Positions 1-64,000 of a DNA stretch of 64,000 nt are shown here, one piece after another (within the stretch, counting starts at the first letter, position 1; each line of letters begins with the position of its first letter). The notes below the pieces were generated by a model, which saw nothing but the letters and a program-made list of their open reading frames with translations, made no database searches and was not told the origin of the DNA. Origin of the DNA: Raja brachyura (taxonomy: Eukaryota); NCBI GenBank assembly GCA_963514005.1, contig OY740798.1:41788001-41852000 (forward strand), in the 5' to 3' direction. The position numbers were made by a program, and so were the translations under genes.

Positions 1-250
1 TCACTGATGTTGAGAGCCAGATTGTTGTGCTGGCACCATTTGGTCAATTGGTCAATCTCACTTCTCTACTGAGTTATCACTATCTGTGATTCGTCCAACA
101 ACAGTGGTGTCATCGGCGAACTTGATGATGGAGTTCGCACTATGTTCGTCTACGCAGTCTTGGGTATGGAGGGAGAAAAGCGCGCAGCCTTGAGGTGTTC
201 CCGTATTGATTGTTACTGAGGATGAAGTGTTTCTGCCAATTCGAACCTAG
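1..250 (-). mobile_element. Rex1/Babar-type LINE RT fragment
   Basis: Reverse complement of ~98-135 reads [13 protein letters not shown], the RT core also seen in the larger Rex copy at 53091-55896. Confidence 0.7.
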
Positions 251-1094
251 ATCCCATCACCAGTCCTTCGGTCACTGACAGCAGAGTCACTCCTCCCCTT
301 ATGGACCCTAGGTTGAGTGGTGGTGCTCCTTGCCCTCCGGACCCCGACTACAAAGGATGCTCTACTGGTCCATCCTCAACAGGAACCACACTGCTCTTGG
401 TCTTGGCGTCCTTCTCCAGGTTGTCCAAGAAGGACCTGAGCTGACGCTGGTCATTCCCCTTCACCCCCTTCACCTCCTTACCCCTCCTCCTCCTTCTGTG
501 GATGTGGTTCAGCGAGCTGGTGAGCACCGCGGCCTGCAGACCGAGGACCTGCTGAAGGTCCAGCTCATGGCTAGAGGCCAGGCACTCGCCTGGTTGGCCC
601 AACTCACCAGCCACAACAGTGGACCCGCGTCACAAACAGCCCAGTAAGGCTAGCCCACCCGCCACTGACCGGGGACTCGCCCGCCACCGACAGAGGACCC
701 ATGCCACAGATCAGAACCCGCCCAAGAAGCCCGGCTCACCCACAGCGGATTGAAAACCCACGGGAACCCACCTGGAGAGCCGGTAAGCAAACTGGCTGCA
801 GGAGGGAATGCAGTGCCTCGACGGGGGAGTGGGAAGCTGGAGGCCCTGCAACAGCCTGGGGCTCAGCTGGACTGGTCGCCACCCCAAGAGGCCAAGCACA
901 TGGACCAGATGCGGCCTACATTGGTGGACCAGCAGCGGAGCACACCATGGCCACGCCAGGCTGGGCCAACCCTGCAATGCTGCCAGGACACCAGACCTTG
1001 ATGGTCAGAACAAAATCCCTGCACTTACAATAATGGGGAAAATGGTGCCAAAGTGGAGACTCTGTAGACCCTGCCGACTACAAAATTCAGAAGG

Positions 1095-1495
1095 TTCAGA
1101 AGGATGTGATAAAAAGCTGTTCTTCAACCAGGAGGTAGCAGTTTTCAGGCTCCTATACTTTATTTCCAATAGAAGTAGTGAAATTACATTAGCTCCCTTC
1201 TTAAGGCTGTAGATCCCTTTAATGGAGAGGTCATCAGTACCATGTTAGACAAGCCAATGATCACCATTTTCTGCAGCCTCTTTCCCTCTTGACCATTCGA
1301 ATGAACAAGGCTCTGATGCAACCAGTCAGAATGCTCTCTACCATATACTGGTAGAAGCTGAATGTAGTATGTGGTGTCATGCCAAATGACCTTGAACTTC
1401 TGCAGATGTTGAGGCGTTGATGAGCTTTTTGCATCAAAGTGCTGGGCCCAGGAATGATCTTCAGAGATGTGCATGCCCATCTCTGCCGATCATCC
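1095..1495 (-). mobile_element. Degenerate Rex1/Babar LINE 3' fragment
   Basis: ORFs 1184..1480 and 1261..1527 contain GMHISEDHSW, KAHQRL and FYQYMVESILTGCI, typical Rex RT C-terminal motifs; frameshifted. Confidence 0.7.
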
Positions 1496-2029
1496 CTGGT
1501 AATTCTGTTAATTGTCTTCACCACCATCCCGCCGATTCATTGATCCTAAGTTTTCTCTTCCTGGAGGTAGAATCCCAATGATTCACATCCTATGCATAAA
1601 GAAATTTTCCACAGTCCTAAATAGTCTAGTGAACACAGGGCATGGCTACTCAATCCCTCCTCAAATTAAACCCACGATTCCTGGAACCAATCCAGAGATT
1701 TTTTGCTGTAGTTCCCGCAACGGCAAGTATATTACTTTTTTAGTTAATGTGACCTGAAATGTTTTCTAATATTCTTGATGAAATGGCTTTGAGGTGATTC
1801 ATTCACCGCAGGATACCAGCTTCTGATCTGCTTTTGTTGCCAGATTATTGTATTTGGCTAGTCAATAGTAATACCCAGGTTATTAATGGTGGGAAAATGC
1901 TGGAGTAACTCAGTGGGTCAGGAGTGACTCATCTATGGAGGACATGGATAGATGTTGTTTAGGGTTGGGACAGTTCTTCAGACTGATTGTAGTCAGGGGG
2001 AAAAAGCTTGAACAGAGTTGGGTAGTCAA

Positions 2030-2417
2030 GGTAGCTGTAGGTAATTTCAGTTAATTGTCTTTGTTGACTGGGCATTTTCACTGGATCATTGGGGAAAAAA
2101 AAGTAAGCAAGTTTTCAGAACTTAGGATAACCGACCGGTAATGCTAAATCCCCGCCAAACTTCACAGCTGTGTATCTCTGGCTTATTAAAAATTGTCTGG
2201 CTTCTTAAAGGTGTCTCCACTCCTTCTCCCCCCTTCTTCCCCCCCTTCTCCCCCCTCCCCTTCCCCCACGCCCCCCTCTTTTAAAGGATTTACCGTACAC
2301 TGTGCTAGCCGTCTTAGCCTTCCTATTCATCGCGGTGTGTGCCTGTATCACCTTGGCTTTGCGCCATGTCAATTTCAGACAGCAATCCCCCCGCTTTCCC
2401 TGGCCCCCGCCTTTGCG

Positions 2418-2450
<33 letters not shown>

Positions 2451-2719
2451 CCACTCTGACAGTTGCCGTTCCAGTTCCCAGATTTTCAGGCGTGGTCGCG
2501 AACTTGAAAGTCGCCGGCAGTCTGCTGAAAATTTGCGATTTTTTCGGTGACTGCCAGCATCATTGAATGACTGAAAAAGTTGCGGCGTGATGACGTATTG
2601 ACGTGCAGTGTTTCCTCACGTGTCACAACATTTTTTTTGTCGTCGCTGGATTTTGAAATGATTAAAAGCGTTCGGCGACGCTGACAGTCGCCGAAACATC
2701 GCCAAGTGGATCAGGCCCT
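2030..2719. mobile_element. Truncated PIF/Harbinger-type MITE (right end only), containing a (GT)n tract at ~2419-2449
   Basis: Ends in CCAAGTGGATCAGGCCCT followed by TTA; the internal sequence is homologous to ~16600-17055 of the complete copy. Confidence 0.65.
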
Positions 2720-2832
2720 TTATTTTTTTCCCCCTACAAATGCTGCATGGCCCATTATAATGTTCCAGCAGATTGTTTGTTGATTTAGTCTGACCCGTCT
2801 GCCTACTCATTTTAAACCTACACCAACAGCTA

Positions 2833-4442
2833 CAGTGGCTTGCAAAAGTTTTCATACCACTTGAACTTTTCCACATTTTGTCAAGTTACAACCACAAACG
2901 TAAATGTATTTTATTGTGATTTTATGTGATAGACCAACACAAAGTGGCGCATAATTGTGAAGTGGAAGGAAAATGATACGTGGTTTTCAAATTTTTTTAC
3001 AAATAAAAAACTGAAAAGTGTGGCATGCAAAAGTATTCAGCCCCCTTTACTCTGATACTCCTAAATAAAATCCAGTGCAACCAATTGCCTTCAGAGGTCA
3101 CCTAAGTAGTAAATAGAGTCCACTTGTGTGTAATCTAATCTCAGTATAAATACAGCTGTTCTGTGAAGGCCTCAGTGGTTTGTTAGAGAACATTAGTGAA
3201 CAAACAGCATCATGAAGCTCAAGGAACACACCAGACAGGTCAGGGATAAAGTTGTGGAGAAGTTTAAAGCAGGATTAGGTTATAAAAATATATCCCAAGC
3301 TTTGAACATCTCACGGAGCACTGTTCAATCCATCATCCGAAAATGGAAAGAGAATGGCACAACTGCAAACCAACCAAGACATGGCCACCCACCTACAGTA
3401 ACAGGCCGGGCAAGGAGAGCATTGATCAGAGAAGCAGCCAAGAGGCCCATGGTAACATTGGAGGAACTGCAGAGATCCACAGCTCAGAATCTGTCCACAG
3501 GACAACTATTAGCCGTGCACTCCACAAATTGGGCCTTTATGGAAGAGTGGTAAGAAGAAAGCCATTGTTGAAACAAAGCCATAAGAAATCCCGTTTGCAG
3601 TTTGTCACAAGCCATGTGGGGGACACAGCAAACATGTAGAGGAAGGTGCTCTGGTCTGATGAGACCAAAATTGAAGTTTTTGGCATAAATGCAAAACGCT
3701 ATGTGTGACGGAAAACTAACACTGCACATCACCCTGAACACACCATACCCACTGTGAAACATGGTGGTGGCAGCAACATGCTGTGGGAATGCTTTTCTTC
3801 AGCAAGGACAGGGAAGCTTGTCAGAGTTGATGGGAAGATGGATGGAGCCAAATACAGGGCAATCTTGGAAGAAAACCTGTTAGAGTCTGCAAAAGACTTG
3901 AGACTGGGGCAGAGGTTCACCTTCCATCAGGACAACGACCCTAAACATACAGCCAGAGCTACAATGGAATGGTTTAGATCAAAGCATATTCATGTGTTAG
4001 AATGGCCCAGTCACAAGTCCAGACTTAAATCCAATTGAGAATCTCTGGGAAGACTTGAAAATTGCTGTTCACAGACGCTCTCCATCCAATCTGACTGAGT
4101 TTGAGCTATTTTGCAACGAAGAATGGGCAAAAATGTCAGTCTCTAAATGTGCAAAGCTGGTAGAGACATAGCCCAAAAGACTTGCAGCTGTAATTGCAGT
4201 GAAAGGTGGTTCTACAAAGTATTGACTCGGGGGGGCTGAATACTTTTGCACGCCACACTTTCAAGTTTTTTATTTGTAATAAAATTTGGAAACATGTATC
4301 ATTTTCCTTCCACTTCACAATTATGCGCCACTTTGTGTTGGTCTATCACATAAAATCCCAATAAAATACATTTATGTTTGTGGTTGTAACGTGACAAAAT
4401 GTGGAAATGTTCAAGGGGTATGAATACTTTTGCAAGCCACTG
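2833..4442 (+). mobile_element. Full-length Tc1/mariner transposon, Passport-like, IR/DR type
   Basis: TA flanks at 2831-2832 and 4443-4444; ~210-bp TIRs starting CAGTGGCTTGCAAAAGT and ending ACTTTTGCAAGCCACTG; inner repeats GCAAAAGTATTCA near 3027 and 4236; internal transposase. Confidence 0.95.
3212..4225 (+). pseudogene. Inactivated Tc1 (DDE) transposase
   Basis: MKLKEHTRQVRDKVVEKFKAGLGYK paired-like HTH, then WSDETK, QDNDPKH and PDLNPIENL motifs. Frameshifts near 3489 and ~4012; in-frame stops near 3637 and 3706. Confidence 0.92.
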
Positions 4443-4622
4443 TACGCAGGCACATTTACCCTGTACACCTACTGAAGATCTGCAGATTACAAATCCACAA
4501 AGGTACACAGGCACATTTACCCTGTACACCGACTGGAGATCTGCAGATTAATATCATATTTAATTATAGTTCTAATTAATAGAAAGCCAAGAGCATTTAT
4601 TTTTAATTCATTATTTTTGCAG

Positions 4623-4801
4623 GTGCTTTTCACATGTAGGTTACCAAAAAAAGGAAAGGTTGCTATCATTGGAAAGACCAGGTTGTGTTCATTTCGGTGT
4701 AGTAGCACATGAATTTTTGCATGCAATTGGATTTCAGCATGAGCAATCCAGAAGTGACCGTGATGATCACATCACAATCTTTCATGAAAATGTTTGTCCT
4801 G
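4623..4801 (+). CDS. Astacin-CUB metalloprotease, catalytic exon (zinc-binding motif)
   Basis: ttttgcAG acceptor and GTAAG donor. Encodes CFSHVGYQKKERLLSLERPGCVHFGVVAHEFLHAIGFQHEQSRSDRDDHITIFHENVCP, containing the astacin signature HExxHxxGFxHExxRxDRD. Confidence 0.95.
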
Positions 4802-6559
4802 GTAAGATATCTGAAAACATCTATTTTACTTTTGCATATTTACAGCTGTTTTTGAATTACTTTTATCTTAATATCATTTCACTTTTTAATTGAACCACTT
4901 AAACATGATGTTTAAATTGTGTATTTATTTATTGTGATTGCAAGTAATTTATTGTTTTAACGGGGGGGGGGGTGATATTCCATTTGCTCTTTTTCTGCTT
5001 TTGGAGCAACGGAGAAAATGATTTTATGATCATATTCTCCATAAAGATTGTATTATGTTGCTCAGAATAAAGGAATATTGTTAAGGGAAGCTTGCTGTAG
5101 GGGAGCATCGAGCAAAGTTTTTGAAGAGGACCAACATAGTGGGCAGAAAGATTGCACTTATTAGGATCCAGAATTATGGATCAGATTGAAATGAATGCAG
5201 GGCCCAGCCAAATTGATGGAAACCAATAATGAAAGTACTTTTATTAGGACACTTTCGTAATTCTGATGTGGCCCTGTGTCCAACACAATTCAATAAACTA
5301 CTGCAGTATTCCTGGAGCATATCAAGCAAAAAGAAACCTTCATCTAGGCTGTTTACTCGTGCCAAATGTTAGTTTGTGTATTTTACATTCAAGGCTTCAA
5401 CTTAACATCTGACCCTTTCTGGCATAACGGAAATATGGTATTGCCAAGTGAGATTTCACCCTGTTGCCTGATTTCTAAACGGTATTACAAACAAAGAATG
5501 CTGGAAATACTTAACATGTAGGGTTAATATTTCATTTCAATGGCCTTTCCTTCATGGAACTCATGAAAGACAATAAAATACCTATAACAGGAGGAGGTGG
5601 GAAGAGGGCATCATGCAAGATCCCCTAAGTGCATTTAGTGACTTATTTTAATGCATTGATTTTCTGAGGATAAATGCCTACGATTACTTTATTGAGGGGA
5701 TTATCACCAAGGTTTGTTAACTGTACAGCTAAAACCATAAGCAGCCCATGGAAAGTGGGTCATGATGTTGAAGGACATTATGGAAGCAGGAAAAATATTA
5801 CTTTACGTTTCACCTTAAAGTTCCAGGTGTAAGGTATTGCAGACTACACATACATTGCTTTCGATGTTCCATAAAAACCATTGGGCATCAATGTCAATTG
5901 CGAAAAATTCAACTCTCAGAGAACAACTGAGTTCTAACCATAAATTGCTTTGCATCTACATCTGATGTGCAATCTGCATCTGAACACTTTTTTTCATCTC
6001 CCAATCTTTCCTGCTGCCGATCGTCCAACCAAACTGACAGATTGGAGACAACCTAACAGTTGATTAACCTATACAAGCATTTACTTTTTTTTTTAAATCA
6101 CTTTTCGCGTGCTGGCATCCATGTCAAGGCCAACATTTATCACTAATTTTCCTTCAGTGGGTTTCGGCCCGAAACGTTGCCTATTTCCTTCGCTCCATAG
6201 ATGCTGCCTCAACCTTCAATTTTCCAGCATCTGCAGTTCGTTCTAAAACACACGCCATCTTGAACTGCTGCCTTTGTAGAGAATGTAAAAAATATTTTAT
6301 GGGGAATTCTAAAATTTTGGAGAAATGGTAATATTCCTTGAGTGACTTTGGTAAAGTGGGAAGATCTTGTTATTCTGGCTTTATCCTTCTAGATGGTGTT
6401 TTGCATGTCAGGGAGATGGCTTGATGAGTCGCTAGATTGTCTTGTAGACAGTGCACATTGCAGCCATAATGCATGGATTCTGCAGGGAGTGAGTGTGTAA
6501 TGAGATGTTTGGGTGCCAGGCAAATCAAATACTTTGTCATCCAGGCCTATTAGAAGAGG

Positions 6560-9520
6560 AAGGCATTTTTTTGAGATGTTAACAAGAAAGGCAAATGCTG
6601 ACAGTGGATTTTATGGAATCATCATAGCTTTTGACAAGCTAATTGCTTAAAAAGTATAAATCTGTGGAATTAAAGAGAGATTTACAAATTGAATTCAAAT
6701 TTGGCTCAGTGGCAGGAAGCAAAGAGTGATAGTTGTCAGATAGATTTTTACCATTGGGGTTCCACAGGGTTTGGAATATGGTCCCTTTTTGCATGATAGA
6801 TTAACAACTTCCACTTAAATAAATGGCGGCATGATAAGGAAGCTTGCAGTTAATATAAAAATAGGCCATGCAGTGATGATGAAGAAGAAAGGAAGATATA
6901 GATAGTGTGACTTTGCCCCCTCTGATCCCTATCATTGGCTGACAGGCCAGGAGAGGCTAATCCCCAGCTTCATTGGTAACAACTGGGTCCAATTAGCTGA
7001 TTTTGGTTTGGCCACCCCATTCCCTGTAAAACCCAGCCAGCGGGAGAAAGGGGGAGCTGCTAAGATAAACCTGAGACTGCCAACACCTCCTCTTGAGGCA
7101 TGGGTGAACTGCAGGGAGAAACCTGGATTGTCATGCCTCCTCGTTTGTAGTCTGGTAAATTGGAAACTATTAAAAACAAGGGAGTGTTCATGGGAAGCAT
7201 GCTCTTATAAGAAGATAAAGCAAGGAGGAACAGTGAACAGGTTGATGAGGGATATTGAGGCTCAGGTCAGGAGTAAAGGAGGTCAGGGATAGCCAGCTGG
7301 GATCAAGTTAATCCCGCAAAGTATAATACATTGTAGGAATTCAGTTAAGGAAATTGGGAGAGCAAAAAGAGGACATGGGATAGCTCTGATGGATAAGGTA
7401 AAGGAGAACCCTAAGAGATTCTACAAGTCTATCAAGAACAAAAAGGTAACTAAAGAAATAATGGGTCCCCTGAAGGATCAATGTGTTTATCTGTGAATGG
7501 AGCCACAGGAGATGGGTGCGGTCTCAAATGTATATGTTTCATCTCTATTTAACGTGGTGATGGCCATGGAAACTAAGGAATCAAGGTAAATTAATTGCAT
7601 GTCTATGTTACAGAAGAGGAGGTGCTGACTATCTTAGGCTGCCAGTGATTAGTGGAGTTCCGCAAGGTCAGTGATGGGGCCACTTCTCTTCATGCCGTGT
7701 ATTTATGATTTGGATAAGGGGATTGAAGGCTTTGTGGCCAAGTTTGCAGATGATGCTCAGAAAGGTGATGGGGAAGGCAGTGTAGGGGAAGCAAGGACTC
7801 TGCAGAAGGACTTTGACAGGCTGGGAGAGTGGGCAGAGAAGTGACAGATGTAATTTAGTGTAGCAAAGTGTGCAGTCATACATTTTGGTATTGAGAATAA
7901 AGGTGTAAATTATTTTCTGAATGCCGAGAGAACGCAGAAATCGGAGGTGCAAAGGGACTTGGGCGTGATGGTGCAGGACTCCCAAAAAGTTAATTTGCAA
8001 GTCAAAACAGTGGTAAGGAAGGTAAATTCAATGCTAGTATTTAGATTAAGAGGACTGGAATACAAAAACAGGTGTAATGCTGAGGCTGTATAAGGTGCTC
8101 GTCAGGCCGCATTTCGAGTATTGTGAGCAAATTTGGGCCCCATATCTGAGGAAGGATGTGCTGCCTCTGGAGAGGGTCCAAAGGAGGTTTACAAGAATGA
8201 TTCCAGGAATGAGTGGGTTAGCATATGATGAGCGTTTGACAGCACTGGACCTCTACTCGCTGGGGTTTAGAAGGTTGAGGGAGACCTCATTGAAACTTAC
8301 AGAATAATGAAAGGCACAGATGGAGTGGATGTGGAAAGGATGCTACCACTGGTGGGAGAATCTAGGACCAAAGGTCATAGCCTCAGAATTAAAGGGCAGT
8401 CTTTTAGAAAGGTGAGGAGGAACTTCTTTAGATGGTAGTTAATCTGTGGAACTCATTGTCACAGAGGGCTGTGGAGGCCAAGTCAGTTGATATTTTTAAG
8501 ACCGAGATAAACAAATTCTTGATTAGAACGGGTGTCAAAGATTATGGGGATAAGGCAGGTCAATGGGATTTGGAGGCTGAGATCAGCCTTGATTGAATGG
8601 CTGAGTAGACTCGATGGGCTGAATGGCCTAATTATTTTCCTATAACTTGTGAACTTGTGACATGGAGTTGGAATAAACAGATGTTTTCAAGCTGGAAAGA
8701 TGTATTGAGTGGAGTGGAGTGGAGCGTCCCATGGATCAATTCTTTGCCCTCAATCCATAACTGCTTATTTTAATGATCTAGCGAAGAATGTAGATTGTAA
8801 GATATGCAAGTTTGCCAACCACGAGGCACGTTGTGATATTTATAATAGGATGCCGATTGGTTGAGTTAGTTGGTGAAAATTTGGCACATAGAGTGTAATG
8901 TAGGGAAGCACGAGGTCATGTAGTTTAGTAAGAGGAATCTAAAAGCAAATAGGAAATATTGTTAAATGTGGTCAGAGAATTGGTGAGGCCACACCTGGAG
9001 TACAAGGCACAATTTTGGTCCCCTTATATAGCAAGGACACTCTTGCACCTAGGCAATCCAGAGAGATTCACTACAGTAATTCATGGGATTAGAGTGTTGT
9101 CCTATCACTAGCAGCAAAATAAATGAAATCTGCGTTTTTTGGAGTTCAGAAGAATGTGGGTTGATCTTACTGAAGCACACAGATACTAAGGGGATGTGGC
9201 AAGGTAGGCGTTGAGATGTTTCACTAAGAACATCAAAGGGATACAGGTGCAAGTTAAGAGACTGGGCATATAAAACCCAAGGTTTATAGATTGTTTTCTG
9301 GCAGAAGGTGGTGAATCTCTAGAATTCTTTACCCTGGACGGTTGTGAAGTCTAGATCTGGAGGTATTTAAATAAGAAGTAAAGACGTTTTTTGAAAATTC
9401 AGAGAGTTGAGGACTATGTGAAACTGGCACTGATAGGAAGATGATGATGGGGGCAGATCTGCTGTGATCATATTGAATGGTGGGACCTGATGGCCTACTC
9501 CTCTTATGTTCTTGTTATTA
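6560..9520 (+). mobile_element. Cluster of nested degenerate CR1 LINE fragments
   Basis: ORF 8077..8307 (LYKVLVRPHFEYCEQIWAPYLRKDV...ERVQRRFTRMIPG); KFADD-like motif near 7740; CR1 3' tails near 8600-8660 and 9480-9520. Confidence 0.8.
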
Positions 9521-9918
9521 TACAATTTGTAGAAGAATTAGAGGAGAGTTAAGATTTTTTTCATCTGGAAGATGGGAGAATTGATTACCTAAAAATGGCA
9601 GAAGTAGAAATTATTTTTTCATTTTAAAAATACTTGCAGAGAATAGACACAGTCCTGGAAGGTGAAATATGGCTGGGCAGTTCCTTTCTAATCAATCAAT
9701 TTCTATGTCATAAATTTTCTAGGTTTTCTATTTCAATTATGGTGGTTGGTCTAAATATTTTGAGCAACTCTACACCAATTTTTAGTTTGCTAAAACTTGC
9801 ACCAAAATGTTTCTCTTTCTTAAAAATGGTATATAAATGGTAATTATTTTAAGACTGTCGACTGATGATCAGTATTCATGGAACAGTTTAATTAATGTTG
9901 TATGCATTATGTTTACAG

Positions 9919-10000
9919 GGCAGGAATATAATTTTAACAAACTTAATACAAATAATCTTGGCACAAAATATGACTATGGATCAATCATGCACTACGGCAA
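9919..10000 (+). CDS. Astacin-CUB metalloprotease, Met-turn exon
   Basis: tttacAG acceptor and GTGAGT donor; phase matches the previous exon. Encodes GQEYNFNKLNTNNLGTKYDYGSIMHYG with the SxMHY Met-turn. Confidence 0.95.
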
Positions 10001-11123
10001 GTGAGTTTGAGACCAGATACTTGCACATATAGTTTTTTTTAATGTGTTCATGGAGGTGGTCAACGTCAGCAAAGCATGGATTTATTCATCATATCTACCT
10101 GCCTGTTGTACTTATTACCTTGTTTGGCCATTTCAGAGGATCTTTAAGAGATGATCATTCCATGGGTCTATAATCACACATAGACTTCCCTCCACAATGG
10201 AACAGATGATTTTTTTTTTTACAGTTACCATGACTAATGGCGACTTTTGATATGAAGGGCACATTAGCTAAAGTAGATTGTGAAATTTGATTGACAGGCT
10301 AGATGATCAGGAAATTGTAGCAGTCTCCCAAGTAAAGATGCCTTTCTTGTTATTGGAAATATAAAAATTGAAGACTGTATGGAGAAATTAATTCATCCAT
10401 GACTAAATAGTTAAGAATGTTAAAATAATTATATTGAAAGAAAAGGATTATAAAGGTACTAAATTTAGTCTGAAAAATGGGAGAATTTTAGCAAGTGGCA
10501 AAGGATAAACAAAGAATTGATGAAGAAAAGAAAATACAATATGAGCATAACTAGTAAGAAGCAGGAAAATAAATTTAAGAACTTTTACTGGTAGGTAACA
10601 GAAAAGAGCATAACCAAATTATAGGTTGTTTTCTGAGAAGCAGAGACAAGTGAAGTAAACACAGTGCAAAGAAACTGCAGGAACATCAAGGAAATATCAA
10701 GTATATTTTTAAAGTGTAATTAAATGCTGGCTCAGCCTTCAAAGCCCATATCCCTTGAAAGAAAATGTATTTTTAAAAAAGTGGGCAAATAAATTCTGAG
10801 TACACACTGAATCTGTACGTGCAGAAAGAGTAGGCATAATGCATCAATGCTTGCTATGGCAACTGCTTTACCAAAGCCTGCAAAAAATTTCAGTAATAGA
10901 TATTGCCCAGTCCATGACTCGAACCAATCTCCTTCCCCATCAACTCCATCCACACTGCATCAGGAAAGCAATCAACATAATCAAGGACTACCATTCCCTC
11001 GACATTCTCTCTTCTCCCCTCTCCCATCAGAAATATGGTACAAAAGCTTGAAACCAAGTATCACCAGGTTCAAGAACAAGATTCAAGAGAGTTTATTGTC
11101 ATGTGTCCCTGATAGGACAATGA

Positions 11124-23877: not shown

Positions 23878-24272
23878 TGGTCGGCGGCGATACTACTCCG
23901 GGCCTGTGCGGTGGAGGGTGGGGAGCAGCCGCGCCGGGTACCCGAACCCTTGGCGCTGAGGATGGGGCTGGGTCTCGGAGCAGTGGCAGTGCTGCTGTGG
24001 GCCCACGGCGAGGGAAAGGAGCGAGACCCAGGGCAAGGACTAGGCCACAGCCTCTGCCTCCCCTCCCCCAGCCCGAGGTCGCTCGAACCGTTCCCCCCCG
24101 ATAGCCCCGCCTCAAGTACAACTTCATTGCCGACGTGGTGGAGAAAACGGGGCCGCCGGTGGTTTACATTGAAATCCTGGGGAGCTGAGGAGGAAGGTGG
24201 GGCGACGGAGGGAGAGGGAGGGGAAAGTGGGGGAAGTGAGGAGGAAGAGTGGGGGGGGGGGGGGGGGGGGGG
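23878..24272 (+). pseudogene. HTRA2: Frameshifted fragment of HTRA2/Omi exon 1 plus the probable start of intron 1
   Basis: 24111-24184 encodes [24 protein letters not shown] (human HTRA2: [24 protein letters not shown]). Across a 1-nt frameshift it is preceded by EPFPPDSP and the TM-like LALRMGLGLGAVAVLLW. It is followed by AG|CTGAGG (GT donor changed to CT) and a G-rich tract. Confidence 0.85.
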
Positions 24273-24377
24273 AGGATACCATTCAACCAACCAAAAATAA
24301 AATTAAAAATTCAGCCACTGACCATCAAACACAAATAAAAAGTGATGCCAAGATAAATTTATTATTCTTTATTGCAG

Positions 24378-24502
24378 AACCGCATTTGCCAAAAGAGGAA
24401 CAATTACTATGGTAGCAAAGCCAGATCCAAACATTGAACTAGGACAGTATTTAGGCCTTACCACCACAGATGTTTATAAGATTAACAAACTGTACAACTG
24501 TG
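24378..24502 (+). CDS. Astacin-CUB metalloprotease, last protease-domain exon
   Basis: ttgcAG acceptor and GTATGT donor; in phase. Encodes TAFAKRGTITMVAKPDPNIELGQYLGLTTTDVYKINKLYNC, the astacin C-terminus. Confidence 0.93.
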
Positions 24503-24621
24503 GTATGTATAATATTTATAATATATTTAAGATTATCTTTGTGATCTTTGGATAAGCAACTTTATAATTAAAGTAGGAATGATCTGATACCATTGAGGAA
24601 GGCAGCTTGCAGGGAGCATTA

Positions 24622-25115
24622 NNNNNNNNNNNNNNNNNNNNNNNNNNNNNNNNNNNNNNNNNNNNNNNNNNNNNNNNNNNNNNNNNNNNNNNNNNNNNNN
24701 NNNNNNNNNNNNNNNNNNNNNNNNNNNNNNNNNNNNNNNNNNNNNNNNNNNNNNCATACTAGCCCTCTGGAAACCAGTCCCTTCAGCCCATAGCACCCAT
24801 ACTAGCGCTCCAGAAATCCCCCCCCCCCCCCCCCCCCCCAACTGGCCACCAATATTGGAATTGGTGGAGAGGTGGAATATTGCGTTGGGGTCCACACATG
24901 CGCATATATAAATATATAGATATATTTATACACACACATGCATACATACATATATATGCGCNNNNNNNNNNNNNNNNNNNNNNNNNNNNNNNNNNNNNNN
25001 NNNNNNNNNNNNNNNNNNNNNNNNNNNNNNNNNNNNNNNNNNNNNNNNNNNNNNNNNNNNNNNNNNNNNNNNNNNNNNNNNNNNNNNNNNNNNNNNNNNN
25101 NNNNNNNNNNNNNNN
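24622..25115. other. Two assembly gaps (24622-24754 and 24962-25115) flanking a short repeat fragment
   Basis: N runs. Confidence 0.95.
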
Positions 25116-25919
25116 GCAAAATCTGAATTTATTTACGAGTCACCAGAAGGAATTTGGGAAAAATATGGAAGCAAATTTGACGCGGAGAAACAAGACTTTG
25201 TTAAAGAGAAACAGCATCAACATTATGTTCAGTGATATGTAATGTGAATGTTTAACTGTATAACGTAAATGTAAATGGTTTGCATCCTACCAAGGACATC
25301 CTCTTGAGAGATGCAACGTTTGAAGTCAGTTTGTAATTCTAAGTAGGGTGAATAAATCCAGAAGTATTTGGATTTTCGAAAACCATTGATAGAGGAAATT
25401 CTATAATGTCACTCGTATGAAAAAAGAAGTATGCATTTCTATCTTGTAATAGTAGCAATATGCTCTTCATTTCTTTTCAACTGTTCCTCTTTTTTCTATA
25501 TCTTCCCGTGAACTGCAACATTTAAAAATCACCACCTCCCTCGCTCACTTTCACGATTTTGCTTGGGAAGACAAAAACCCTCACATTTTCTTAACTCCAG
25601 CTGAATATTACACAATGTTCAATTCCACTGTAAAAATGAAGTAGCTCATACTGAGCAAAAGTCAGAGAAACACAACATTTCAAATGGTGGAATCTGGTGG
25701 AGTGCTGTCAGCACACCAATCAGTATCTGGAGAAAGAATGTACAGATGACGTTTTAGGTTGGGACCTTTGTTCAGACATTGTAGTATTGGAGAAAGCTGG
25801 TAAAAAAGAGTTGGGGAAGGACAAAACCCAACAAGTGATAAGTGGATGCAGGTGAGAGGGGTTTGATTGACAGATGCCAATGGTAGTAAGTCTGGGTCCA
25901 ATCATTGTCCAACAGCAGG

Positions 25920-27260
25920 GAGCATTTACAGACATTTTTAACCTCTCACTGCTCTGCTCTGAGATACCCACTTGCTTCAAGAAGACCAGAAAAGCAATAT
26001 CTCATGCCTTAATGACTACTGTCCAGTGGCTTTGACATCTACCATCATTAAGTGCTTCAAGAGGCATTAACTCCAGCCAATCAAGCAGCCTTGATCCACT
26101 GCATAACAGTTCTGAAACTGATGCCACCTTCCTAGTCCGGCACTCATCTCTGGAACACTTGGATAAGAAGGACATCTACATCAGATTCCTATTCACTAAT
26201 TATAGCGTTCCTATCAATACCATTATCCTAACCAAGCTCATCTCCATATACGTGGAACTTGGTTTTAGCAACTGAAGCTGGAACAGTAAGCTCTGAAACT
26301 GGGTCGTCTCCTTCCAGACCCACTGACCACAATCAGTGAGGATAGATGGCAAATCATCCTCCATAATAATTCTCAACATTGGTGCCAACAAGGATGCATT
26401 CTCAAAACCTACTATAATCCTTATACACTCACGATTGTGCAACCAAATACCAATCATACACTCACGATTGTGCAACCAAATACCAATCTAACTCAATCAA
26501 CAAGATTGCAGATGACAGCACTGTAGTGGACCCGGATATTGAACAATAACGAGGATGAGTACTGAAGCTGATTGAGAATCCTGTAACTAGGTGCAAAGAC
26601 AAACGGGGTAGGTGTTTGACTTCAACTTCGTAAAAAATAAATATCACCGGCCATTTGACCTGGATCAGCCACATCAAAGCCATGGCCAAGAATGCTTCTA
26701 CTTCCTTAGAAGGCATAAGAGGTTTGGCATGTCTCTAACAACATTCAACACTTCTAGAGATGTGCCGTAGAAAGTATCTTCTTGGCCATCATCCATGACC
26801 ACAAGAAATTGCAGAGATCGTGGCCATAGCGCAAACATCACCCAAACCAGCCTCCCTTCTATCGATTCTACATTTAACCTGCCTCGGCAAGGCCATCAGG
26901 ATAATCAAAGATCAGTCTTACCCTGGTTACTCCCTCTATTCCCCCTCACCCACCAGACAGGAGATACAGAATTTGGAAATGCATACCTCCAGATTCAGGA
27001 ACAGTTTCTTGCCAGTGTTATCAGGCCACTAAACAGTTCTTTCATCAGCTAGAGCATGGTCCTGATCTCCCATCTATCTTATTGGTGACCTTTAAATGAC
27101 CTTTAATTGGACTTCACTATTGTATCTTTGCCCTAAATATTGTATCCTTTATTTGTGCACTGTAGATGATTTGATAGTATTCATATATAGTCTTTTTTGT
27201 TTTACTGGTTAGCATGTAAAACTTTTCATGGCATCTCTGTATACGTGACAATAATAGTAA
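25920..27260 (+). mobile_element. Degenerate Rex1/Babar LINE 3' half
   Basis: [12 protein letters not shown] and KIADDSTVV-like motifs; C-terminal HTSRFRNSF; perfect 33-bp tandem duplication at 26423-26488. Confidence 0.75.
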
Positions 27261-27999
27261 ACTAAAAAATTGGCTCAGTCCTACCTTCTTAAAGACAATT
27301 TAAAGTGTTTTTTAAAAAAAAGCTGGACTCAAATACAAATAAAAAGATAATTATAGAGGCTAAGAGAGTCTTACTGGTACCCATGAAGCATTAATTCCCC
27401 CTAATTGAAGCATGTGACCCTTGCTAAGCCTAGCACTGTCCCCATCTTGCTTTCTTTATACCTGATATATTTGTCTCAGCCTCCCTTCTGTCTAACTAGC
27501 CCTTGATTTGTCATCTATAACACTTTTAAAACAGGAAGGTCCAGTGATATCTCCATGTGCCAGATCCTGCATGTAATAGGATTCATCTGGCCACTGTGTG
27601 TAAGGTTCAACATTGCTGGGCATTGTGACATGAAATACAAGGTGCTCCTTTAAAATCTAACTACACCTTTTTAAACTTTGTGCTGCAGCGATGTTGCCCA
27701 GTTTGTCCCATCAATCATTGCTTCTTAACATTCTCCCATTTACTGTGAATTTGTGTGCATACGGACAGAATTCCACTGTTAACCAGTTACATTTTCTGCT
27801 TGTTTGCAAATAAGAATTTTATTAGGAGGATAGTACAGTGCTTCTGTATAGTGACATTGTTAAAATTGAGTGAGATCAAAGGTTCAGCTAATTGGCATAG
27901 GTAATAGAATGGGGACGGGTTCTTGGAAGATCCTGATGGGGTTGGGGTGTTGGAAATGAGAATGTTGCTTCTCTAGAATGGAACTGAGGCCTGTAGTTA

Positions 28000-30900
28000 C
28001 AGTATTGGTTGATTATTGTCACATGTACTGAGATGCAGTGAAAAGCTTTAGTTTACATGCTATCCAGTCAAATGAAATGATACTACACATAAGTTTACTT
28101 AAGCCATAAATCAGTACAGCAGGTAGTGCTGAGAGAAAATTACCATAATGCAGAATATAGTATATAGAATAAACACCAGTGTTCACAATGAGTAGGTTGG
28201 AAGATTCTAGCTTATGAGAGGATTGTTCAGTAGTCTGATAGCAGCAGGAAAGAAGCTTTTGCTGACTCTGGTTGTACGTGCTTTCAAGCTTTTGTCTCCG
28301 GCCTCTCAGGAGAGAAAGAAGAGGGAAAAACTAGGGTGAAAATGGTTCTGTTGGCTTCTTTCAGACTTCTTTTAGGTGGAATCAATTATGGCTTGTCTGT
28401 GTGATGGACTGGGCTGCATCACAATTCTGCAATTTCCCAAACTAACCATTGATGCAACGTGAAAATGTGCTTTCTATATCATCTGCCATGGACCTGCTGC
28501 ATCAGTAGGCAAACTACAGTGGATTAAGACTGGCCGGGAGACTGGTATTACTGTGCACCATCAGTAGATGTTGGTAAGAGTTTTTGGAGACATGTTGAAT
28601 GTCTGTAGTTTTCTAAGGAAATCGAGGCATTGGTATGCTTTTGTTGCCATAGGTCGAATGTGGTTCATCCAGAACAAATTGTTGGTGATATTTGGACCTT
28701 GGTGATATTTTGTAATTTGAAGATATTGTAGCGAGTCCAAACTTCATGATCAATAATACTTTATTCGGTGAGATATGTTTGACATACATGTGCGTTGGGA
28801 CTCTAACATATTGTGCCATTGCTGCTGCTGCTGAGCGAGGGTGTTGACTCAAGCTCAGCTGCCTGTTGACTGATGATCTCAAGGTTAAATCTGCAGATTT
28901 AGCAGGACACTCACCTTAACCCATGACGTCACGTGACTGTCCTCGTAACCACTGATGAGGGTTTGACTGTAAGTGGTCTGACCATCAGGTGACGCCACAG
29001 GTTTTCTCCCCCCCCCCCCCACATCGGAGCAAGGAAAATGAGCAGGAAATGTGGCAGCCAAAATTCGTAAACCCACAGGCGAAAAGGGACCGGAAGGTGC
29101 ACAAGCTTGGTCGAGGGCGGCTCCTGCAATGGGTTGTGGGCCCACTGCGACGAGTCAGGACCATGGGGCCACAGGCGCGGGCCTGGTTGGACATGGACCC
29201 ATTAGACACAGTCGCATCTCATCGACCAGCATGGGATCGTGTTCCGAGAAAGATGGCACCCAGCAACGGCTGGGAGACGTTAGCAACAATGCAAATCAAA
29301 GAAAACACAAAGAAATAAGAATAAACTAATAGCTAAACCCAGCGAGGTCATAACAGTATAAAAAGTAAAAAGATAAAAAAAATAACTACAGTGAGCAAAC
29401 AAGTCTAATGGGGTAGGAAACTAAAAATTCAAATTGTCCAATGCCTGATGAGAAACTATGCTGGAAGCTGGAAAACTGGAGGTTGCAGTGACACAATCCG
29501 ACCTGAATTGGCACTGTTGACAGTGGTCAGACTGCAGAGACACCATCTGACCTGAGGTGGCGCTGATGACGTCAGTCAGGGCAGGTCAAGCGTCACTTCC
29601 AGCCGGCCACGGTGGCCATTTTGGCCAAAGATCGTTTGATTTTGGCCGTCGCCTGCAGCGGCCATGTGGTAGTAGGCCGCGTCAGCCATTTTGCCAGCCG
29701 GACCCTCGCCGAGGCGACCTTTAGTGTTGGTCAACCGAGGTGATTCCCGGATGTGTGTGAGGTGGCCGGCATTGACGGGCGTCACCCCACCGCTGCAGGT
29801 AGGAACTCCACCCACCGTTGCTGGAGTCGTTGGAGACCAGCTGCACTGCCGCAGCCCCGGCAGAGACTGGAAGCTGCCGGGCAATCCTTCGTGGGACCGC
29901 CGATCCACGACTGGCCAAGGCTCCACCCCACTGTTGGGCCGACCACAGCTCAACCAGATGGGCACCCAGCGGCCGGAGATTTTCGAAATCCACGCTGGCG
30001 AGGAGGAGAAGAATGTCTTCTGGCACCCGCCCTGGTAGGTCCTCTCGGTCGGGAGGCTAGGCCTTGAGCAGCAGCCGGCATGGTGAAGGGCAGGCCTGAT
30101 CTCTCCCCGCTCCCGGCGCTGGCGGGCAGTGGTGCCAGTGATGCTGGGGGTGGGGGGCCTGATAAACCCGCAGCTCCTTCAGCAGCTGGTGGGGGTGCAG
30201 TGGCAGCCGTGGCCTCTCAGAACCAGTGGTTGGCTCCGAACGTGCCATGAGGGAGAGATTGGCGGCCATCAATCAAGGCCCAGATCGTGCCCATTGACCT
30301 GGGTGGCCTGCGAACGGCGAGACCAGTAACAGTAACAGGGTTGACGACAGCATTGTTCAGCAGGGCTGGGTTGTTGCAGGCATCAAGTCACCACTGTAGA
30401 GGTGGATGGTCGGCTGCGTGCCTCGGGAGAAATCACAAATCCTAATTTGGATTATCGCCGGTCACCAATGTAGCGAATCCAAACTTTGTGGTGATAGTAT
30501 TACTTTATTCAGTGAGATAAGTTTGACATGCATGTGCGTTGGGATTCAAACATTTTGAGTCATTGCTGCTGCTGCTGCTGAGCGATGGTGTAGACTCGAG
30601 CTCAGCTACCCGTTGACTGATGATCTCAAGGTAAGATCTGCTGTTGCAGCAGGGCACTCCTCTAACCCATGACGTCACTTGACAGTCCTCGTAACCAGAG
30701 TTTGACTGTAAGTGGTCTGACCATTAGGTGACGCCACACTATTGACTATTTCTATTTCGGCACCATTGATGCTGATTGGAAGATCTACTCTACCTCGCTT
30801 CCTACAGTCAATAACAAAGTTTGATGACATTGAGGAAGGGGTTGTTGTCTGGAGACCGTTAGAAAACTTTCTCCTTCTTGTATTCCATCCCACTACTCCA

Positions 30901-32130
30901 TCTCATCATTGTTCGAGATCCAGCCCCACAGTGTCATCTGCAAACTTGTAAATGGAATCAAAGCAGAATTTGGCTGCATAGGTTTGAGTATATAGGAAAC
31001 ATAGTGAGGGGCTGAGAACGCATCGTTGTGTGGAAATTATTGTGGACCTGTTTTGTCACCTATCCTCACTGATTATAGACAATACACAATAGGTGCAGGA
31101 GTAGGCCATTCGGCCCTTCGAGCCAGCACCGCCATTCAATGTGATCAAGGCTGATCATCCCCAATCGGTACCCCATTCCTGCCTTCTCCCAATATCCCCT
31201 GAATCCGCTATCTTTAAGAGCCCTATCCAGCTCTCTTGAAAGCATCCAGAGAACATGCCTCCATCACTCTTTGAGGCAGAGAATTCCTTCTAAACTCCAG
31301 AGTGTACAAGCCCAGCCGCTCCATTCTCTCAGCATATGACAGTCCCGCCATCCCAGGAATTAACCTTGATTGTTATCTATGGGTCAGAAAGTCAAGGTTT
31401 CAGCAATAGAAATGGGTGCTGACTACCAAGTCCAGAAGTTTAGAGATGAGTTTGGTTCGGATTAGTCAAAAATAGGTATCTTACTAGGCTGCCATTGACT
31501 ATGGAGAGGTGCAAGGCCAGAGAGATGGCGTCTGCCGTGGACCTGCTGTGACTGTAGGCAAACTGCGCTGGATCATTGCTGGCTGGGAGGCTGGTGTTAA
31601 TGTGCACTATCACCAGCCTTTTGAAGCACTTCACAATGGTGAATGCCAGAGCCACTGGACAATAATCATTAAGGCACACTACCTTGTTTTTCTTTGGCAC
31701 TGGTGTATGATAGTGATCTTCTTAAAATAAGACCTTAAAATAAAGCAGGAAGAGGTTAAATTTATTTGTGAATGTTCTTGCCAGTTCATCCAGCCAGGTC
31801 CTGAGGAGGCAGTTGCTCTTTGCTGTTACACTGTCAGGAATGCTGATCTGGCATCTGCCACAGTGACCATGGAAACATACGTACCCAAAGCTCTTGGGGC
31901 AGATTATGTAATTCCACTGACATTATGTTCAAATTGAGTATAGATTGCATTGAACTCATTCAGCAGGGACACACTGCTGGAGATACTACCCATCTTCACT
32001 TGGTGGCTGATTATAGCATGTCAGTCTTGCCACAATCAATTGGTGTCTATGTGGTTACCTCAGGACTTCAGCTTGGTTCAAAATTCCCTCATGGCATTTT
32101 AATGGCATAGAGACTGTCAGAAATAGATTT
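28000..32130 (-). mobile_element. Degenerate Rex1/Babar LINE interrupted by an LTR element (28727-30738) and a CR1 tail (~31077-31370)
   Basis: ORF 31440..31700 ([22 protein letters not shown]...[22 protein letters not shown]); the host sequence is continuous across the LTR insertion. Confidence 0.75.
28727..30738 (-). mobile_element. Non-autonomous Gypsy-type LTR element with gag remnant only
   Basis: Two ~270-bp TG..CA LTRs (28727-28999 and ~30469-30738); PBS-like TGGTGACC; G-rich PPT; 4-bp TSD ATAT/CTAT; gag-like PEDILLLLASVDFENLRPL; no pol. Confidence 0.8.
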
Positions 32131-32416
32131 CGTGTACAGCTGTGAGAGTGGAGGAGACTATTTCATACAATTTATAACAGAGAAATGTTAAATAAGAATA
32201 GTTTGAACAGTGAAGTAAATCATATTGATGGGGGATTGGGCACCATAGTGTATAACACTCCCATGGTGGCTATAAGTGTTTAAGACATAAAGTTAACATC
32301 TTTCTTTTCTATTCTAGATTCACCTTAAATGATTCTAGCCAAGATATTTGTAATATATTTGCAATGCATATTTGTAATATGGGGTATCAAAGCTTTGCTT
32401 TTCAAATTTTTTCCAG

Positions 32417-32535
32417 TTAAATGTGGAAATATGTTAATTAAGATGTCTGGAAGTTTTACCTCCCCAAATTTTCCAGAAAACTATCCCAACAATGCTGACT
32501 GCAGGTGGATAATTAGATCAAAACGCAAATACAAG
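32417..32535 (+). CDS. Astacin-CUB metalloprotease, CUB1 N-terminal exon
   Basis: ttttccAG acceptor and GTATGT donor. Encodes VKCGNMLIKMSGSFTSPNFPENYPNNADCRWIIRSKRKYK (CUB CG..SPNFP..YP...C.W). Confidence 0.93.
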
Positions 32536-33798
32536 GTATGTAAACACTCCTGGAAAGGGGCGAACAGAAGTAGTCTTTCTTTAACCAAAACAAGGCAGAA
32601 AGAAATGTTCACAGACATCTTTAAGTACATTTTCTTTCAATTTGTTTCTGCTTTTCACAATGAGTGCCGACAGTACTAGAAAATCAAAAATGGTTACGTT
32701 TGCTCTAAACCAATTTTTCCAGACTGGAACCCTTATGGAAAGTAAAGGTCCAATTACACCAGGTATTCCAAAATTGAATAACATAGACCACCCATTGGAA
32801 TATGAAGTGTTTTATTCATCTAATAATATACGAAGAAGGAAAAAAATGGATTGACCTTTGAAGGAGAATCCATTTGGCTGCCCTTGCAGTTCTATGTTGT
32901 TTCCAATAATTTTACCGAGCTATATTGAGATCAGAAAAGAACAGGAAAAAGACAGCATGTATAAATGTATATAAATGAGATGAGACCCAATGGCAGCAAT
33001 TCATTGGATCACTGGAGCAGCATAACTCAAATAACTTGGTCCAGCTCGAGCTAAACCATCTCTCATCCCCTCAAACTTAGCCTTACCCCAGTTGAGCATT
33101 TAAACATGTGGACACTCACCATCCCTATCCATAACTATCTTAAACCTAATCAAACTGTGGTCACTAGTCCCAAAAGGGTCCTCCACACACACTTCATTAA
33201 CTTACACTTCCCAGTTTCCCAATTCTAGATCCAGCTTTGCCCCCTCATGAGTGGGGGCCTCCACATACCCCTTAAGAAAACTCTCATCAGCCCTTTCTTG
33301 TTCCTCAGCTCCACCCATAGAGCCTCACTAGACAAACCGTCTGTAATGTCACCTCTGAACACAGCCGTGACATCCTCCTTAACCAATCCTCCTCTCCCCC
33401 CCACCCCGCCCTCTTCTTTTTCCTTTCACCCCTGTTTCTCCTGAACCCTGGAACATTGATTGAGCTGCTAGTCCTGCTCATCCCTTAAGCAGGTTTCAGT
33501 CATGGCTACCACGTCCCAGTTGCTCGTACCTATCCATGCCCTAAGATCATCAGCCTTACCCATCAGGCCCCTTGCATTAAAATACGTGCAGTTTAAACCA
33601 ACGCTCCCTCCTTGCTCTCCGCCTTTCACCTGCCTATTATGTCCACGCATTAGCAAACCTTCCAGCTAAGATTTTGGTCCGCCTCCAGTTTAGGTGTAAC
33701 CCGTCCCTTTTATACAGGTCACCGCTGCCCTGGAAGAGATCCCAATGATCCAGAAATCTGAATCCCTGTCCCCTGCACCAAATCCTCAGCCACACATT

Positions 33799-36700
33799 AA
33801 TTGTAAGATTAAATGAGAACTTACCAGTTTGACGTTTGATCTTTATTTCATGAGGAATTACGATGAGGGATTACGTGAATAACCCGTCAGCCGCGCACGC
33901 GCGTCATCCTTCAAAGCAGCAATGTGGAGCCACAGACAGGAAACATGACCTGATAATAGTAAGATTGAAGAAACTAGAACTACCAGCTGGTTTTATGAGG
34001 AGGGGTTGGGAGCGGAGGGCACGTAATCCCTCATCGTAACTCCTCATAAAATAAAGATCAAACTTCAAACTGGTATGTTCTCGTTTAACCTAAAACCCCT
34101 GTCTCACGGTGCGAGTTGGCCCACGAGTGACCCCGAGTTTTCACTCGTGGTGATCACGTACAGCCAATGTAGCGGGAACGTCGGAACTCGCGCGATCAGG
34201 TACCTGTGAAACTTGTGAACTCATGAAAAAAGTCAAACATGTTTGACTTTTTCCACGAGTCAAATTTCGTGTTCAAGTTTAAAATTGAAACATTTAGACT
34301 CGTTGTAAGAACGTAGGGCCCGTGCGTTTACCTTTGCAATTCGTGCGTCTACCGTGGGAATTCTTTAAATTATTTCAGTGCCATTCACCCTCGAGTCTTA
34401 ATCGCAAAATTTCATTCATCCTCGACTAAATATTCTTTGTTTTTTTGGTAATTTTCGTCTTATTTTCCCTTGTGTACAATTTTATATATAATGTATTTTT
34501 GTCACATGGGCAAAATTCATGAATGAACCCATTTCGTAAGTGTATATTTTATTCAGCTTTAACATCCTAAAAATATGTAAAAAAACTAGGAGTGAAAAAA
34601 AAGTTTAATTACCACAGGAGTTGGAAAATCATTCTATTAGAATGATAAAAAAAAACATTACAACATATAAACACTGGGCTTTAGCCCTATCCTACCATTT
34701 CGGGCTTTGATTACTGCAGTAATTAGATGGAAAATTAGCTGTAAAAACCATGGAGTGTGTGATTTAATATATTTTTCTCCTACTAATATCTTTCTATATC
34801 CCTCCCCGAAAGTTCACAAAACCACCAACTATCAACTTTGGTAGCTACGTTTCTACACAAAATAAAGTTACAGTTCAACAGTTGCATACAGCGATCCTCC
34901 AGTATTGCCATTTATAAATGTATGATCAAACTAGCTCATCTGGTCTTCCCTAAACAGTTATATTACAGTAAATTTGGGAAGTTTAAAAATTAGAAAACCA
35001 TAGGTATAGATAAAAAAACATATCAAAGTTCCAGCTCCATTGCCATTAAAACCAATGAGCTTACTAACCACTTTGATGGCAATGTCTTTTTTTAAGTATA
35101 GAAAACAAAATCTGGATAAATTATGTCATTCACCATTCACCCTTCACCCACCCCTCTAGTTTCATTCACTCCATAAAATAATTTCATTTGCACTTGGGTG
35201 AACCATTCACCAGTTTAAGAAGCACATTTAGCGCATTGCATCTGTAAAGTGAAATCAGACTTCAGGAAGGGTGTCCGAACTTCCGGACAGCAACGGGCCG
35301 TGCGTCGCTGCTTTCTGAGATTAATCAATGAACGTTGGATTTTCCTGACGCGTAGATTTACAACCAATAGCGATTACAAGATCACAAGTTTCCTGATTTA
35401 CAGCCTGTAAACGATCACAACCATTGCTCGGTCACAGCCCACGTTGATCAGTCCGAACTAACATTATCAGCGTGAATAGAGTATTCACAAAGTGATTTGC
35501 TTTCCAAGTACAAATAAATAGATTGCTGGGTTTTCTCCGCTCTATCTTTTGCTCAGGCGACTTTCCTCCCCTTCCATCAGTTAACGATTCACTTCTCTCC
35601 ACTATCTTTCCTCTCAGATCACATTCTCGCTCTTTTTTTTACTCAGCGGGCAGGAAGCATCACTGGAGAGAAGGAATTGGTGACGGGGTGACGATGTGCA
35701 GTTTCATTGCCCAATGAGCTCCAACTTTTTGTGTCAATCTTCGGTTTAAACCAGCATCTGCAGGCAGTTCCTGTCCTACACTTTATTCCTTTCTTGGCGT
35801 CTTCTGGCCAAGTGGGGGGGGGGGGGGGGGGGGGGGGGGGGGTGTGTGTGTGTGTGTGGCGGTTTACATTGGCATTGCCCTCTTCACATTCCCTTGTGGT
35901 GGAGAGCGCTGAGCGGTAACCCTGGGTCTTGCGGTCCAGCCAAGAGGAGGTGATGTGGACACTGTTTCAGTTAAAGTTCTAGAGGACTGGGTGCGCTCTA
36001 GAGTTCTAGAGAACTGGGTGCGCTCTTCACCATTTATGGCTCCCACCCTACAGGTTTCTGATCAGAACAACTAACTTCTTCCCTATTTCTCCTACACCCC
36101 CCCCCCTTCCCTCCCCCCCCCCCCCTCCTTCCCTCCCCCTCCCCCCCCCCTCCCCTCCCCCTTATTTCCCTCTCCTCCTCGGCGCTCTTGTTCACTCACA
36201 CCTTCCCTCCCTCTCGCAGGGCTTCGTTCAAAGGGGGCAACGAGCCAAGCGGGGTCTGAACCCTTTCTGAAAACGAGCGCAAAGAGAAAAAAAAAGTATT
36301 GTCAAGCGCTCCAAACTTTGTTTAAAATAAGTAAATGCGATCTTGGCTAATACTTAAAAAGAAATCCTTATACAAAACCGACACCCTACAAACTCTCTGT
36401 CTTTCACGCTGCCTGTTGCCTTGTGGGGGGTTTGTGTTGGAGAGAGGGGGTGTGGGTGTGGAGGGGACCCGATTACCACTATAGGATGACGAGGTTGGGC
36501 TCTGAGCTGCAGTGAGAGAGATCAGAGAGAGAGAGAGAGGGAGTGCGGGTGCGCGTCAGCAGCAAACTCATATACAACGGGCTTGTATACAACGGGCTTG
36601 TACGCGGTGGCAAGAGAAGGTTCCTTTGTTCTCGTCCGGGGCTTTAGAGAGATGGGAGAGAATTAAGCTTCCCTCACACACCACTGCTAACCCAAGAGCC

Positions 36701-39700
36701 TTGTCACCCCCGGCAGATTAATGACCCCCCCCCTCCCCAACTCACGCCTGGGCACCAAGGCAGCTCAGGAGACGAACCCTGAGCTCCGTCTCCCAACAAT
36801 CTGATGTGAAAGAACAGTTATGAAAACATACCTTCATTCACGGTTGGCTCAAGAGCAACGGGAGAGGAACTTGCTAACTCGGGAGACGAACTTGAAACAT
36901 CACATAAATGATATACCCTTGGGAACTCGGTTAAACACTTGATCATAAACGTGAAATCTCGTACACAACCACGAGTCTGGTTTTTTTTCTTTCACTTGGG
37001 GTCACTCGTGGGTGGACACGCACCGTGAGAAAGGCCTTCACTATGTTACTTCGGTGTCACGTGAGTGATTACGTGAAGATTTTAAAGCTCTGTGACTCCA
37101 TGCCGTTGAACAAATCCATGCGTCACACACTGCATAGTTGACCAAGAAGAGTGGACAAAACTGTAGAGACATGACATAATGAACAAATTGAATTTAATGT
37201 GTAGTTAACGATAACAAAACAACAACAGTTCCCCTTCTACCTGAGAGGACATTAATGCAAACTTAACACTGAGTTAGCAAACACGCTCGATCCGGCTAAA
37301 GGTTTGTTATAAAACATCTGAAACGTGCATGCTGAGGACCACCCTGCAGCCAACAAAATCTGGTCTAGCGGGACGTCCATGACCCTCGCAGCCGACGTAG
37401 CTGCAGCCCTGGTGGAATGAGATTTAAACGTTTTAGTATCAATCCCAGCCTTTATTGAAACTAGCTTTAACCACCTGGAAATGTTCTGAGTTGAGACCTG
37501 CTTATGTGGTTTCCTGTGGCTAATCAGTAATGCTAACTCAGCCCCGAAGCCCCTTGGTGAGGGTAATGTACTGCCGGAGGTGAGCAACTACACACAAATT
37601 GGGATCCAAAGGATATGCCATGAACTGTAAGTTCAATCCCGAGGTACCTGGTCTACTCTGTTTTATAGGGTCATACACGAAAAAGGCGAAACTACCAGCA
37701 GAGGTGAGCATCCGGTCCAAACAAAACATTTGCAAGGACTGGACTCTCTGTGCTGAAACTAATGCCATCAGCATTGCCACCTTGTACGCGAGTTGGAGTA
37801 GAGACAGGGAAGTTGGCGTAGACCATGACCGGAGTAAAGTTAACACCACCCCTACATCCCAAATTTCAGAATATCTGGGCCTAGGAGGGTTTGAATTGAA
37901 GACTCCCCTCATGAATCTAGACACTGAAGGGTGAGACTCCACTGATTGGTGTTCTGAAAGTGGCAGCAGGTAAGACGACAGCGCACTTCTGGCACTATTG
38001 AGGGCACTGTAGTTTAATTTGTCATCAATGTGCAATTTCGAGAGGAACGCCAGAACATTTGTAATCTGTACTGCCTCATAAGAATATCGGCCTGTGCACA
38101 GAACACTTCCCATTTCCTAATATGTGAGGCATATTGTTTTTCAGTGCTGCCTCTCCACGCCGCAGTTAGCACATCCACCATGCGATCAGCTATTCCCAGT
38201 CCAAGGAACGGTCTTCTTAAAAACTGCAAATCAATAAATTGAGCCGATCATGCAGAGGATGTACTTCACCAGAAACCGGGTTTGTCAACAAAGTCCTGCC
38301 TTTAGGAGCCTTCCACACAGGTTCTACAAATATGCTCAGAACCAGAGGATACCTGGGCTGAGTCGGCCAGTCAGGGACTACCATAATGTCGGAGGAAGAG
38401 TCCTGCGGACTTTTTTGCAGACAGCGACTGACAAGGCAAAATGGGGGAAATGCATAGAAAAACATTGCACCCCAATGTAGCGAAAACGGATCTATCGCTA
38501 CTGCCCCTGGGTCTGGTTCCCATGCAACATACTTGGCTAATTGATGATTTAATCTTGAAGCGAACAAATCCATATCCGGTGTTCCATACCTAGAAATAAT
38601 ATCCTTAAACACTCCATGATTCAACACCCATTCTGTGTTGCAATTGAATTTACGTGACCTGGTGTCTGCCACCGTGTTGCATCTACCTGGGAGGTAGATA
38701 GCTGAAACCCAAATACGTCATTTCCAAATGAGACAGGCCAATTTATCACAGGATATTGACGATACCACCCATGTGATTTATGTATGCCACTGCTGTGGTG
38801 TTATCTATCTGTAATTGAATGTGTGCATGTGTGCACAATAAGCTTTCAAACCATAAAGGGCTGCGAGCAACTCCAAATAGTTAACACCATGCAGCTGCAG
38901 AAAAGATATCTCATGCATGTTCCATCTGCCACCGCAGCCTGTAACTGTGTCAGTGGCGCCCCACCCCAGAGAACTGGCATCAGTCTGTAAAACAACTGCA
39001 GGGGTTTCAATTTAAATATTGCCAGAACAATGGCCAATATTAGCTATGCACCATTGTAGCTCATCAATGGCTTCGGCCGGTAATTGCATCGTTCTGTCAA
39101 AGTAGCCGGAATTATGTTTGAGTGCCTGCACCTTTGGGCTTTGTAATTGCTGATAGTGCAAAGGCCCATATTTGGCAGCTGAAAATGTAGCCACCAATTT
39201 CCCAATTAAGCTTGCTACTTGTTGAATTGAAGGCAGCTGCTGTGTGATAAGATGATTGCAAGCTTCTATTAACTTCAATCTCTTGCCCTCAGGCAAAGTG
39301 ACTAACAGGTGATTGGAGTTAATAGTAAATCCCAAATAATCCATAACCTTGGATGGAATCAACCTGGATTTTTCAGGGCAAATTAGGAACCCCAACTGTT
39401 CAAACACAAGTTTGGTGGCTGAAACCGCCAAAATAGCCAATTCTATGTTTCAATATTTTAGTGAATAACCTGGGAGCTGAGGTTAGCCCAGCTACGTCGG
39501 CAACACTTTAAACTGCCATAGCTGCCCCATCCATGTAAACTTCAAGTATTTTCTGTAAACCTTGTGAACAGGTACAGAGTAATAAGCATCTTTAAGATCA
39601 ATGCATGCCAGATGACATCCCCTGGAAATTAGCTGTTTTGCCGTTACTAAACTTTTCATTTTGAAATGTTTGTACTGCACAAAGGTATTAAGTTGGGTTA

Positions 39701-41431
39701 AGTCCAAAATAATGCGACACCCCCCCATCCTTCTTTTCCCTAGGGAAAATATTGGATACAAATTCATGAGGTTCATGACTTTTTTCAATCACTCTTTTAG
39801 CATATAACTTTTCAATTTCAGCCTTAACTTCCAAATCATTCCGTTTTGAACGAGCAAAGGTACGGTTTGGAGCATGCTGCGTGGGTGGGAGAGAGCCCGC
39901 AAATTCAATTTTGAACCACTCTATACTGTGCAGTATGAACAAGTCAGAAGTTAACCACTGCCATTCATGCACAAAGAAACGTAAACGACCACCAACATGC
40001 AGTGGACCCACACCCGGTATGTTACATTGAGATCCAGACCCACCTACCTCCGGATTGGTCGGTGGATTCTGGACATTTATTTCCTTCCCCGATGTTTGGC
40101 GAGTTGAGGTGCTAGTGTGCACCAGCTACGCATCTTGACTGTCGGCCAGTTTGGGCCATGTCCTAAAAAAGACCTCCGGCCGGTTCTTTGGTTCTTCAAG
40201 TTGGAGGTGATCTCGACAGTAAGTCTTTCGCTAGTCGAAGCATAGGGGTGCTGGCGTTGGAATGACGACTGTCTGTTAGGTGGTGGAGCCCGCAGTAGCC
40301 CCACAGCCTTTGACTCATCATCCAAATCCTTCACCTGCCTGGACAGGTCTTCTCCAAACAGCAAATTGGGCGGCTGCACATTACTGGCCTTACACAACCC
40401 CGCAAACTTGGGGTTGAGAACAGGACGAATGGCATTCTTACGAAAGCAATTAATTTTGAATTGTGCATTGCACAACAATGCCATTGCATCCCGTTGAGCC
40501 TCCAATAATGCGCAGCCATCTACCGACCCGGCGAATGCCATCAACCCCGATGCCAGCAGGTTTAAAATTCTCTGCAGATTGACCTCTTGGGTCTTAATGC
40601 CGCCGCCAATGTAGCTCCAGATGGAACTATTCACCATGGCTACCTTAAGGGCAGGACAGTTGCTTGGAGCATGGTACCTCATGGCTGTCTCCATCATAAC
40701 CTGCTCCTGAAGCTGGTGGGAAGCCAGATAGTTAATGCTGGCTGCAAGCTCTTCTTCCAGCGGCTCCCCAACCAGTGACGGCATTGCAAACTTAGCGACC
40801 ATAGTTGGCTCTTCCGCATCCCGCGGTCCTCCGCCCATGACTGGTGGTCTGTGCTGCCGTCCTCAGACGGGGACACATAATGCAGCCCTGCCACAGGCGC
40901 TGCTGTGAGCCCTCGAGGCCCGCTGAGATATGCCTCCTGACCAGTGGGCACATCATGTTACATTGAGACCCATGCGGGAAAGGCGTCCACCGACGCTTCC
41001 CGCTCGGGGAGGCGAACACTCCCGGCTGGACTCATCGGAGTCCACTGGCCTGTTGGACTTGCACTTGGCCTTCCCGACCCGTGGGGTAGCCAAAGTGCTG
41101 TCCATGGGCACCGAACCCGGCGTCGCTGGCTGTGGAGTCAGCGACCTCGATGGTGAAACGGACTGCCGCCCGCTGACCGCACTGCCACAGTCTTTGGAAG
41201 CGGTTCTCCCTGCAGCCCGTCGAGACTTCACCTTTTCCATGACCTTCTTGCTGTAAAACAAGAAAACGACCGCTGACTAGGTTCAAGACTTACCTGGAGG
41301 CCTTTATAAAACTACCGGTGGCAGAGCGACGCGCCACCAGCCAGTCAGAGCGCCATGTGTTAGACGTAATGATGCGCATGCGCGGCTGACGGGTTCTTCA
41401 CGTAGTCACTCACGTGACTCCGAAGTAAAAT
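33799..41431 (-). mobile_element. DIRS1-type tyrosine-recombinase retrotransposon, degenerate (copy 2)
   Basis: gag-like 40077..40838; RT IDLKDAYYSVP; RNase H; MT-like PDMDLFASRLNHQL..YAFPPF; YR HSTRAAATSAA..AAGW. ITRs at ~33872-33905 and ~41370-41404; internal complementary region at 34020-34090 plus 37041-37078. Confidence 0.93.
34094..37037. mobile_element. Non-autonomous PIF/Harbinger-type TIR element inserted in the DIRS ICR
   Basis: ~40-bp TIRs (CCCCTGTCTCACGGTGCGAGTTGGCCCACGAGTGACCCC and GGGGTCACTCGTGGGTGGACACGCACCGTGAGAAAGGCC); degraded 3-bp TSD TAA/TCA; no transposase ORF. Confidence 0.75.
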
Positions 41432-41899
41432 TTCCTCCATCTTCCCATTCTTACCTTCAATAGCACGAAGTACTGGAAGCAATCCTGAGATCACTGCAGG
41501 TCCTGTTTTTCAGTCTTCTGCCCAATTCCATAAATTCTTGTTGCAGAACCTCCTTCCTCTTCCTACATATACCAATTGTGCCAACAGGGAGAACAACCTC
41601 AGGCTGCTCCCCATCACTCTTGAGGATGCCGTGCAGCCACTCCGAGATGTCCTGGACCCTGGCACCAGGGAGGTGGGACACCATCTCTGATAATGGAGTC
41701 TCCAACCTTTATGGCTCTGCCTGACGTCATTTTTCTCCATTGAGCCTTGGCCCCCACTCAATTTGTTGCATCGTCCACTCCCAAGAGGGTATACCTGTTT
41801 TCATTAGGTACAGCCACCGAGGTCTCCTGCACTGTTTTATCTCCCCCACTACACTGGTTTCTCTCCCCCACTGTTTTAGATGCATCCCTCACCCCTGTC

Positions 41900-42390
41900 T
41901 CCACCGTGTCTGATAATTCTCCTTTCACTCCCCTCGCCAGATGAAACAAGGATAGTTCCCTTGGCATTTATGTTTTACTCATCAGCATCCACATCCAATT
42001 CCCTCACAGTTCTGAAACCTTCAAAGTGTTCCCATCATCAGTCACATCTTCCCACCTCCACCCCTTTCCATTACAATAGAGACCACTCCCTCCCCCTTGT
42101 GCACTTCCCCCCCAAAATCCCACTGTCTAGATTTATAGTTCATTGCCACTTTTTTGATCTCTTGTCTGTCACGCATCTGCTAATCAAAACACTTCCCTCA
42201 CCTGTATCCACCTATCATTTGCCAGGTTTTTGTCCCAGCCCATCTATGTTCCCATCAATCAATCTGAGGAAGGATCCTAATCCAAAATGTCATCTGTCCA
42301 TGTCCTCCAGAGATACTGCCTTACCAGCTGAGTTACTCCAGCACTTATTTTTCTCTGCAAGGTGCTAGGATTTGCAGCTTGTTGTGTCTC
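41900..42390 (+). mobile_element. Penelope-like element remnant with 3' tail
   Basis: AACAAGGATAGTTCCCTTGG (NKDRVPL-like); tail CTGAGGAAGGATCC...GCTGAGTTACTCCAGCA shared with the other Penelope tails in the window. Confidence 0.6.
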
Positions 42391-43092
42391 TATGCTAAAA
42401 TTGAACCGAACAACATCATAATGAGCTAATCAGATCAAAGCATTGTAGTCCTGTCATATCCCATATTGAATTGCGGTATATATGATTACATTGTTATTGG
42501 GAGAAGAGATCAATGAACATCCTCATCCTTCCAGTCAGTCCAAAGAAAAATATGAAGTATTTCCAAAACACAAAAGTTCTCATTAGAAGATAAATCCTTT
42601 CTATAGTGACAAATTTCACTAGAGCCAGCAAAAGTGTTTCACTCTACTTGATATTAAAAGTGGCTGAAAATGCAGGACTATAATGCTGAAGATTTGTGCT
42701 TTAGAACAATATAGACCTCTAGCGGCCAAATAAAAGAGCACGTTGCAATGAATCTGTTATATTGAACAGGCATTCCCAAAAAGCACGAGTGATCAACCCA
42801 ACAAATTACTATCCTATATGTCTGCAAAAAACATCAGTGACAAAATTATTACAGGCTCCAAACAAGTATGTATAATTCCAGTAGTGAGAATTAGCCCCCT
42901 GACATTGCCCAACCATGAGAATGAGCTCCTGGACACAGTTAATGAACTAAAGTGGGCTTCAGTTGGACAAGCTGAAAGCAGTTGTAGTAGAGTGGGCTTA
43001 AAATAGGCCAGACAGTTACTGAGGCCCCACAGTTAACAAGCTGAGTTGAGTTTCAGTTGGACAAACTGAAAGCAGTTAGCATCCTTCATTGG

Positions 43093-43181
43093 TACACAAA
43101 AGGCTGGAGAAACTCAGCAGGTGCAGCAGCATCATCTAAGGAGGTAGGTGACGTTTCGGGCCGAAACCCTTCTTCAGACTG
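43093..43181 (-). ncRNA. Penelope-derived tail with a minimal hammerhead ribozyme core
   Basis: Minus strand reads CTGAAGA-A-GGG-TTTCGG-CCC-GAAAC-GTC-A: CUGANGA and GAAA boxes, 3-bp stem II, palindromic ACGU helix III and a GUC site. Stem I is weak. Confidence 0.55.
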
Positions 43182-46100
43182 CTTCATTGACTGCTCCTTA
43201 GAGAGTGCATAAAAGGAAAGTAGCTACATGGGGCGATTCTATAGAGAGTAAATATAATGCTCTGGTGTGAGAGGTTTTGGTGTGGGTGATGGTGGAATAA
43301 GTGACTTTATTTCCCCCATTCCTTGTTCAGTAAAGATGGCAGTTGTATGTTCCTACAGTGTGTAGGAAGTCAAGGAAACTTCCAGTATCCTTGAAGACTA
43401 CACATGGGGAAGATGTGTCCAGCTACAGCTCATTACAGACTACATTAGAGAGCTGGAGCAGCAACAGCTGGCCTTATAGGGCAGCAAAGTTGCACAGCGG
43501 TAGATTTACTGCCTTGCAGCGCCTGAGACATGGGTTTTCTCTGAGATCTTCAATTTCCTCCCAAACTCCAAGCCATGAGTGGAAATCCTGTGGGGGATAT
43601 GGGGGACGTGTCCCCTCGTGTTTTGAGAGGTGTGGGCAATCCCCCCCATGTTTTGTAATCTGGATTTTGAAATTAGGTGAAAAAAAATCTATTAAAAAAG
43701 ACAAACATGATTTTAGATTAATTGGCTTGATATAAATGTAAATTGTCCCTAGTGTGTGTAGGATAGTGTTAATGTGTGGGGATTGCTGGTCAGTGCAGAT
43801 GGTGGGCTGTACGGTCTGTTTCCACGCTGTATCTCCAAATCAAAGTTTGGATCACCTCAGGAGAGTGAAACTGAAGAGATCACAGATAGGAATCACAATG
43901 AGGTGGCCATGCATAGGTTATAGGCAGAAAGTAGATGGCTGACCACCAGGAAAGGGAGTAAATAGTGTACTGGAGTCCCCTGTGGCTATTCCCCTTATCA
44001 ACAGGTATGCCCCTTGTTTATCGGCGATCCATAACAATCCACACATGGTGAAATCAATCGTTATTCCATTAAGCAAACAGGAACATTCAAACAGCCAGCT
44101 GCTCACGTCTGGCTCCACTGGCTTGCAAGGAAGAGAGAGACCGAGAGAGTCTTTGTTTAGTACCGTAATACCATGTGATGGGTGGCTTGCACATATGTGT
44201 GGTGAAGGATATAAATGACATGAATTAATAAGGGTTAATCTACATCCTTTTAAATAAATAAAGCATATGTATATTGGTTAGTAGGGCATATTGTAATACA
44301 CCCGTATAAGGTGCGGTATTTATTATTTTACCATATATGAGAGCACATAAAACTAAACAGGTCATGCACAGTTCGGGTATAGCCAGTAAATTTTCGAATT
44401 AGCGGGTTTGGTTTGCAGACACGTGCACAATAATAACCTCCAGCAGACACCTCTTCCTTCGCTGGGGGAGCAAGTCCTTTATCGGGCAAACACGGAGAAG
44501 ACACCGGTGGAGATGGTGCCACTGGGGAAGGCAGGGATGGCTCTGACACTGGCAGAGAAATCGCTGGAGCGGGATTCACAGAGTATGAGTGGGCTGGTCC
44601 GGGTAAGGACGTGGAGGTGCCGGTTCATTAACCAGATGGAGGTGTTGGCGGGTTCACCAATAGATGCCATTGTCAATACTGACCAGGTACGAACATGGCT
44701 CTGCAGTGGATTCCAGAATGACACCGAGGCGGTTGTAACCTCGGCGTGATTGCAAACGGACAACCTGTCCCTTGTTGAGCGGTTGAAGCGGAGAGCTGGT
44801 TTCATCATAGTATTTTCTTGTATGTTGCGGCGGCATTGGAGCTGGGATTGGATAACTGACGGTGTGCAAAGTTGTGGTTCTAGTCGTTGCGAGGCAGAGT
44901 GGAGCGGGTTCACCGTGACATGAGCCATTCAGCTGCAGATCCCAGAAGAGGGTGGTGGACGATGTTCTGTAGGTTGAGTAAGTCGAGATAAACATCAGAG
45001 CTGGCCCTGTATGAGTGTTCCATTAGTTGTTTTTCACATTTTACCGAGCGCTCTGCCAGACCGTTACACTGTGGGTACTTGGGGCTCCAGGTAATGTGGT
45101 GAAAGTCCCAGGTTTTCGCAAAATTTCTGAAGAGCTGACTGGAGAGCTGAGGTCCATTATCTGAGAGTAGCTTTAGGGGGGCTCCGTGGTCAGAGAAGTG
45201 GCGAGTTAGTTTCTGAATGACCATGGGTGAGGTTGGGATACTGAGTAGGTCGATTTCAAGCCATCCTGAGTAGGAATCGACTAAAACCAGGTGTTGTTGT
45301 CCATGCCACTCGAAGATGTCGGCTACTACTGTGGACCAGGGAAGTCCGGTGCGGGACAAGTGGTTGTTTCTGTTGGTGCGGGGTCAAGCTATTACAGATT
45401 GGGCAAGCAGAATGTAGTTAGCCATGTCTGGCCAGAACAGCATGCCTTTCGCATGTTGAAGTGTTATTTCTGCAGCGGGATGGCCGCCATGGAGAATGTT
45501 GAAGTACTTGCTGTGAAGAGACGTCGGGATGACTGCCTTGTGTCCTTTCATTATCACGCCGTCCTGAATGACCAATTCATCACAGACTGGGAAAAATGGG
45601 CGGATAGCATGTGGCAGGTGGTGCTATCTATCTGGTCAGCCATGGCGGATGACAATGGCCAGCGATTGTAGCGTTTCGTCACTAAGATTACTAAACTGGC
45701 AGGTGGGAGGCAGGAGACAATCATAACAGTATACTCCTCGTGCTCATCATCAGACAGGTGTTTTTCGCAGGTTGGGCAAGGTGACCTTGAGAGGGTGTCA
45801 GCTGAGTGCATGTCCTTACCGCGCTTGTAGATTAGTCTGATGTCTTATCTCTATAGTTCCATCATCATGTGTTGTAAGCACGCTGGTGCCGTGTGGATCA
45901 GTTTACTGAGGATACTGACCAGGGGCTGGTGCTCTGTTTCGACAGTGATCGGGTTGCCAAAGATAAAGTCCTTGAATTTCTTGCAGGCAAAGGTTACTGC
46001 AAATAGCTCCTTTTTCGATTTGAGCGTAGCGCTGTTCAGTGTCGGTCGTGGTATGGGAGGCAGAGGCAACTGGTCTGGAGCCCTTTTCGTCGTCATGTAG

Positions 46101-46672
46101 CCAAGCAGTCCATACTGGGAGGCACCACAGGTGAGGATGACGGGTAAATTGGCATCAAAGTATGTGAGGGTTGCAGCGCAAGACATTAGTTGTTTGAGGG
46201 TTTCAAATGCCCTCTGCTCGTGTTGGTGGCAGGACCAATGTGTATCCTTGTGGGTCAGTTGTCGCTGCGGGGCTGACAGCTTGCTGAAGTTTGGGATGAA
46301 TTTTCCCTGGTAGTTTAACATGCCTAAGAATCATTGTAGAGCAGTCACGTCTGTAGGTGCTGGCATTTTGTTGATGGCAATGGTTTTAGACGGGTCTGGC
46401 TGGAGTCCGTTATTGATGAACACGTGGCCCACATAAGTCACTTCGCCGACCTGAAACCGGCACTTGAGAGGATTGAATTTGAGATTTACCTCCCTGGCAC
46501 AATCCAGGACCTGTTTCAGGTTTGAGTCATGTTCTTGTGCATTGTGCCCGATGACCAGGATTTTGTCCACGATTATGTAACATGAGTAGCCAGCAAAGAG
46601 TTGTTCCATAGTACGTTGGAAAACCTCACAGGCTGAATTGATGCCAAATGGCATTCGTAAAAATCGGTAGCA

Positions 46673-46714
46673 TCTCCTTTTGAGGCGTGGGTTCGTATCC
46701 CATTTCTGCCACCA
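46673..46714 (+). other. tRNA-Leu 3' fragment including CCA (extended primer-binding site)
   Basis: TCTCCTTTTGAGGCGTGGGTTCGTATCCCATTTCTGCCACCA versus the vertebrate tRNA-Leu(CAA/CAG) 3' end TCTCCNNTGGAGGCGTGGGTTCGAATCCCACTTCTGACACCA (from memory); abuts the LTR end at 46715. Confidence 0.8.
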
Positions 46715-47028
46715 TGTTTATCAGCAATCCATAACAACACAGCCATGGTGAAATCAATCTTTATTCCATTAAGCAAACAGGAACATTCTCGCATCTGGTT
46801 CCGCTGGCTTGTGATCGAGAGAGAGAGAGAGAGAGACTTTGTGTAGTACCGTAATACCATGCACATTTGTCAGGGCTCTGAAAAAACTTTTTTTCACTGT
46901 TGCCAGCCGGGCAACCTTAGCAGCTTTTTAGGTTGCCAAATGACAGTTTAGGTGGTCATTTAAGACGGTTTGCATGACACGTGCGAAAATGTGCTCGGAC
47001 AAAGTGTGTAGTTACCAGTCAGAATTAT

Positions 47029-49709
47029 AGAAACATAGAAAATAGGTGCAGGAGTAGGCCATTCGGCCCTTCGAGCCTGCACCGCCATTCAATGTGATCA
47101 TGGCTGATCATCCAACTCAGTATGCCGTACCTGCCTTCTCTCCATACCCCCTGATCCCTTTAGCCACAAGTGCCACATCTAACGCCCTCTTAAATATAGC
47201 CAATGAACTGGCCTCAACTACCTTCTGTGGCAGAGAATTCCAGAGACTCACCACTCTCTGTGTAAAGAATGTTTTCCTCATTTCGGTCCTAAAGGAATTC
47301 CCCCTTATCCTTAGACTGTGACCCCTTGTTCTGGACTCCCCCAACATCGGGAACAATCTTCCAGCATCTAGCTTGTCCAACCCCTTAAGAATTTTGTAGG
47401 TTTCTATAAGATCCCCCCTCAATCTTCTAAATTCCATCGAGTACAAACCGAGTCTATCCAATCTTTCCTCATATGAAAGTCCTGACATCCCAGGAATCAG
47501 TCTGGTGAATCTTCTCTGTACCCCCTCTATGGCAAGGATGTCTTTCCTCAGATTTGGAGACCAAAACTGTACGCAGTACTCCAGGTGTGGCCTCACCAAA
47601 ACCCTGTACAACTGCAGTAGAACCTCCCTGCTCCTATACTCAAATCCTTTCGCTATGAATGCTAACATACCATTTGCTTTCTTCACTGCCTGCTGCACCT
47701 GCATGCCTACTTTCAATGACTGGTGTACCATGACACCCAGGTCTCGTTGCATCTCCCCCTTACCTAATCTGCCACCATTCAGATAATAGTCTACCCTCAT
47801 GTTTTTGCCACCAAAGTGGATAACCTCACATTTATCCACATTGTACTGCATCTGCCATGCATCTGCCCATTCACTCAGCCTATCCAAATCACCCTGCAGC
47901 CTCCAAGCATCCTCCTCACACCTAACTATACCCCGCAGCTTGGTATCATCTGCAAATTTGGAGATGTTGCATTGAATTCCCTCGTCCAAATCATTAATAT
48001 ATATTGTAAATAGCTGGGGTCCCAGCACTGAGCCTTGCGGCACCCCACTAGTCACTGCCTGCCATTCTGAAAAGGACCCGTTTACTCCTACCCTTTGCCT
48101 CCTGTCTGCTAGCCAGTTCTCTATCCACATCAATACTGAACCCCCAATACCGTGTGCTTTAAGTTTGTATGCTAATCTCTTATGCGGGACCTTGTCGAAA
48201 GCCTTCTGAAAGTCTAGATATAACACATCCACTGGTTCTCCCTTATCCACTCTACTAGTTACATCCTCGAAAAATTCTATCAGATTTGTCAGACATGATT
48301 TACCTTTCGTAAATCCATGCTGACTTTGTCCAATGATTTCACCACTTTCCAAATGCGCTGCTATCCCATCTTTAATAACTGACTCTAGCAGTTTCCCCAC
48401 TACCGATGTTAGACTAACTGGTCTGTAATTCCCCGCTTTCTCTCTCCCTCCTTTTTTAAAAAGTGGGGTTACATTAGCTACCCTCCAATCCTCAGGAACT
48501 ACTCCAGAATCTAAGGAATTTTGAAAAATTATCACTAATGCATCCACTATTTCTGTGGCTACCTCCTTGAGTACTCTGGGATGCAGACTATCTGGCCCTG
48601 GGGATTTATCGGCCTTCAATCCGTTCAATTTACCCAACACCACCTCCCGGCTAACCTGGATTTCACTCAGTTCCTCCATCTTATTTGACCCCCGTTCCAC
48701 TGCTATTTCCGGCAGATTATTTATGTCTTCCTTAGTGAAGACAGAACCAAAGTAGTTATTCAATTGGTCTGCCATGTCCTTGTTCCCCATGATCAATTCA
48801 CCTGTTTCTGACTGCAAGGGACCAACATTTGTTTTAACTAGTCTCTTTCTCTTTACATATCTATAAAAACTTTTGCAGTCAGTTTTTATGTTCCCTGCCA
48901 GTTTCCTTTCATAATCTATTTTCCCTTTCCTAATTAAGCCCTTTGTCCTCCTCTGCTGGATTCTGAATTTCTCCCAGTCCTCCGGTAGGCTGCTTTTTCT
49001 GGCAAATTTGTATGCCTCATCTTTTGTTTTTATACTATCCCTGATTTCCCTTGTTATCCATGGATGCACCACCTTCCCCGATTTATTCTTTTGCCAAACT
49101 GGTATGAACAACTTTTGTACTTCATCCATGCAGTCTTTAAATACCTTCCATTGCACATCCACTGTCAACCCTTTAAGAATCACCTGCCAGTCTATCTTGG
49201 CCAATTCACATCTCATACCTTCAAAGTTACCTTTGTTCAAGTTCAGAACCCTTGTTTCTGACTTAATTTTGTCACTCTCCATCCTAATGAAGAACTCAAC
49301 CATATTATGGTCACTCTTGCCCAAGGGGCCACGCACAACAAGACTGCTAACTAACCCTTCCTCATTACTCAATACCCAGTCTAGAATAGCCTGCTCTCTC
49401 GTTGGTTCCTCCACATGTTGGTTGAGAAAACTATCCCGCATACATTCCAGGAAATCCTCTTCCTCAGCACCCCTGCCAATTTGATTCACCCAATCTACAT
49501 GCAGATTGAAGTCACCCATTATAACCGTGTTACCCTTGTTGCACGCATTTCTAATTTCCTGTTTGATGCCATCCCCAACTCCAATACTACTGTTAGGTGG
49601 CCTGTACACAGTTCCCACTAGCGTTTTCTGCCCCTTAGAGTTTCGCAGCTCTACCCATATCGATTCCACATCCTCCACGCTAATGTCCTTCCTTTCTATT
49701 GCATTAATC
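47029..49709 (-). mobile_element. Young 5'-truncated CR1 LINE
   Basis: (TTTCTATG)-type tail; ATTAT duplicated at 47024-47028 and 49710-49714; uninterrupted ORF2. Confidence 0.95.
47117..49709 (-). CDS. CR1 ORF2 (partial APE endonuclease plus RT), open but 5'-truncated
   Basis: About 860 codons with no stop: VYRPPN, MGDFN, GKSDHN, NYRPVSLTS, LDFQKAFDKVPH, GVPQGSVLGP, KFADDTK. The listed start at 49720 lies in flanking DNA. Confidence 0.9.
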
Positions 49710-50899
49710 ATTATGCTCAATTAAGCATTCCCATGTTATTTCTGCTTCAAATAAAGTCACAAACTAAACATATTCACCAATCAAGACATGATATATACCA
49801 CAATGACATGCAGCAAAATTATAATACAGTATCTCAACACTTTTTACACATTGCAATTAATGCAATTTCTATTAGTTCTTTCCACTTCCAAACAAAAATG
49901 TGGTTGAATTATTCAGCATATGATCAACCTGTGTCAATAAATCGTGGACCATGGTCACATATATGCTTAACCATGCACACTACAGATTGATGCAAGCATT
50001 TTTTCTGTGAAGGACCGAAAATTACCATGCCATGGCCATAGCATGGGTCGTTATTGCTATTGGTACAGAAACACTCTCGCTTCCCACATCATTTATCCAT
50101 AACAAAATATACAGGTTGCAAGGACATTTCTAAAGGCATTTTTATGATAATAGCTGTTAAATCCGACTATACCCATCTGACAGGTTAAACATTACACTAA
50201 CTGACAAGAGATGGACAAAGGACATAACTGCAGCAATTTTTACTTGGTAATATGTTTAAAGGTGTCAAAACGCCACATTCTCAGAGATTCAGATTAGATG
50301 TACGTGTTGTGAACAGCAATGAAGATACCCAGTTTGTACGCACCAGATTAAAAAAAAAAGATTGATAAACGCTGTTTCCATCATCCCACTTCAGAATTAG
50401 CGTTAAAATTTCAACTGAAATATCTCCTGACCAAATTTGTGATGTATATGACCGACTGTAGAAGTAAAACCTGGATAAATCCGACGTATAGTTGTGAATG
50501 TTACTCATTAAATAACTACAGTACTGATACTCCATATTAAGAACATTGATTTGCCATTCAAATGAATTCTGTAATAATGTGTCAACGGTAGCAGTGACAA
50601 TCAAACACTGCAGTTTTAATGTTTCACGTGTTCACAATTTAATTAATCTATCTTCATGGACTAAAACAAATAATAACATTGGGAATTAAAACACATTTGA
50701 TCGCATTCCATTATCAAACATAGTCAATGTTCGCTCTGAAGACATTTGCAGCATAATAGGGTCAGAGAGGGGGGGTGTGTGTGAATCAGTGCGGGGTGGA
50801 TAGATGGTGGGTGGGGGGGGGGTGGGGGGGGGGGGTTGAGAAGGCAATTGGTGCGGAATGGATGGATTGAGGCAGGTGAATTAGTACGTGTTGGTTGGA

Positions 50900-51560
50900 G
50901 TATGTCAGTGATGTTGAATGGGGGGGATCAGTATGGGATGGATGGGGGAGATCAGTACAGGATGAATGGGTGGATCAATACAGGATGCATGGGGATAGAC
51001 AAAAATGCTGGAGAAACTCAGCGGGTGAGGCAGCATCTATGGAGCAAAGGAAATGGGTAACGTTTCGGTTTGAGACCCTTCTTCATACTGTTCCCCCCAT
51101 TCTTCTTGAATGGGGGGATCAGTACAGGATGGATGGGGGGGGGGAATCAGCGCAGGATGAATGGGGGGGGGGTCAGTACAGTGTGGATCAGAGGGTCTGT
51201 GCAGAATGAATGGGTGATCACTACAGGATGAATGAGGGGATCAGTACAGGATGAATGGGAGCTTCAGTACAGGATGAATGGAGGGTTCAGTAAACGATGA
51301 ATGAGGGGATCAGTACAGGATGAATGGGTGGTTCAGTAAAAGATGAATGGGAAGATCACTACAGGGTGGATGGGTGGCTCAGCGCAGGGTAAATGGAGGG
51401 TGGGTCAGTACGAGATGAATGGGGGGGGTCAGTGCAGGATGAATGGGGGGATTGGCAGGAGAATCAATGCGAGGTGGATAGGGTGATCAGCGCAGGATGA
51501 ATAGATGGGGAGGAGAGCTCGGGATGTCAGTGAGGATTGAATAGAGGCGGGAATGGGGAT
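50900..51560. repeat. Degenerate ~23-bp minisatellite (GATCAGTACAGGATGAATGGGGG) inside the hAT element
   Basis: Repeated TCAGTACAGGATGAATG units, interrupted by a Penelope tail at ~50996-51090. Confidence 0.8.
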
Positions 51561-53090
51561 CAGTGCGGGATGGAGATGAGTGGTCTCAGGATAAGGGGGG
51601 TGGAGGGGGGCACACAAGAGAAAGAGAGAGGGGAAAGGGCAAAGGAGGTGGGGAGGAAGGAAGGTCAGTGCTCCTCCGAGAACATCCCCCGCTGCCTTGG
51701 CCATCCCTGTTCACCGCCAAGTGCCGCCGCCAAAGGGCGAGGTGGTTGGGATCTTCTTGCCACCGCCTCCCCTCCTCCGCCAGCCAACAGCAAGATGTGG
51801 GGCCGAGCGGTACAGCTCAAATATCCTATAGCTATAGGATCTTTGGTGCAGCTGCTTCAGATGGTGGAAGGAAACCTCGCCCTCCCTCCCTCCTCCCAGC
51901 CTCGGCGTGCAAGAGGGTTTGTTTTGAAAGCGGTTATCACCGTTTGTGGATTTGCAAGCAGCGGCCGCTATCAGGGTGGTCGGGGTGCGAGTGGAGGAAG
52001 CGGTGGAGGCACTGTCGCGTCCGCTGCTGCCGCGGTGCAGGGCCAGTCATTCGCTCCGACCCTTCATCACCACGCACCTAATATCTTTGTCCCGCACAAC
52101 AGCTGTTGCTGACACAAAACGTCACTTTCCTTTTCTCCAGAGATGCTGCCCGACCCGCTGAGTTACTCCAGTTTTTTGTGTCTATCTTCGGTATAAACCA
52201 GTGTCTGCAGTGCCAAGCCAGGCAAAATGACTCGGCGTTTAAATTGCCCAGCAGCACTTTGGGAGGTCATTGGCACCCGGGCAACTGCTATTTCGAGCCC
52301 TGTATGTGTGGTGAAGGTTATAAATGGCATGAATTAATAAGAGTTAATCTACACCCCTTTGAATACCATGGGAGGTTGGGAGGAGACGAGGTGATCAGGG
52401 GAGGGCAGCAGTAGTCAGGTTTGTGGCATGGAGACTGGGTCTGAGGTGCTATGGGGAAGGATGAAGTCCAGCAAAACAATAGTGATAGGAGATGCATTAG
52501 TTAGACTGGCAAACAAGAATTCTGTGGCAACAAACAAGACTCCAGGATGGTTGCCTCGGTGCCGGGGTCCAGGATGTTCCTAAGCGGCTGCTGAACATTC
52601 TCGAGGGGGAGCAGCTGGAGGTTGTTGCGCATATTGGCACAATTGACATGGGTAGAAAAAGGGATGAGATCCTGCGAGTGAATATAGAGAGTGAAGCAGA
52701 AGATTAAAAAGAGGGTAGCAATCTCCAGATTACTCGTAGTGCCATGTGCTAGCAAGGGTAGGAGTAAGAAGATGTGACAGATGAATGCATGGCTCAAGTG
52801 TTGTGGCAGCGATTCAGATTTTTTTTACACCATTAGGGCAGAGGTAAACTTTACAAGAGGCACCTGAACTGGAGGGGGACCAATTCCTTCCAGGGGAGGT
52901 TGCTTGTGCTACTTAGGAGGGCTCAAACAAGAAAGGCAGTGAAGATTGTGTGAACCAGAGTAGAAGGTCAGAAATTGAAAGGAATGATGGGAAGATAGAG
53001 GTCAGAACCAGTCAGTGTCAAAGGAAGAACAAATAAGGAGAAGTATAGGAATATGGTGTTGCTGATGAGCAGAAGTATGTTTATTTCAAT

Positions 53091-55896
53091 ATAATAATAA
53101 TTATATTGTCATTACACATAAGTGCAACGAGATTTGGTTTGCAACTTCGAGATTTCGGTTTGCAACCCCTGAGAACAAGGTTTGTAAAAACAAACATTTG
53201 ACCAGTAACATCAACATAGAGTAAAGTGCGAGGCCGGGGGAGACAGTCCATGGGGGTGGGGGGGGGGGGGTTACTCAGCAGGGCCGGTTCAGAGCCGCTA
53301 TAGCTCTGGGAATGAAGCTGTTCCCGAGTGTGGTAGTGCGGGCGTAGAAGGCCTTGTAACGTCTGGCGGAAGGGAGTAGTTCGAACAGTCCATTACAAGG
53401 GTGAGAGGAGTCTTTATGCATGCTGACGGCCTTCCTGAGGCACCATGTGTGGTAGATGCCCTCCAAGGCTGGTAGCGGTGTCCTAATAATCTGTTGCGCT
53501 CTGTGGACAACGCGCTAAAGAGCTCTCCTCTCCGCCTCCGTGCAGCTGAGATACCACACAGAGATGCCATACGTTAGTATGCTCTCTGTGGTGCAGCGGT
53601 AGAAGGTCATCAGCAGCTGTTGGGGCAGACCAGTCCGTTTCAATGTTCTTAGGAAGAACAGTCGTTGCTATGCCTTTTTGACCAGCTGGTGGACCATGTG
53701 AGGTCCTCTGAGATGTGAGTGCCCAGAAACTTGAAGCTGGACACTCTCTCCACACTGTCTCCGTAGATGGAGATTGGGGCGTATTTCCCATTCTGTGACC
53801 TCCTGAAGTCAATAATCAGCTCTTTGGTCTTGGAGGTGTTTAGTGACAAGTTGTTCCGTGAGCACCAGTCCACCAGGTTCTGCACCTCCGCTCTATAGTT
53901 TGTTTCATCACCGTTGGTGATCAGCCCGATCACCGTTGTGTCGTCTGCAAACTTGACAATGGTGTTGTTGTCAAATGCAGGGACACAGTCGTGGGTGAAG
54001 AGGGAGTAGAGCATGGGGCTCAGTACACAGCCCTGGTGTGTGCCGGTGCTCAAGGTGATAGTGGAGGACAGGTGCGGCCCCAGTCTCACTCCCTGCGGTC
54101 GCTCCATCAGAAAATTCAGGATCCAATCGCATATCAGTGAGCTGAGGCCTAGCTGGTGGTGTTTGGTGGTGAGCTTGGTGGGGATGACCGTATTGAAGGC
54201 AGAGCTATAGTCAATGAAGAGCATCCTCACATAGGTGCCCTGTCTTTCCAGATGGGTCAGGACAGTGTGAAGAGCCACAGAGATGGCATCCTCTGTGGAT
54301 CTATTTGCCCTGTATGCAAATTGATGGGAGTCCAATTGGATTTGATGTGGGAGAGGACCAGCCTTTCAAAGCACTTCATTGGTATTGGAGTTAGGGCAAC
54401 TGGGCGGTAGTCATCCAGGTTGGTGACTTTAGACTTTTTCGGCACCGGCACTATGGTAGCTGTCTTTAGGCACTTGGGGACCGTTGCCAGATATAGGGAC
54501 AGGTTGAAGATCCTCGTAAATACCTCCGCCAGCTGTACAGTCCTTTAGTACCCTACCCTGGACTCCATCCGGGCCTGCAGCCTTGCGTGGATTGATCCTA
54601 CGCAGAGAGCACTGTACCTCCTGGGTACTCAGTGTTAAGGCCTGTCCCTCCTCCATAGCTGGGGTTATTCCTCTCCTGGTGGTGTTGCCAGTTTCGAAGG
54701 GGGCAAAGAAGGTGTTTAATTCATTGGCCAGTGTGATATCACTGTGGGGGCAGACGGGGCTGTTCTTGTAGTCAGTGATGTCCCTGAAACCCTGCCACAT
54801 GCTTCTGGTGTCCGCGGTGTTGAAGTGGTCTTCCACCCTTTGCCTGTGGATGTCTTTGGCCTTTTTTATGCCTTTGTTCAGGTTTGACCTGGCAGCACTG
54901 TAGGCAGAAGTATCCCTGGATTTAAAGGCAATGTTGCGTGCGCTTAGCAGATTCTGAACTTCCTTGTTCATCTACGGTTTGCGGTTTGGCAACATCTTTA
55001 TTTCCTTGTCCGCTGTTACAAACTCCACACAGTAGTTGATGTAGGAGAGCACAGTGGATGTGTACTCCCCCAAGTCTACCTCTGTACCACTGGTAGCCTG
55101 TTGTGCAAACAGGTCCCAGTCGGTGCGATCGAAGCAGTCCTGGAGTTGTAGGGTGGCGTCCTCTGGTCATATTTTGACCGTCTTTATTGCAGGTTTGGTC
55201 TTGCGGATGAGGGGTTTGTATGCAGGCAGTAGAAACAGTGAGAAGTAATCGGATTTTCCCGGGGATGGGCAGGGGAGGGCTCTGTATACGTCCTTGATGT
55301 TGGTGTACACTTTATCCAGCGTGTTTGAGCCCCTGGTAGGGCACTGTACATGCTGGTGGAATTTGCGGAGTGCAGCTCGTAGGTCCACCTGGTTAAAGTC
55401 CCCTGCAACAATGAAAGCACCGTCGGGGTGAGCATCCTGCTGCTTGCTGATGGCCGAGTGCAGCTGTGCTAGCGCTAGGTTAGCAATAGCCTGTGGTGGG
55501 ATGTATATGGCCATGATGATAACCACAGTAAACTCCTGAGGCAGGTAAAATGGCCTACATTTAAGCAGTAGGTATTCCAGGTCTGGGGAACAGTAGCTCT
55601 CTACTGCAGTGTGGTTGGTGCACCAGTCCTTGTTGATATAGATGCAGAGCCCTCCGCCCTTGCTCTTACCGGAGTCCTTTGTTCTATCAGCACGATGCAG
55701 TGACCAGTTGGTTAGGTCAACAGCCCCGTCTGGAACCAGCGCGCTGAGCCAGGTCTCTGTGAAGATCAGCACACAGCAGCCTTTCAGGAATTGTTGGGTG
55801 TTGATCCAGAGCCTCACCTCATCCAGCTTGTTGGTGATATTCGCGAGAAAGACGCTTGGTAGCGATGGTCTTTGTGGGGCCTTCCATAGCCTGTCC
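53091..55896 (-). mobile_element. Rex1/Babar LINE, ~2.8 kb, frameshifted
   Basis: Endonuclease (FTETWL, GGGLCIY, AGDFN, TRGSNTLD); RT ([35 protein letters not shown]); (TTA)n tail; inserted in the CR1 endonuclease start. Confidence 0.9.
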
Positions 55897-56599
55897 ATGT
55901 AAGTGGTATTGTGGGGAAAGTAGATGACCTTAGTACCTGGGTGACTGCTTGGAACTATGATGTAGTCATTGTAGAAATGTGGTTGTGAGGGAAACAAGAC
56001 TGGCGGCTATATATTCTGGTGTTTTTAGATATGACTGAAAGGGAGGCAGGAGGTGGAGGAGTTGTGCTACTAATCGGTTAGACTGCCATGGCTGCACTTG
56101 GAGGGGACCTATTGGAGGGTTTGCCCACTGAGGCAATATGGGTTGAGCTTCGAAATAAGAATGATGCCAGCATTCTGGTGAGATTGTACTATAGTTGCTC
56201 CAATAGCAAATAGGCATTAGAGGAACAGATATGTAGACCAATTACCAAGATTCCAAAGCAATATGGATATCTCAGTATGTTTGCTGATTACATCAAAATT
56301 GTTGGGGCTGCAGGCAGTGAGGAAAGCTGTCAAAATATAGAGCATGATTAGCTACGGAAATGGGCAGAAAAATGGCAGATAGAGTTTAATCGGAGCAAGT
56401 GTGAGGTGTTGCACATTGGGAGGTCAAATGGGGAAAATATACAATTAATGGCATAATGTTTAACAACATTGATGTGCAGTGGGATGTTGGGCTCCAGATT
56501 ATAACTCTCTGAAAGTGGCAGCACAAGTAGATGGTGTGCTAAAAAAGCCTAGGGTATGCTTGTTTTCATAGATTGGGGCATTCAGTATAAGGGTCAGGA

Positions 56600-57440
56600 T
56601 CTAGGAACCAAGGTTCCCTTGGACTTTGCCTTTTGCCCAGCAGTCTCTGCATCCGACACATCGTCCGCTGACATTTCTGGCACCTGCAACAATCCCACTA
56701 CCCATCACGACTTCCATTCTTTACCCCTTTCATCCTTCTAAATGAACTACTCCACAACTCCTTGACTCACTCATCCCTTCCCACCCAAATCACCCCTGCC
56801 TGTGTACTTAAGCATACAACTGCAGGTGATGCAACACCTATCTCTATTCCTCTTCCCTCGCTTCCATCCAGGGCCCCTGATAGTCCATCAAAGTGAGATA
56901 GAGGTTCGCATGCACATCCTCCAACCTCATACTAGATCTGGTGCTCCCAATGTGGCTGCATGTACACTGGCGAGACCAAGCATAGACTTGGCAACTGCTT
57001 TGCCGAACACTTGAGCTCAGTCTATCTCGCCTGTGGGAACACCGCCTTGCTAACCATTTTAACTCCTACCCATTCCCATACCGAACCTTCTGTCCTGGGT
57101 CTCCGCAGGAGTGAGGCCACATACAAACTGGTGGAACAGCAGATCATATTCTGCTTGGCTGTGAATGGTGTGAACATTGAATTCTCAAATTTTAGGTAAC
57201 CTGTACAAAAGGCCCTTCCTCCACTCCTCCACTGAGTTCTAGTGTACCTTCCACCTTTCCTCTCCTCCTTTTTCACTGACATTCCTTCCCCATGCTACTC
57301 AATTCGCACCTTGTTAGTCCTCAGACTTCACAATGCTCATCTCTCTAATCCTTTTCTCTAATACCATGTGTGTTCATCTGTCCTCTGTCCAACCATCTGT
57401 CTATTGCCCTCCCCTTGCCTGTGTTCACCTATGACCTGCC
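56600..57440 (+). mobile_element. Penelope-like element 3' fragment (GIY-YIG endonuclease)
   Basis: ORF 56960..57199 YTGETKHRLGNCFAEHL...EQQIIF...GVNIEFSNF; a related tail lies at ~58000-58085. Confidence 0.8.
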
Positions 57441-58269
57441 ATGTTCCAAAGTAGTCAACAACATAATTGTCATGACATTGCCTTTATCAATATCTTGGGT
57501 GTTACCATGACTAAGACTTCGCAAGACCAGATACCAAAATGGGGTATAAGGTTTATTTGAGACTATATTTTCTCTGAATCACTCTCCTCCTGAATCCCTA
57601 AACCCAATCCCATCTATAATTTGTTATCAAGGTATGCCTGAACTTCCCTGAGAGTTTGTTGCTTCAATAGCACTTGCAATCATTATCTAGCACCAAGAAA
57701 ATCCATTGGATTAGTTTCCCACCACCAACTGACATATTCACTCTTTCTGCCATCAGCACATTCTCATTTCATTGTAACCCATGTCAAAAATGCCCTGCAA
57801 GAATTCATCAGGATTTTATCTAATCTCCACTGATGAGAGCGCATGGAAATGGAAGCTAAACTTAAAAATCTTTCATTTTCTTTATCACTGTGAAATTCTG
57901 ATAATCAAATAAAATTGACTGACTTTGATCATGGGGATCCCTTCGCCACATGAACTACAGTGATTCAGAAAGATGGTTAACCATCAATTTTTCATCATTG
58001 TGAAGGGTCCCATCTGAAACTTCCCTTATCCATGTTCTCCAAGGACGCCTGACCCACTGAGTTACTCCAGCACTTTGTGTTCCACTGTGAGTTTTTCATA
58101 AGCAATAGTTGTTGGCCTTGTCAATGACCGTGATTTTATTTTTTTAATAATTATTTTGTATATTATACAGAAAAGAGGTTCATCTGTAAATTGTGCCAAA
58201 TCTCTAATATTAACTCCCAGTAAAGACTGTTGACTTTGCCTACATGATTGCATTTTTTTAAAAATTCAG

Positions 58270-58492
58270 ATCCTGTTGGAATTCTCTTCATTTGCGATAA
58301 AAGAATTTGCAGCTTGCCTTGGTGATCATGTAGCAGTTTACGATGGTGCAAGTAAGCTTGCACAAATCCTTGTAAGACCAGCTTGTGGTGCAGAAAATCC
58401 AGCAGCTCTGTCATCACGTAATGAGTTACTTATTACATTCAGCTCGACCAGGAGATTACCAGCACGTGGTTTCAGTGCTAATTATAAATTTG
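58270..58492 (+). CDS. Astacin-CUB metalloprotease, CUB1 C-terminal exon
   Basis: ttcAG acceptor and GTAAT donor; phase 0 matches 32535. Encodes ILLEFSSFAIKEFAACLGDHVAVYDGASKLAQILVRPACGAENPAALSSRNELLITFSSTRRLPARGFSANYKF. Confidence 0.92.
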
Positions 58493-58593
58493 GTAATATT
58501 CTTAACGTGCATATATTTGTATTCTCAATTCAAATTATAGTTGTGTATCTTTAATTATAGATGGTAATCTTATTTTATACTATATTCTTCTAG

Positions 58594-58703
58594 TTGTGTG
58601 TGGATATATGATGAAAAGCAGAAAAGGAACTATTACCGGAACATCTAACCGCTTCAGGGACACGCACTGCTTTTGGGTCCTGCTCGCCAGAACAAATCGC
58701 CAG
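58594..58703 (+). CDS. Astacin-CUB metalloprotease, CUB2 N-terminal exon (divergent)
   Basis: ttcttctAG acceptor and CAG|GTCTGA donor; same phases as the CUB1 N-terminal exon. Encodes VVCGYMMKSRKGTITGTSNRFRDTHCFWVLLARTNRQ. Confidence 0.8.
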
Positions 58704-59156
58704 GTCTGAACCTAACTTACTGAAACATTTGATTTCAAAGAGCTCTTTTGCTAGGTGTGGCCATGGAGAAGGGTAATTTTACTTTGGAACAGATTTCAGA
58801 GGGCACTGTTTCCAACAAATTGATTTTCCATACACAGTGACAGCAGTATGCATTTCACTTGTTGATCCAAAAGAGAATTAACAAAGCCACAAATTAACAA
58901 AGTAATGGGTGAATTCTGTGAATTAATCAGCATTCTCAATTTTAACTGCCTACTTACCTGATTTTTTTTTTTTTAAATAGACAAATTTGATGCTTTCTAA
59001 CAAACGGAACACTTGTGTCTCACTCTCAGAAAAATTACAATTATTTTAAACGTGTTCAATTCCTGTAAATTATTTGTGTTCATGATGGGATTGGACCTGA
59101 ACATGTGTACTATGTCAGTAAGCACTGTCAAAAATGTTAATACTATGTCGGGAACA

Positions 59157-62100
59157 TGTAGATATCCAGCCAGGAACAACGCAGGACACGAGTTTTGTGC
59201 CATCAATTGTCGTTCATTTCTTCCTCCGTACAGCTCCTAACTCTTGTCACGGGCATTGCCCGACCTTATAAACCGCCAGGAAAAACGCAGGACACAAGGT
59301 TTGTGCAATCAATTTTTGTTCATTTCTTCCTCCGTACAGCGCCTAACCCTTGTCACGGACGTTGCCCGACTTTATAAACCGCTCGGGGAGCCCCGTGACC
59401 TACACCTCCCATACTACGCGTGGCTCACCACCAGGTGCCGCCACATGGACAGGGAACCGAACGAGGTGGCCGGACCGCGTAAATACATCCCCAGGCACAG
59501 GGGAACTGTGCTGTTTGGGAGAATCTGGGGAAACCCGGGATGGTGGACGCCCCCTGACGGCAAGGTTGAGCCACCTGTGCTGGCTCTCTCAGGTCCATGT
59601 GGGCCGGCTTCAGTCGCGCTACAGGCACAGTTTCTTGCCGACCACCCATGTCCAAAACAAACATCATGCTGCAGCACCTAAAATGGACCCTCATATGGGC
59701 CCTGTAAGGGCGACCTGTGGGCTTTACGGCGCAGAAAGACGTACAAATTGTCCGCGAGTACTGGTGGCACATGAAATGGTGTCACCCCATGACGAGAGGT
59801 CGGAATGGGAGACAGAGCGCTGACCCTCTCCCACATCGCACCAGCACAGATGACGGCGGTTCCCGGGATCCATCGGCGGCCGGTATCAATTCTCCGGGAA
59901 TGGTGAGAATAAATGGCGCCATAAACCCCAACTCTGCCAAGGATGATGACAAATCCTCTTCGGGGCTGTCCGGATTCCCTGCAGGACACATGGCAACTCG
60001 TCCATCCATTCCGGTCCGCATGAGGTGAGCCTTGAAGGAGCCTTTCAGATGGCGGTGGAACCGCTCCACGAACCCATTCGACTGTATATGGTATGCTGTC
60101 AAATGGTGGAGCCGAGTCCCCAGCAGCAGGCGATTGCGGACCACAGTTTGGATGTGAACTGGGCACCCTGGTCAGAGGCGAGATCCAGTGGCACCCCGAA
60201 GCACGCAATCCAATTGGCCACAAGTGCGCGAGTGCATGACTGGGCAGAAGTGTCCATGAGCCGGCCACCGCGTAAAACGGTCCACCACAGTCAGCATGTG
60301 CAAAACACCCTGGGATGGAGGCAGCGTCCCATGATGTCCATGTGCACGTGGTCAAAGCGCCAGCGAGGCACTGCGAACTCCTGAACAGGTGACCGGATGT
60401 GACGATGCACTTGGAAGTTTGGCACGGTTACACGTCCGTGCCCAGCGGCCGACTTGTTTCCGCAGCCCGTGCCACATGAATCTCGCAGCCACCATCGCCA
60501 CTCTGGCCCGCTGAGATGGGTGGGCCAATCCATGGATGACGGCAAAAATACGACGGCGCTAGGTCGCCGGATCAATAGGCCGCGGTTGTCCCGTTGACAC
60601 GTCTTGCAGCACGGTACCGCCCAAGGGACCCAAAGGCACATCCTCAAGTACCAAACCCGAGATCGCGGTATGATATGCCGGCATCTCCTTGTCCACTAGC
60701 TGCGCCGCAGCCAAGGCGGAGTAGTCTACTCTGGAGGCTATGTCAAGAACAGCAGCGATGACTGGGTGGGACAACGCGTCCGCAACCAGGTTACATTTAC
60801 CGGTGATGTGCCTGATGTCGGTGGTGAACTCCGAGATAAACGTCAGCTGGCGCTGCTGACGGGCGGACCATGGATTCGAGACCTTGGGGAACTCAAAGGT
60901 GCAAGACGAGCAGCTCCCAGTCGAATGCGCTATAACGAGAGGCTGCCAGTGACCATTGTCCGACTGCTTCAACACGCCACCGATCGCAGATTTAGAGGCA
61001 ACCATGCGAAGGCTGTGCGGCCGAATTATTCTAGCCGTCGCCGGCATAAACCGATTGTACAAAGTAACCATGCCCACAAATTCCTGGAGGCCCCTCACTG
61101 TGGAAAGCTGCAGGAACTGGCGAATTGCCTTGACTAGTCCAGCAGAGGCACTGCACCGTGCTACGTCACCTGGTGGCCCAGAAAGTTGATGGCACGGAGG
61201 CCGAACTGGCATTTGCCAGGGATGATGATCAGGACAAGTTCAGTGAGGCACTGGCACAACAAATGAAGGTGGGCACAGTGCTCTTGCTGCTCGCTGCTCG
61301 CCATGAGGAAGTCATCATGATAGATATACAGGAAGTCGAGCCCATGACCCATTGTGTCTGGAAGGTCTGCGCGGTATTCTTAAGGCCAAAAGGCATCCAC
61401 AGAAACTCAAACAACCTGAACGGGGTAATTATGGCCATCTTCGGGACATCCTCCAGCCGCACAGGGATTTGGTTGTACCCCCAGACCAAGTCTATCTATG
61501 AGAAGATTGGCTGAGAAGTCCTGGATGTGGGGGATGGGTTAACGATCAGTGGTAGTGGCCTCGTTAAGGCGGCGGAAGTCATCACAAGGCATCCTGCCAC
61601 CGGAGCTCTTTGGCACCATCCATGCTCTGAAACTCAGCCTTTGCAATCAGGAGCTTGTCGGGGCCACCCTGCGGGTGTGGAGCGGTGGTCCCGAAGTAAG
61701 AATATGACCGGAAATTCGGCCAGTATATGGGCATAGATATTGTCCAACGCCGCCATCGGGTTGCGGGTTGGCACGGTGGATGCAGTAGGACGCAGGGAGA
61801 TCGTTTCCAGTGTGGACGAGGCATTGCCTCCTCATGTCCACTAGGAGCGATTGTGCCCACAAGAAATCTGCGCCCAGCAACGGCTGGGCCACATTCACAA
61901 TTGTGAAGGGCCAAGTGAAATGGCACGCGGCAGTCAATGAGGGCTCTCACTTCCCAGTACGGGTGTCCACTCCGGACGGGGGCAAAACGCTAAATTCCGC
62001 TTCCGTGTCCAACAGGAATCGGAGCCGTGAGCGCCATGTCCAGGCATAAAGTCGATTGATTTTGCTGACCACCGCAGTGATTACCGGCGGCAGGCCCTGG

Positions 62101-62988
62101 TTTTTACCCGTAAACAAACTTGGCGGCCGGCATTGAAGGGCCGCTGAACCCCAGCGCAGGTGGTAGAACACCTCATTCTCTTATCTGGGCCTTCCGAAGC
62201 CAGAGGCTCAGCGTGAGTCTGGGCCGTTGCGCTTTCTTGGGTGCTGTGGACACGCCCACATGATCCAGCATGCCCACTCGATCCAGCATGCCCACTCGAT
62301 CCAGCATGCCCTCTTCCTGCTGGCTTGTCAGCCACCGCTCGTCGGCGAGGGCCGCTAGCTGCAGGCGGTCTTCAAAATTTGCGCCCGAAAGCTGCAGGCG
62401 GACGTCGTGCAGCATCTGCTGCAGGAAAGTATATTCAAATAGAAGGCAGAGCTGGTGGCCGCCCATGAGCATAAGCATCTCGCTCACGAGGGTAGAGGGC
62501 TTCCAGTCACCGAGCTGGCCCATGTTCAGCATCCACGCTGCTCCCTCCAGGTGGCTCAGCCCGATGGTCCAGAGCAGCAGCTACTTGAGGCCTTCGTACT
62601 TGTCCACCAGCGGCGGATTGTCAGGGTATGGCACTACACGACTGGCCGTTTCCTAGTCGATCGCACTCACTACACGGTGCCAACGGGTCTCCTCGACTGT
62701 TACCTCGCGGATGCGGAATTGTGACTCGGCCTGTCGGAACCATACCTACAGCTGCGAGATCCAGAAGGTAAGTAATTTCAGGGAAATTACTTACTTGGCC
62801 TGGTCGGCGGCAGCGGCGTGTTAGGCGCTAGTGGTGTGCATCTTCTTATCCAGAATGACACGTTGCCGAATCTGATATACCGCCTGGGGAGCTCCGTGAC
62901 TGACACCTTCCATCACCGTGATATCTGATTCCTCCCTCCAGAGCTGAGGGTTCCGGTTACGCGTGGCTCACCACCAGGTGCCGCCACA
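59157..62988 (-). mobile_element. Degenerate Gypsy LTR retrotransposon
   Basis: Shared LTR end TACGCGTGGCTCACCACCAGGTGCCGCCACA at ~59415-59445 and ~62958-62988. gag, protease (FLLDTEAE), RT (MPFGLKNTAQTFQ, YHDDFL), RNase H and integrase (QSNGFVERFHR, PYEGPF) remnants. Left boundary approximate. Confidence 0.88.
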
Positions 62989-63489
62989 ATACCGGCATCA
63001 TGTTATCACATGACAAACTATTTGAATCAGAATTAATGATATAGTACTACATTTACTTTTTGGGAATAACATTTGTCATTAATATTTAGTAAGTCACAAT
63101 CATTTCATTCTGGACTAATGAAACTATGTAATAAAACGTGTACTTCATAGAGTAATGTATATACTATAAATTATAATCTCTCATGAGACGATAATATGCT
63201 GTTACAGATGTAGCACATTATAGTCTGCATCAGTATTGTGCAGAGATGCAAAGAAAATGCATGCAATTGCTACATTTCTACATAATAATATACATATTTG
63301 ATAATTGCACGTTGAGCAGAAATATAAAGGCCCTGCCTTCACCATAAATATATTGAATGTACTTACAATATGTCAATGATGATGCAGGAATGGCTGTAGT
63401 GGCTCTTTCTCAATTATTGACAATGGAATGGGAATGATTTGAGTCCCAATAAACCTTTCAGACAGTAATCCAGAAATACAGTTTCAAAA

Positions 63490-64000
63490 TTAGAAAGGTC
63501 ATAAGTGATTGGAGTAGAATTAGGCTATTTGGCCCATCAAGTCTACTTCGCCATTCAATCATAGAAACATAGAAACATAGAAATTAGGTGCAGGAGTAGA
63601 CCATTCAGCCCTTACAGCCTGCACCGCCATTCAATATGATCATGGCTGATCATCCAACTCAGTATCCCGTACCTGCCTTCTCTCCATACACTCTGATCCC
63701 CTTAGCCACAAGGGCCACATCTAACTCCCTCATAAATATAGCCAATGAATTGGCCTCAACTACCCTCTGTGGCAGAGAGTTCAGGAGACTCACCACTCTG
63801 TGTGTGAAAAAAGTCTTTCTCATCTTAAAGGATTTCCCCCTTATCCTTAAGCTGTGACCCCTTGTCCTGGACTTCCCCAACATCGGGAACAATCTTCCTG
63901 CATCTAGTCTGTCCAACCCCTTAAGAATTCTGTAAGTTTCTATAAGATCCCCTCTCAATCTCCTAAATTCTAGAGAGTATAAACCAAGTCTATCCAGTCT
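63490..64000 (-). mobile_element. Young CR1 3' end (from ~63561, runs off the window) abutting an older CR1 tail
   Basis: ORF 63659..63958 is closely similar to the C-terminus of the 47117 ORF2; (ATAGAAAC)n tail. Confidence 0.9.

Follow-up and report, generated by a model that had tools for sequence, protein, structure and literature searches.

The 64,000-nt stretch of DNA analysed here (the window), from the 2.7-Gb genome of Raja brachyura, contains what is very probably an integrated, internally deleted Ty3/gypsy element in which a 42-nt tract arose when reverse transcriptase (RT) copied a methylated tRNA and the product then mis-primed at a 2-nt microhomology within RT. This copy is one of several hundred, and the formation of such tracts is a genome-wide process and no one-off. 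For Gypsy families that are primed by tRNA-Leu and have a short PBS, we consider it likely that defective insertions, about half of the PBS-bearing copies, stem in large part from rescue of a dead-end, tRNA-tailed plus strand, and that these insertions make up a datable DNA archive of germ-line tRNA methylation (m1A58, m3C at e2 on both Leu-CAG and Leu-CAA, m1G37 and m2,2G26) which can be read from assemblies alone, in other animals as well.

The element lies on the minus strand, with its 5′ LTR at 52353-52303 and 46870-46715 and its 3′ LTR at 44244-44015. Its features, in window coordinates, are as follows.

44010-44014, no strand: downstream copy of the target duplication (TSD; CCCCT), identical to 52354-52358
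44015-44244, minus strand: 3′ LTR, 230 bp, TG...CA
44245-44251, minus strand: decayed polypurine tract, as read from the sequence; the purine run is longer in relatives
44915-45380, minus strand: integrase core remnant (Pfam rve, E=1.3e-07, 32.3 bits against a cut-off of 32.6)
46055-46330, minus strand: RNase H-like region remnant (Pfam RT_RNaseH_2, E=1.8e-08)
46334-46672, minus strand: C-terminal half of reverse transcriptase, beginning at the deletion joint (Pfam RVT_1 positions 114-204 of 205, E=9.5e-11)
46673-46714, minus strand: 42-nt copy of the 3′ end of tRNA-Leu-CAG (CCA, T arm and variable arm), aligned to the genome's own tRNA genes
46679, plus strand: variable-arm C (e2/47d), C>T; likely misincorporation at m3C, going by non-C counts in pooled tracts
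46696, plus strand: tRNA position 58, A>T; likely misincorporation at m1A58, the base being A in 13/13 CAG and 13/13 CAA genes
46715-46870, minus strand: 5′ LTR, 3′ part
46871-52302, no strand: later insertion splitting the 5′ LTR, with DNA-transposon-like ends CAGGGCTC...GAGCCCTG, identified from sequence
52303-52353, minus strand: 5′ LTR, 5′ part (91% identity over 56 nt to the start of the 3′ LTR)
52354-52358, no strand: upstream copy of the target duplication (CCCCT)

The direct TG...CA LTRs and the 5-bp duplication, which falls within the 4-6-bp range, are those of a Ty3/gypsy element, as is the domain order of RT, RNase H and integrase in the Pfam matches (rve is 0.3 bits short of its cut-off), and by motif resemblance it may belong to the Mag lineage. 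An initial annotation of this DNA had described the element as properly integrated, and the CCCCT duplicated at 44010-44014 and 52354-52358 bears this out, the 5′ LTR having been split later by the 5.4-kb insertion, which is bounded by 8-bp inverted ends and contains a LINE-like stretch nested within it and, at 51190-51476, a 23-nt minisatellite. The pieces of the 5′ LTR are identical to the 3′ LTR at 179 of 202 aligned bases (88.6%). ARAGORN detected no tRNA gene within the 64-kb window, and a tRNA gene or tRNA-derived SINE was ruled out as an identity for the tract, which consists of the 3′ part of the tRNA only and is antisense to the element. Elsewhere in the window, positions 18001-22000 are 75% G+C with extreme strand skew and are probably a simple tandem array.

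Read on the minus strand, the element passes from the last base of its 5′ LTR, at 46715, straight into the complement of tRNA-Leu-CAG (46714 to 46673), giving 42 nt for a match that the annotation had put at about 33-42 nt. Compared with the genome's commonest Leu-CAG gene, the tract has five differences, at 46696, 46679, 46681, 46703 and 46709. Two of them fall at the signature sites described below, namely the T for A at tRNA position 58 (46696), which the annotation had read correctly, and the C>T in the variable arm (46679). The three further mismatches are roughly as expected from the 11% LTR divergence. Beyond the tract the RT reading frame resumes in frame (CYRFLRMPFG), and from nt 44 onward the 2470-bp internal region is a single block corresponding to positions 1748-4173 of a 4177-bp family copy. 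Relative to that copy about 1.7 kb is absent, comprising the leader, gag, protease and early RT, in agreement with the direct jump to mid-RT noted at the outset. At the joint, family copies read ..TTCGGA/TGCTACC (the slash marks the joint), and a 2-nt microhomology (GA) fits both sides. None of the public contigs listed bridged the window joint, and public runs contained at most 0.37 of the words.

A genome-wide search for extended tRNA-Leu tracts ending in CCA gave 521 pattern matches, against none for the reversed-pattern control. An LTR-type CA end precedes 27 of 30 tracts examined, and ARAGORN called a tRNA gene at 0 of 10 tract loci tested. By hand count, position 58 is T in 52, A in 38, G in 6 and C in 4 of the first 100 matches. 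Since patterns demanding matching flanks favour such flanks, they were left out of the control rates, for which a PBS-anchored set was used instead. This unselected sample was defined by an anchoring CA plus the 18-nt match only, and the first 100 of its 1039 sites, by coordinate, were used. Extended tracts, with a total tRNA match of 34-58 nt, were present at 51 of these 100 sites, in a census that covers neither solo LTRs nor copies with a decayed PBS and whose frequencies may be inflated by survival bias; an extension score of at least 7 was reached in 0 of 2200 control windows. A pattern for any tRNA, which needed a ..WCA-type LTR end and may miss families with other ends, returned 531 matches (control, 13); 99 of the first 100 look like Leu-CAG or Leu-CAA, and no primer tRNA other than Leu was apparent among those 100. 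Pooling gave a partly pattern-selected set of 211 distinct copies (134 extended and 77 others), in which the tracts sit behind 77 different 12-nt LTR ends and represent two isoacceptors, Leu-CAG and Leu-CAA. Metagenome contigs from other organisms yielded 17 distinct tracts in which an LTR end is followed by extended tRNA-Leu sequence; two of the 17 carry T58, and two run into Gypsy-like coding sequence.

The annotation had suggested scanning the genome for mismatch enrichment at position 58, and the enrichment is pronounced: this base was altered in 30 of the 51 unselected extended tracts (T in 25, G in 3 and C in 2, with A in the other 21), compared with 3 of 204 A/T control bases (p=5e-22). 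Within these tracts non-CpG positions were mismatched in 15 of 560 cases and CpG positions in 12-20%. The species' tRNA-Leu genes, to which alignment had also been proposed, were enumerated via their 5′ halves as exact matches only (13 CAG and 13 CAA), and all 26 have A58. Changes also concentrate at a second site, the variable-arm C (e2/47d). This is the 36th nucleotide from the 3′ end, and 23 of the 28 unselected CAA tracts are altered there. The pooled set, itself partly pattern-selected, has a base other than C at e2 in 60 of 75 CAA-type and 19 of 19 CAG-type tracts, while C is present in 13 of 13 CAA genes and 11 of 13 CAG genes. The change in CAG tracts is nearly uniform (C>T in 17 of 19), and a lost isodecoder gene could be an alternative source of it. 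Tract ends cluster just before G37, where 30 of the 37 pooled CAA tracts reaching position 38 stop. Tracts that clearly continue past G37 were altered at 37 in 10 of 12 cases by hand count, with four of the 12 known from the pattern match only and one without an LTR end, and none among those examined passed G26 by more than 1 nt. A modification at tRNA positions 33-34, considered for two loci, was rejected; the mismatches there belong to gag, within a microhomology of 15 nt.

An intron interrupts all 13 CAA genes, and the CAA tracts that cross the anticodon do so without it. Because the tracts include CCA and are spliced, the template was mature tRNA. It was also very likely modified tRNA, and from position together with zebrafish and human data we infer that the modifications would be m1A58, m3C at e2, m1G37 and m2,2G26. 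For zebrafish tRNA-Leu-CAG, the available portion of a recent study gives signatures of m1A58, m3C at e2 and m2,2G26 (10.1101/2024.01.30.575011), and an m1G37 signature appears among zebrafish tRNA sites in the corresponding portions of two reports (10.1101/2024.01.30.575011; PMC8062790). In that same part of the zebrafish study m3C at e2 is given for Leu-CAG and not for Leu-CAA (10.1101/2024.01.30.575011). The 21 of 51 tracts that keep A58 may mean that many events used unmethylated tRNA and were not true read-through. This retention, taken with T58 in only 2 of 17 tracts elsewhere, argues that copying of unmodified tRNA contributes.

The annotation regarded 18 nt as the canonical PBS and expected full-length members to carry it ahead of leader and gag. 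Such members do have a leader and gag and no extended tract, but their PBS is shorter: gag-bearing copies of the window family match the tRNA over 10-12 nt only, and gag-bearing copies overall over 10-14 nt. Among 21 long loci (20 chosen by RT similarity and one by its LTR pair), those whose 5′ end is readable have a tRNA match of about 10 nt followed by the element's own leader and gag. These gag-bearing copies thus lack the 18-nt PBS of retroviruses and have a short PBS retained by the element, of the Ty1/Ty3 type. Given a native PBS of 10-14 nt, even the first 18 nt of the tracts were copied from tRNA, and an 18-nt match is usually itself a tRNA copy.

The window-family LTR end plus 10 nt occurs at 111 sites, and a hand count of the first 100 gave 42 native copies, 28 extended, 14 stopped at 18 nt and 16 other. 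Position 58 is altered in 20 of the 28 extended copies and is T in 18. Other families have 1026 such sites, the first 100 of which divide by hand count into 35 short, 31 extended and 34 with 18 nt; of 20 fetched from these families 19 match over 10-14 nt, most then continuing into a T-rich leader and the start of gag. Mis-joining is also seen in the 14 of 100 window-family copies that stopped at 18 nt, and read-through of A58 is therefore not required for mis-transfer. Of the original proposal that RT read through m1A58 and the product was mis-transferred internally, the events as such are supported, the window copy having the variable-arm C>T as well as T58, and read-through proves to be dispensable for mis-transfer.

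The 5′ region of normal copies offers two further observations. In the window family a box with some likeness to the complement of tRNA positions 58-44 lies 11-45 nt past the LTR in the native leader. It stands out from shuffled sequence at p<=0.03 in 10 of 14 rows of this family, as against only 3 of 20 rows of other families, and from its sequence it is possibly a second tRNA-pairing site. In a minority of copies an 18-nt tRNA copy has been rejoined to the leader, so that tRNA sequence can take the place of the short PBS while the rest of the 5′ region is retained. Ten individual loci have a tRNA copy of at least 18 nt rejoined to their own leader at short homologies.

The 134 extended tracts represent 127 junction groups. 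A few junctions are common to 2-3 copies, and copies with a common junction differ at position 58, at e2 or at the base after position 38. Joints are located in the leader, gag, protease, RT, RNase H and integrase regions and occur in both orientations. Microhomology at the joints averages 2.69 nt in extended copies (83 mappable of 134), compared with 0.36 under the null (maximum 0.66 in 1000 draws), and 3.27 nt in non-extended copies (48 mappable of 77), compared with 0.32 by chance; it is zero at 16 of the 83 extended junctions. Orientation calls by tblastx, which are approximate and include some mis-calls, gave 36 sense, 9 antisense and 6 unmapped for extended copies, and 24, 20 and 5 for the others. 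With only 1.5 kb of sequence taken at 30 of the 100 unselected loci, the fetched DNA includes the 3′ LTR for 18 of the 51 extended copies and not for 33. A perfect 5-bp TSD flanks 12 of these 18, and 6 are without one. LTR-pair identity of extended copies spans 80-98.5%, from which it follows that the process recurred over a long time, and rearranged copies include some with 98-100% identical LTRs and perfect TSDs. At six loci an antisense block follows the tRNA copy and the sequence is sense again before the 3′ LTR, and some rearranged copies hold 5-6 shuffled blocks. One locus (L402, near position 1500) has a spliced Leu-CAA copy without acceptor end or LTR, beside an A run, which is possibly a LINE-made retrocopy.

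These data bear on three other accounts of the tracts. Copies might have inherited the tract from an ancestral master with a long T58 tract and later lost their interiors by ordinary deletion, as the few junctions common to 2-3 copies would allow and as the leader box might hint, if its likeness to tRNA 58-44 is the relic of an old capture. Against this, gag-bearing copies have no tract, the tracts follow 77 different LTR ends and come from two isoacceptors, and the 134 copies form 127 junction groups with all four bases seen at 58. Inheritance from a master is refuted as a general rule, and we regard it as extremely improbable. It is highly improbable that the tract is a true RT product in which the T at 46696 reflects neutral decay, a caveat of the annotation, or a T58 variant among the tRNA genes. 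The other three mismatches in 42 nt and the 88.6% identity of the LTR pair are what decay would lead one to expect, and the gene list covers exact matches only (13 CAG, 13 CAA); yet A/T controls changed in 3 of 204 cases against T58 in 25 of 51 unselected and 18 of 28 window-family tracts, and A58 is found in 26 of 26 genes.

A third account places the joints after insertion, with host repair patching resident elements with free tRNA-tailed cDNA by gene conversion or microhomology-mediated end joining. Host end joining is also compatible with the short microhomologies, the inversions and the multi-block rearrangements, and the tract would still derive from reverse-transcribed tRNA. The tract is, however, flush with the LTR end in the copies examined, about half of the window-family PBS-bearing copies are affected, and rearranged copies with 98-100% identical LTRs and perfect TSDs leave little time for repair to have acted, which makes this account very unlikely.

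Copying of tRNA followed by mis-priming during reverse transcription, the reading we favour, would proceed through a small number of steps. The first plus strong-stop DNA would carry the tRNA copy, as in Ty3, on which the design supposed here is modelled, and this copy would measure 18 nt if stopped at m1A58 and 34-61 nt with read-through. The tRNA tail would be unable to pair with the short PBS and would normally be a dead end. Sometimes, however, its 3′ end may pair by a few bases with the unfinished minus strand, giving a deletion, or the tail may pair with the plus-sense template, giving an inversion. With both strands completed, the resulting LTR-tRNA-partial interior-LTR molecule would be accepted and inserted by integrase. 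The genome thus likely preserves a record of failed copying events and of old RNA modifications.

In the 1980s-90s, extra tRNA sequence was reported in retroviral DNA, either integrated or circular. Pulsinelli and Temin in 1991 reportedly observed strand-transfer errors in retroviral vectors, with large deletions from the PBS via mis-annealed plus strong-stop DNA; those events were reportedly single-round, in cell culture and in a retrovirus with an 18-nt PBS, whereas the native PBS here is short. In Ty3, according to the available parts of two reports, the first plus strand takes in 12 nt of tRNA sequence as a dead-end product, and the element does not inherit its PBS from the tRNA (PMC5371799; PMC7472051). 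The elements studied here resemble Ty3 and Ty1, as portrayed in the available part of one of these reports, in having a short PBS not inherited from tRNA and a plus strand copied beyond the PBS (PMC5371799). They differ in that copying in Ty3 and Ty1, so far as those portions describe it, stops after 12 nt and the product is a dead end in particles, whereas here 18-61 nt were copied, with misincorporations, and were integrated in hundreds of copies.

For HIV-1, the accessible sections of two papers name m1A58 as the main stop, with minor products reaching 55, 54 or 37, and describe a leader box matching the T arm that can catch over-extended DNA (PMC13191261, PMC8599865). This primer over-extension sequence, as presented there, resembles the leader box of the window family. 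HIV-1 products past 54 are characterised in those sections as non-functional or unable to integrate (PMC8599865, PMC13191261), which makes their frequency in this genome surprising; unlike in HIV-1, over-extended products have here entered the germ line as integrated copies with target duplications. Misincorporation mapping, in the portions available for mim-tRNAseq (PMC8062790) and tRAM-seq (10.1101/2024.01.30.575011), gives mismatches or stops at the same positions, 58, e2/47d, 37 and 26. Those methods work in vitro on present-day RNA, whereas the changes here were written in vivo by the RT of the element itself and, over a long time, became fixed in the genome. Our literature search, in which older and subscription papers were thinly covered, found no prior report of a genome-scale fossil record of tRNA tracts. 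The chemistry is familiar from retroviruses and Ty3; what is apparently new is a fossil record, abundant and made in vivo, of several tRNA modifications.

If this account is correct, tRNA-over-extended plus strands, deemed non-integrating in HIV-1, integrate often in the vertebrate germ line, and they provide a concrete route to non-autonomous, internally deleted LTR elements at the copying step. In such families, 18-nt 'perfect PBS' calls flag damaged copies and not the master. The account would further predict m3C at e2 of Raja brachyura tRNA-Leu-CAA, and an assembly could serve to map and roughly date RNA modifications, which as a rule are not recorded in DNA.
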